Positions 1-47,546 of a stretch of DNA of 47,546 bases are shown one piece after another (position 1 is the first letter of the stretch; each line of letters opens with the position of its first letter). The position numbers and the translations under genes are program-made. A model generated the notes under the pieces. The model did no database searches. It had not been told where the DNA came from and was given only the letters and a program-made list of their open reading frames with translations. The stretch lies in contig JAZSAX010000008.1 in NCBI GenBank assembly GCA_045602065.1, forward strand, positions 1-47,546, written 5' to 3'. Source of the DNA: Clostridia bacterium (GTDB lineage Bacteria > Bacillota > Clostridia > TANB77 > CAG-508).

Positions 1-2
1 CT

Positions 3-725
3 TTATTAATAGTAACAGATACACACAAAAAGAATTTTGTAGAAGTCCCTGAGCTTTTAGATAAAACAGAAAATATAGTTATAATAGATCACCATAGAAA
101 AAGTGCAGAATTTATAGAAAATGCAACACTCACACTTCACGAAGCATATGCATCATCAGCATCTGAGCTAGTAACAGAAATTATAGAATATGCAAGTAAT
201 GATATAGTATTAAATCAAATAGAAGCAGAAGGACTATATGCTGGTATAATGATGGATACAAAGAATTTTACTTTTAAAACAGGTGTAAGAACATTTGAAG
301 CAGCAGCATATCTACGCAGATGTGGTGTCGATATAATAAAAGTAAAAAAATGGTTTCAAAGTGATTTAGAAAGTTATAACAAAATATCAGAAATTGTAAG
401 AAAATCAGAAATAACACATGATACAATAGCAATTTCATCATATGAATCACAAGAAAAAGATGCAAATCTAATATGTGCAAAAGCAGCAGATGAATTATTA
501 ACAATAGGTAATATAACAGCATCATTTGTATTAGGAACTATGGGAGAAAAAATATGTATTAGTGGGCGTTCAATTGGAGACATCAATGTTCAAGTGATAC
601 TTGAAAAACTAGGTGGTGGAGGACACATCACTTTAGCTGGAGCACAATTAGAAAATAAAACTATTGAAGAAGCAAAACAAGAATTAATGGAAAAAATAGA
701 AGAATATTTTTCAGAAAAAGAATAA
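3..725 (+). CDS. gdpP: C-terminal part of a DHH/DHHA1 phosphoesterase, GdpP (c-di-AMP phosphodiesterase)-like; 5' end lies outside the window
   Basis: Frame is open from the window edge (nt 3) to TAA 723-725. Translation shows a DHH motif (IIDHHRK) and a DHHA1 GGGH motif. Matches the conserved Firmicute order gdpP-rplI-dnaB. Confidence 0.8.
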   Translation, partial: LLIVTDTHKKNFVEVPELLDKTENIVIIDHHRKSAEFIENATLTLHEAYASSASELVTEIIEYASNDIVLNQIEAEGLYAGIMMDTKNFTFKTGVRTFEAAAYLRRCGVDIIKVKKWFQSDLESYNKISEIVRKSEITHDTIAISSYESQEKDANLICAKAADELLTIGNITASFVLGTMGEKICISGRSIGDINVQVILEKLGGGGHITLAGAQLENKTIEEAKQELMEKIEEYFSEKE

Positions 726-738
726 AAGGAGAAACAAC

Positions 739-1182
739 ATGAAAGTAATTTTAAAAGCAGATATTAAAGGTGTAGGCAAAAAAAATGAGATAATAAACGC
801 ATCAGATGGATATGCTCGTAATTTCTTATTTCCAAAAAACTTAGCAGTTGAAGCAAATACTGAAAATATGAGTAAATTACAAGCACAAAAAGATTCTACA
901 CAATTTAAAAAAGATACAGAAAAAGAAGAAGCTAAAAAAGTTGCTGAAAAATTAACTAAAATAATGGTGAAAGTAGAAGTTAAAGCCGGTGAAAATGGAA
1001 AAATATTTGGTGGAGTTTCAGCAAAAGATATAGCAGAAAATTTAAACAAACAACATGGAATAAAAATTGATAAAAAGAAAATTGATTTAAAAGAAACTAT
1101 AAAAACATTAGGGATACATCACGTAGATGTAAAATTATACGAAGGAGTAGCTGGAAAAATAAAAGTAGATGTGAGAGGATAA
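739..1182 (+). CDS. rplI: 50S ribosomal protein L9
   Basis: 147 aa starting MKVILKADIKGVGKK, typical of the L9 N-terminus. GGAG RBS upstream. Sits before dnaB. Confidence 0.95.
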   Translation: MKVILKADIKGVGKKNEIINASDGYARNFLFPKNLAVEANTENMSKLQAQKDSTQFKKDTEKEEAKKVAEKLTKIMVKVEVKAGENGKIFGGVSAKDIAENLNKQHGIKIDKKKIDLKETIKTLGIHHVDVKLYEGVAGKIKVDVRG

Positions 1183-1186
1183 GTAT

Positions 1187-2521
1187 ATGGAACTAGGAAA
1201 AATACCACCACATGATATAGATGCAGAACAAGCTGTATTAGGTAGTATGCTAACAGATAAAGATGCAGTAAATGCAACAATAGAAACATTAAAAGAAGAT
1301 GCATTTTATAGAGAAGATAATAAAGCAATATATCAAGCAATAATTAATTTATATAGTAAATCTGAACCAATAGATATTATTACTTTAAAAGATGAACTAG
1401 AATCTATGGACAAGTTCGAGCAAGTTGGTGGATATGAGTATTTGGCAAGTTTGCCAGATAAAGTTCCTACAACAGCAAATGTCCAAAGATACATAAAAAT
1501 AGTAGAAGAAAAATCTATATTAAGAAATTTAATAAAAACAGCGAATGAAATAATTGAATTGGGTTATAGCCCAACAGAAGATGTTGAAGATATAATGGAT
1601 GGTGCAGAAAAAAGAATTTTTGACATCATGCAAAGTAAAAATCAAAAAGGTTATACACCAATAAAAGATGTATTAGTAGAAAGTTTTGCAAAACTGGAAG
1701 AATTGTATAATAGAAAACAACATATAACTGGTGTGCCTACAGGATTTGCTGAATTAGATTATAAAACAGCAGGGCTACATGGTTCTGAATTAATACTTGT
1801 TGCAGCAAGACCTGCGATGGGAAAAACAGCATTTGCATTAAATATAGCAACAAATGCAGCATTAAGAGGAAATGCACCTGTAGCAATATTTAGTTTAGAG
1901 ATGTCAAAAGACCAATTAGTAAACAGAATCTTATGTAGTGAAGCAATGGTTGATAGCAATAAAGTTAGAACAGGAAAATTAGAAGAAGATGACTGGGTGA
2001 AATTAGCAGGAGCAATTGGACCATTGTCAGAATCTGAAATATACATAGATGATACTCCTGGTATTTCTGTTATGGAAATAAGAACTAAATGTAGAAAACT
2101 TAAAATGGAAAAAGATATTGGCCTAGTAGTAATAGACTACTTACAATTAGTTCAAGGAAGTAATAAAAGAGGTGCTAGTAGGGAACAAGAAATTTCAGAA
2201 ATAAGTAGATCTTTAAAAATATTAGCGAAAGAGATAAATGTTCCTGTAATCGCATTGTCACAGCTATCAAGAGCTGTTGAACAAAGACCTGACCATAGAC
2301 CTATGCTTTCAGATTTGCGTGAATCTGGAGCGATAGAACAAGATGCCGATATTGTAATGTTCTTATATAGAGACGACTATTATAATAAAGAAAGTGAGAA
2401 AAAAGATATAGCAGAAGTTATAATTGCAAAACAAAGAGGTGGTTCAACTGGTACAGTTGAATTACTATGGATGGGTAATTATACTAAATTTGTTAATTTA
2501 GAAAGAAGATTTGATGATTAA
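1187..2521 (+). CDS. dnaB: Replicative DNA helicase (DnaB family; called dnaC in B. subtilis)
   Basis: 444 aa. N-terminal PPHDIDAEQAVLGS motif, Walker A GKTAFAL, and C-terminal RecA-like motifs (SLEMS, DYLQL, SQLSR). Confidence 0.95.
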   Translation: MELGKIPPHDIDAEQAVLGSMLTDKDAVNATIETLKEDAFYREDNKAIYQAIINLYSKSEPIDIITLKDELESMDKFEQVGGYEYLASLPDKVPTTANVQRYIKIVEEKSILRNLIKTANEIIELGYSPTEDVEDIMDGAEKRIFDIMQSKNQKGYTPIKDVLVESFAKLEELYNRKQHITGVPTGFAELDYKTAGLHGSELILVAARPAMGKTAFALNIATNAALRGNAPVAIFSLEMSKDQLVNRILCSEAMVDSNKVRTGKLEEDDWVKLAGAIGPLSESEIYIDDTPGISVMEIRTKCRKLKMEKDIGLVVIDYLQLVQGSNKRGASREQEISEISRSLKILAKEINVPVIALSQLSRAVEQRPDHRPMLSDLRESGAIEQDADIVMFLYRDDYYNKESEKKDIAEVIIAKQRGGSTGTVELLWMGNYTKFVNLERRFDD

Positions 2522-3506
2522 AATGAAAAATAAAGTATTAGAAACAATAAAAAAATATAATCTAATAGAATCTGGAGATAGAGTCGTTTTAGGCGTATCT
2601 GGTGGTCCAGATTCTATTTCTATGTTAAATATTTTACATGAAATAAAAGAAGAATTTCAATTTGAAATATATGTAGCACATATAAATCATATGATAAGAG
2701 AAGAAGCAGAAGATGATGAAAAATATGTGCAAACATATTGTGAAAAAAATGGCATACAATGTTATGTGAAAAGAATAGATGTGCAACAAATTGCAAATAC
2801 TAATAAAATAGGAACTGAAGAAGCCGGACGAAAAGTTCGTTATGATTTTTTTGAAGAAGTGATGCAAAATGTTGGAGCAAATAAAATTGGTATAGCCCAT
2901 AATAAAAATGACAAAATAGAAACAATAATAATGAATTTGCTTAGGGGAAGCGGACTTTCAGGTCTTAAAGGAATAGAACCTATTAGAGATAATAAATATA
3001 TAAGACCATTAATCGAATGTGACAGACAAGAAATAGAAGCTTATTGTGAAGAACATCAATTAGAACCAAGAATAGATAAAACTAATTTTGAAAATGATTA
3101 TACAAGAAATAAGATTCGCAATATCATTATTCCGTATATAAAAAAAGAGTTCAATCCTAATATAATTGAAACGATAGATAGATTATCTCAAGTAGCTACG
3201 GATGAAAGCAATTACATGGATAAGCAAACTAATATAATATATCAAAAATTGCTAATTTCAGAAACAGAAAATGAAATCATATTAAAATTGAAAGACTTTA
3301 ATATCCAAGATAAAGTTATTAAAAATAGAATAATTTTATTGACTATAAAACAACTAATGGGTTCAACACAAAGGATAGAGAGAATACATATAGAAGATAT
3401 AATTAAGTTATGTGATAATAATGTAGGTAATAAATTTTTAACACCAAATAAAAATATTAAATTTTTAGTAAAAGATAAAAAGCTTTATATCCGTAGAAAT
3501 GTTTAG
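2514..3506 (+). CDS. tilS: tRNA(Ile)-lysidine synthase (short form)
   Basis: PP-loop SGGPDS near the N-terminus. Start is ambiguous (TTG 2511, ATG 2514, ATG 2523) and overlaps the dnaB stop. Confidence 0.85.
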   Translation: MIKMKNKVLETIKKYNLIESGDRVVLGVSGGPDSISMLNILHEIKEEFQFEIYVAHINHMIREEAEDDEKYVQTYCEKNGIQCYVKRIDVQQIANTNKIGTEEAGRKVRYDFFEEVMQNVGANKIGIAHNKNDKIETIIMNLLRGSGLSGLKGIEPIRDNKYIRPLIECDRQEIEAYCEEHQLEPRIDKTNFENDYTRNKIRNIIIPYIKKEFNPNIIETIDRLSQVATDESNYMDKQTNIIYQKLLISETENEIILKLKDFNIQDKVIKNRIILLTIKQLMGSTQRIERIHIEDIIKLCDNNVGNKFLTPNKNIKFLVKDKKLYIRRNV

Positions 3507-3548
3507 AAAATGTAACAAAAAGGACACAAAAAAGTTACGAAAAAAATA

Positions 3549-3577
3549 TTGAAAAAATAGAAAAGGTATGTTATATT
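3549..3577 (+). promoter_or_regulatory. Sigma-A type promoter for ftsH
   Basis: TTGAAA (3549-3554), 17-nt spacer ending in TGT, TATATT (3572-3577). Confidence 0.5.
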
Positions 3578-3614
3578 TTCAAATGTATAAAAAGATAAAT
3601 AGGAGGACTGAAAA

Positions 3615-5417
3615 TTGAAAAAAGGTATAAAGACATTAGCGATGTGGCTAATTATAGGAGTAATAGTAATAGTGTTACTATCGTCAATAATGGAAAATAG
3701 CAGTTCAAAAATGACTTATTCTGAATTAATAACAAGTATTGAAAACAGAGAAGTTGAAAATATAAAAATTTCTGCAGATGGAAGTATGGCTTCGGTAAAA
3801 TTGAAAAACTCAAAATTAGAAAAAGAAGTTAATATTCCAAGCTTAGATAGTTTTATAACTTATACAGAAGAATATTTAAAAACAGGTGAATTAACACTAG
3901 AAGAAGAAAGAGAATCAATCTGGATTACTGTTTTAAGTTTAATAACACCATTTGGGTTATTAATAATTTTCTTTATATTCTGGTTCTTAATGATGAGTGG
4001 AGGAAATCAAAACAGCTCAAGAGGTAGTATGTCATTTGGAAAAAGTAAAGCTAGACTTGTAAATGCAGGAGAAAAAAATAGAGTAACATTTGATGATGTT
4101 GCAGGAGTAGATGAAGAAAAAGAAGAATTACAAGAAATTGTAGAATTCTTAAAAAATCCAAAGAAATTTACAGACATGGGGGCTAGAATCCCAAAAGGAG
4201 TTTTACTTGTAGGTCAACCAGGAACAGGAAAAACATTACTTGCTAAAGCTGTTGCAGGTGAAGCTGGAGTTCCATTCTATATAATAAGTGGTTCAGACTT
4301 CGTAGAAATGTTTGTTGGTGTTGGTGCATCAAGAGTAAGAGACTTATTTGAACAAGCAAAAAAATCTGCACCATGTATAATATTTATAGATGAAATTGAT
4401 GCAGTTGGTAGACAAAGAGGTGCTGGACTAGGTGGAGGACATGATGAAAGAGAACAAACATTAAACCAATTATTGGTTGAAATGGATGGATTCTCAGATA
4501 ACGAAGGTGTAATAATTTTAGCAGCAACAAATAGACCAGATGTATTAGATAAAGCATTATTAAGAGCAGGAAGATTTGATAGACAAATAGTAGTATCAAG
4601 CCCAGATGTTAAAGCAAGAGAACAAATATTAGAAGTTCATGCTCGTAAGAAAAAATTATCAGAAGATGTAGACTTAAAAGTAATAGCAAAAAATACATCA
4701 GGATTTGCAGGAGCAGACCTTGAAAATGTATTAAATGAAGCGGCATTATTAGCTGCAAGAAGAAACTTTAAAGAAATAGGAATGAAAGAAATTGAAGATG
4801 CCATGGTAAAAGTAACTATGGGACCTGAAAAGAAAACAAGAGTAAGAAGCGAAAAAGAAAATAGATTAGTTGCATACCATGAAGCAGGTCATGCAGTAGT
4901 AAGTAGATATTTAGAAACACAAGACCCAGTACATCAAATATCAATAATACCAAGAGGTATGGCTGGTGGATATACTATGTATAGACCAACAGAAGATAAA
5001 TCATTTATGTCAAAAACAGAAATGGAAGAAAACATAGTATCATTACTAGGAGGAAGAGTTGCAGAAGCAATAATTCTAAACGATATTTCAACAGGTGCAA
5101 GTAATGATATAGAAAGAGCATCACAAATAGCTAGAAATATGGTTACAAAATATGGTATGAGTGATAGGGTTGGAACAATAATGTTCGGTGGAGGCCAAGG
5201 AGAAGTATTCTTAGGTAGAGACTTTGCTCAAACAAAAGATTATTCAGAAGAAACTGCTGCATTAATAGATGAAGAAGTTAAAAGAATTGTTGATAAGGCT
5301 TATAATAGAGCAAAAGACATTTTAACAGAACATGTTGATAAACTTCATGCGGTAGCAAGTGTATTGTTAGAAAAAGAGAAAATCGAAGGGGAAGAATTTG
5401 ATCAAATTTTCTCATAA
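3615..5417 (+). CDS. ftsH: ATP-dependent zinc metalloprotease FtsH
   Basis: 600 aa with a TTG start after AGGAGGA. N-terminal TM helices, AAA Walker [14 protein letters not shown] Walker B, zinc site HEAGHA. Confidence 0.97.
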
Positions 5418-5443
5418 TTCAGCAGAAATTTGCAAAAATAACA

Positions 5444-5468
5444 AAGAGTGCAGAAATGCACTCTTTTC
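5444..5468 (+). terminator. Intrinsic terminator after ftsH
   Basis: AAGAGTGCA-gaaa-TGCACTCTT hairpin followed by a T-run. Confidence 0.7.
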
Positions 5469-5566
5469 AAGTTTTCTAGCACATTAATTACCAAATTAAT
5501 CTATTGACAAAAAGTGATAAATGTAGTAATTATAATATATGAAATAAAAAAGAGAGATGAGTAAAT

Positions 5567-7945
5567 ATGAAGATACAAGAACTGGCAATAATATTTATAA
5601 TAATAATATTACCTATTTCATTACTACTTTCTGAATATACACAATTTCAAATACAGACAATAAAGCTTCAAACAGAATATGATGCTAGATTAATATCGGC
5701 AACATATGATGCAATAAAAGCTTTTCAGTTAAATGCTACTAATAGTACTACATCTGATTTATCGAATTCTAAGATGAGAGATTTAGAAGCATCTATAAAA
5801 ACATTTAGAAATTCAATAATGACTGGATTTGAATTAAATGGATATACAGAAGAAGACTTAAATAATTATATTCCAGCATTAGTATATACACTTTATGATG
5901 GGTTTTATATATATTCTCCATATAAAAGTACACATGACGAATTGGGGGATTTTATAGAAGAAGACAGTAGAGAATCTATATATGGATTAAAACCATATAT
6001 TAATTATAGTTGTAGATATAAGAATGATAATGGAACGATTGATGTTATCATAACATATGCATTAGACAATTATATAACTGTACAAGGAAAAATTGATGAC
6101 AACTATGTTAATAAAAGTGGATATTTGATTGATGGTATTACAATTGATGGGGATACAGTAAAATATAATGATATAGAAATCCAACAAGAACAATTGAAAG
6201 AAAATTTACTGGGAAGAGAATGTAGCTACGCAAAAATTAATGGAACTAAATATTATTTAGTAGAAGATTATACAGATGATGGGAAAGATTGCATAGTATA
6301 TATACTAAATGGAACATTAATTGTTCAATATGAAGAATTTGACGAAGAATTTACTTATTGGAAAAATAAAATAGTAAATAATGATAGTGCAAAACAATAC
6401 TATAGAGAAGCATATGAATTTACAAGATGGCTAAGAGAGGAAACGGATTTAGACACTTTAACTTATGCTAATGCTATTGATGAAGTAATAACAAAAGATG
6501 CAGATATTAACATTACTAATGTTTGGCCTGGAGAGAATACATTAATATTTGGAGATGATCCAGGAAAAAATATTGAAAATGAATCATCAAATTATAATCA
6601 ACATAGATTAAATGTAATAAGACATAAAATAGAGACAAATTTAGCTATAGCTATAGCTAATTATAACAATTATTCAGGAGTGTCTAGTAATGTATTCCAA
6701 ATGCCTAAATTAAAAGAAAATGAATGGGACAATATAGCACATAATATATCTTTAATAAGCTTTTTACAAGGGTTACATATAGGAGGCAAGGTATATAATG
6801 GATATTCACTTGTAACTAATTCAGAAAGTAAAGAAGTAGTTGTTGAAGACAACATTTACATATTAGGGCAAGATATTGAAGGAAATAAAGCTTATCATAA
6901 AATAGGTGACAAAGGTTTTGAAAATGGAACATTAAGCATTAATTCAGGTGAATATGGAGAATCAAGAAGTGCTGGAAGATTAAATCTTGATTTTGAAAGA
7001 AGAAAATTAACAAACAATAATATTTCATATTATTATTATCCTTTAAAAGCATATAATGCATCATATGATAGTATTGTAATGCAAAATAATGTTACTACTT
7101 ATGATGATATATATGAGTATGTAAATGGACAAAATTATGCATTAAAAGAAGCATTTTATACAGCCTTAGGAAGAGAAAGAGTAGGAAAATATAACAGCAA
7201 ATTTAATTATGCTGATATAGCTGCAAATAATGTAGGAACAATTGGATTGATAAGACATTATGATGCAACAAATAATACTGGAGATGGACATGATTCATCT
7301 ACAAGAATATGGAAAGATCTGACGGGAAATTATGATGTTACATTACTATCGTATTTTGGATGGAACAATGGTGGATTGCAATTATGTGCTGGAGATGTAG
7401 TAAGTTTTGGAGATTTAGGAGCATTACTAAATGGATTTACAATTGAAACGGAAATAAAGGGTTCTGACTTTTACTCATTTTATTATGGATTTGAAACCTT
7501 GTATAAGACGTACTTAAGTAAATATGTAGATGAGGATATTTACAGGATGTATGTTATGGGATTTTCGGATGAGGGGAATTATTCTTTGCCGTGTGGCGCG
7601 AACAATTTGTCTGAAGAGTGGTCGATCGAAGGTGATTATTTACCGCTGAAAGATAAATATATCACTTTAGCTACTACTTGGAATCAAGACACACATGCTT
7701 TTAAGACATATCTTAATGGACAACTTGTAGGAGAAACAATGATGGAACACTATGCTTACACAGACGAATGGGAGTGGTCACCTGTAGTTTGCGGTGAATC
7801 AAGTTCTATGGGCATTATGGGAGAGTTATGTTTTGGTAATGATGGGCTAGAAGATGTTTCGATAAACAAAATAAAAATTTACGACAGAGCATTAACAGCA
7901 GATGAAATATATCAAAACTTTGCAGTATCAGAAGGAAGTAATTAA
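5567..7945 (+). CDS. Membrane-anchored hypothetical protein with a C-terminal LamG/concanavalin-like (Laminin_G_3 type) domain
   Basis: 792 aa with one N-terminal hydrophobic helix (LAIIFIIIILPISLLL). The C-terminal ~230 aa carry LamG-like hallmarks (LATTWNQDTHAFKTYLNGQLVGE ... IKIYDRALTADEIYQNF). The middle ~500 aa have no motif I recognise. Confidence 0.55.
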   Translation: MKIQELAIIFIIIILPISLLLSEYTQFQIQTIKLQTEYDARLISATYDAIKAFQLNATNSTTSDLSNSKMRDLEASIKTFRNSIMTGFELNGYTEEDLNNYIPALVYTLYDGFYIYSPYKSTHDELGDFIEEDSRESIYGLKPYINYSCRYKNDNGTIDVIITYALDNYITVQGKIDDNYVNKSGYLIDGITIDGDTVKYNDIEIQQEQLKENLLGRECSYAKINGTKYYLVEDYTDDGKDCIVYILNGTLIVQYEEFDEEFTYWKNKIVNNDSAKQYYREAYEFTRWLREETDLDTLTYANAIDEVITKDADINITNVWPGENTLIFGDDPGKNIENESSNYNQHRLNVIRHKIETNLAIAIANYNNYSGVSSNVFQMPKLKENEWDNIAHNISLISFLQGLHIGGKVYNGYSLVTNSESKEVVVEDNIYILGQDIEGNKAYHKIGDKGFENGTLSINSGEYGESRSAGRLNLDFERRKLTNNNISYYYYPLKAYNASYDSIVMQNNVTTYDDIYEYVNGQNYALKEAFYTALGRERVGKYNSKFNYADIAANNVGTIGLIRHYDATNNTGDGHDSSTRIWKDLTGNYDVTLLSYFGWNNGGLQLCAGDVVSFGDLGALLNGFTIETEIKGSDFYSFYYGFETLYKTYLSKYVDEDIYRMYVMGFSDEGNYSLPCGANNLSEEWSIEGDYLPLKDKYITLATTWNQDTHAFKTYLNGQLVGETMMEHYAYTDEWEWSPVVCGESSSMGIMGELCFGNDGLEDVSINKIKIYDRALTADEIYQNFAVSEGSN

Positions 7946-7972
7946 GTATAGGATAAAAAATGGAGGTCAAAA

Positions 7973-8494
7973 ATGAACTATGCAGACATAAAAATAGCAG
8001 ATGTAGCAAATGGAAAAGGAGTTAGAGTATCATTGTTTGTTAGTGGATGTAATCATCACTGCAAAGGATGTTTTAATAGACAAGCCTGGGACTTTAACTA
8101 TGGAAAAGAATTTACAGAAGAAGACATAGATAGAATTATAAATGAATTAGACCACCCATATGTGGCAGGGCTTTCACTGCTTGGTGGAGAACCATTAGAA
8201 TATACAAATCAAAAAGGTCTATTACCACTACTAAAAAGAGTAAAAGAAAAATTTCCTGAAAAAGATATTTGGTGTTACTCAGGATATACATTTGATAATG
8301 ATATAGTAGGAAATATGTATAACAACTGGCCAGAAACAAAAGAAGTGATGTCATATATAGATGTATTAGTCGATGGAAAATTTGAAGAAGATAAAAAAGA
8401 TTTAAATTTAAAATTTAGAGGTTCTTCAAATCAAAGAATAATAGATGTGCAAGAATCCTTAAAAGTACATAAAGTTATTCCATATGAGGTTTGA
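7973..8494 (+). CDS. nrdG: Anaerobic ribonucleoside-triphosphate reductase activating protein (radical SAM)
   Basis: 173 aa. CNHHCKGC (CxxxCxxC) cluster, then LFVSGC...GGEPL...KDIW...VLVDGKF...RGSSNQR, collinear with E. coli NrdG as I remember it. Confidence 0.88.
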   Translation: MNYADIKIADVANGKGVRVSLFVSGCNHHCKGCFNRQAWDFNYGKEFTEEDIDRIINELDHPYVAGLSLLGGEPLEYTNQKGLLPLLKRVKEKFPEKDIWCYSGYTFDNDIVGNMYNNWPETKEVMSYIDVLVDGKFEEDKKDLNLKFRGSSNQRIIDVQESLKVHKVIPYEV

Positions 8495-8497
8495 GTT

Positions 8498-8527
8498 TTA
8501 CCACGGGGACGGAGTTAATGTAAAAAG
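8498..8527. repeat. Short GC-rich dispersed repeat, copy 1 (TTACCACGGGGACGGAGtTAATGTAAAAAG)
   Basis: The 17-mer TTACCACGGGGACGGAG is identical at 25746-25762. The flanking TAATG(G)TAAAAA is also shared. Resembles part of the right arm of the 19004-19232 palindrome. Confidence 0.8.
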
Positions 8528-8548
8528 CAACTTAATTTGTGAAAAAGC

Positions 8549-8578
8549 TTGACAACCTATAACCAAATAATGTATAAT
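8549..8578 (+). promoter_or_regulatory. Sigma-A promoter for rpsU
   Basis: TTGACA (8549-8554), 18-nt spacer ending in TG, TATAAT (8573-8578). Confidence 0.7.
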
Positions 8579-8647
8579 AATTAGCGTATATAGGAGATGA
8601 AAATCCCACATACAGTGTTCTAAACGCCGGAAGGAGGGGAATATTTA

Positions 8648-8818
8648 ATGTCAGAAATTAAAGTTAATAATGGAAATATAGAAGATGCACTAAAAAGATT
8701 TAAAAGACAATGTGCAAGAAATGGGGTTCTTCAAGAAGTTCGTAAAAGAGAACATTATGAAAAACCAAGTGTAAAAAGAAAGAAAAAATCAGAGGCAGCT
8801 AGAAAAAGAAAATTTTAA
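8648..8818 (+). CDS. rpsU: 30S ribosomal protein S21 (absent from the ORF track because it is under 60 aa)
   Basis: Own translation: [56 protein letters not shown], 56 aa. GGAGGGG RBS upstream. Typical S21 sequence. Confidence 0.9.
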
Positions 8819-8834
8819 TAAAAAAGTAAAAAAA

Positions 8835-8886
8835 GGACCAGGTCCCAAATTCCGTAAAAAGGGACCTGGTCCCTTTTGCGTTTTTT
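8835..8886 (+). terminator. Intrinsic terminator after rpsU; member of the GGGACCWGGTCCC palindrome family
   Basis: GGACCAGGTCCC (8835-8846) pairs with GGGACCTGGTCC (8861-8872), followed by CTTTTGCGTTTTTT. Confidence 0.8.
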
Positions 8887-8952
8887 CATTAAAAGTCTTG
8901 AATAATTATTGGAAATTATATTATACTAGATAATGATGAAATGGAGGTCAAA

Positions 8953-10242
8953 ATGAGATATAAAGAAAAAGAGACAAAACAAGGAATAAAAATACATGAG
9001 ATACAAACTGATAAATTTAAAACAAATTTAGTAGCAGTATTCTTAAGTATGCCAATAACAAAAGAAAATGTAACAAAAAATTCACTACTTCTTGCAGTCT
9101 TAAGAAGAGGAAGTAAAAATATGCCTACACAGGAACAAATAAGCCAAGAGATGGAAGAAATGTATGGGGCAAGTTTTGATTGTGGATTAGATAAAACAGG
9201 AGATAACCATATATTAAAATTCTATTTAGAGGCTATAAATGATAGCTTTCTTCCACAAACAAATGAAAATATGTTGAAAACTAGTATAGAAAAATTGCTT
9301 GAAATAGTTTTTAATCCATTAGTGGAAAACGAAGCATTTAAAGAAGAATATGTGAAACAAGAAAAAGAAAATGTAAAAAGAATTATAGAAGGAAAACCTG
9401 ATAATAAAGCAAGATATGCATTTGATAGATGTATAGAAGAAATGTATAAAGACCAACCTTATGGATTATATAAATATGGATATATCGAAGACTTAGAGAA
9501 AATTACAGCACAAGAATTGTATGATTATTATAAAGATATGATTTCAAAATGCAAAATAGATATATTCGTTTCAGGTGATATAAATGAATCAACATCAATT
9601 GTAGAACAAAATGAAGATATTCAAAAATTACAAGAAAGAGAACCAAATTACAAAGTAAATAAAGTTGAACCAAAAGAAGAAGCACAAGAAAAAGAAGTTG
9701 TTGAAGAAATGGATGTAACACAAGGTAAATTAACAATAGGATTAGATTTACACTTAGACAATGAAGAACAAAAATATGATGCTATGCTATATAATGCAAT
9801 ATTAGGTGGAACGGCAAATTCAAAAATGTTCCAAGAAGTAAGAGAAAAAGCAAGTTTAGCTTATACAGCAGGTTCAAGTTATGTGAGATATAAAAGTAAT
9901 ATATTTATTAAATGTGGAATAGAAATCAAAAATTATGAAAAAGCAATGGACATTATTCGTAAACAATTAGATGATATGAAAAATGGAGTATTTACAGATG
10001 AAGATATACAAAATGCTAAAAAGGGAATAATTTCAGGTATAAAAGCTATAGATGATGAACAAGATACAGAAATTACTTATTTCTTTGGACAAGAATTAAC
10101 AGACACAAAAACTTCATTAGATGAATATATGGAAAAAATTCAAAATGTAACAAAAGAAGATATTATAAAAGTAGCAAACGCTGTTACTGTAAACACAGTA
10201 TACTTCTTAAAAGACAACTCTTCAGCAAAGGAGGAAAACTAG
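8953..10242 (+). CDS. M16 (insulinase/pitrilysin) family peptidase subunit without the HxxEH zinc motif (probably non-catalytic partner)
   Basis: About 429 aa from ATG 8953 (GGAGG RBS at 8943; the track start 8941 is less likely). Paired head-to-tail with the HxxEH-containing paralog. No HxxEH visible. Confidence 0.7.
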   Translation: MRYKEKETKQGIKIHEIQTDKFKTNLVAVFLSMPITKENVTKNSLLLAVLRRGSKNMPTQEQISQEMEEMYGASFDCGLDKTGDNHILKFYLEAINDSFLPQTNENMLKTSIEKLLEIVFNPLVENEAFKEEYVKQEKENVKRIIEGKPDNKARYAFDRCIEEMYKDQPYGLYKYGYIEDLEKITAQELYDYYKDMISKCKIDIFVSGDINESTSIVEQNEDIQKLQEREPNYKVNKVEPKEEAQEKEVVEEMDVTQGKLTIGLDLHLDNEEQKYDAMLYNAILGGTANSKMFQEVREKASLAYTAGSSYVRYKSNIFIKCGIEIKNYEKAMDIIRKQLDDMKNGVFTDEDIQNAKKGIISGIKAIDDEQDTEITYFFGQELTDTKTSLDEYMEKIQNVTKEDIIKVANAVTVNTVYFLKDNSSAKEEN

Positions 10243-11517
10243 ATGAAAATTATAGAGAATTCAAAGGTAAAAGAGAAAGTATATGTAGAAAAACTTGAAA
10301 ATGGTTTGACTGTTATGATAATTCCTAAAAAAGGAGTTCAAAAGAAATATGTAATCTGGGGAACTAATTACGGATCAAATGATAGCAAATTCATTGTACC
10401 AGGAGAAGAACAAGAAACAGAAGTGCCAAAAGGAGTTGCACATTTTTTAGAACACAAGATGTTTGAACAAGAAAATGGAATAAATAGTTTAGATGCACTT
10501 ACTGCTTTAGGAGTAGAAGCAAATGCATACACAACAAATGACCATACAGCATATTTATTTGAATGTACAGAAAATTTTTATCCAGCATTAGATGAACTTA
10601 TGGATTATGTTCAAAATCCATATTTTACTGACGAAAATGTAGAAAAAGAAAAAGGAATTATTGGACAAGAAATAATGATGTATGATGATTATCCTGATTG
10701 GAGAGTATATCTAAATACATTAGAGGCAATGTACCATGAACATCCTGTAAAATTAGATATTACAGGAACAATTGAAACAATAAGTAAAATTGATAAAGAT
10801 GTTTTATATAAATGTTATAACACATTTTATAATCCATCAAATATGGCAATGGTAGTTTGTGGTGATTTTGAACCAGAACAATTACTTGAAGAAATAAAGA
10901 AAAGATTAATTCCTAAAGAAGCAAATGGAGAAATAAAAAGAATTTATCCTGAAGAAAAAACAGATATCGTAAAAGATAAAGTAGAACAAGCTATGGATGT
11001 AAGTCAACCATTATTTACAATAGGAATTAAAGACAAAGTTGCAGATACTAAAGAAAGAGTTCGAAAACATATTGCAATAGAAATATTGTTAAATATGATT
11101 ATGGGAAAGAGTTCTAAATTATATAAAGAATTATATGAAGATGGAATATTATTTGTAACACCAAGTTTAGATTATGAGTTTGCAAGAGGGTATGCACATA
11201 TTCTAATTACAGGTCAATCTCCTGAACCAGAAAAAGTATATGATAAATTTAAACAAAGAGTAACAGAAATGAAAGAAGACCCAATAGATTCAAAAGAATT
11301 TAATAGAATCAAAAAAAGAATCTATGGTGGATATGTAAAAGAATATAATGATACAGCTGATATAGCAAGAATGTTTTTAGCAGATTTCTTCAAAGAAATA
11401 AATAGTTTTGATTATTTGGAAGAAATGACAACAATTAATGAACAATATGTCGAACAAGTTTTAAAAGAAGTGTTTGATGACAAAAAAATGATTATTTCTG
11501 TAATAAAAAAGGCTTAA
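10243..11517 (+). CDS. M16 family zinc peptidase (catalytic subunit)
   Basis: 424 aa. HFLEH (HxxEH) zinc motif in GVAHFLEHKMFE. The start directly abuts the upstream stop. Confidence 0.82.
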   Translation: MKIIENSKVKEKVYVEKLENGLTVMIIPKKGVQKKYVIWGTNYGSNDSKFIVPGEEQETEVPKGVAHFLEHKMFEQENGINSLDALTALGVEANAYTTNDHTAYLFECTENFYPALDELMDYVQNPYFTDENVEKEKGIIGQEIMMYDDYPDWRVYLNTLEAMYHEHPVKLDITGTIETISKIDKDVLYKCYNTFYNPSNMAMVVCGDFEPEQLLEEIKKRLIPKEANGEIKRIYPEEKTDIVKDKVEQAMDVSQPLFTIGIKDKVADTKERVRKHIAIEILLNMIMGKSSKLYKELYEDGILFVTPSLDYEFARGYAHILITGQSPEPEKVYDKFKQRVTEMKEDPIDSKEFNRIKKRIYGGYVKEYNDTADIARMFLADFFKEINSFDYLEEMTTINEQYVEQVLKEVFDDKKMIISVIKKA

Positions 11518-11567
11518 TTGTAATTTAATTTTATGATTGTAATATAAATTACACAAGATTGTAATAT
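11517..11567 (+). repeat. Three direct repeats of (G)ATTGTAAT(AT) upstream of the spo0E-like gene
   Basis: aATTGTAATtT at 11517, then GATTGTAATAT at 11535-11545 and 11557-11567 (22-nt spacing). Confidence 0.6.
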
Positions 11568-11603
11568 TACTAACGTAGAATAATGTGATTAAATGTGAAA
11601 AGT

Positions 11604-11610
11604 TGTCGAA
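11604..11610 (+). promoter_or_regulatory. Consensus Spo0A box (TGTCGAA)
   Basis: Exact TGTCGAA heptamer about 60 nt upstream of the -35 of the spo0E-like gene. Confidence 0.35.
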
Positions 11611-11668
11611 ATACAGTAAAATTAAGAGAAAAAGGTCATACGAAAAACGAAAAAAATGAAATATTTCA

Positions 11669-11697
11669 TTGACCTAAATGTAAAAATATGGTAAATT
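11669..11697 (+). promoter_or_regulatory. Promoter of the spo0E-like gene
   Basis: TTGACC (11669-11674), 17-nt spacer, TAAATT (11692-11697) preceded by TGG. Confidence 0.45.
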
Positions 11698-11740
11698 ATA
11701 AATATACAGACAAATAATTGTAAAAAAGGAGAGATGCTGT

Positions 11741-11890
11741 ATGTTAAATGAAGAAATTTGTAAATTAAGAAATAAACTTAATGAAAGTATTGTTACAGGT
11801 AAAGACTATAGCATAATTTATCAATTGAGTATTGAACTTGATGAATTAATTGCAGAATATTATAGAAGAAATAAAAAGGCAGTTAGTTAA
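11741..11890 (+). CDS. Spo0E-family aspartyl-phosphate phosphatase-like small protein (49 aa, not in the ORF track)
   Basis: Own translation: MLNEEICKLRNKLNESIVTGKDYSIIYQLSIELDELIAEYYRRNKKAVS. Size and helix-hairpin pattern resemble Spo0E-like proteins. GGAGAG RBS upstream. Confidence 0.5.
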   Translation: MLNEEICKLRNKLNESIVTGKDYSIIYQLSIELDELIAEYYRRNKKAVS

Positions 11891-11903
11891 TAACTGCCTT
11901 TTT
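11873..11903. terminator. Bidirectional terminator shared by the convergent spo0E-like and ygjV-like genes
   Basis: AAAAA-GGCAGTTA-gttaa-TAACTGCC-TTTTT. Both stop codons lie inside the hairpin. Confidence 0.7.
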
Positions 11904-12344
11904 AGAACAATGCAACTTATATATGGCAATAGTATTTGTTACAATAGTCATAAAGTCAAATATCGCAGATGTATATGATTGGATATATATGTCATAAATA
12001 AACCATAAAATTACAGTTGTAATAACTAAGATTTTGAATTTTACAACATCTTTTAAATCTATTAGTAAAGTATATACAACTGTACTTATTAAAGGAAGTA
12101 GTCCCCAAAGTCCTAGATTGTTGAAAAATAGTGAAAATACTGAGGTAATAATCACTAATAATATTTTTTCTTTATTTCCCAATTTGTTTTTATAAAATAA
12201 TATATTTCTAATACAGGCAAATGCATTTGTTATAGCACCTGTAATTCCGCCTAATACAAGATTGCTTATTACAAATAGCAAGATTTGTATTGTTTGAATA
12301 TATATAATTTTTTCTTTTTTTCTTATTAAGCCTGAATATACCAT
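11883..12344 (-). CDS. YgjV-like inner membrane protein. The N-terminus is probably interrupted by an in-frame TAA (see findings).
   Basis: 153-aa multi-TM ORF. The frame continues upstream to ATG 12395 (AGAGAG RBS; promoter TTGAAA 12458-12453 / TATAGT 12435-12430) through a single TAA at 12362-12360. Confidence 0.5.
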   Translation of the reverse strand: MVYSGLIRKKEKIIYIQTIQILLFVISNLVLGGITGAITNAFACIRNILFYKNKLGNKEKILLVIITSVFSLFFNNLGLWGLLPLISTVVYTLLIDLKDVVKFKILVITTVILWFIYDIYIQSYTSAIFDFMTIVTNTIAIYKLHCSKKAVIN

Positions 12345-12525
12345 TAATAGTGATGCAATTTATGCAATTATATTTCCTATTATTATAAAAATCATTTTAT
12401 CTCTCTTTTCATTTATATTTTATGATATTACTATATAATATTTTTTTGAAGATTTCAAGTTTTGTTTTATACAAAGAAGAACAACTTATTATTGGATTTG
12501 TTTAGCAAAAATTATGTATTATCAA

Positions 12526-12554
12526 TTGAATTTCTAAGGAAAATGCTGTATAAT
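12526..12554 (+). promoter_or_regulatory. Near-consensus sigma-A promoter driving the small hydrophobic peptide
   Basis: TTGAAT (12526-12531), 17-nt spacer ending in TG, TATAAT (12549-12554). Confidence 0.65.
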
Positions 12555-12602
12555 AATTAAGCCTTTCGGCAAATAAGTCAGGAAGGAGGTGTTTTTTTAC
12601 AA

Positions 12603-12671
12603 ATGAAAAAATACATAAAATTTTTAACTTTAATCATTGTTCTTTTGATATTAAAAGAATTAAATGATTGA
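12603..12671 (+). CDS. 22-aa hydrophobic peptide, candidate type I toxin (not in the ORF track)
   Basis: Strong SD GGAAGGAGG (12581-12589). ATG 12603 to TGA 12671 encodes MKKYIKFLTLIIVLLILKELND. Has its own promoter and terminator. Confidence 0.45.
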   Translation: MKKYIKFLTLIIVLLILKELND

Positions 12672-12675
12672 AATG

Positions 12676-12710
12676 AAAAGACTAGGAATGGCAGTTCCTA
12701 GTCTCTTTTT
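12676..12710. terminator. Bidirectional intrinsic terminator
   Basis: AAAA-GACTAGGAA-tggcag-TTCCTAGTC-TCTTTTT (9-bp stem, A-run on the 5' side, T-run on the 3' side). Confidence 0.75.
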
Positions 12711-12752
12711 GTGTTTTTCACAAATAAAAAATACATAAAATTAATTTTTTGT
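12676..12752 (-). ncRNA. Predicted ~75-nt antisense RNA (candidate type I antitoxin)
   Basis: Leftward promoter TTGACA (12788-12783), 17 nt, TGT-TAATAT (12765-12760). The transcript would contain the complement of repeat 12711-12742, which matches the peptide's translation-initiation region (12589-12622), and end at the shared terminator. Confidence 0.35.
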
Positions 12753-12796
12753 TAAATATATATTAACATATTATTATTTATATGTCAATAATATTT

Positions 12797-12871
12797 TGGA
12801 GGCGCCTATCGGAATCGAACCGATGAATCAGAGTTTTGCAGACTCGTGCCTTACCGCTTGGCTAAGGCGCC
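12797..12871 (-). tRNA. tRNA-Cys (GCA), CCA encoded
   Basis: Reverse complement GGCGCCTTAGCCAAGCGGTAAGGCACGAGTCTGCAAAACTCTGATTCATCGGTTCGATTCCGATAGGCGCCTCCA folds as a cloverleaf. Anticodon loop CTGCAAA, canonical TTCGATT T-loop. Confidence 0.9.
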
Positions 12872-12892
12872 GTTTTATAATAAAAAAATGTC

Positions 12893-12966
12893 TGGAGCAG
12901 GTAACGGGAATCGGACCCGTAACTAATCCTTGGCAAGGATTTATTTTACCACTAAACTATACCTGC
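12893..12966 (-). tRNA. tRNA-Gly (GCC), CCA encoded, with an atypical T-loop
   Basis: Reverse complement GCAGGTATAGTTTAGTGGTAAAATAAATCCTTGCCAAGGATTAGTTACGGGTCCGATTCCCGTTACCTGCTCCA. Anticodon loop TTGCCAA. The T-loop reads TCCGATT, with C at the position normally U55. Confidence 0.8.
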
Positions 12967-12981
12967 ATCAGTGACTTAATA

Positions 12982-13010
12982 ATAATAACAAAATATTTAA
13001 GATTTGTCAA
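12982..13010 (-). promoter_or_regulatory. Promoter of the tRNA-Gly/tRNA-Cys operon
   Basis: Minus strand: TTGACA (13010-13005), 17-nt spacer ending in TGT, TATTAT (12987-12982), about 15 nt before the tRNA-Gly 5' end. Confidence 0.65.
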
Positions 13011-13017
13011 TACCGTA

Positions 13018-14268
13018 TCAGATTTTTTTGTATAACAAAGTTTCTAAATAATATATATAATTTTTAATCATTTCTTTCAAAAAATCATCATAATCTTTTT
13101 TCGGTATGAAATTAGAATTATAGATATTTAAAGTAATTACAGTTTTTTCATTTATACCAACAGTAAGATAACCAATAGAAGAATTTGCAGGCAAAGGAGC
13201 TTCAAAAGAGGTATTACAATATATGTATATGCTAATGTCACTTGTTTGATTACAATTTACTGGAAAATAATTAAATGGTAAATCTTCAAGAAAAATATCC
13301 AGATTATTAGACAATCCTTTTTTTACAACAATACTTGAAGAATTGCATAATTCCCAATTTTCAAATTCTGTTAAAATCTTTTCTTTAATATTAATCATTT
13401 CAAAATTTTGGTAAGCATATTCAATTAATTTAATACTATCTCTTGTTCTATCTTTTTTGGTATCAGCTCCAAGAACGATACAAATCAAATCCATGTTATC
13501 ACGTTTAATAGATGTTACAAGGCAACGATTAGCTCCATTTGTAAATCCTGTTTTTACACCATAAACACCATTTAAATTTCCAAGAAGTTCATTTGTATTT
13601 GTTAAATTTTTAGGTTTGCCATTAATGGAAACAGTATAATTTTTTGTCCCTACATAATTACAAAAAGTTTCGTTTTGTAGAGCATAATGAGTTATAGTAG
13701 CAAGTTCATAAGCAGTTGTAAAATGTTCATCATTATCAAGGCCATGAGGTGTAACAAAATGTGTTGAAGTTAGCTTCAAAAAATCACATTTTGCATTCAT
13801 CAAAGAAGCAAAACCAGAAACGTCACCACCAACATATTCAGCAAGTGCAACAGCAGCATCATTTCCTGAGCATAGCATTAAACCATAAAGCAAATCACGA
13901 ATAGAAATCTTGTCATTTGTATGAAGCCCAAGACGTGAACCTCCAGTACCTGCCGCTTTGGATGAAACTGTAACAATATCGTCAAGATTAGCATTTTCAA
14001 TAACAATTATTGCTGTCATAATTTTTGTAGTTGAAGCCATTTTTCTTTGTTCATTTTCATTTTTGCCAAAAAGAATAGAACCTGAAGTTCTGTCATAAAT
14101 AATTGCAGCTCTAGAATTGATTGTTGGTTCATCTACGATACTAGAAGAAACTTCAATTAATGCTGAAAGATTATTAGATATTTCTTCATTTTCATCATCA
14201 GCAAAAACTATATAATTAAAAGATAAAATGAAAACTGTAAAAGCAAGAAAAATCTTATAAAATTTCAC
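13018..14268 (-). CDS. D-alanyl-D-alanine carboxypeptidase (S11, PBP5/DacB/DacF type)
   Basis: 416 aa with a signal/TM N-terminus. Motifs SxxK (ASTTK), SxN (CSGND) and KTG (VKTGFT). Confidence 0.85.
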   Translation of the reverse strand: MKFYKIFLAFTVFILSFNYIVFADDENEEISNNLSALIEVSSSIVDEPTINSRAAIIYDRTSGSILFGKNENEQRKMASTTKIMTAIIVIENANLDDIVTVSSKAAGTGGSRLGLHTNDKISIRDLLYGLMLCSGNDAAVALAEYVGGDVSGFASLMNAKCDFLKLTSTHFVTPHGLDNDEHFTTAYELATITHYALQNETFCNYVGTKNYTVSINGKPKNLTNTNELLGNLNGVYGVKTGFTNGANRCLVTSIKRDNMDLICIVLGADTKKDRTRDSIKLIEYAYQNFEMINIKEKILTEFENWELCNSSSIVVKKGLSNNLDIFLEDLPFNYFPVNCNQTSDISIYIYCNTSFEAPLPANSSIGYLTVGINEKTVITLNIYNSNFIPKKDYDDFLKEMIKNYIYYLETLLYKKI

Positions 14269-14334
14269 AAAAAATCACCCCAAAAAATGAACTAATAAAA
14301 TATATGAAAATCATAAAAAAATATGATAAAAATG

Positions 14335-14363
14335 TTGCTTTTAAAACCTAAAAGAAGTATAAT
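14335..14363 (+). promoter_or_regulatory. Promoter of the large surface-protein gene
   Basis: TTGCTT (14335-14340), 17-nt spacer, TATAAT (14358-14363). Confidence 0.55.
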
Positions 14364-14397
14364 ATAAGATGTATAAAACTTTTTAGGACAGATAAAT

Positions 14398-17300
14398 ATG
14401 AAAAAGAAAATAATAAGCGTATTAATTATAATATCAATAATTGTAACTATCTTATTAGGAAGCATGATAAGTTATGCAAAATATGCTTCAGATAAACCAT
14501 TAACTGTAAAATTAACAAAAGCAGATTCAAATGGAGTAGGATATGCAGTTAATAATCCTAATAGCGGTGGAAAATATATATGGAATATACTATCATATGA
14601 CAGTACTGGTGCAGAAGAACAAAGAAACCTATATTGTGTGAAAGCAGAATATGGAGCTACATGGAAAACCACACCAGAAAAAGAAGTAGTATATAATTTA
14701 CAATATGATTTGCACTCAGATAGAGATATGTTAGGACAAAACTTAGGAACCGATTCTGATTCTGAAGTTGTAGCATCTTTGATAAAAGTGAATGGTGGTC
14801 AATATGAACAATTACTATGGCTATTTGACAATATGTATATGCCAGAAGACACAGACAAAGATGAATTTTTAGAAAAAATTGGTGTATTAAAAGATGAACT
14901 AGGATATTACAAACAAGTTGGAGAAAATAAAGTTCCTTATAATTCTGTTTTGACAGAAGAAGATATAATAGCAATTCAAAAAGTGGCTATTTGGAAATTT
15001 ACTAATGGAGGAACATATAGTTTAACACCAGAACAAACACTATGGTTTAATATTATAACAGGTCAAGACAATGAAGGAAATTATACTTATGATACATTAA
15101 AGACTGATTATCCAGATAGAAATGAGCAAGCGATGCTTTTATATAATTATCTAATAACGGAGGCAGATAAGAATGAGAATAAAGCATTATATGAAGACTA
15201 TGCTAATCAAGCAAATAATGTAACAATAGATACAACCAATTTGACTCAAGATGAAAATAACAATTATATATTACAAACAAGAATTGTTAATGGTAAATAT
15301 GTAACAGGACCAATAAAAATAACAGCAGAAAACAATAATCCTTATTACATTGATTTATCAGTTACAAATAATTCTGTAGATGTAGCATTTGATTTCGTAA
15401 ATGCAGATGGCTCAGCAATAGAAAATGCAACTATCGAATCTTTAGTTGGAACAGAGTTTTATATAAGTACAGATATAAGTACAATAGATGAACTAAATAT
15501 ATCAATATCTGTAAAACAAGAAAGAAGAAATAAAACATTATGGCTATCTGGTGGGGAAATGAAAGACGAAGAGACAGGTAAAACATTAATTATATTACCT
15601 GGTGAACAACCAATAGTAGAAATTAAGGAAACAGATCCAGTAATTACAAGCTTTATAGTAAAACCATTTGACCTAGCATTAAGAAAATATATAACAGCAG
15701 TAAAAAGTGGAGAAACAACTACAGCTATAAATACAAGAATACCAAATTATGGAGATTTATCAGCATTAGAAGCAGGAACAACAGCTGAATACAAACATAG
15801 AAAAGATCCAGTAGAAGTAAAAGATGGAGATGTTGTTACATACACAATTGCAATTTATAATGAAGGTAGTAAAGCAGGCTATGCAAGTAAAATAATAGAT
15901 CAGTTACCAGCAGGATTATTCATGAGTAATATACATACTAATGAAACTAATGGTGGTATAGTAACATCAAAAGATAGTCAAGGAAATCCAGTAAATACTT
16001 ATAAAATAGAATGGGATTATATAAAAAATCCTATGAACTATTTAAATCAAATAACATTGACAATTGCAGATGAAGAAAATGCAGTAAGTTTAAATCCGTA
16101 TACAACAGAAAATGGATTAGATTATGAAACAATAGAAATACAATGTAGAGTTGAACAAGAACCACATACAAAAAATGATATAATATTGACAAATGTGGCT
16201 TGGATAGAAGAAGCTTATGATTCAGAAGCAGAAAAAGAAATATCATCAGAAGGAACATTAGATAGAGATTCACAACCACAATTATCACCAGATGTAGATA
16301 AAGACAACATGGAAAATTATAAAGGTAATAATGAAAATAAAAATGCTTTAGAAGATAGTTCTTATCATTATAAAGGTGAACAAGATGATGATGATTTCGA
16401 GAAATTAGTAATAAAAGCAGTACCTAAAAACTTTGATTTAGCATTATTTAAACATATAGCAGCAATAAGCAAAGATCAAACAATAGAGGATGGAGAATAT
16501 GTAACAGATACAGGAAGCATAGATGGAACATATTTAAGAGCACCGGTTGTAACAGCAATAGATCCACAAACAGGCAAAATAACTTATGAACAAGATGATA
16601 AAGTAGCATTAATTGTAGAACCAGGTGATTATGTATTATATACAATAAGAGTGTATAATGAGGGAGAAATCAGTGGTTATGCAAGTAAAATTAAAGACAC
16701 ATTACCAGTAGGATTAGATTTTGTAGAAGACAATGTTGAATATAATGGTATATGGAAATTAGAAGGTTTAGATTCTGATGGAAGACAAGTACTAACAACA
16801 ACATGGTACGCACAAGGAAATGGCGCTGAAACAGATGCTGAAGAAGGAGATGCAAATTATCAAGCAAATTTATTAAAAGCATTAAACAAAGAAAGTGTAG
16901 TAAGTAATGAGAATCCAGATTACATAGATGCTCAAGTTTTATGCCAAGTAGTAGAAAATGCTACATCAGATAGAGTGTTAGTAAATTATGCACAAATATC
17001 AGATGATACAGATGAAAATGGTAAAACAATAGACGATATAGATTCTACAACAGACGAATGGATTGATAATGAAGATGATCAAGATATTGAAAGAATAAAA
17101 GTACAATGTTTTGACTTAAGCTTAAGAAAATTCATAACAGCAGTAGAGGGAAAAGAATTAAAGGATAGCAATGGAAAATATACAAGAGAACCTGTTGTAG
17201 ATGTATCAAATCTAATTAACGGATTAAGCTCAACTGCAACATATACACATCCAAAACAACCAGTAGCAGTACAAGTTGGAAATAAAGTAGTATACACAAT

Positions 17301-18960
17301 AAGGGTATATAATGAAGGCGATATAGATGGATTTGCAAGTGAAGTAAAAGATTATTTACCACCATATTTAAAATATGTGCAAAATAGTGAAATAAACCAA
17401 CAATACGGATGGCAAATTTCAGAAAATGGAAGAATTGCAGCAACAAGACATCTAGCAAATTCAAAACTAGAAGCTTTTAATGGAACAAGATTAGATTATG
17501 CAGACTTGAAAATAGAATGTGTGGTTTCAGATGATGTACCATTACAACAAAATCAAACTAATATAGCAGAAATATCAGAATATACATATAATGGTGGAAC
17601 AGTAGATAAAGATGCTGATTCAACATCAAATAATATAGTAAGTAAAAATTACTTGCCAAGTGATGAAAACTTGCCATCTTATAAAGATAATGAGATAGAT
17701 AAACCTTATGTGCCAGGAAACGAAGATGATGATGACTTTGAAAAAATATATGTAAAAGAATTTGACTTAGCATTAAGAAAATTCATAACAAAAGTACAAG
17801 AAACTGATGTAACAACAAGAGTACCACAAGTAAAAATTGAAAATGGAGAAATATCTTATGAGCATACAAAAGACCCATTAATAGTACATATGGGAGACGT
17901 TGTAATTTATACATTAAGAATATTCAATGAAGGTGAAATCTCTGGATATGCAAGTGAAATCACAGATGACATTCCAGAATACTTAGAATTTTTACCACAA
18001 GATTCAACAAATGTAGAATATATGTGGAAAATGTATGATGAAAATGGAAATGAAACTGAAAATGTTGCAGATGCAGTAAAAGTAAAAACAACATATTTAT
18101 CAAAAGAAAATGGTGAAAACAATTTAATAAATGCATTTGATGGAACAACATTAGATTATAAAGACATAAAAATAGCATTTAAAGTAAAAGATCCAAATTC
18201 AAATCAATACATTATAACAAATTATGCACAAATTTCAGAAGATACAGATGAAAATGGAAATGCAGTAAATGATAATGACTCAGATACAGAAGCATGGAAT
18301 GAAGGTGAAGATGATCAAGATATAGAAAATATAAAAGTACAATATTTTGATTTGTCATTACTAAAATTTGTATCAAAAGTAATTATGATAGAAGATGGAA
18401 AACAAACAATAACAGAAACTGGATATAATGGACATGAAGATCCAGAACCAGTTGTAAAAGTGGAATTACACAAAAAGAAACTTAATAATGTTGTTGTAAA
18501 ATTCGGATATGGAATTACTATTACAAATGAAGGAGATATTGCAGGATATGCAACAGAAATTACAGACTATGTACCACAAGGATTAAAATTTGATCCAACA
18601 GATAATCCAGAATGGGAAGATGAAGGAAATAATGTAATATCTACACGACAACTAGAAGGAAAATTATTACAACCAGGAGAAAGTGCGACAGTAGAAGTAA
18701 TATTTACATGGGTAAACAGTAGCGATAATTTAGCTTTAAAAACCAATATAGCTGAAATTTCTGAAGATAAGAATGAATATAATGTACCAGATAGAGATTC
18801 AACGCCAGATAATAAAAAAGATGGTGAAGATGATATTGATATAGCAAAAGTGATATTAGCTATTTCAACAGGTGCAATAAAAACATATTTCATGTTAACA
18901 CTAGGATTATTAACAGTTATTTTAGTTGGAGTTGTACTAATTAAGAAATTTGTATTATAA
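14398..18960 (+). CDS. 1520-aa cell-surface adhesin-like protein. Layout: signal/TM, N-terminal ~420-aa domain (possible thioester domain), five DUF11-like repeat modules, C-terminal hydrophobic anchor.
   Basis: N-terminal hydrophobic helix. YCVK (C80) and IQKVAIWKFTNG (Q194) motifs. Five modules each starting FDL(A/S)L(R/F/L)K and containing GD.V.YTI.VYNEG...GYAS.I.D.LP.GL. C-terminus is LAISTG + 23 hydrophobic residues + KKFVL. Confidence 0.7.
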   Translation: MKKKIISVLIIISIIVTILLGSMISYAKYASDKPLTVKLTKADSNGVGYAVNNPNSGGKYIWNILSYDSTGAEEQRNLYCVKAEYGATWKTTPEKEVVYNLQYDLHSDRDMLGQNLGTDSDSEVVASLIKVNGGQYEQLLWLFDNMYMPEDTDKDEFLEKIGVLKDELGYYKQVGENKVPYNSVLTEEDIIAIQKVAIWKFTNGGTYSLTPEQTLWFNIITGQDNEGNYTYDTLKTDYPDRNEQAMLLYNYLITEADKNENKALYEDYANQANNVTIDTTNLTQDENNNYILQTRIVNGKYVTGPIKITAENNNPYYIDLSVTNNSVDVAFDFVNADGSAIENATIESLVGTEFYISTDISTIDELNISISVKQERRNKTLWLSGGEMKDEETGKTLIILPGEQPIVEIKETDPVITSFIVKPFDLALRKYITAVKSGETTTAINTRIPNYGDLSALEAGTTAEYKHRKDPVEVKDGDVVTYTIAIYNEGSKAGYASKIIDQLPAGLFMSNIHTNETNGGIVTSKDSQGNPVNTYKIEWDYIKNPMNYLNQITLTIADEENAVSLNPYTTENGLDYETIEIQCRVEQEPHTKNDIILTNVAWIEEAYDSEAEKEISSEGTLDRDSQPQLSPDVDKDNMENYKGNNENKNALEDSSYHYKGEQDDDDFEKLVIKAVPKNFDLALFKHIAAISKDQTIEDGEYVTDTGSIDGTYLRAPVVTAIDPQTGKITYEQDDKVALIVEPGDYVLYTIRVYNEGEISGYASKIKDTLPVGLDFVEDNVEYNGIWKLEGLDSDGRQVLTTTWYAQGNGAETDAEEGDANYQANLLKALNKESVVSNENPDYIDAQVLCQVVENATSDRVLVNYAQISDDTDENGKTIDDIDSTTDEWIDNEDDQDIERIKVQCFDLSLRKFITAVEGKELKDSNGKYTREPVVDVSNLINGLSSTATYTHPKQPVAVQVGNKVVYTIRVYNEGDIDGFASEVKDYLPPYLKYVQNSEINQQYGWQISENGRIAATRHLANSKLEAFNGTRLDYADLKIECVVSDDVPLQQNQTNIAEISEYTYNGGTVDKDADSTSNNIVSKNYLPSDENLPSYKDNEIDKPYVPGNEDDDDFEKIYVKEFDLALRKFITKVQETDVTTRVPQVKIENGEISYEHTKDPLIVHMGDVVIYTLRIFNEGEISGYASEITDDIPEYLEFLPQDSTNVEYMWKMYDENGNETENVADAVKVKTTYLSKENGENNLINAFDGTTLDYKDIKIAFKVKDPNSNQYIITNYAQISEDTDENGNAVNDNDSDTEAWNEGEDDQDIENIKVQYFDLSLLKFVSKVIMIEDGKQTITETGYNGHEDPEPVVKVELHKKKLNNVVVKFGYGITITNEGDIAGYATEITDYVPQGLKFDPTDNPEWEDEGNNVISTRQLEGKLLQPGESATVEVIFTWVNSSDNLALKTNIAEISEDKNEYNVPDRDSTPDNKKDGEDDIDIAKVILAISTGAIKTYFMLTLGLLTVILVGVVLIKKFVL
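15667..18849 (+). repeat. Five tandem diverged protein-level repeat modules (about 170-255 aa each) inside the adhesin gene
   Basis: Module starts at nt 15667, 16432, 17110, 17761 and 18346 (F424, F679, F905, F1122, F1317). Acidic linkers (DDDDFEK / EDDQDIE.IKVQ) separate them. Confidence 0.8.
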
Positions 18961-18968
18961 TAAAGTTT

Positions 18969-19002
18969 AAACCGGTTCATTAGAGCCGGTTTTCTTATGT
19001 TT
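18969..19002 (+). terminator. Intrinsic terminator after the adhesin gene
   Basis: AAACCGG-ttcattagag-CCGGTTT followed by a T-rich tract. Confidence 0.65.
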
Positions 19003-19003
19003 T

Positions 19004-19232
19004 TTTGCACATTTATAGCCAGAGTCCCGCCCCGGTGGTTAAATATTTTGAATGAGTGATGAATGCGACCGTAATAGTGTTACAAATTCTTAAGAAAAAG
19101 TCGTAAAGGGTCCTGTCTTCGGGTATAGTTGTGACTTTTGCTTTAGAATTTGTTAACGTTATGCAGGGTAGCCGAGGAATTTATGAAAAATATTTAACCA
19201 CCGGGGCGGGACTCTGGCTATAAATGTACAAA
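19004..19232. repeat. 229-bp palindromic element: 46-bp inverted-repeat arms (41 consecutive perfect bp) with a GC-rich core, around a 137-bp foldable centre
   Basis: 19009-19049 is the exact reverse complement of 19187-19227. 19004-19007 pairs with 19229-19232 after one mismatch. The arms contain CCAGAGTCCCGCCCCGGTGG. Confidence 0.85.
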
Positions 19233-19263
19233 TTAAATAAATAAGAAAACCTTTTTAAAAATA

Positions 19264-19292
19264 TTTACAACTAAAATTGCTTATGATATAAT
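19264..19292 (+). promoter_or_regulatory. Promoter of the 19326-21205 operon
   Basis: TTTACA (19264-19269), 17-nt spacer, TATAAT (19287-19292). Confidence 0.55.
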
Positions 19293-19325
19293 CGAAAAGA
19301 ATAAGAATAACAATGGGGTGATTTT

Positions 19326-20267
19326 GTGAATCAGATATTAGTTACAGGAGATGAACAGGTAACTGCAAAAGTAACTGAAAAAGTCCAAAAGCAAAAAAAG
19401 GTTTTACCAATAAATGGAATAATACTATTTTTCGCAATAAGTATAATAATAGTAGGAATATGCATAATAGCAGGAAGTATATATTCAAAACAAAAGATAA
19501 ATGAAACTGTACAAGCAAGTATACAACCAGATGTGCAAATAGAAAGAGATGATGAAAACCATACTATAGAAATAACAGCTACACATATTAGAGGAATAAC
19601 AACACTTACTTATCAATGGAATGATGGAGAGGAAACTGTAATAAAAGGAAATAATGAAAAAAGAGTAAGTACAGTTATTGACTTAATAGGGGGAGAAAAT
19701 GTTTTAAAAGTTTCTGTAACAGAAGAAAATGGGAAGAAAAAGGATATAGAAAAGACATTTATAGCTGGTAATATACCAGAAATAACATTAGAAGCAGTTG
19801 CAAATGGAGTTAAAGTAATTGCAACAAGTGAGGACGAGATAGATTATGTTCAATATAGTTGGGATGATGAAGAACCTCAAAAGATAGAGGTTGGAGAAAA
19901 ACAATATGAAGGAATAATTAATGCACCAAAAGGAGAACATCTTTTAAAAATTGAAGTTATGTCTATAATTGGATTAAAAGCAACAAAAGAGCAAAAAGTA
20001 GTAGGAGATACAGAACCAACATTAAACATACAATCAAAACTAATAAATGGAAAAGCAACATTTGTTATAGATGCGGAAGATGATGAAGAAATCAAGACAT
20101 TAACAATAGTTCATAATGGGGGAGAAATTCAACTTATAGAAGTAAATGCAGCAACATATCATCACGAAGTTACAATGACAGAAGGAGAACAAAATACAAT
20201 AATTGTAACAGTAACAAATATAAACGAATTGCAAAAAAGTAAAGGTGTAAGATTTACAAATAAATAG
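19326..20267 (+). CDS. Single-pass membrane protein with three ~80-aa Ig-like/beta-sandwich-like repeats (hypothetical)
   Basis: 313 aa, GTG start after GGGGTGA. TM helix ILFFAISIIIVGICIIAGSIY. Three similar segments (..IEITATHIRGITTLTYQWNDGEE.., ..VKVIATSEDEIDYVQYSWDDEEP.., ..ATFVIDAEDDEEIKTLTIVHNGGE..). Confidence 0.5.
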   Translation: MNQILVTGDEQVTAKVTEKVQKQKKVLPINGIILFFAISIIIVGICIIAGSIYSKQKINETVQASIQPDVQIERDDENHTIEITATHIRGITTLTYQWNDGEETVIKGNNEKRVSTVIDLIGGENVLKVSVTEENGKKKDIEKTFIAGNIPEITLEAVANGVKVIATSEDEIDYVQYSWDDEEPQKIEVGEKQYEGIINAPKGEHLLKIEVMSIIGLKATKEQKVVGDTEPTLNIQSKLINGKATFVIDAEDDEEIKTLTIVHNGGEIQLIEVNAATYHHEVTMTEGEQNTIIVTVTNINELQKSKGVRFTNK

Positions 20268-20278
20268 GAGAAAATAAT

Positions 20279-21205
20279 ATGACACAAGAGATATATATAA
20301 TAGATGATGATGAATCATCACTACCAATATTTAAAGAATTATTTAAAAAAGATAAAGAATTTAAATTTATAGGTGTAAAAACAGAAGAAATAGATGTAGC
20401 ATTAAAAAATATACCATTCTTAATTGTAATTAATGAAGATGCTATAGATAGAGATGTAGTTGAAGTATGTAAAAAAATTAGAACAGATGAAGACAATAAA
20501 ATAACACCAATAATAGTGGTATCTTCAAATTCTGATAGACAACATAGATTAGACGTATTAGAAGAATCGGTAGAATATTACATTAAAAAACCAGTAGATA
20601 CAGATTACTTATATTATACAATAAAAAATTTGAACAGATTATTAAACATTAATAGAAGAATAAGTGCATTAACTGGATTGCCAGGAAATGTTCAAATACA
20701 TGCAGAATTAAAAAAGAGAATAGCAAACAAAGGAGAGTTTTCTGTATTATATCTAGATTTAGATAATTTTAAAGCATATAATGATGTATATGGATTTTTA
20801 AAAGGTGATGAAATAATAGAATTTACAGCACAAACAGCACTAAAATGTATACATGAAGAATTTTTAGAGAATTCTTTTGTGGGGCATATTGGTGGAGATG
20901 ACTTTATAGCAATAGTACCATCAATAGATGTTGATAGAGTATGTCAATCAATTATAGCAACATTTGATAAAGAAGTAACAAGATTTTTTACAGATGCTGA
21001 TATAGAAAGAGGATATATAAAAGTTGCAAATAGAAAAGGAATAATTGAGCAATTTGCTTTAACTTCTATATCAATAGGAGTAGTAATTGCAGAAAAAGGA
21101 AGATTTTCAAATATATTAGAAATAGGTGAAATAGGAGCACAAGTGAAACACCTTGCAAAAAGTATACCAGGAAGTAGCTATGCAATAGATAGAAGACAAT
21201 TATAA
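20279..21205 (+). CDS. Receiver-like domain fused to a GGDEF-family domain with a variant GGDDF signature
   Basis: 308 aa. N-terminal CheY-like fold (IIDDDES, KKPV). C-terminal ALTGLPGN...LYLDLDNFKAYND...HIGGDDFIAI. Starts 11 nt after the upstream gene. Confidence 0.72.
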   Translation: MTQEIYIIDDDESSLPIFKELFKKDKEFKFIGVKTEEIDVALKNIPFLIVINEDAIDRDVVEVCKKIRTDEDNKITPIIVVSSNSDRQHRLDVLEESVEYYIKKPVDTDYLYYTIKNLNRLLNINRRISALTGLPGNVQIHAELKKRIANKGEFSVLYLDLDNFKAYNDVYGFLKGDEIIEFTAQTALKCIHEEFLENSFVGHIGGDDFIAIVPSIDVDRVCQSIIATFDKEVTRFFTDADIERGYIKVANRKGIIEQFALTSISIGVVIAEKGRFSNILEIGEIGAQVKHLAKSIPGSSYAIDRRQL

Positions 21206-21222
21206 AAAGGAGAATATAATAA

Positions 21223-22524
21223 ATGTTAATACCGATATTAGTATTATTAATATTAACAGGGATAAATGCATTTTTCGCGGCAAGTGAAATTGCATTTATA
21301 TCTTTAAATGATAATAAAATAGAAAAACAGGCAAGAGAAGGAAACAAAAAAGCTAAACAAATAGCTAAGATGTTAGAGACACCAAGTAAGTTTTTATCAA
21401 CAATACAAATAGGAATAACATTAGCTGGATTTTTATCAAGTGCTTTTGCATCAGATACATTTGCAGACATGTTAGCTCCGGTACTAAATGAACTAGCTCC
21501 AATAGGAATAGGAGTATGGAAAAGTATATCAATAATATTAATAACAATTATATTATCATTTATAACAATAATATTTGGAGAGCTAGTACCAAAAAGATTA
21601 GCAATGAAACATTATGAAAAAATAGCATTTGCATCAGTGGGGATAATTAAAGGAATATCAATTATAACAGCACCATTTGTAAAGCTACTTACAGCTACTA
21701 CAAACGCAATTTCAAAATTATTTGGAGTTGGAGAAAATGAAGAAGAAGTAGTAACAGAAGAAGAAATCAAAATGATGGTAGACCAAGGCGAAGAAAATGG
21801 CACAATTGATGAAGAAGAAAAAGAATTAATAAATAATGTATTTGATTTTAATGATATAACAGTATCAGAAATAATGACACATAGAACAGACATCTTTGCT
21901 GTAGACATTAATATGAGTGCAGGGGAATTATTAGAAGAAATAATCAAAGATGACTGCAAACATAGTAGAATACCAGTATATGATGAAACAATTGATGAAA
22001 TAAAAGGTGTTTTATATGTTAAAGATATATTGAAACATATAAATAAGAAAACATTTAAAATTAAAAATATCATGAAAGAAGCGTATTTTGTATCACAAAA
22101 CAAACTTATAAATGAATTATTTAAAGAATTACAAAGAAATAAAAAACATATTGCAGTTATAGTAGATGAATATGGCGGAACAGCAGGACTTATTACTATG
22201 GAAGACATAGTAGAAGAAATAGTTGGAGATATTTTTGATGAATATGATGAAATTGAACAAGAATATGAAAAAATAGATGATAAAACATATATTATATCAG
22301 GAAGTATGCCAATATATGATGTAAATAAACTATTAGAATCAAATATACCTGAAGGATACTATGATACTTTATCAGGATATTTACAAGAAGAGTTAGGTAG
22401 AATTCCGTCAGAAGAAGAAAATCCAATAATAGAAACAGCGGAATTAACTTTTAAAATAGAAGAATATGAAGATAAAAGAATTATAAAAGTAAAAGTTTGC
22501 AAAAATGAAAATAATAATGAATAA
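21223..22524 (+). CDS. CNNM/HlyC/CorC-family transporter (DUF21 + 2 CBS + CorC_HlyC)
   Basis: 433 aa. N-terminal 4-TM DUF21 (ASEIAFISLN), CBS pair, and a C-terminal CorC/HlyC-like domain. Confidence 0.82.
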   Translation: MLIPILVLLILTGINAFFAASEIAFISLNDNKIEKQAREGNKKAKQIAKMLETPSKFLSTIQIGITLAGFLSSAFASDTFADMLAPVLNELAPIGIGVWKSISIILITIILSFITIIFGELVPKRLAMKHYEKIAFASVGIIKGISIITAPFVKLLTATTNAISKLFGVGENEEEVVTEEEIKMMVDQGEENGTIDEEEKELINNVFDFNDITVSEIMTHRTDIFAVDINMSAGELLEEIIKDDCKHSRIPVYDETIDEIKGVLYVKDILKHINKKTFKIKNIMKEAYFVSQNKLINELFKELQRNKKHIAVIVDEYGGTAGLITMEDIVEEIVGDIFDEYDEIEQEYEKIDDKTYIISGSMPIYDVNKLLESNIPEGYYDTLSGYLQEELGRIPSEEENPIIETAELTFKIEEYEDKRIIKVKVCKNENNNE

Positions 22525-22525
22525 T

Positions 22526-22577
22526 AAAAAAACGTAATGGAAATAATGAAAGTAAATTATTTCTATTACGTTTTTTG
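22526..22577 (+). terminator. Long hairpin terminator after the CNNM gene, directly abutting the fruK RBS
   Basis: AACGTAATGGAAATAAT (22531-22547) pairs with ATTATTTCTATTACGTT (22556-22572), with one mismatch, then a T-run. Confidence 0.65.
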
Positions 22578-22590
22578 TTTGGGAGGAAAA

Positions 22591-23523
22591 ATGATTTATA
22601 CAGTAACCTTTAATCCGGCAATAGACTATATTGCAGGGGTAAAAGATTTGAAAATGAATGAAATAAATAGAGCAATATCAGAAAAAATTTTGGCTGGAGG
22701 GAAAGGGATAAATGTATCAATTGTATTAAAAAATTTAGGATTTGAAAGTATAGCACTTGGTTTTATTGCTGGATTTACAGGAAAAGAGATACAAAACCAA
22801 GTACAAGAATTTGGGATAAAATCTGATTTTGTCTATATCCCAGACAAATTTTCGAGAATAAATGTAAAATTACAATTAAATATAGATGGAGTTATTTCAG
22901 AAGAAACAGCAATAAATGGGGAAGGCCCTAAAATATCAGACAACGAAGTGAATGAATTTATGAAAAAAATAGAGAATATAAAAAAAGAAGATTTTATTGT
23001 TTTAGCAGGAAGTGTATCTAGAAACATGAAAGATGACATATATGAAAAAATATGTATAAAAGTGAAAGAAAAAGGTGCAAAAATTGTTGCAGATGCCACT
23101 GGAAAACTTTTGGTAAATGTTTTGAAACACAATCCATTTTTAATAAAACCAAATAAGGAAGAATTAGAAGAAATTTTCGAAAAAGAAATTAATACAAATG
23201 AGGAAATTGTATTATATGCTAAAAAACTGCAAGAAATGGGAGCTCAAAATGTATTAATATCAATGGACAAAGATGGAGCCATATTAATAACACAAGATAA
23301 TAAAATGTTGTATTCAGAAGCTCCAAAAGGAAAAGTAGAAAATTCAGTTGGATCAGGAGACTCAATGGTTGCGGGTTTTTTAACTGGATTTATAACACAT
23401 AAAGATTATGAAAAAGCATTAAAAATGGGAATTGCGGCAGGAAGTGCAAGTGCTTTTTCAAAAAATTTAGCTACTAAAGAAGAAATTTTATTTCAATTAT
23501 CTAAAATAGAGAAAGGGGTTTAA
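22591..23523 (+). CDS. fruK: 1-phosphofructokinase
   Basis: MIYTVTFNPAIDY start after GGGAGGA. PfkB family with GSGDS near the C-terminus. The track start 22537 lies inside the upstream terminator hairpin. Confidence 0.88.
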   Translation: MIYTVTFNPAIDYIAGVKDLKMNEINRAISEKILAGGKGINVSIVLKNLGFESIALGFIAGFTGKEIQNQVQEFGIKSDFVYIPDKFSRINVKLQLNIDGVISEETAINGEGPKISDNEVNEFMKKIENIKKEDFIVLAGSVSRNMKDDIYEKICIKVKEKGAKIVADATGKLLVNVLKHNPFLIKPNKEELEEIFEKEINTNEEIVLYAKKLQEMGAQNVLISMDKDGAILITQDNKMLYSEAPKGKVENSVGSGDSMVAGFLTGFITHKDYEKALKMGIAAGSASAFSKNLATKEEILFQLSKIEKGV

Positions 23524-23525
23524 CA

Positions 23526-25481
23526 ATGAAAATAACAGATTTATTAGAAGAAAAATCTATAAGGTTAAATGCAGCAGCTAGTAGTAAAACAGAGGCATTA
23601 AATCAAATTATAAATTTAATAAATCAAACAGGAAATATAACAAATAAAGATGAATATAAAGAAATTGTTTTTAAAAGAGAAGAACAAGGAACAACTGGAA
23701 TAGGAGAAGGAATAGCGATACCACACGGAAAATCAAGCAAAGTTAAAAAAGCAACTTTAGCAGCAATGGTAATTCCAAATGGTGTTGATTTTGAATCTCT
23801 AGACAATAAAAAAGTAAACTTAATGTTTTTAATAGCAGCACCTGAAACTAAAGATAATATACATTTAGAGGTGTTAAGTAGATTATCAGCGCTATTAATG
23901 GATGAAAACTTTAGAGAAGAGTTAAAAAGAGCTAAAACTCCAAAAGAATTTTTAAATTATATAGATGAAGCTGAAAATGCGAAATATGGAGAAGAAAAAG
24001 TTGTAGATGGTGTTTTAGCAGATACAGCACAAAACGAGTTGAGAAACACATCAAATGAAATGTATGAGATATTGGCCATTACAGCATGTCCAACAGGAAT
24101 TGCACATACTTATATGGCTGCAGAAGCATTAGAAAAAGCAGGAGAAGAAACGAATCATAAAATAAAAGTAGAAACACAAGGTCAATCTGGTGTAAAAAAT
24201 CAATTAACAAGAGAAGAAATTGAAAATGCAAAAGCAATTATTGTAGCTGCAGACACAAATGTAGATTTATCAAGATTTAATGGAAAAAAATTAATAAAAA
24301 CAAGAGTAGCAGATGGAATTCATAAACCAAAAGAATTAATAGAAAAAGCATTATCAAATGATGCTCCAATATATCATTCAGACAAAAATGCTGATTTTTC
24401 TCAAGAAGAAAAGGTTGGGGTAGGGCGTAATATTTATAGACATTTAATGAGTGGTGTAACACATATGTTGCCATTTGTAGTAGGTGGAGGAATATTAATT
24501 GCTATATCATTTTTATTAGATAATTATGAAATAAATCCAGCAGGATTTGGAAGTAACACACCATTAGCAGCATTTTTTAATACAATAGGAAATTCAGCAT
24601 TTAGTTTTATGCTTACAATTTTAGCAGGATATATTGCTTTAAGTATTGCAGATAGACCAGGTTTGGCAGCAGGATTTGTAGGCGGGGCAGTCGCTTTATC
24701 TGGTGTAACAATACAAAGTATACAAAATCCAAATGTTACAACAGTAAGTTCGGGATTTTTAGGAGCACTTTTAGCAGGTTTTATAGCAGGATATATAATA
24801 ATTTTATTAAAGAAAATATTTGAAATATTGCCAAAAAGTTTAGAAGGAATAAAAACAATTTTATTATATCCTGTATTTGGTGTACTTTTAACAGGGCTTG
24901 CTGTAATGTTAATAAATCCATTTATAGGAATGATAAATACAGGACTTAATAATTTCTTAAATAATATGGGAAATGTAAATAAAGTAATATTAGGAATGAT
25001 TCTAGGTGGAATGATGTCAGTAGATTTAGGTGGACCTGTAAATAAAGCAGCATATACTTTTGGAACAGGAATGCTTGCAGAGGGGCATTATCACATTATG
25101 GCGGCAGTAATGGCTGGTGGCATGGTAGCCCCTCTTGTTATAGCAATACTTGCAACAATATTACCTAAAAAACTAGATCAAAAAGACAGAAGTTCAGCAC
25201 TTCTAAATTATGTATTAGGGCTTTCATTTATATCTGAAGGAGCAATTCCATTTGCATCTAGTGATCCATTACGTGTATTGCCAGCATGTATAATAGGTTC
25301 TGCAATAGCTGGAGGATTGTCTATGTTATTTAACTGTACATTAATGGCACCACATGGAGGAATATTTGTAATAGGAATTGTAGGGAATGCTTTAATGTAT
25401 ATAGTTTCAATTGCTGTAGGATCGATAGTAGGAGCTTTGATATTAGCAGCATTAAAAAACAGTAAGAAGGTGAAAGAATGA
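23526..25481 (+). CDS. fruA: PTS fructose-specific EIIABC component
   Basis: 651 aa. EIIA-2 (GIAIPHGKS), EIIB (ACPTGIAHTYMAAEAL), multi-TM EIIC. Confidence 0.9.
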   Translation: MKITDLLEEKSIRLNAAASSKTEALNQIINLINQTGNITNKDEYKEIVFKREEQGTTGIGEGIAIPHGKSSKVKKATLAAMVIPNGVDFESLDNKKVNLMFLIAAPETKDNIHLEVLSRLSALLMDENFREELKRAKTPKEFLNYIDEAENAKYGEEKVVDGVLADTAQNELRNTSNEMYEILAITACPTGIAHTYMAAEALEKAGEETNHKIKVETQGQSGVKNQLTREEIENAKAIIVAADTNVDLSRFNGKKLIKTRVADGIHKPKELIEKALSNDAPIYHSDKNADFSQEEKVGVGRNIYRHLMSGVTHMLPFVVGGGILIAISFLLDNYEINPAGFGSNTPLAAFFNTIGNSAFSFMLTILAGYIALSIADRPGLAAGFVGGAVALSGVTIQSIQNPNVTTVSSGFLGALLAGFIAGYIIILLKKIFEILPKSLEGIKTILLYPVFGVLLTGLAVMLINPFIGMINTGLNNFLNNMGNVNKVILGMILGGMMSVDLGGPVNKAAYTFGTGMLAEGHYHIMAAVMAGGMVAPLVIAILATILPKKLDQKDRSSALLNYVLGLSFISEGAIPFASSDPLRVLPACIIGSAIAGGLSMLFNCTLMAPHGGIFVIGIVGNALMYIVSIAVGSIVGALILAALKNSKKVKE

Positions 25482-25735
25482 TAACTCAAGAAATAACCTT
25501 GAAAAATGAAGAAGGTTTACATGCAAGACCTGCTACTGAAATAGCAAAAAATGCATCAAAATATAGCTGTGATATTAAACTAGATGTTAATGGAAAACAA
25601 TATAATGCAAAATCAGTATTAAATATAATGTCAGCAGGAATAAAGAATAATACACAAATAAAAATTATTTGTGATGGGGTGGATGAAGAAGAGGCTTTAG
25701 CAGAAATAGTGGGATTGTTTGAAAAATTACCGTGA
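25478..25735 (+). CDS. ptsH: Phosphocarrier protein HPr
   Basis: 85 aa. His15 context GLHARPA, Ser46 context KSVLNIMS. The ATGA start overlaps the fruA stop. Confidence 0.9.
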   Translation: MITQEITLKNEEGLHARPATEIAKNASKYSCDIKLDVNGKQYNAKSVLNIMSAGIKNNTQIKIICDGVDEEEALAEIVGLFEKLP

Positions 25736-25745
25736 TCATTAATCG

Positions 25746-25778
25746 TTACCACGGGGACGGAGATAATGGTAAAAAAAG
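25746..25778. repeat. Short GC-rich dispersed repeat, copy 2 (TTACCACGGGGACGGAGaTAATGGTAAAAAAAG)
   Basis: Same 17-mer as 8498-8514. Also starts a few nt after a stop codon (ptsH). Confidence 0.8.
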
Positions 25779-25793
25779 AAAGAGGATGAAAAT

Positions 25794-27491
25794 ATGCTAA
25801 AAGGAAAAGGTATATCAGCAGGTATTGGAATAGGAAAAGCATTGGTATTAAAAAAAGAAGAAATCAAAATAGAGAAAAGCAAAATAGAAGATATAAATTC
25901 GGAATTAGAGAAACTTAAGGTTTCTCTTAATTCTGTGATAAAAGAAACAGAAGAATTAAGAGATAAATCCAATAACGAGCAAAAACAAATTTTAGATGCA
26001 TATCTAATGATTTTACAAGATGAAACACTTACTCAAAAGGCAAAAGAATTAATTCAAAATGAAAAGTTGAATTGTGTGTATGCAGTAGAACAAGGAATGA
26101 ATGAAATAATAATAAATTTCAGAAATATACCTGATGAATATATATCTGAAAGAGCAAATGATATAGAAGATATTAAAAATAGAATAATTTCAAAGTTATT
26201 ACAAATTGAAGAGAATGATTTAAGTGAAATTGAACCTGCTACAATAATTGTTACACACGAACTTACAACTTCAGATACAGCAAAAATCAATATGGAAAAT
26301 GTTTCTGGAATTATTAGTGAAATTGGTGGAACAAATTCACATGTTTCAATAATTGCGAGAAACAAGCAAATTCCTATGGTAATAAGAGTTGAAAATATAC
26401 TTGAACAAATTGAGGATGGAGATGTGGTAGTAGTAAATGGAGAAACAGGTGATATTCATATAAATCCATCCATTGAAGAAATGGCAGAATATCAAAAATT
26501 ACAAAAACAAGATGAAGAAGAAAAACAAGAATTAGAAAAATTTAAAAATATAGTTGCTAAAACAAAAGATGGATTTCAAGTTGAAGTTAGCAGTAATATA
26601 GGAAAAACAAGTGATTTAGAAGATGTTTTAAAATTTGGTGCAGATGGAATTGGGCTATTTAGGACAGAATTTTTATTTATGGATTCTCCGCAAATGCCAA
26701 CAGAGGAAGAACAATTTGAAAGCTATAAAAAAATTGCTGAGAATATGAAAGATAAGTTATCAATAATAAGAACTTTAGATGCAGGAGGAGATAAGGACAT
26801 ACAGTATTTAAATTTAGAAAAAGAGGATAATCCGTTTTTAGGATATAGAGCTATTCGTTTATGTTTAGGCAATCCAGAAATGTTTAAAATTCAATTAAGA
26901 GCAATATTAAGAGCTAGTATATATGGGAACTTAGCAATAATGTTCCCTATGATATCTGTAATAGATGAGTTGCAACAAGCGAAGCAAATGTTAAAAGAAT
27001 GTAAAAAAGAATTAGATGAGAAGAATATAAAATATAATAAACAAATAAAAGTTGGTATGATGATAGAAATTCCAGCAGCCGCTATTATGGCTGAAACTTT
27101 TGCAAAAGAATGTGATTTTTTTAGTATAGGGACTAATGATTTGATACAATATACAATAGCTGCAGAAAGAGGAAATACTAAAATTGCAAATTTGTATACC
27201 AAAAATCATCCGGCTGTTATAAAACTAATAAAACAAACGATTGATGCTGCCCATAAAAATGGTATTTTTTGTGGAATGTGTGGAGAAGCGGCAAGTAATT
27301 TTCAATATATTCCTCTCTTAATCGGAATGGGTCTTAACGAATTTTCAATGAATTCATCAGCAATATTGCAAGCTAAAAAGACCATTACAGAATTAAACAA
27401 AAAAGATTGTGAAAAATTAGTTGATGAAGTTTTACAATTTTCTTCAGATAAAGAAGTTGAAAAAAGATTGAAAGAATTTATAAAAGCATAA
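25794..27491 (+). CDS. ptsI: Phosphoenolpyruvate-protein phosphotransferase (PTS Enzyme I)
   Basis: 565 aa. Active-site His context GGTNSHVSIIAR. PEP-utiliser C-terminal TIM barrel motifs. Confidence 0.95.
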   Translation: MLKGKGISAGIGIGKALVLKKEEIKIEKSKIEDINSELEKLKVSLNSVIKETEELRDKSNNEQKQILDAYLMILQDETLTQKAKELIQNEKLNCVYAVEQGMNEIIINFRNIPDEYISERANDIEDIKNRIISKLLQIEENDLSEIEPATIIVTHELTTSDTAKINMENVSGIISEIGGTNSHVSIIARNKQIPMVIRVENILEQIEDGDVVVVNGETGDIHINPSIEEMAEYQKLQKQDEEEKQELEKFKNIVAKTKDGFQVEVSSNIGKTSDLEDVLKFGADGIGLFRTEFLFMDSPQMPTEEEQFESYKKIAENMKDKLSIIRTLDAGGDKDIQYLNLEKEDNPFLGYRAIRLCLGNPEMFKIQLRAILRASIYGNLAIMFPMISVIDELQQAKQMLKECKKELDEKNIKYNKQIKVGMMIEIPAAAIMAETFAKECDFFSIGTNDLIQYTIAAERGNTKIANLYTKNHPAVIKLIKQTIDAAHKNGIFCGMCGEAASNFQYIPLLIGMGLNEFSMNSSAILQAKKTITELNKKDCEKLVDEVLQFSSDKEVEKRLKEFIKA

Positions 27492-27493
27492 AA

Positions 27494-27537
27494 ATAAAAA
27501 ACTCTCATACAATTATAACAAGTATGGGGGTTTTTTT
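27494..27537 (+). terminator. Terminator after ptsI
   Basis: CTCATAC...GTATGGG stem followed by a T7 run, ending at the cwlD start codon. Confidence 0.5.
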
Positions 27538-28245
27538 ATGATAGTTTTAAATAAAAAGACAATAAGAATAGCGGTATTAAGTATATTTGCGTTAATTTTT
27601 AGTTTTGCATTAATAAGTGATGACAAGAAATCTGTGCCAACAGTATCATTACCTGTATCAGGGAAAACAATAGTCATTGATGCAGGACATGGAAAACCAG
27701 ATGAAGGAGCAGAGAGTAGTAGAGGAACAACAGAAGCTGAAACAAATTTAAAAATAGCGTTAAAGTTACAAAATTTGTTGGAGCAAAGTGGCTCTTCCGT
27801 AATACTTACTCGTTCTGATGAAAGTGCAATATATGATATAGACTCAAAAACATTAAGGCAGAAAAAGATATCAGATATTCATAATAGAGTAAAAATAGGA
27901 AATGAAAGTTCTGCAGATATTTTTGTTTCGATACATTTGAACAAAATACCACAACAACAATATGATGGATGGCAAACTTTTTATAATGCAAAAAGTGCAG
28001 AAGGTCAGAAACTAGCTGTATCTATACAAAACAATTTGAATGATGCGATTCAAAAAGAAAATAATAGAGTAGCTAAAAGCATAGAGAACATCTATATTGT
28101 AAAACATGTAGAGATTCCAACTACAATTGTAGAATGCGGATTTTTATCAAATCCAGAAGAGGAAAAACTTTTACTTGAAGATGAATATCAAAATAAACTT
28201 GCTTGGGGCATCTATAATGGAATCATAGACTATTTTTATGAGTAA
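27538..28245 (+). CDS. cwlD: N-acetylmuramoyl-L-alanine amidase, CwlD-like (Amidase_3)
   Basis: 235 aa. N-terminal TM, IDAGHGKPDEGA, SIHLN and CGFLSNPEE motifs. Size matches CwlD. Confidence 0.78.
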   Translation: MIVLNKKTIRIAVLSIFALIFSFALISDDKKSVPTVSLPVSGKTIVIDAGHGKPDEGAESSRGTTEAETNLKIALKLQNLLEQSGSSVILTRSDESAIYDIDSKTLRQKKISDIHNRVKIGNESSADIFVSIHLNKIPQQQYDGWQTFYNAKSAEGQKLAVSIQNNLNDAIQKENNRVAKSIENIYIVKHVEIPTTIVECGFLSNPEEEKLLLEDEYQNKLAWGIYNGIIDYFYE

Positions 28246-28345
28246 TTCAATTTAAGCTGGTACATACTAGCTTAAAAAGAATTATTACAAAATTGCTGAA
28301 GCCTTAGGGAACCGGCAATTTTTTTTGTAAATTTACCTAAATACA

Positions 28346-28377
28346 TTGACTTTTTACCTTTTTCATTGTATTATAAT
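28346..28377 (+). promoter_or_regulatory. Promoter of minD-minE-rodA
   Basis: TTGACT (28346-28351), 17 nt ending in TG, TATTATAAT (28369-28377). Two hairpin terminators (28252-28276, 28291-28327) lie upstream. Confidence 0.6.
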
Positions 28378-28430
28378 AATTGAAAAACTGGGATTTTAGA
28401 TTCATAAGAAATATCCTAAGGAGGAAGAAT

Positions 28431-29222
28431 ATGGGAGAAGTTATAGTTATAACATCAGGAAAAGGTGGAGTTGGTAAAACTACAACAACAGCAAACCTAG
28501 GTTCTAGCCTAGCATTAGAAGGAAAAAAGGTTGTATTAATAGACACAGATATTGGTCTAAGAAACCTTGATGTAGTAATGGGGTTAGAAAACAGAATAGT
28601 ATATGACATAGTAGATGTTGTTGAAGAAAAATGTAAATTAAGACAAGCATTAATAAAAGATAAAAGATTTAAAGAGTTATATTTGTTACCAGCTGCGCAA
28701 ACAAGAGATAAAAGTGCAGTAAATGAAGAACAAATGAAAGAATTAACAGATAAATTAAAAGAAGAATTTGACTATATACTTATAGACTGTCCTGCAGGAA
28801 TTGAACAAGGGTTTAAGAATGCTATTGCAGGGGCTGACCGAGCTATTGTAGTAAGTACAGCCGAAATATCTTCAATTAGAGATGCCGATAGAATAATAGG
28901 TTTATTAGAAGCGGCCGAAATAAAAAATCCAGAGTTAGTAATAAATAGAATAAGACCTAATATGGTAAGAAAAGGCGAAATGATGGATGTAAATGACATA
29001 GTGGACTTATTATCAATAGATTTACTAGGTGTAGTACCAGATGATGAATATATCATAACACAAACAAACAAAGGTGAACCAGTAATTCAAAATAGAAAAG
29101 CACCATCAGGAAAAGCATATTTAGAAATAGCTAAAAGAGTATTAGGTGAAAATATAGAGGTAACAATACCTGGAAGAGAAAAGGGATTTTTTGCAAAATT
29201 AAAAAGCTTATTTAAAAAATAA
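28431..29222 (+). CDS. minD: Septum site-determining ATPase MinD
   Basis: MGEVIVITSGKGGVGKTTTTANLG (deviant Walker A) after AAGGAGGA. The track start 28380 is upstream of the RBS. Confidence 0.95.
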   Translation: MGEVIVITSGKGGVGKTTTTANLGSSLALEGKKVVLIDTDIGLRNLDVVMGLENRIVYDIVDVVEEKCKLRQALIKDKRFKELYLLPAAQTRDKSAVNEEQMKELTDKLKEEFDYILIDCPAGIEQGFKNAIAGADRAIVVSTAEISSIRDADRIIGLLEAAEIKNPELVINRIRPNMVRKGEMMDVNDIVDLLSIDLLGVVPDDEYIITQTNKGEPVIQNRKAPSGKAYLEIAKRVLGENIEVTIPGREKGFFAKLKSLFKK

Positions 29223-29246
29223 ACAAATGTGGAGGGGTAATAAATA

Positions 29247-29741
29247 ATGTTTGAAAGCATAATGAATTTTTTAAGAAAAATGACTAAAAAAGAAGATCAA
29301 ACATTAAAGTCTAAAGATGCAGCAAAAGAAAGGCTACATTTAGTTCTAATGCAAGACAGAGCAAATGTATCAGCAGACTTTTTAGATTTGATGAAACAAG
29401 AAATAATAGAAGTTATAAAAAAATATATAGATATAGACGAAAGTGCAATGGATGTAAGACTAACAAATAAAGAGAACAATGACGGAACAAATGGAGCACC
29501 TGCATTATATGCGAATATCCCGATAATGAATATTAAAGATGAGGTGAGGAAAACAGCTCAAGTTGAAAAAAAACCTTCATCAGAAAAAGAAAAGAAAGAG
29601 ATTAAAAAATCAAAACAAGTTCAAATTACAGATAAAACTGCAAAAGAAGAAAAAAACAAAAAAGAAGAAAAGCCTGAAAAGATAGAAGATGTAAACGAGG
29701 AAGAGAAAAAAGCAGAAACTAAAGAAGAGAGCAAAAACTAA
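29247..29741 (+). CDS. minE: Cell division topological specificity factor MinE with a ~70-aa Lys/Glu-rich C-terminal extension
   Basis: The first ~90 aa are MinE-like (MFESIMNFLRKM...AKERLHLVLMQDR...). Residues ~95-164 are low-complexity K/E-rich. Confidence 0.8.
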   Translation: MFESIMNFLRKMTKKEDQTLKSKDAAKERLHLVLMQDRANVSADFLDLMKQEIIEVIKKYIDIDESAMDVRLTNKENNDGTNGAPALYANIPIMNIKDEVRKTAQVEKKPSSEKEKKEIKKSKQVQITDKTAKEEKNKKEEKPEKIEDVNEEEKKAETKEESKN

Positions 29742-29764
29742 TAATTTTATAAAAGAGTGGTTAA

Positions 29765-30877
29765 ATGAATATAAAAAAATTAAGAAAAATAGAGTGGTTA
29801 ATACCAATATGTGCAATTATATTATGTGGAATTGGTCTAATAGCACTATTTTCTGCATCATATGATTCGGGTTTAGATGAATTTAAAAAACAAGCAATGT
29901 GGATGGGGATAAGTTTTATAATAATGCTTGTAGTAATGTTTATAGACTACAAGATTTTCATAAAATTATCTCCTATATTGTATGCAATTGCAATTATAAT
30001 GCTAATAGCAGTACTTTTTACAAAACCAATCAATGGAGCAAGAAGTTGGTTTAATATAGGGGATGGACTATTTTCTTTTCAACCAGCAGAAATGTCAAAA
30101 ATATTTATAATTTTATTTTTGGCATATGTTATTTCAATAATTCAAAGAAATGGAAGAGAAGAAATTAATAGAATTCCAAAATTAGCTTTAATATTATTAA
30201 CAATATTAGTGCCAATAGGATTAATAATAATAGAGCCAGACTATGGAACTGCAGCAGCATATATAATAGCATTTTTATTAATGATATTTGTGGCAGGAAT
30301 AGATAAAAAATACATAATATCAGCAATAGTAATTGCAACAATAGTTGTAGTATCCGGATATCTATTCTTTTTACCAGAACACGCTAAAACAAGAATAGAT
30401 ACATTTTTGAATCCTGAATCAGATCCAAGAGGTGCAGGATACAATGTTTTACAGTCCAAACTAGCAATAGGTGCTGGACAAGCTACTGGAATGGGAATAT
30501 TAAATGGAAACCAGACACAATTAGGATATTTATATCCTAAGACAACAGATTTTATATTTTCTGTAATAGGAGAAGAAATGGGCTTTATTGTAGCTGGAGG
30601 AGTAATAGTATTAAATATAATATTAATTACAAAATCTATAAAAGTAGCAAAAGGAATTAAAGATGAAGCTGGTTCATATGTAGCAATAGGAATTGCTGGA
30701 ATATTTTTATTCCATACACTAGAAAATATAGGAATGACAATGGGATTACTTCCAATAACAGGAGTGCCATTATTATTTGTTAGTTATGGTGGAAGTTCTA
30801 TGATGACAAGTTTTATTCTGATTGGTATTTTATTAAATATTAGTAGTCAGAGAAAAAATGGGTTGTTTAATAAATAG
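29765..30877 (+). CDS. rodA: FtsW/RodA/SpoVE family peptidoglycan glycosyltransferase (RodA by position after minE)
   Basis: 370 aa, about 10 TM segments. Conserved FQPAE, PEDYTDFIF-like (PKTTDFIFSVIGEE) and LPITGVPLLFVSYGGSS motifs. Confidence 0.85.
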   Translation: MNIKKLRKIEWLIPICAIILCGIGLIALFSASYDSGLDEFKKQAMWMGISFIIMLVVMFIDYKIFIKLSPILYAIAIIMLIAVLFTKPINGARSWFNIGDGLFSFQPAEMSKIFIILFLAYVISIIQRNGREEINRIPKLALILLTILVPIGLIIIEPDYGTAAAYIIAFLLMIFVAGIDKKYIISAIVIATIVVVSGYLFFLPEHAKTRIDTFLNPESDPRGAGYNVLQSKLAIGAGQATGMGILNGNQTQLGYLYPKTTDFIFSVIGEEMGFIVAGGVIVLNIILITKSIKVAKGIKDEAGSYVAIGIAGIFLFHTLENIGMTMGLLPITGVPLLFVSYGGSSMMTSFILIGILLNISSQRKNGLFNK

Positions 30878-30886
30878 GAGAAAGAG

Positions 30887-31864
30887 ATGTACTTAAAAAA
30901 GCTAAAAATAGGAAATGTGGAATTAAAAAACAATTTAATTTTAGCTCCAATGGCAGGTGTAACAGACCTGCCTTTTAGGCGTGTTGTAGAAAAGTTTGAA
31001 CCAGGATTAGTGTGTACAGAAATGGTTAGCTCTAAAGCATTATATTATGGAGATGAAAAAACGAAACAATTACTAAAAACAGATGGGGAGAAAAGACCAA
31101 TTAGTATGCAAATATTTGGTAGTGATCCTGAGTCTATGGGATTTGCTGCTAGATATGTTAGTGAATTGGCTGATATAATTGATATAAATATGGGGTGCCC
31201 AGCTCCTAAAGTTGTAAAAAACGGAGATGGAAGCAAATTGCTATTAGATTTGCAAAAGGCAGAAGAAATAATAAAAGCAGTTGTAGCAAATTCAAAAGTG
31301 CCTGTTACATTGAAGTTTAGAAAAGGTTGGGATAATGATAATATTGTAGCATGTGAAGTAGCTAAAATTGCAGAAAAAAATGGAGTAGCTGCAATTATAA
31401 TACATGGTAGAACACGAGATGAGTTTTATAGTGGAAAAGCAGATTTAGATATTATAAAAAAAGTTAAAGAATCTGTAAGCATTCCTGTAATAGGAAATGG
31501 AGATGTAATTGATGAGGAATCTGCAAAATATATGTTTGAATATACAGGTGTAGATGGTATTATGATAGGTAGAGGAGCAATGGGAAATCCTTGGATATTT
31601 GAACAAATAGAACATTATTTGCGAACAGGAGAAAAATTACCAAGACCTACAAATCAACAAAAATATAAAATTCTAAAAGAACATATAGAACTTGACATTA
31701 AAGAAAAAGGCGAACATATAGCCCTTAATGAGATGAGGAAACATATTAGTTGGTATACTAAAAATATGAAAGAGTCTAGTTCATTTAGAAATAAGATTAA
31801 TCATATTGATAATAAAGAAGAATTAATGCAAACAATTAAAAATTATTTTAAAGACAACAATTGA
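30887..31864 (+). CDS. dusB: tRNA-dihydrouridine synthase
   Basis: 325 aa. LAPMAGVTDLPFR, NMGCPAPKV and IHGRTR motifs. Confidence 0.9.
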   Translation: MYLKKLKIGNVELKNNLILAPMAGVTDLPFRRVVEKFEPGLVCTEMVSSKALYYGDEKTKQLLKTDGEKRPISMQIFGSDPESMGFAARYVSELADIIDINMGCPAPKVVKNGDGSKLLLDLQKAEEIIKAVVANSKVPVTLKFRKGWDNDNIVACEVAKIAEKNGVAAIIIHGRTRDEFYSGKADLDIIKKVKESVSIPVIGNGDVIDEESAKYMFEYTGVDGIMIGRGAMGNPWIFEQIEHYLRTGEKLPRPTNQQKYKILKEHIELDIKEKGEHIALNEMRKHISWYTKNMKESSSFRNKINHIDNKEELMQTIKNYFKDNN

Positions 31865-31909
31865 CATTATAAAAATAAATTTATATAATTAAAAAAGGAG
31901 GAAATACAA

Positions 31910-32290
31910 ATGAATATAGTAGGAATAGCTTTTATAGTAATTGGAGTAGGAATTTTTTTAATTGATGTTATTAATAAGGTAAAGTGCAAGGAAAATGTTA
32001 CTGGAACTGTTGTTGACATATATAAAATCACATCAATCAAAGGGAATGGCGGTAAAAAAAGGACATACTATCCTATTTATCAATATAATGTAGATGGAAC
32101 TATGTATGTAAAAAAATCATCTAGTGGCTCTATATTTTGTAAATATCAAATAGGAGATGAAGTTAAAATTAAATATAATCCTAAAAATCCTAATAGATAT
32201 CATGTGAAAGGCAAAATTACTAATATAGTAATGAGTATAATTTGGATAATATTAGGTGTAGGAATTATAATTATAGGACAAAGAGTATAA
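31910..32290 (+). CDS. DUF3592-like small membrane protein
   Basis: 126 aa. Two terminal TM helices flank a beta-rich core (YYPIYQYNVDG). Confidence 0.45.
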   Translation: MNIVGIAFIVIGVGIFLIDVINKVKCKENVTGTVVDIYKITSIKGNGGKKRTYYPIYQYNVDGTMYVKKSSSGSIFCKYQIGDEVKIKYNPKNPNRYHVKGKITNIVMSIIWIILGVGIIIIGQRV

Positions 32291-32362
32291 AATACTCTTT
32301 GTTTTTTTATATGTAATATTATTACTCTAGTTTTAATAAATATTACACAGGAGGTAATTTTC

Positions 32363-32974
32363 ATGAAAAAGAAATATTGGATAATATTATTAATTATAAT
32401 AATTACAATTGGAGGAATAATTTTTTATAAAAATAGGGTTAAAGATTTAAAATTTGGAAATAATAAAACTAGTCAAGAAATTGTAGACTATATTTTAAAT
32501 ATTAGTTCATATGAAGTGAAAGTAACTGTTGATGTAAGCAGTAATAAAAATAGTAATAAATATATTTTAAAACAAACATATCAAAGCCCTAATAAAAGTA
32601 TTCAAGAGGTGGTTGAACCAAGTAATATAGCAGGAGTTAGATTAGAAAATGATGGAACAAACTTAAAATTAGAAAACAGTCAATTAAACTTAAATACAAT
32701 CTTAGAAAACTATAACTATCTTGGAGATAATTGCCTAGATTTATATAGTTTTATAGAAGATTATAAGCAAGATGGCAATTCGAGTTATGAAGAAAAAGAT
32801 ACAGAAATAATAATGAAAGCAAGTAGCAATATTGAAAATATTTATGTGCAAGAAAAGATTTTACATATAGACAAAAAAACATATAATCCAACACAAATGG
32901 AAATAAAGGACAACAAACAAAAAACGACAATTTACATATTATATAATGAGGTAAAGGTAAATAGTACAAATTAA
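32363..32974 (+). CDS. Membrane-anchored hypothetical protein (possibly LolA/YdcC-like fold)
   Basis: 203 aa with an N-terminal TM. The position upstream of mazF recalls B. subtilis ydcC-alr-mazE-mazF. No motif is strong enough for a firm call. Confidence 0.3.
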   Translation: MKKKYWIILLIIIITIGGIIFYKNRVKDLKFGNNKTSQEIVDYILNISSYEVKVTVDVSSNKNSNKYILKQTYQSPNKSIQEVVEPSNIAGVRLENDGTNLKLENSQLNLNTILENYNYLGDNCLDLYSFIEDYKQDGNSSYEEKDTEIIMKASSNIENIYVQEKILHIDKKTYNPTQMEIKDNKQKTTIYILYNEVKVNSTN

Positions 32975-33078
32975 AATATATGCACTTTCCTTAATATATA
33001 AATGTAGCGGACTATTGACTTTACTTCAAACTAATAAAAAATATAGAAATAAAATTGTAGTTTTTGGGAGTGAAGAAA

Positions 33079-33429
33079 ATGGTAGTAAAAAGAGGAGATA
33101 TGTTTTATGCAGACTTAAGTCCAGTTGTGGGATCAGAGCAAGGAGGAATTAGACCTGTTTTAATTATTCAAAATGATTTAGGAAATAAGTATAGTCCAAC
33201 TGTTATTGCTGCAGCCATAACTTCCCAAACAAATAAAACTAAATTACCAACACATATAGAACTTGGAGAAAATAAATGTGGGCTTAAGAGCAATTCAGTA
33301 GTCCTTACTGAACAAATAAGAACAATTGATAAAAGTAGATTAAAAGAAAAAATTGGGCATATAGACGATAATCAAATAATTAGTCAATTAAACAATGCAC
33401 TCGGAGTGAGCTTCGGGTTAGAATTTTAA
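33079..33429 (+). CDS. mazF: MazF/EndoA (PemK family) endoribonuclease toxin
   Basis: MVVKRGDMFYADLSPVVGSEQGGIRPVLIIQND...SPTVIAAAITS, the typical MazF/NdoA signature. GGGAG RBS 8 nt before ATG 33079. Confidence 0.9.
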   Translation: MVVKRGDMFYADLSPVVGSEQGGIRPVLIIQNDLGNKYSPTVIAAAITSQTNKTKLPTHIELGENKCGLKSNSVVLTEQIRTIDKSRLKEKIGHIDDNQIISQLNNALGVSFGLEF

Positions 33430-33430
33430 T

Positions 33431-33453
33431 AAAAAGGGACCAGGTCCCTTTTT
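33431..33453. terminator. Bidirectional palindromic terminator (GGGACCAGGTCCC family) between mazF and the PBP gene
   Basis: AAAAAGGGACCAGGTCCCTTTTT, a perfect palindrome that overlaps the PBP stop codon. Confidence 0.75.
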
Positions 33454-35218
33454 ACGTTTTGTTATCTAGATAAGGCAAAACTTCACCTAAAATTTTACCA
33501 CCAACAGGAGCAGCAACGCCGCCACCTTGATGTCCGCCTTCACCAGTAGGATTATATAAAGTAATTAATAATACAATTTCAGGATCATCAGTTTCGGCAA
33601 CACCACAAAAGGATGTAACGTATTTTCCGGTATTAACACCGTCTTCAGAAGTTCCTGTTTTACCACCAACATTATATCCAACTACTTGTGCATTTTTTCC
33701 AGTTCCTTCAGAAACAACACTATTCATCATACTTAAAACTTTTTCGGCATTTCCTTTAGAAATTACTTGTTCACCAGTTTCTACTGGCATTTCTATTATT
33801 TCTCCAGTTTCACTATTTTGAATACTTTTAACAATACGAGGTTTTATATAAACTCCATCATTTGCGATAGTTGCAACAGCAGTAACCATTTGTAATGGAG
33901 TAATTTCAAATCTTTGACCAAAACTAATTGTAGCTAATTCAACAGGTCCTGCTTTTTCTTCCTTTACGAAGATGCTATTTGCTTCTCCAGGAAGTTTAAT
34001 TCCAGTTTTAGAAAAAAGACCAAATTTTTCTAGATAATCGTAATATTTTGTGACACCAATTTTTTGACCTAATCCTATAAAAACAGGGTTACATGAATTC
34101 ATTAAGCCTTCTCTTAAACTTTCAGAACCATGAGGTCTATAATATCTCCAACATTTAATTCTAGCATTTGCAACTTGAATTGAACCTGTACAACAAAATT
34201 GACCAGGAGCATCTATATCTGTAATAATTCCTTCTTCTAATGCTGCTGAAGCGGTTACAGTTTTAAAAACAGAACCAGGTTCATATGTATCAGAAATAGA
34301 TTTATTCCTCCACATACCTTGTAAAGCAGTTGTTTTATCTTTTTGTTCCATTCCATACCATGCAGATTTTAATTCATCAGTATAAGGTTCATAAGGACTA
34401 TTTAAATCATAACTTGGATATGTTGCCATTGCAAGAATATCACCATTTTGGGGATTCATAGCTATTATACTTCCGCCATCAGTGCAAACATTATCAATAC
34501 AAGCTTCTTCTAAATATTTTTCAACTATTGATTGAATTGTCATATCAATTGTCAAAATTAAGTTATTTCCATCAGTTGCAGCAACATATTCTTCTCCACC
34601 AAGACTTTCGCCAGTAGCATTAGTTTGCCTTTGAATTTTTCCGTTTGTGCCTTTTAGTTCATCATCATATTTTGCTTCAATACCATCTAATCCTTGATTA
34701 TCACTACCGCAAAAACCAATAACCTGAGCTGCTAAATCTCCATAAGGATAGTATCTTTTGGAATCTTCATCTATATTTATTCCAGTAGTAATATTATTTT
34801 CAGTCATCCAATTTCGAAGTTCATCACTTTTTTGTTTATCAACTTTCTTGATAATAGTTTCAATTGAACTGTGTTTAGAAACTTTTTTTAAAACTTTTTC
34901 ATAATCTAACTCAAAAATATTACTAAGAGCTTGTGCGACCTTTTCTTTATTTTCTGCAGAGATATTTGTAGGATTTACATTAACAGATTCTACACTTGAG
35001 CTGACTGCTAAAATATATTTTCCAGTACTATCATAAATAGTTCCTCTTTTTGCGGTAATACTTCGACTTTGAGACTGTTGACTACTAGCTTTACTACTTA
35101 ATTCGGGCCCCCAGATGAATTGAATATAAGAAACTCGTGCTGTTAATAAAATTATAATAGATAATGCGATTAATAAAGTATTTCTTAATTTCTTTTTGTT
35201 TGTCAATGATATTGGCAT
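33452..35218 (-). CDS. Class B penicillin-binding protein (transpeptidase; SpoVD/FtsI/PBP2B type)
   Basis: SxxK (GSVFK), SxN (NSCN), KTG (GGKTGTS). N-terminal TM. Start ATG 35218 follows a GAGGTGA RBS (the track start 35257 is less likely). Confidence 0.9.
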   Translation of the reverse strand: MPISLTNKKKLRNTLLIALSIIILLTARVSYIQFIWGPELSSKASSQQSQSRSITAKRGTIYDSTGKYILAVSSSVESVNVNPTNISAENKEKVAQALSNIFELDYEKVLKKVSKHSSIETIIKKVDKQKSDELRNWMTENNITTGINIDEDSKRYYPYGDLAAQVIGFCGSDNQGLDGIEAKYDDELKGTNGKIQRQTNATGESLGGEEYVAATDGNNLILTIDMTIQSIVEKYLEEACIDNVCTDGGSIIAMNPQNGDILAMATYPSYDLNSPYEPYTDELKSAWYGMEQKDKTTALQGMWRNKSISDTYEPGSVFKTVTASAALEEGIITDIDAPGQFCCTGSIQVANARIKCWRYYRPHGSESLREGLMNSCNPVFIGLGQKIGVTKYYDYLEKFGLFSKTGIKLPGEANSIFVKEEKAGPVELATISFGQRFEITPLQMVTAVATIANDGVYIKPRIVKSIQNSETGEIIEMPVETGEQVISKGNAEKVLSMMNSVVSEGTGKNAQVVGYNVGGKTGTSEDGVNTGKYVTSFCGVAETDDPEIVLLITLYNPTGEGGHQGGGVAAPVGGKILGEVLPYLDNKT

Positions 35219-35314
35219 AAAATCACCTCTATTAAGTGTATGCAAAATGATTGACAATATTAAATAAAAAGAATAAAATTAAACAAAACAAATATAAATG
35301 ATAAGGGTGATATT

Positions 35315-36301
35315 ATGATTAAATTAGGTGTAATATATGGGGGGGTATCAACAGAACATGATGTATCAGTCATGTCTGCAAAATCTGTAATAGAAAATCT
35401 AGATAAAGAAAAATATGAAATACATGAAATCTATATAAATAAATATGGAAAATGGTTTGAAAATGATGAAGAAATATACAATCTTATTTGGGTTTTAAAA
35501 GAATTAGATGTAGTTTTTCCAGTTCTTCATGGACTAGGTGGAGAAGATGGAACAATTCAAGGTATGCTGGAAATGCTTCAAGTACCATATGTAGGATGTG
35601 GAGTTTTAGCATCAAGTGTAGGAATGGATAAAGTTTATACAAAAATTGTATTTGAAAAAGCGGGAATACCACAAGCACCATATATATATGTTAAGAAAAA
35701 TAAAGATGGATATGTAATTATAGATGAAAATTTTAATGAAGAAGAATTTAAATTAGATAAAATAAATTCGAAATTAAATTTCCCAATGTTTGTTAAACCG
35801 TCTAACTCCGGTTCATCTGTTGGAGTAAAAAAAGCTACTTGTGATGTAGAATTGAAGGCGGCAATTGAAAATGCTGCTCAATATGATACTAAAATTTTAG
35901 TTGAACAAGGAATTGATGGAAGAGAAGTAGAATGTGCTATCTTAGATGGAAAACAAATTTTGGCTTCTACAGTTGGTGAAATTATGTCAGCAGAAGATTT
36001 TTATAGTTTTGATGCTAAATATAATATTCCAGAATCAAAAACAGTAATTCCTGCAGATATTAGTGAACAACAAATCGAAGAGATTAGAATGTTGGCAGTA
36101 AAAGCATTTAAAGCTATTGATGGGAAAGGATTGTCTAGAGTAGATTTCTTTGTTGAAAAGGGAACTGATAAAATTTATATTAATGAAATCAACACGTTGC
36201 CGGGATTTACTAAAATTAGCATGTATCCTAAATTATTTGAAGCTGTTGGAATATCATATTCTGAATTGTTAGATAAATTGATACAAAATGCGATGAAATA
36301 A
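35315..36301 (+). CDS. ddl: D-alanine--D-alanine ligase
   Basis: 328 aa. GGVSTEHDVS, HGLGGEDGTIQG and ATP-grasp motifs (EINTLPGFT). Confidence 0.95.
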   Translation: MIKLGVIYGGVSTEHDVSVMSAKSVIENLDKEKYEIHEIYINKYGKWFENDEEIYNLIWVLKELDVVFPVLHGLGGEDGTIQGMLEMLQVPYVGCGVLASSVGMDKVYTKIVFEKAGIPQAPYIYVKKNKDGYVIIDENFNEEEFKLDKINSKLNFPMFVKPSNSGSSVGVKKATCDVELKAAIENAAQYDTKILVEQGIDGREVECAILDGKQILASTVGEIMSAEDFYSFDAKYNIPESKTVIPADISEQQIEEIRMLAVKAFKAIDGKGLSRVDFFVEKGTDKIYINEINTLPGFTKISMYPKLFEAVGISYSELLDKLIQNAMK

Positions 36302-36307
36302 TGAGAA

Positions 36308-36338
36308 AACTTGATATACTTATATATCAAGTTTTTTA
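36308..36338 (+). terminator. Terminator after ddl
   Basis: AACTTGATAT-acttat-ATATCAAGTT plus a T-run. Confidence 0.75.
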
Positions 36339-36349
36339 TTGATTTATCA

Positions 36350-36378
36350 TTGAAAAGGCTGAGAAAATATGATAATAT
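36350..36378 (+). promoter_or_regulatory. polC promoter
   Basis: TTGAAA (36350-36355), 17-nt spacer, TAATAT (36373-36378). Confidence 0.5.
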
Positions 36379-36392
36379 ATGACAAGAAGTAG

Positions 36393-39300
36393 GTGAGCAA
36401 GACGAAAAAAGTAAGCGAAGTCTTTAGTGACTATAAAACAAATAGCAATATTGCAGATGCTGAAATAACAAAAATGAATTTAATAAAAAAGATAAATACA
36501 CTTGAAATAGGAATTACTTCAAAAGAATATATAGAAATAAAAGAAATATGGTATTTGGAAAAATTCTTAAGAGAAAGATTTCAATTTGGACAAGTTCATA
36601 TGATGATTCAATATGAAGAAGGTGTGCGTAAGAAATCAATAGAAACAGAGTGGGAAAATTTGATATGTTATATGGCACACAAATATCCATTAATGAGGCC
36701 ATTACTATTATTGAAAAGTAAAGTAGAAGTTCAAGATAATAAAATTAATATATTCATGAAAATAAAAGGTGCAGATTTCTTAAAAGCAAGAAAGCTAGAT
36801 AAAGAGTTAGAAACTGTAATAGTCAATTTATTTGGGAAAAAATATACAGTTAATATTGAAGAAAGAATAACTGAACAAGAAGTAGAAGCATTTAAAGAAA
36901 GAACAAAACAGATGGAACATGAGGCTGTTGAAGAAGCAATGAAAGCAAATCAACAATCACATCAAGATGAAGAGATACCACCAATTCCACAAGGACCATA
37001 CAATGATGCAGACTATGAAATGCCACCAGAAGAAGGCCTTGGATATATGCCAGAAATGGAAGAACTTCCTCAAGCAGAAAACCTTATATTTGGGAAACCT
37101 TCAAGAGCAAAAGAAAATAAAATAAAGATAAAAGATATAACTTCAAATGATGCAAGAGTGACATTAGAAGGAAGAATAGTAAACACAGAATGTAAAGAAA
37201 CTAAAACAGGAAAAGGAATGCTTATATTTGAGTTATATGATGGAACTGGAATAATTACTTGTAAATCATTTGCAAAAGATGCTGCAGAAGGTAATGAAGT
37301 ACTAGAAAAAATAAAATCTGCAAAAGCAATAAAAACAACAGGAAAAGCAGGATTAGATGCTTATGCAGGAGATATAACTGTTATGGCAAACATTATAGCA
37401 GAAATATCAGATGAAGGAATGCCACCATTACCAGAAGAAGATGATAGTACACCATTAATTTTAGGTTCATCAATGAATATAAATGACCCATTAACAAAAA
37501 TTGCAGACCTAAATGCGGAATCGGGAAATGTATGCATAGATGGTGAAATTCAATTCATGGAAGACAAAGAAACAAAATCAGGGAAAGTAATTTTAAGTAT
37601 AGATATTTATGATGGTACAAGTACAATGACTTGTAAAGCATTTTTGCCAGCAAACAATGCAAAGAGGATAATAAAAAGACTTAAAAGTACGAAAGCAATA
37701 AAGTTGGCTGGAAAAGCTCAAATGGATGCATTTTCAAATGAGCTAACAATAATGGCAAATACAATAGTAGAATCAACACCATTACCAAAAACAACAAGAG
37801 AAGATAAATCAGAAGTGAAAAGAGTAGAGCTTCATATGCATACCAAGATGAGTCAAATGGATGCAATGACTTCAGCTGAAGATTTAATAAAAAGAGCAAT
37901 GAAATGGGGAATGAAATCAATAGCAATAACAGACCATGGAGTAGTGCAATCATTCCCAGAAGCACACCATTTACTTGGAAGAGACAATCCAGATATGAAA
38001 GTAATTTATGGTGTTGAAGCATATCTTGCACCAGACAAAGAAAAATCAGTAATAAATGAACAAGGTCAAAGTATTGATACAACATATTGTGTACTTGACT
38101 TAGAAACAACAGGATTTTCACCTGTTACAGATAAAATAACTGAAATTGGAATAATGAAAGTTCAAAATGGAGAAGTAGTTGATAAATTTAGTTGTTTTGT
38201 AAATCCTGGAAGAGCAATACCACCAAGAGTTGTAGAAGTTACCAATATAACTGATGACATGGTTAAAGATGCTGAAACTATAGATAAAGTATTTCCGAAA
38301 CTAATGGAATTTTTAGGTGATTCAGTAATTGTAGCACATAATGCTGGATTTGATGTGGGCTATTTAAAACATAACGCAAAAGTACTTGGATACAATTTTG
38401 ATTATACATATATAGATACTTTATCACTTGCAAAAGATTTATTTCCAAATTTCAAAAAGTATAAATTAGGAAAAATTGCTGAAGAATTAGGAATAAAAGT
38501 AGAAGTCGCACATAGAGCTTTAGATGATGTTGATACAACAGTAAAAGTATTTAATGTAATGATAAAAATGTTAAAAGATAAAGGTGTACAAACACTTAAA
38601 GAAATAGATGAAGTTGGAAAAGATGATGAATCAGCAAAAGAAGAATACAAAAAATTAAATACATATCATGCTATAATTTTAGCTAAAAATTATGTAGGTC
38701 TAAAAAATCTTTATAAACTAGTATCTTTATCACATTTACATTATTTTTATAAAAAACCTAGAATATTAAAAAGCTTATATAAAAAATATTCAGAAGGGCT
38801 AATATTAGGAAGTGCCTGTGAAGCAGGAGAATTGTATCAAGCAATATTACTTGGAAAATCTGATGAGGAAATAGAAAAAATAGCAGAAGATTATGATTAT
38901 TTAGAAATACAACCATTGGTAAATAACGAATTCTTAGTAAGAGAAGGAAGAGTGCCTGATAGAGAATATTTAAAAGATTTAAATAGAAAAATTGTACAAC
39001 TTGGAGAAAAACTAAATAAGCCGGTTGTTGCAACTTGTGATGTTCACTTTATGGATCCACAAGATGAAATATATAGACGTATATTAGAAGCGGGTCAAGG
39101 GTATAAAGATGCAGATAATCAAGCACCATTATATCTAAGAACAACAGAGGAAATGTTACAAGAATTCAGCTATTTAGGTGAAGAAAAAGCATATGAAGTA
39201 GTAGTAGAAAATACAAATAAAATCGCAGATATGTGTGATAGAATTTGCCCAATATCACCAGAAAAATGTCCACCACATATTCCGGGATGTGAAGATGACT

Positions 39301-41153
39301 TAAGAAGAATAACTTATGAAAAAGCACATGAATTATATGGTGACCTATTACCAGAAATTATAGAAACTAGATTAGAAAAAGAATTAAATTCTATTATAAA
39401 TAACGGATATTCTGTAATGTATATTATTGCACAAAAGTTAGTATGGAAATCAAATGAAGATGGATATATAGTAGGTTCAAGAGGCTCTGTAGGTTCATCA
39501 CTTGTAGCATTTATGACAGGTATAACAGAAGTAAACTCATTACAACCACATTATAGATGCCCAAATTGTAAATATTCTGATTTCACAGATTATGGAATAG
39601 GAAATGGATATGATTTACCAGATAAAGATTGCCCAAATTGTGGACATAAGCTTGCAAAAGATGGGATGGATATACCATTTGAAACATTCTTAGGATTTAA
39701 TGGAGATAAAGAGCCAGATATAGACCTAAACTTCTCAGGAGAATATCAAGCAAAAGCGCATAAATATACAGAAGTAATATTTGGAAAAGGAACAACATTT
39801 AAAGCTGGAACAGTAGGTACAGTTGCTGATAAAACAGCGTTTGGGTATGTAAAAAAATATTATGAAGAAAGAAATATACCTGTAAATAAAGCAGAAATAA
39901 CAAGGATATCTGCAGGATGTACAGGAATAAAGAGAACAACAGGACAACATCCTGGAGGAATTATAGTAGTTCCAAAAGGAAGAGAAATATATGAATTTAC
40001 ACCAGTACAACATCCAGCTGATGACCCAACATCAGATATTATAACAACACATTTTGATTATCACTCAATAGATGCGAACCTTTTAAAACTAGATATACTA
40101 GGACACGACGATCCAACTGTAATTCGTATGTTACAAGATTTAACAGGTGTTGCACCAACAGATATACCATTAGATGATAAACAAACAATGTCAATATTTA
40201 ATTCGACAGATGCATTAGGAGTAACACCAGAGCAAATTAATTCAAAAGTAGGAACTTATGGAATACCTGAATATGGTACTAAATTTGCTAGAGGCATGCT
40301 TTTAGACACCTTACCAACAACATTTGATGAGTTAATACGTATATCAGGTTTATCACATGGTACAGATGTATGGCTAGGAAATGCTCAATCATTAATAGAA
40401 CAAGGAACAGTAACACTTAAAGAAGCAATATGTTGTAGAGATGACATTATGGTATATTTGATGAAAAAAGGATTACCTCCAGACAAAGCATTTAAAATAA
40501 TGGAGACAGTTCGTAAAGGAAAAGCGCTTAAAGATCCAGAAAAATGGAATGGATTTAAAGAATTAATGAAACAATATGATATTCCAGATTGGTATGTAAA
40601 ATCATGTGAAAAAATTAAATACATGTTCCCTAAAGCACATGCTGCAGCATATGTAACAAATGCATTTAGAATAGCGTGGTTTAAAGTTCATATTCCACTT
40701 GCATATTATGCTGCATACTATTCAATTAGAGCAAAAGCATTTGACGCAGAATTTATGATAAATGGAAAAGAAAAAGTAAAAAACAAAATGAAAGAAATAG
40801 AAATGATGGGGAATAATGCAACACCAAAAGACAAGGAAATGTATGATGACTTAGAACTGGTACTTGAAATGTATGAAAGAGGAATCAAATTCTTGCCAAT
40901 AGATTTATATAAATCTCATGCTACTAAATTCCTAATAGAAGGTGAATATTTAAGACCACCTCTAAATAGCATAGCAGGTCTTGGAAATGTTGCTGCAGAA
41001 GGTATAATGAAAGCACGTGATGAAGAAAAATTCATGTCAATTGATGATATGAAAATTCGTGCAAAAGTCGGTGATTCTGTTACAGAATTATTACGCCAAT
41101 TCGGATGTTTAGAAGGAATGAGCCAAAGTAACCAGTTAAGTTTATTTGGGTAA
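36393..41153 (+). CDS. polC: DNA polymerase III PolC-type (1586 aa) with two tandem OB-fold modules
   Basis: GTG start. PHP (VELHMHTKMSQMD), DEDDh exonuclease (VLDLETTG...HNAGFD...HRALDD), zinc-finger (CPNC...CPNC) and polymerase core motifs. Duplicated segment at aa ~245-338 and ~368-460. Confidence 0.97.
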   Translation: MSKTKKVSEVFSDYKTNSNIADAEITKMNLIKKINTLEIGITSKEYIEIKEIWYLEKFLRERFQFGQVHMMIQYEEGVRKKSIETEWENLICYMAHKYPLMRPLLLLKSKVEVQDNKINIFMKIKGADFLKARKLDKELETVIVNLFGKKYTVNIEERITEQEVEAFKERTKQMEHEAVEEAMKANQQSHQDEEIPPIPQGPYNDADYEMPPEEGLGYMPEMEELPQAENLIFGKPSRAKENKIKIKDITSNDARVTLEGRIVNTECKETKTGKGMLIFELYDGTGIITCKSFAKDAAEGNEVLEKIKSAKAIKTTGKAGLDAYAGDITVMANIIAEISDEGMPPLPEEDDSTPLILGSSMNINDPLTKIADLNAESGNVCIDGEIQFMEDKETKSGKVILSIDIYDGTSTMTCKAFLPANNAKRIIKRLKSTKAIKLAGKAQMDAFSNELTIMANTIVESTPLPKTTREDKSEVKRVELHMHTKMSQMDAMTSAEDLIKRAMKWGMKSIAITDHGVVQSFPEAHHLLGRDNPDMKVIYGVEAYLAPDKEKSVINEQGQSIDTTYCVLDLETTGFSPVTDKITEIGIMKVQNGEVVDKFSCFVNPGRAIPPRVVEVTNITDDMVKDAETIDKVFPKLMEFLGDSVIVAHNAGFDVGYLKHNAKVLGYNFDYTYIDTLSLAKDLFPNFKKYKLGKIAEELGIKVEVAHRALDDVDTTVKVFNVMIKMLKDKGVQTLKEIDEVGKDDESAKEEYKKLNTYHAIILAKNYVGLKNLYKLVSLSHLHYFYKKPRILKSLYKKYSEGLILGSACEAGELYQAILLGKSDEEIEKIAEDYDYLEIQPLVNNEFLVREGRVPDREYLKDLNRKIVQLGEKLNKPVVATCDVHFMDPQDEIYRRILEAGQGYKDADNQAPLYLRTTEEMLQEFSYLGEEKAYEVVVENTNKIADMCDRICPISPEKCPPHIPGCEDDLRRITYEKAHELYGDLLPEIIETRLEKELNSIINNGYSVMYIIAQKLVWKSNEDGYIVGSRGSVGSSLVAFMTGITEVNSLQPHYRCPNCKYSDFTDYGIGNGYDLPDKDCPNCGHKLAKDGMDIPFETFLGFNGDKEPDIDLNFSGEYQAKAHKYTEVIFGKGTTFKAGTVGTVADKTAFGYVKKYYEERNIPVNKAEITRISAGCTGIKRTTGQHPGGIIVVPKGREIYEFTPVQHPADDPTSDIITTHFDYHSIDANLLKLDILGHDDPTVIRMLQDLTGVAPTDIPLDDKQTMSIFNSTDALGVTPEQINSKVGTYGIPEYGTKFARGMLLDTLPTTFDELIRISGLSHGTDVWLGNAQSLIEQGTVTLKEAICCRDDIMVYLMKKGLPPDKAFKIMETVRKGKALKDPEKWNGFKELMKQYDIPDWYVKSCEKIKYMFPKAHAAAYVTNAFRIAWFKVHIPLAYYAAYYSIRAKAFDAEFMINGKEKVKNKMKEIEMMGNNATPKDKEMYDDLELVLEMYERGIKFLPIDLYKSHATKFLIEGEYLRPPLNSIAGLGNVAAEGIMKARDEEKFMSIDDMKIRAKVGDSVTELLRQFGCLEGMSQSNQLSLFG

Positions 41154-41176
41154 AAAGGGACTCGGTCCCTTTTTAC
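41150..41176. terminator. Palindromic terminator after polC (GGGAC..GGTCCC family)
   Basis: GTAAAAAGGGACTCGGTCCCTTTTTAC overlaps the polC stop. Confidence 0.7.
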
Positions 41177-41194
41177 CAACGAAGGAGAAAAGTT

Positions 41195-41500
41195 ATGTTT
41201 GAAAACGCAATTTCAATAACAGATATTTTTACACTAAAAAACATTTTATTATATTTATTAATAATTAATTTAATAGGATTTCTAATGATGTGGTCAGATA
41301 AAAGAAAAGCTAAAAAAGGAAAATGGAGAATTCCTGAACAAACTTTATTTATTGTTACTGCATTAGGTGGAGGAGTTGGTACAATAGCTGGAATGTATAC
41401 TTTTAGACATAAAACCCAGAAGTTAAAATTTACAATAGGGTTACCAGCATTAGTGATCTTAGAAATTGTGGCAATTATATATATTAAGTTTTTTTATTAA
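41195..41500 (+). CDS. DUF1294 family membrane protein
   Basis: 101 aa. WSDKRKAKKGKWRIPE...GGGVGTIAGMYTFRHKTQK, the signature typical of DUF1294. Confidence 0.7.
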   Translation: MFENAISITDIFTLKNILLYLLIINLIGFLMMWSDKRKAKKGKWRIPEQTLFIVTALGGGVGTIAGMYTFRHKTQKLKFTIGLPALVILEIVAIIYIKFFY

Positions 41501-41509
41501 ATAAAACAA

Positions 41510-41540
41510 AAAGTACAGTGGTATGTCACTGTATTTTTTT
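41510..41540 (+). terminator. Terminator after the DUF1294 gene
   Basis: TACAGTG-gtatgt-CACTGTA followed by T7. Confidence 0.7.
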
Positions 41541-41601
41541 ATGACAAAAATACAAGTTACATAAATCAAAATAAAAAATACAAATAAATGTAAAAAGAAA
41601 G

Positions 41602-41696
41602 TTATCAACAGTTCAATGTGAATAACTTATAAAAAAATGCCGCTATTTTAAAGTTATTAACACAGTTATCCACATTATCCACAGGTATGTGGATAA
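41602..41696. promoter_or_regulatory. DnaA-box cluster (3 perfect + 3 near-perfect boxes)
   Basis: Perfect TTATCCACA at 41666-41674 and 41675-41683; inverted TGTGGATAA at 41688-41696. One-mismatch boxes at 41602-41610 (TTATCAACA) and 41617-41625 (inverted, TTATTCACA). Two-mismatch box at 41654-41662. Confidence 0.75.
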
Positions 41697-41779
41697 AAAT
41701 TAAATTTTAAAACGTAAACCAAAAAGGAAACATAAAACAAAAAATAAAATTGACTACCAGTTCGAAAAATAAAAAAGTC

Positions 41780-41808
41780 TTGCAAAAAGAGGTATAACAT
41801 TATATAAT
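41780..41808 (+). promoter_or_regulatory. Promoter of the tetR-fadD operon
   Basis: TTGCAA (41780-41785), 17-nt spacer, TATAAT (41803-41808). Confidence 0.6.
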
Positions 41809-41843
41809 ATCAATGAAAAAATCAGAGATAATAGGTGAAGTAT

Positions 41844-42431
41844 ATGAATAAAACCAAAAGAAAAATATTTGAAACTTCAATGAAACTATTTGCTGAAAAA
41901 GGATATGATGCAACAAGTATAGAAGATATAACTGCAACAGTTGGTGTAGCAAAAGGAACATTATATTATCATTTTTCAAGCAAAGAAGAAATATTTAATT
42001 TCTTAATAGAAGAAGGAATAAAATTATTACAAAATAGTGTAGATATAAAAACAGCAAAACGAAATAATTATATAGATAAAATAAAAGCAATAGTCTTAAT
42101 TCAAATAAAAATTGTGGCTAAATATGAGGATATAATAACGATTATTTTAAGTCAATTTTTAGGAAATGAAGAAAGACATAAAAAGTGCCAAAACCTTGTA
42201 TTTGAATATATAGGTCAAATAGAAAAAATTGTACAACAAGGGATTGAAAAAGGTGAAATAAAAAATGGAGATACTAGAGTAACAGCATCAGAAATATATG
42301 GCTTAATATGTTCAACACTTGTATATAAAAAAAGAGAACATGAAAATATGGACATAATGAAATTATATAATGAATATGAAAACACAGTAATAAATGGATT
42401 ACGAGTAAAACAAAAAGAGGAGAAGTTATAA
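41844..42431 (+). CDS. TetR/AcrR family transcriptional regulator
   Basis: N-terminal HTH (KRKIFETSMKLFAEKGYDATSIEDITATVGVAKGTLYYHF). ATG 41844 follows an AGGTGA RBS. Confidence 0.85.
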   Translation: MNKTKRKIFETSMKLFAEKGYDATSIEDITATVGVAKGTLYYHFSSKEEIFNFLIEEGIKLLQNSVDIKTAKRNNYIDKIKAIVLIQIKIVAKYEDIITIILSQFLGNEERHKKCQNLVFEYIGQIEKIVQQGIEKGEIKNGDTRVTASEIYGLICSTLVYKKREHENMDIMKLYNEYENTVINGLRVKQKEEKL

Positions 42432-44149
42432 TGGGAACGAAATCAAAAAACATGAAATTTAGAGATTTAAAAGATATGCTAAAACAATCAGGAGAAGCGT
42501 ATGGAGATAGACCGGCTTTTAAATTTAAAACAGACAAAGAAGGCGAATTTAGAATAATAACTCACAAGGAATTTAGAGATGATATAAATGCATTAGGAAC
42601 AGCATTAATAAAAATGGGACTAAAAGATAAAAGAATAGCAGTTATTTCAGAAAACAGATATGAATGGGAACTTGCTTATTTATCAATTGCTACAGGAACA
42701 GGTGTTGTTGTGCCATTAGACAAGGCCTTACCAGAAAATGAAATTGAAAGTTTGATTTTACGTTCTCAAGTAGAAGCTATATTTTATTCAGATAAATATG
42801 CTGAAATAATGGATCAACTAAGAAACAAGAAGAACACAAACTTAAAATATTTCATATCAATGGACTTAGAAGAAAATACAAATGGAATATATTCACAAAA
42901 AGCGTTGATTGAAAAAGGCAAAAAGCTATTAGCAGAAGGAAATAAAAAATTCTTAGAAGCAAAAATATATCCAGAAAAGATGGGAATAATGCTATTTACA
43001 TCAGGAACAACCGCGATGTCAAAAGCAGTAATGTTATCACACAAAAACATAGTATCAAATGTAATGGATGTATCAAAAATATTTGATATAGATGAAAATG
43101 ATGTGTTTTTATCATTTTTACCATTACACCATGTATTTGAATGTACAGCAGGCTTTTTATATCCTATCTCTGTTGGCTCTTGTATATGTTTCTGTGAAGG
43201 CGTAAAACATATGGCAGATAATATAAAAGAATTTGGAATAACAGCGATGATATCAGTTCCAGCTGTATTTGAAGTTATTTACAGAAAGCTAATGAAAGCA
43301 ATAGAGAAAAAAGGAAAATTAGAAACAGTAAAAAAAGGTGTAAAAATTTCACAAGCTTTATTAAAAATAAGAATAGATGTTAGGAAAAAATTATTCAAAG
43401 AGATTCATGACAACTTAGGTGGAAAGTTAAGATTAGCATTAGCTGGAGGTGCTGCGTTATCACCTGAAACACAACAAGGCTTTAATGATTTGGGAATTAT
43501 TTTATTACAAGGGTATGGACTAACAGAATCTTCACCAGTAATAGCTGCCGAAACACCCAAATATAGAAGAGTAGGCTCTATAGGGAAGAAAATTCCAAGT
43601 GTAGAGGTAAAAATCGATAATCCAGATGAAGAAGGTGTTGGAGAACTATTAGCTAAAGGTCCAAACATAATGCTTGGATATTACGAAAATGAAGAAGCTA
43701 CAAAGTCAGCAATTGATAAAAAAGGATGGCTACATACAGGAGATTTAGCAAGAATTGATAAAGATGGATATATCTATATATCTGGAAGAAAGAAAAGTGT
43801 TATAGTATTAAATAATGGAAAAAATGTATATCCAGAAGAACTTGAAAATTTATTAAATAAAGTTGAAGGTATTAAAGAATCAATGGTTTATGAAAAAACA
43901 GAAGAAGATGGAGACATCAAAGTTTGTACAAAGATTGTTTATGATAAAGATTTGATTAAAGAACTTTACAATATTGAAGGTGAAGAGAACATCAGAGAAT
44001 TCTTATGGAATAAAGTTAAAGAAGTTAATAATTTAATGCCTAAATATAAATACATTAAAGAAATGATTATTACTGAAGAAGAACTTATAAAAACTACTAC
44101 TTTGAAAATTAAAAGACATGAGGAAATGAAGAAAATTTTTGCAAAATAA
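42431..44149 (+). CDS. Long-chain fatty acid--CoA ligase / AMP-dependent synthetase
   Basis: 572 aa. AMP-binding motif LFTSGTTAMSKAVMLSH; GYGLTES; TGDLARIDKDGYIYISGRKK. TAATG overlap with the tetR stop. Confidence 0.85.
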   Translation: MGTKSKNMKFRDLKDMLKQSGEAYGDRPAFKFKTDKEGEFRIITHKEFRDDINALGTALIKMGLKDKRIAVISENRYEWELAYLSIATGTGVVVPLDKALPENEIESLILRSQVEAIFYSDKYAEIMDQLRNKKNTNLKYFISMDLEENTNGIYSQKALIEKGKKLLAEGNKKFLEAKIYPEKMGIMLFTSGTTAMSKAVMLSHKNIVSNVMDVSKIFDIDENDVFLSFLPLHHVFECTAGFLYPISVGSCICFCEGVKHMADNIKEFGITAMISVPAVFEVIYRKLMKAIEKKGKLETVKKGVKISQALLKIRIDVRKKLFKEIHDNLGGKLRLALAGGAALSPETQQGFNDLGIILLQGYGLTESSPVIAAETPKYRRVGSIGKKIPSVEVKIDNPDEEGVGELLAKGPNIMLGYYENEEATKSAIDKKGWLHTGDLARIDKDGYIYISGRKKSVIVLNNGKNVYPEELENLLNKVEGIKESMVYEKTEEDGDIKVCTKIVYDKDLIKELYNIEGEENIREFLWNKVKEVNNLMPKYKYIKEMIITEEELIKTTTLKIKRHEEMKKIFAK

Positions 44150-44170
44150 AACATGTAAGAAAAATATAAT

Positions 44171-44264
44171 AAAAAAACAATATATAACTACTTCGTAGCC
44201 GAAACATAGCTGGGGCGTAACAATCCGGGGTCGGCTAAACTCACTAGTTATATATTGTTTTTTT
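44171..44264. repeat. 94-bp palindromic element: 20-bp perfect AT-rich arms around a GC-rich core with an inner 7-bp stem
   Basis: AAAAAAACAATATATAACTA (44171-44190) is the reverse complement of 44245-44264. Inner stem is TAGCCGA (44196-44202) / TCGGCTA (44231-44237). Likely also acts as the fadD terminator. Confidence 0.8.
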
Positions 44265-44356
44265 CAATAAATCTTATAATTTTTTATATTACAAAAATAT
44301 TACAAAGGTGTAGAAAAATGTCATAAAAATGTAACATAAAAAAGACTGGAAAAGCC

Positions 44357-44385
44357 TTGTAACTTTAAAAAAGTTGAGTTATAAT
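44357..44385 (+). promoter_or_regulatory. Promoter of the 44433 gene
   Basis: TTGTAA (44357-44362), 17-nt spacer, TATAAT (44380-44385). Confidence 0.55.
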
Positions 44386-44432
44386 AAAGGTAATTATTGT
44401 ATTGACTACATAGGAAGAAGGAGGAATTTGCA

Positions 44433-45344
44433 ATGTCTAGAAAATCAGGCATAGTAAATGTGAGAATGGTTATCACAGAAGAAAAAATATTATCAAATAT
44501 AGATAAAATTCAAAAAATGATAAATCCAAATAGTAAAAAACAAATAATTCAATTAGAAGATGATACATATTTTAAAGACTTAATTGAATCTATAAAAGCT
44601 TATTTAATAGAATATCCTAAAAAGAAAAATTTCCCTGTAAATGTTTATAAAGCTGCATATGGGCTAGTTGAATATGCAACTATTCAATTTGAGGAAAATA
44701 CAAAAAAAGTTGAAGAATTAATAAGACAAAGAGAAGAGAATATAGCATTAGCAGGAAAATTAAGAGAACTTGTAGAATCAGTAGAAAATAGAGAAGAAGA
44801 TTGGAAAGAAAAAGTTGAAGAAGCAGATGGTCAATTTTCAGAAGAATTGATAGATACATTAAAACTAGTAGGAAAAGACAAAAATAGAAAAAGTCAAAAC
44901 TATCAAGATGCTTTAAAACTACTAAATGCAAGAATAAATAATTTAGAAACTAATTTACATATTGAAATAGATATGGAAAGAACAGAAGATAGATCAAAAG
45001 CTTTAAGTTATATTGGAATTGAAGTTGCTGAAGCATTAAAAACAATTCCAAAGCCAGTTGATGTAGTAGAAGAAACAATAGAGGAAGAAACTTCTATAGA
45101 AGAAATGGTAGCTTTAGATAATGTACAAGAGAAAAGCGAAGCACAAGTAGTAGAAACAAAAGAAGATACTGAAACACAAGAACTACTAGAGTATGAAGAA
45201 TCTGTTTTATTTGAAGAAAAACCATCATTATGGCAAAAAATTAAAAACAGTAAATTAGGAAGAGCAGTTTCTTATGTATTAAAAATTAGAGTTAGAATAA
45301 AAATTGAATTACCAAATGCTTTACCAGAAGGCAGAGGAGAATAA
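44433..45344 (+). CDS. Hypothetical acidic coiled-coil protein (303 aa)
   Basis: GGAGGA RBS. Long E/K-rich helical segments, an acidic stretch (VVEETIEEETSIEEM...) and a basic C-terminal tail (KIRVRIKIELP). No recognisable catalytic motif and no TM or signal peptide. Confidence 0.5.
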   Translation: MSRKSGIVNVRMVITEEKILSNIDKIQKMINPNSKKQIIQLEDDTYFKDLIESIKAYLIEYPKKKNFPVNVYKAAYGLVEYATIQFEENTKKVEELIRQREENIALAGKLRELVESVENREEDWKEKVEEADGQFSEELIDTLKLVGKDKNRKSQNYQDALKLLNARINNLETNLHIEIDMERTEDRSKALSYIGIEVAEALKTIPKPVDVVEETIEEETSIEEMVALDNVQEKSEAQVVETKEDTETQELLEYEESVLFEEKPSLWQKIKNSKLGRAVSYVLKIRVRIKIELPNALPEGRGE

Positions 45345-45348
45345 ACAG

Positions 45349-45378
45349 AGAAGCTAGTTAATTCTAGCTTCTTTTATT
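45349..45378 (+). terminator. Terminator after the 44433 gene
   Basis: AGAAGCTAG-ttaatt-CTAGCTTCT followed by a T-rich tract. Confidence 0.65.
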
Positions 45379-45403
45379 TAAATGCAATAAAGGAGTTGAA
45401 CAT

Positions 45404-47546
45404 ATGAAAAATGGAGCCTATGAACAAATAAAAGGCAAAATAAGAAATTTACAAAATTCAATAATTCAAAGAACTATAATAAAAGATTCATATATACTAA
45501 ATGATGCTATGAATTATATAGATTTAATATATAAATATGCTTTTCAAAATGGTAATAATGAAGAAGTAAAAGAATGGTTCAAAATAAAAGATGTAATACT
45601 ATTAAGTAATCTTCACTACATAAGAAATCAAAGAGAAGCTTATATATATAATAATGATATAAGTAATATTGAGTATACTAAAATATTAGAAATATTAAAT
45701 GAATATCAAAAATACATGAAAAGAAACAACATTGATTATATTATTCCATATTTTGATTTTGAAAATGAACTTAGAGTCAAAACAGCACTTCAGTTAGACA
45801 AGGAAATTGCGAAACCATTACAAGAAAATGAAGGAGATATATACTATTCTAGCTGTTATAATCAAAATGGAAAAATTCTTAAATTAAAAAGAAACTATAA
45901 TAATGTGTTAAAACCTGAGTTGGCTGTTTTTGCTGTAATACATAACTTATTGATTAGAACTAAAATAATACCAAAAACAGACTACTTAGAACAAATGAAA
46001 CTTAATGAACAAGAAATTAATAATGTATATTACTTCCAAATGATTATATTAAATGCAATAAAAAATGGAGAACTTTTAATAGGTCAAAACAACCAAATTG
46101 CTATAAATAAATCAAATATGGAATATGTAAAATTGGCTTGTAACAATTTAAACTATTATATTAAACTATTTAATCACTTAGTAAAAAATAAAGTACAAGA
46201 TATAAAATGTACAATAATTGAAAATCGCGAACCTAGTATAAAAATAAATGATAAACAAATTCAATATGAAATAATTGATGAAGATTTTAAATTTAATAGT
46301 AAACAAGATGTTTGGACAAGTAGAAGAATTGAATATACTTTTTCACAAGCAAATAAAATACATTATGAAAAATTATTATATGAAATATTCAAATTCAGAG
46401 AGTTTAGAAAAGGTCAGCTTGAGATTATTAGTAATATTATTCAATCTACAAACAAACAATTAAATATAGGAATCTTACCAACAGGGTATGGAAAATCGCT
46501 AATTTATCAATATTTAGCAATATTACAACCATTAAAAACAATAATAATATCTCCAACAGAAATATTATTATATGATCAAATAACAAACTTGCATGAAAAC
46601 GAATTTGACTTAGTTGGTGTATTAGACAAAGATAAAGTAGCACATGAATCAATAATAAATTATTCAACAACAGAAACATTTTTGAATGATAGAATGTTGA
46701 AATATTTAGAGTTAGCAGATAGTAATAATGAAATATTTAATATAGTATTAGATGAGTGTCATTATATATCTGTATGGGGACACAGTTTCAATCCAAGTTA
46801 TTTAGCATTAAGTAAAGTTATAGTAGAAAAAATTAAAAATGCTCAAATAACAATGTTTACTGCCACTGCTTCAAATGTTGTTTTAAAAGATATAAAATTA
46901 CAATTTAAAGAAAAAGAAATAAAGGTAATGTCACCTGTTTCAATGAATAGAGGAAACATACAATATAATATTATTAAAGGGGATAACTTAGATTCTTTAA
47001 TTAAAAATGTAATAAATGTATTTGAAAACTCTTATGAAACAAATAGTTTGTGTGATTGTTCTACTAAAGTTCAACCTAATTTAACATTGATAATTAATAA
47101 TGATCCTAAAATTCTAAGAGAAATCTACAAAGAGTTTTATAAACATGAAACATTAAAAGACCATGTTATTTTATGGGATAATACAAAGCAGACTTATGAA
47201 ATGTTTAGGCATGGAATAAAAACAATATTATTAGCTAATGATGATTTTGTTGTAGGTATAAATATTCCTAATTTAAGAAATATCATTTGTATAGGGATTC
47301 CACCATCAAAAGAATGGCTATATCAAGAAGGTGGAAGAGTTGGTAGAAGTGATCAAGAATCAAATATTATAATAGGATACATGAAACGAAAAGAAAAAGT
47401 TCTAGACAGCATTTTTGATTTAAATATACCTGTAAATGAAATACATGACATGCTTAAAAATAATAATGAGTATATAGATATAGCTAACACAAACTATATA
47501 TTGAATTACTTAAAAGATGAAGAAGAAGAACTAAAAGCATTTGATA
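45404..47546 (+). CDS. RecQ-like SF2 (DEAH-type) helicase with an unassigned ~315-aa N-terminal domain. The 3' end is outside the window, and the gene is missing from the ORF track because no stop is reached.
   Basis: Own translation from ATG 45404 (AAGGAG RBS) is open for 714 codons to the window end. Motifs: 0 FREFRKGQ, I LPTGYGKS (46475-46498), II DECH (46751-46762), III MFTATAS, VI YQEGGRVGR (from 47324). Confidence 0.8.
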   Translation, partial: MKNGAYEQIKGKIRNLQNSIIQRTIIKDSYILNDAMNYIDLIYKYAFQNGNNEEVKEWFKIKDVILLSNLHYIRNQREAYIYNNDISNIEYTKILEILNEYQKYMKRNNIDYIIPYFDFENELRVKTALQLDKEIAKPLQENEGDIYYSSCYNQNGKILKLKRNYNNVLKPELAVFAVIHNLLIRTKIIPKTDYLEQMKLNEQEINNVYYFQMIILNAIKNGELLIGQNNQIAINKSNMEYVKLACNNLNYYIKLFNHLVKNKVQDIKCTIIENREPSIKINDKQIQYEIIDEDFKFNSKQDVWTSRRIEYTFSQANKIHYEKLLYEIFKFREFRKGQLEIISNIIQSTNKQLNIGILPTGYGKSLIYQYLAILQPLKTIIISPTEILLYDQITNLHENEFDLVGVLDKDKVAHESIINYSTTETFLNDRMLKYLELADSNNEIFNIVLDECHYISVWGHSFNPSYLALSKVIVEKIKNAQITMFTATASNVVLKDIKLQFKEKEIKVMSPVSMNRGNIQYNIIKGDNLDSLIKNVINVFENSYETNSLCDCSTKVQPNLTLIINNDPKILREIYKEFYKHETLKDHVILWDNTKQTYEMFRHGIKTILLANDDFVVGINIPNLRNIICIGIPPSKEWLYQEGGRVGRSDQESNIIIGYMKRKEKVLDSIFDLNIPVNEIHDMLKNNNEYIDIANTNYILNYLKDEEEELKAFD

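What the first reader, a model, noticed from the sequence alone, without database searches (positions are those of the whole stretch)
12526..12788. Unannotated par/Fst-style type I toxin-antitoxin candidate: 22-aa hydrophobic peptide plus convergent antisense RNA next to tRNA genes
The ORF track is empty here, but the sequence contains a complete module.
- Rightward promoter: TTGAAT-17-TG-TATAAT at 12526-12554.
- Very strong SD: GGAAGGAGG.
- Peptide ORF: ATG 12603 to TGA 12671 encodes MKKYIKFLTLIIVLLILKELND (basic N-terminus, 11-residue hydrophobic core, acidic C-terminus).
- Bidirectional terminator: 9-bp hairpin flanked by an A-run and a T-run (12676-12710).
- Direct repeat of the peptide's translation-initiation region: 12589-12622 gtgtttttttacaaatgaaaaaatacataaaatt versus 12711-12742 gtgtttttcacaaataaaaaatacataaaatt. 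The start-codon G is absent from the second copy.
- Leftward promoter: TTGACA-17-TGT-TAATAT at 12788-12760.
A ~75-nt leftward RNA would therefore be complementary, through the repeat, to the start-codon region of the peptide mRNA and would share its terminator. This is the same logic as RNA I/RNA II of the Enterococcus pAD1 par (Fst) locus. The peptide does not look like Fst itself, so it could be a new type I toxin family. An alternative reading is that the hairpin simply terminates the upstream tRNA operon, whose trailer would then also carry the antisense segment.
Basis: partly seen in the sequence, partly recalled or inferred. Interest (0 to 1): 0.7.

Follow-up and report, generated by a model that had tools for sequence, protein, structure and literature searches.

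The report
Par-like peptide toxin–antisense RNA module
A 270-bp unannotated cassette beside two tRNA genes encodes a conserved 22-residue membrane-type peptide and a convergent antisense RNA that co-evolves to cover the peptide's start codon. It is probably a new family of RNA-controlled toxin–antitoxin module, and its antisense may also be made as the tail of the tRNA transcript.

Summary
Four homologous cassettes from other uncultured gut Clostridia show that the elements are conserved.

- **Peptide:** it stays 22 aa. Variable columns by codon position are 10/1/12, and dN/dS is 0.10–0.41.
- **Conserved signals:** both promoters, the Shine-Dalgarno (SD) sequence, a 5' stem-loop pairing CCUUUC with the SD, a hairpin in the coding sequence and the bidirectional terminator keep their positions.
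- **Co-evolution:** cognate mRNA/antisense duplexes are -29 to -36 kcal/mol, against -11 to -22 for non-cognate pairs. Ten of 27 intermolecular pairs show double compensatory changes.
- **Decay:** one homolog (L002) has a stop at codon 4 and no toxin promoter, but an intact antisense promoter.
- **Family membership:** the organisation matches par(pAD1)/Fst-RNAII. The peptide has no PxxxG motif and no Trp. It gets no Pfam, NCBIfam or Rfam hit, while a positive control with real Fst peptides does hit.
- **tRNA link:** in the window and in L015 the tRNA-Gly/tRNA-Cys operon has no terminator of its own, so its transcript must carry the antisense segment. L015 has no separate antisense promoter.

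Toxicity and transcription are untested.

Verdict: a real par-like type I toxin–antitoxin candidate from a new toxin family. Interest 0.6.

The parts
12526..12554 (+). Promoter of the peptide mRNA (-35 TTGAAT, 17-nt spacer, -10 TATAAT)
   Evidence: In all four intact homologs a -10 box (TATAAT, TACACT, TATACT, TATAAT) ends 4 nt before the conserved AAGCC, although the sequence further upstream is unrelated.
12559..12712 (+). Predicted peptide mRNA of about 150 nt. Both ends are inferred from the promoter and the terminator.
   Evidence: nhmmer profile of the four mRNAs matches window 12559-12711. Consensus fold, pair counts.
12562..12586 (+). 5' stem-loop in which CCUUUC pairs with GGAAGG of the Shine-Dalgarno sequence (anti-SD/SD sequestration)
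   Evidence: RNAfold. RNAalifold pairs 4-12 with 19-28. Pairs 10/21 (GC, GU, AU) and 11/20 (GC, GU, CG) change while staying paired.
12581..12589 (+). Shine-Dalgarno sequence GGAAGGAGG, 13 nt upstream of the ATG
   Evidence: AAGGAGG is invariant in all loci. The spacing from the end of GGAGG to the ATG is 13-15 nt in all five loci.
12603..12671 (+). ORF for the 22-aa peptide MKKYIKFLTLIIVLLILKELND (putative toxin)
   Evidence: Homologs are MKKYIKLLTLIVILLIVKEFDD, MKKFIKLIALIVILLILKEFDN and MKKFLKLLALIIILFVLKEFND. Variable columns by codon position are 10/1/12 and dN/dS is 0.10-0.41.
12589..12622 (+). Repeat copy 1: the target of the antisense RNA, covering the SD-to-AUG spacer, the AUG and codons 2-7
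12631..12670 (+). Conserved 17-bp hairpin inside the 3' half of the ORF (codons 10-13 pair with codons 20-23)
   Evidence: Pairs 78/109 and 81/106 are compensatory. The N21D replacement co-varies with a synonymous change in codon 12.
12676..12710 (.). Bidirectional intrinsic terminator shared by both RNAs and by the tRNA operon
   Evidence: The stem GACTAGG/CCTAGTC is invariant in the intact loci, the loop varies, and A and T runs lie on both sides.
12711..12742 (-). Repeat copy 2: the template of the antisense RNA's 5' pairing domain
   Evidence: Identity between the two copies within a locus is 0.74-0.91, against 0.62-0.74 across loci.
12672..12753 (-). Predicted antisense (antitoxin) RNA of about 80 nt. 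The start site is inferred.
   Evidence: Position of the promoter and the terminator. Apart from the terminator hairpin the fold is mostly weak AU pairing.
12760..12788 (-). Antisense promoter (-35 TTGACA, 17-nt spacer, extended -10 TGTTAATAT)
   Evidence: Homologous promoters: TTGACA-17-TATACT in L001, TTGACA-17-TATATT in L016, TTGGCA-17-TATACT in L002. Absent in L015.
12797..13010 (-). tRNA-Gly/tRNA-Cys operon with promoter TTGACA-17-TATTAT (13010-12982). It has no terminator of its own, so its transcript runs into the antisense segment.
   Evidence: Relatives without the module have a terminator within about 10 nt of the CCA end.

Best explanation
Window 12526-12796 is a self-contained module of two convergent RNAs, built like the par locus of Enterococcus plasmid pAD1.

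**The two RNAs.** A rightward mRNA of about 150 nt encodes a 22-residue peptide with a basic N-terminus, a hydrophobic core and an acidic C-terminus. A leftward RNA of about 80 nt ends at the same bidirectional terminator.

**How they pair.** A 32-34-nt stretch is duplicated in direct orientation on either side of the terminator. The 5' part of the leftward RNA is therefore complementary to the mRNA from just after the Shine-Dalgarno sequence through the AUG to codon 7. The two terminator hairpins are also complementary.

**Proposed mechanism.**
- In the free mRNA, a 5' stem-loop (CCUUUC with GGAAGG) holds part of the Shine-Dalgarno sequence.
- Binding of the antisense RNA then blocks the start site, so the peptide is not made.
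- If antisense supply falls, the peptide is translated, inserts into the membrane and harms or arrests the cell.

**Source of the antisense.** In the window it can come from its own promoter (12788-12760). It can also come from the tRNA-Gly/tRNA-Cys transcript, which has no other terminator.

**Shown here:** the sequence elements, their conservation, purifying selection on the peptide, and co-evolution of the two pairing segments.
**Inferred:** transcription, RNA pairing in vivo, translation control and toxicity.
For: **The elements are present.**

**There are four homologous modules.**
- L001, 74% nucleotide identity to the window module.
- L015 and L016. A degenerate peptide-architecture scan of metagenome contigs returned exactly two loci, and both are true homologs.
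- L002, found with nhmmer at E = 5e-25.

**The ORF is coding.**
- It is 22 aa in all four intact loci.
- Variable columns by codon position are 10/1/12, and dN/dS is 0.10-0.41.
- The other two frames contain stops.

**The two pairing segments co-evolve.**
- The RNAduplex matrix has a diagonal of -29.0, -35.6, -33.0 and -35.1, and off-diagonal values of -11.3 to -22.2.
- The cognate assignment is the best of 24 permutations.
- Ten of 27 intermolecular pairs have changes on both sides. The covariation score is 0.348, against 0.183 +/- 0.037 in shuffles (0 of 500 reach it) and 0.05-0.17 in slid controls.

**The mRNA structure is conserved.** 97.7% of cells are paired, and 4 pairs have double changes against 0-1 in slid controls.

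**Both promoters keep their positions.**

**The module sits in unrelated contexts.** It is found next to a D-Ala-D-Ala carboxypeptidase (PBP) gene plus the tRNAs, topA plus the tRNAs, a hydrogenase and an acyl-CoA ligase, and a methyltransferase and a DUF1294 gene. It is absent from close relatives. It therefore behaves as an autonomous, sporadic cassette.

**One copy is decaying in the order expected of a toxin–antitoxin pair.** L002 has TAA at codon 4 and has lost the toxin promoter and half the 5' stem-loop. Its antisense promoter is intact.

**The architecture matches the published par description.** That description lists convergent promoters, a bidirectional terminator, direct repeats that sequester the translation start, and a 5' stem-loop over the SD (PMC7472228). 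Pairing outside the overlap is specific to the Fst/RNAII and SprA1 families (PMC8594479).
Against: - No expression or toxicity data exist. All evidence is computational and rests on five loci.
- The SD-to-AUG spacing is long and conserved at 13-15 nt after GGAGG. From general knowledge of Firmicute ribosome-binding sites this should give inefficient initiation. It could be a deliberate brake, but it also weakens the case that the ORF is translated well.
- Only 11 residues lie between K6 and K18, which is short for a membrane-spanning helix.
- The higher similarity of the two repeat copies within a locus could come from gene conversion between the copies rather than selection for RNA pairing.
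- The window's terminator loop has no YUNR U-turn motif. Three of the four homologs do have one.
- Part of the peptide's conservation may reflect RNA-level constraints: codons 1-7 lie in the pairing region and codons 10-22 lie in a hairpin.
Confidence: 0.72

Rival explanations
1. The module is an antisense-controlled gene for a small membrane peptide that is not a toxin. The peptide could, for example, modulate a membrane protein. The RNA logic would be the same as above, but without addiction or growth arrest.
For: - Everything that supports an antisense-regulated coding ORF applies here too.
- Nothing tested here addresses toxicity.
- The hydrophobic core is short.
- Only one copy is present in 47.5 kb of window.
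Against: - The cassette is sporadic. It sits in unrelated contexts without a conserved partner gene and is absent from 11 close relatives of L015. That fits a selfish module better than a housekeeping accessory.
- In L002 the toxin side has decayed while the antisense promoter is kept.
- Tight double repression, by SD sequestration plus an antisense RNA, is typical of toxic products (PMC7472228).
Confidence: 0.18
2. The hairpin is only the terminator of the tRNA-Gly/tRNA-Cys operon. The ORF, the promoters and the repeat are chance features of AT-rich intergenic DNA.
For: - Promoter-like hexamers are common in this DNA: 11 were found against 6.3 expected.
- The hairpin is in fact the first terminator downstream of the tRNAs.
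Against: - The whole cassette recurs in L016 with no tRNA nearby.
- The ORF shows a coding signature.
- The repeat copies co-vary.
- Relatives without the cassette have a different terminator right after the tRNA.
Confidence: 0.02
3. The module is a true evolutionary member of the Fst/RNAII (par) family whose toxin has shortened and diverged beyond recognition.
For: - The regulatory architecture is the same in every tested respect (PMC7472228).
- Fst-like loci are reported in Clostridiales (PMC2887945, PMC7472228).
Against: - The peptide has no PxxxG motif and no conserved Trp. It is 22 aa, against 33 aa for the pAD1 Fst prototype.
- It gets no hit to PF13955 or NCBIfam at E <= 10. Fst and PepA1 do hit PF13955 at about 1e-5 to 1e-4.
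- No Rfam antitoxin family matches any of the five loci.
Confidence: 0.08

Closest known systems
par of Enterococcus faecalis plasmid pAD1 (Fst toxin mRNA RNA I and antitoxin RNA II) and its chromosomal homologs
   Same: - Convergent promoters.
- A shared bidirectional intrinsic terminator whose two transcripts are complementary.
- DNA direct repeats transcribed in opposite directions, so that the small RNA pairs with the translation-initiation region outside the overlap.
- An intramolecular 5' stem-loop over the SD.
- A small RNA of about 65-80 nt and an mRNA of about 150-230 nt.

Features as described in PMC7472228. Tested here.
   Different: - The peptide is 22 aa, not 33. It has no PxxxG motif, no Trp and no long charged tail, and gets no PF13955 hit.
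- There is one interrupted repeat of about 34 nt instead of the DRa/DRb pair.
- The start codon is AUG, 13-15 nt from the SD.
- The window's terminator loop has no U-turn motif.
- The module is chromosomal, in uncultured gut Clostridia.
- The antisense may be co-transcribed with tRNAs.
SprA1/SprA1AS (PepA1) of Staphylococcus aureus
   Same: [quoted passage not shown] PMC8594479 states that interaction outside the overlap is specific to the Fst/RNAII and SprA1 families.
   Different: PepA1 belongs to the Fst family: it hits PF13955 at 2.8e-5. The present peptide does not.
Very short type I toxins such as Ibs (18-19 aa, Ibs/Sib) and ShoB of E. coli. Peptide sizes are from my own knowledge.
   Same: The peptide is about as short as known type I toxins get and is almost purely hydrophobic. 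T1TAdb gives a range of 20-60 aa (PMC8594479).
   Different: These are Gram-negative families with a different layout. The Sib antisense spans the entire ibs ORF, and the OhsC antisense lies 5' of shoB without overlapping it (PMC8594479). No sequence similarity was detected.
Regulatory RNAs derived from tRNA 3' external transcribed spacers, for example 3'ETS-leuZ of E. coli. From my own knowledge; the topic surfaced.
   Same: A base-pairing regulatory segment lies between the last tRNA of an operon and the operon terminator. It would therefore be made as a by-product of tRNA transcription, in the window and in L015.
   Different: 3'ETS-leuZ sponges trans-acting small RNAs. Here the trailer would be the antitoxin of an adjacent convergent toxin gene. 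The literature searches found no such case.
Clostridioides difficile type I toxin–antitoxin modules next to CRISPR arrays and prophages (PMC5961336). Only the title and abstract were seen.
   Same: They are type I toxin–antitoxin modules in Clostridia with small membrane toxins and antisense RNAs.
   Different: They are a different toxin family, and the HMM libraries show no match. The paper's details were not read, so layout differences were not examined here.

Membership tests
Type I toxin-antitoxin system (generic) | A short ORF (20-60 aa) for a hydrophobic peptide on a short mRNA (PMC8594479) | tested here: met
   The ORF is 22 aa on a predicted mRNA of about 150 nt. The coding signature is 10/1/12 variable columns by codon position and dN/dS of 0.10-0.41.
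Type I toxin-antitoxin system (generic) | An antisense RNA gene whose product base-pairs with the toxin mRNA | tested here: met
   A conserved promoter and terminator flank a segment complementary to the translation-initiation region. Cognate duplexes are -29 to -36 kcal/mol, and 10 of 27 pairs show double changes. This is sequence evidence only; transcription was not observed.
Type I toxin-antitoxin system (generic) | The peptide is toxic when expressed, and the RNA neutralises it | not testable with these tools
   The only indirect hint is that L002 carries a nonsense codon and has lost the toxin promoter while keeping the antisense promoter.
par/Fst-RNAII regulatory architecture | Convergent promoters and a shared bidirectional intrinsic terminator | tested here: met
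   The terminator stem is invariant and has A and T runs on both sides.
par/Fst-RNAII regulatory architecture | Direct repeats transcribed in opposite directions, giving complementarity at the translation start outside the overlap | tested here: met
   One repeat of about 34 nt, interrupted by a 1-5 nt indel after the ATG, is present in all five loci. par has two repeats, DRa and DRb.
par/Fst-RNAII regulatory architecture | An intramolecular 5' stem-loop that sequesters the SD | tested here: met
   CCUUUC pairs with GGAAGG, AAAGG or GAAAGG, and the inner stem changes while staying paired. This is predicted, not probed.
par/Fst-RNAII regulatory architecture | [quoted passage not shown] | tested here: inconclusive
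   By inspection of the loops, the motif is present in L001 (CUUG), L015 (UUUG/UUGG) and L016 (UUCA) and absent in the window (UGGCAG). The review notes that not all Fst homologs have it (PMC7472228).
Fst/Ldr toxin superfamily (peptide) | A P/D/S/TxxxG(C) motif in the transmembrane segment | tested here: not met
   None of the four peptides contains Pro or Gly. Motif definition from PMC7472228.
Fst/Ldr toxin superfamily (peptide) | A conserved Trp after the transmembrane helix, followed by a charged cluster | tested here: not met
   There is no Trp. The C-terminus is only K-E-x-(N/D)-(D/N). Signature from PMC2887945 and PMC7472228.
Fst/Ldr toxin superfamily (peptide) | A match to the family profile (Pfam PF13955 Fst_toxin, or the NCBIfam models) | tested here: not met
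   No hit at E <= 10 for any of the four peptides. As a positive control, Fst and PepA1 hit PF13955 at 8.7e-5 and 2.8e-5.
Known type I antitoxin RNA families in Rfam | A covariance-model match | tested here: not met
   Only tRNAs scored in the window region (E <= 10) and in L001, L002, L015 and L016 (E <= 1).
Regulatory RNA derived from a tRNA 3' trailer (3'ETS) | The regulatory segment lies between the last tRNA and the first terminator of the operon | tested here: met
   In the window the tRNA-Cys CCA end is at 12797 and the first terminator is at 12704-12679. In L015 the antisense segment starts directly after the CCA end and there is no intervening promoter. Relatives without the module terminate within about 10 nt of the CCA end.
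Regulatory RNA derived from a tRNA 3' trailer (3'ETS) | The trailer is released by processing and is stable and active | not testable with these tools
   This needs RNA-seq, Northern blots or RNase mutants.

The most novel reading that the evidence does not exclude
The antitoxin of this family is made, wholly in L015 and partly in the window, as the 3' trailer of the tRNA-Gly/tRNA-Cys precursor. Repression of the toxin would then be tied directly to stable-RNA transcription. When tRNA promoters shut down, for instance during a stringent response, a growth-rate drop or a fall in GTP, antitoxin supply would fall and the peptide would be made. This would be a type I toxin–antitoxin module that reads the cell's growth state through a tRNA operon, and a new job for tRNA trailers.
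Probability: 0.3. Interest if true: 0.8.

Novelty: new variant of a known kind. Interest (0 to 1): 0.6.

Why it matters
- **A new toxin family.** Type I toxin–antitoxin modules are missed by gene callers and are little explored in uncultured gut Clostridia. This adds a toxin family with no detectable relation to the catalogued ones, at 22 aa among the shortest. Its regulatory layout has so far been tied to Fst/SprA1. Either the par layout is older and more widespread than the Fst peptide, or it has evolved more than once.
- **A natural specificity series.** The five loci carry matched mRNA/antisense pairs. Such orthogonal pairs are useful for RNA-device design.
- **A testable link to growth state.** The tRNA-trailer arrangement suggests how antitoxin supply could be coupled to growth-rate control.

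Tried and rejected
- **Rfam** scans of the window region and of four homologous loci found only tRNAs and chance hits.
- **blastn and tblastn** of the module and the peptide against the phage and plasmid collections found nothing relevant. The low-complexity filter may hide the peptide.
- **Viral contigs:** a peptide-alignment scan and two DNA-pattern scans gave only chance hits.
- **The search for homologous proteins** refuses queries under 40 aa.
- **Exact look-up** of the window's PBP and YgjV-like proteins found nothing on record.
- **Replicating the promoter-less L015 arrangement.** I searched topA homologs and fetched 11 related loci. None carries the module, so the L015 arrangement rests on a single 2.9-kb contig.
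- **Upstream mini-ORF.** I considered a conserved mini-ORF between the SD and the AUG, translationally coupled to the main ORF. Only L001 has a plausible one (MYK*), so I rejected this.
- **Leader peptide.** I considered a leader-peptide or attenuator role. No co-directional gene lies downstream before the terminator, so I rejected this.
- **Promoter duplication.** The tRNA promoter and the antisense promoter are 74% similar over 31 nt (D3). I judged this to be shared promoter consensus, not evidence of duplication.
Full report
**1. The observation**

The window is 28-30% GC with strong strand bias. Around the finding the layout is as follows.

| Feature | Coordinates | Strand |
|---|---|---|
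| Spo0E-like gene | 11741-11890 | + |
| YgjV-like membrane protein gene | 11883-12344 | - |
| The candidate | 12526-12796 | both |
| tRNA-Cys | 12797-12871 | - |
| tRNA-Gly | 12893-12966 | - |
| D-Ala-D-Ala carboxypeptidase (PBP) gene | 13018-14268 | - |

| Element | Coordinates and result |
|---|---|
| Rightward promoter | TTGAAT-17-TATAAT, 12526-12554 |
| SD | GGAAGGAGG, 12581-12589 |
| ORF (22 aa) | 12603-12671 |
| Terminator hairpin | 11 bp, 12679-12704, A and T runs on both sides |
| Direct repeat | 12590-12622 vs 12710-12742; 82% ungapped, 31 of 34 columns gapped; copy 2 lacks the G of the ATG |
| Leftward promoter | TTGACA-17-TAATAT with TGn, 12788-12760 |

Promoter-like hexamers alone mean little in this DNA: 11 were found against 6.3 +/- 2.5 expected. 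The predicted pairing between the 5' parts of the two RNAs is -29.0 kcal/mol, against -8.8 +/- 2.4 for shuffled antisense. No Rfam family matches.

**2. Related loci**

- **L001.** A genome-collection scan with the neighbouring carboxypeptidase found ten loci. Eight of them keep the order PBP, tRNA-Gly, tRNA-Cys. Only L001, a goat-colon Clostridia MAG with 88% PBP identity, has the cassette. Its module is 74% identical in nucleotides to the window's, while the right flank is 89% identical and the left flank is unrelated.
- **L015 and L016.** I scanned metagenome contigs with a degenerate pattern describing the peptide's architecture. It required GGAG, a 7-16 nt gap, M-K/R-K/R, T at the second codon position of eight core codons, K/R-D/E, and a stop at codon 23. 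The scan returned exactly two loci, and both are true homologs. Looser and related versions of the pattern gave only chance hits in viral contigs.
- **L002.** An nhmmer profile of the four mRNAs then found a fifth, degenerate copy, about 3 kb from that genome's tRNA-Cys.

The contexts all differ.

| Locus | Neighbours of the module |
|---|---|
| Window, L001 | PBP gene and the tRNAs |
| L015 | topA and the tRNAs |
| L016 | a hydrogenase gene and an acyl-CoA ligase gene |
| L002 | a methyltransferase gene and a DUF1294 gene |

Homology begins at the -35 box of one promoter and ends at the -35 box of the other. The unit is a compact, autonomous and sporadically distributed cassette of about 265 bp.

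**3. The ORF is a gene**

The four intact peptides are all 22 aa:
- MKKYIKFLTLIIVLLILKELND
- MKKYIKLLTLIVILLIVKEFDD
- MKKFIKLIALIVILLILKEFDN
- MKKFLKLLALIIILFVLKEFND

Variable alignment columns fall 10/1/12 on codon positions 1/2/3. Pairwise dN/dS is 0.10-0.41, and the other two frames are closed. A generic filter (short ORF, SD, basic N-terminus, at least 10 hydrophobic residues, charged C-terminus) picked only these four ORFs in 185 kb on both strands.

One caveat: the distance from GGAGG to the AUG is 13-15 nt in every locus. From general knowledge of Firmicute ribosome-binding sites this is longer than optimal.

**4. The RNAs**

RNAalifold on the four mRNAs gives four elements:
- **A 5' stem-loop.** CCUUUC pairs with the first half of the SD (GGAAGG, AAAGG or GAAAGG). 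The inner stem changes from G-C/G-U/C-G to A-U/C-G/C-G.
- A small hairpin over the spacer between the SD and the AUG.
- **A 17-bp hairpin** inside the 3' half of the ORF. It has two compensatory pairs, and the N21D replacement co-varies with a synonymous change in codon 12.
- **The terminator**, with an invariant stem and a variable loop.

Overall 97.7% of cells are paired. Four pairs show double changes, against 0-1 when partners are slid.

The -10 box of the mRNA promoter always ends 4 nt before the conserved AAGCC that opens the 5' stem. The antisense promoter is TTGACA-17-TATACT in L001, TTGACA-17-TATATT in L016 and TTGGCA-17-TATACT in L002.

**5. Co-evolution of the two pairing segments**

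Each locus has its own version of the repeat, shared by both copies:
- Window: TACATAAAATT
- L001: TACATTAAATTACTT
- L015: TTTATCAAATTAAT
- L016: TTTCTTAAA(T/C)T

| Measure | Cognate / observed | Comparison |
|---|---|---|
| Copy 1 vs copy 2 identity | 0.74-0.91 within a locus | 0.62-0.74 across loci |
| RNAduplex energy (kcal/mol) | -29.0, -35.6, -33.0, -35.1 | -11.3 to -22.2 non-cognate |
| Assignment of partners | cognate is the best | of 24 permutations |
| Intermolecular pairs with double changes | 10 of 27 | 2-5 when partners are slid |
| Covariation score | 0.348 | 0.183 +/- 0.037 in shuffles (0 of 500 reach it); 0.05-0.17 slid |

The last two rows come from an alignment of the five loci in which each mRNA segment was joined to its antisense.

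The duplex runs from just after the SD through the AUG to about codon 8. An internal loop at codons 2-3 arises because copy 2 always lacks 1-5 nt there. Gene conversion between the copies could contribute to this pattern. Either way the complementarity is being maintained.

**6. Link to the tRNA operon**

In 13 of 16 relatives that lack the module, the CCA end of tRNA-Cys is followed within about 10 nt by its own intrinsic terminator.

- **Window.** It has no such terminator. The first one downstream is the module's hairpin, 93 nt away. A transcript from the tRNA promoter (13010-12982) must therefore include the antisense segment.
- **L015.** Copy 2 abuts the CCA end directly (...ATCAAATTAATATGC|TGGAGGCGCC). 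No antisense promoter exists between the tRNA and the terminator. The toxin promoter, the SD, the 5' stem-loop, the ORF and a -33 kcal/mol cognate duplex are all intact. There the tRNA trailer is the only visible source of antisense.
- **L001.** It carries a 170-nt insert flanked by a 21-nt duplication of the tRNA-Cys 3' end. The insert brings a tRNA-proximal terminator, and the module uses its own antisense promoter.

I could not replicate the L015 arrangement. Eleven loci with topA 91-99% identical to L015's lack the module. That point therefore rests on one 2.9-kb contig.

**7. Decay**

L002 reads MKK*IKLIALIIILLILKELDD, with TAA at codon 4. It has lost the toxin promoter and the 5' half of the stem-loop to the terminator of the upstream gene. 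It also has a 36-nt insertion at the terminator. It keeps the antisense promoter and most of copy 2. Loss of the toxin before the antitoxin is what is expected if the peptide is harmful, but this is a single case.

**8. Mechanism (inferred)**

By analogy with par(pAD1) as described in PMC7472228, the proposed sequence is:
1. The nascent mRNA is held translationally silent by the 5' stem-loop.
2. The antisense RNA then pairs with the start region, possibly nucleating at the complementary terminator loops.
3. A fall in antisense level allows translation of the membrane peptide.

Steps shown here are sequence anatomy, conservation, purifying selection and covariation. Steps not shown are transcription, pairing in vivo, translation and toxicity.

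**9. Comparison with known systems**

The layout meets the regulatory features that define par/Fst-RNAII: convergent promoters, a bidirectional terminator, direct repeats that sequester the start, and a 5' stem-loop. [quoted passage not shown]

The peptide does not meet the Fst/Ldr definition:
- It has no P/D/S/TxxxG motif and no conserved Trp (PMC7472228, PMC2887945).
- It gets no PF13955 or NCBIfam hit at E <= 10.
- As a positive control, Fst and PepA1 hit PF13955 at 8.7e-5 and 2.8e-5.
- It gets no PADLOC hit.
- No Rfam antitoxin family matches any locus.

So it works like par but is not demonstrably a member of the Fst family. Full-text searches found no report of a type I antitoxin made as a tRNA trailer. 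The nearest concept is 3'ETS-derived regulators such as 3'ETS-leuZ (from my own knowledge).

**10. Verdict**

| Reading | Confidence |
|---|---|
| New par-like type I toxin–antitoxin family (best explanation) | about 0.72 |
| Same RNA logic with a non-toxic small membrane peptide (main rival) | about 0.18 |
| Antitoxin supplied by the tRNA trailer (novel case) | about 0.3 |

Novelty: a new variant of a known kind, combining a new toxin family, the par layout and possible tRNA-trailer antitoxin supply. Interest 0.6.

Noticed in passing
L001:5472-5640 (between tRNA-Cys and the module): A 170-nt insert sits between the true tRNA-Cys and the module. On the module side it is bounded by a 21-nt duplicate of the tRNA-Cys 3' end (TGGAGGCGCCTATCGGAATCG). 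It carries a tRNA-proximal terminator. It looks like the scar of an element that integrated into the tRNA-Cys 3' end.
   Followed up: partly
L018:5225-5329 (+), inside a ~550-nt insert after tRNA-Cys: Another SD-preceded hydrophobic mini-ORF, MVDFLLFLIIGFMISVTINVALLTIIFVIWTNKE (34 aa, with Trp and a charged tail), lies in an insert flanked by the repeat TTATTGGAGGCG. It gets no significant Pfam or NCBIfam hit. It may be a second, unrelated toxin-like cassette at the same tRNA-Cys hot spot.
   Followed up: partly
tRNA-Cys 3' flank in L002-L008 and L018-L027: The DNA just downstream of tRNA-Cys differs in nearly every relative. L007 has a tyrosine-recombinase-like gene end, L026 an IS200/IS605 Y1 transposase, L008 a tRNA-Met and L006 the Spo0E-like gene. 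The site is a hypervariable integration hot spot.
   Followed up: partly
window 12760-12790 vs 12982-13012: The antisense promoter and the tRNA operon promoter are 74% identical over 31 nt (D3), and both have TTGACA and an extended -10. This is probably shared consensus rather than a duplication.
   Followed up: no
window 11883-12796 compared with L006: In L006 the Spo0E-like gene lies directly next to tRNA-Cys. In the window the YgjV-like gene (PF10688) and the module lie between them. The YgjV-like gene plus the module therefore look like an insertion of about 0.9 kb relative to that relative.
   Followed up: no
window 14398-18960 and 36393-41153: Two very large ORFs of 1520 and 1586 aa. The first has four DUF11 repeats and a C-terminal hydrophobic anchor, so it is probably a cell-surface protein. 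The second was not examined.
   Followed up: no
SD-to-ATG spacer in all five loci (window 12590-12602): The spacing from GGAGG to the ATG is conserved at 13-15 nt, which is unusually long. L001 alone has a 3-codon mini-ORF (ATG TAC AAA TGA) whose stop overlaps the main ATG. The significance is unknown.
   Followed up: partly
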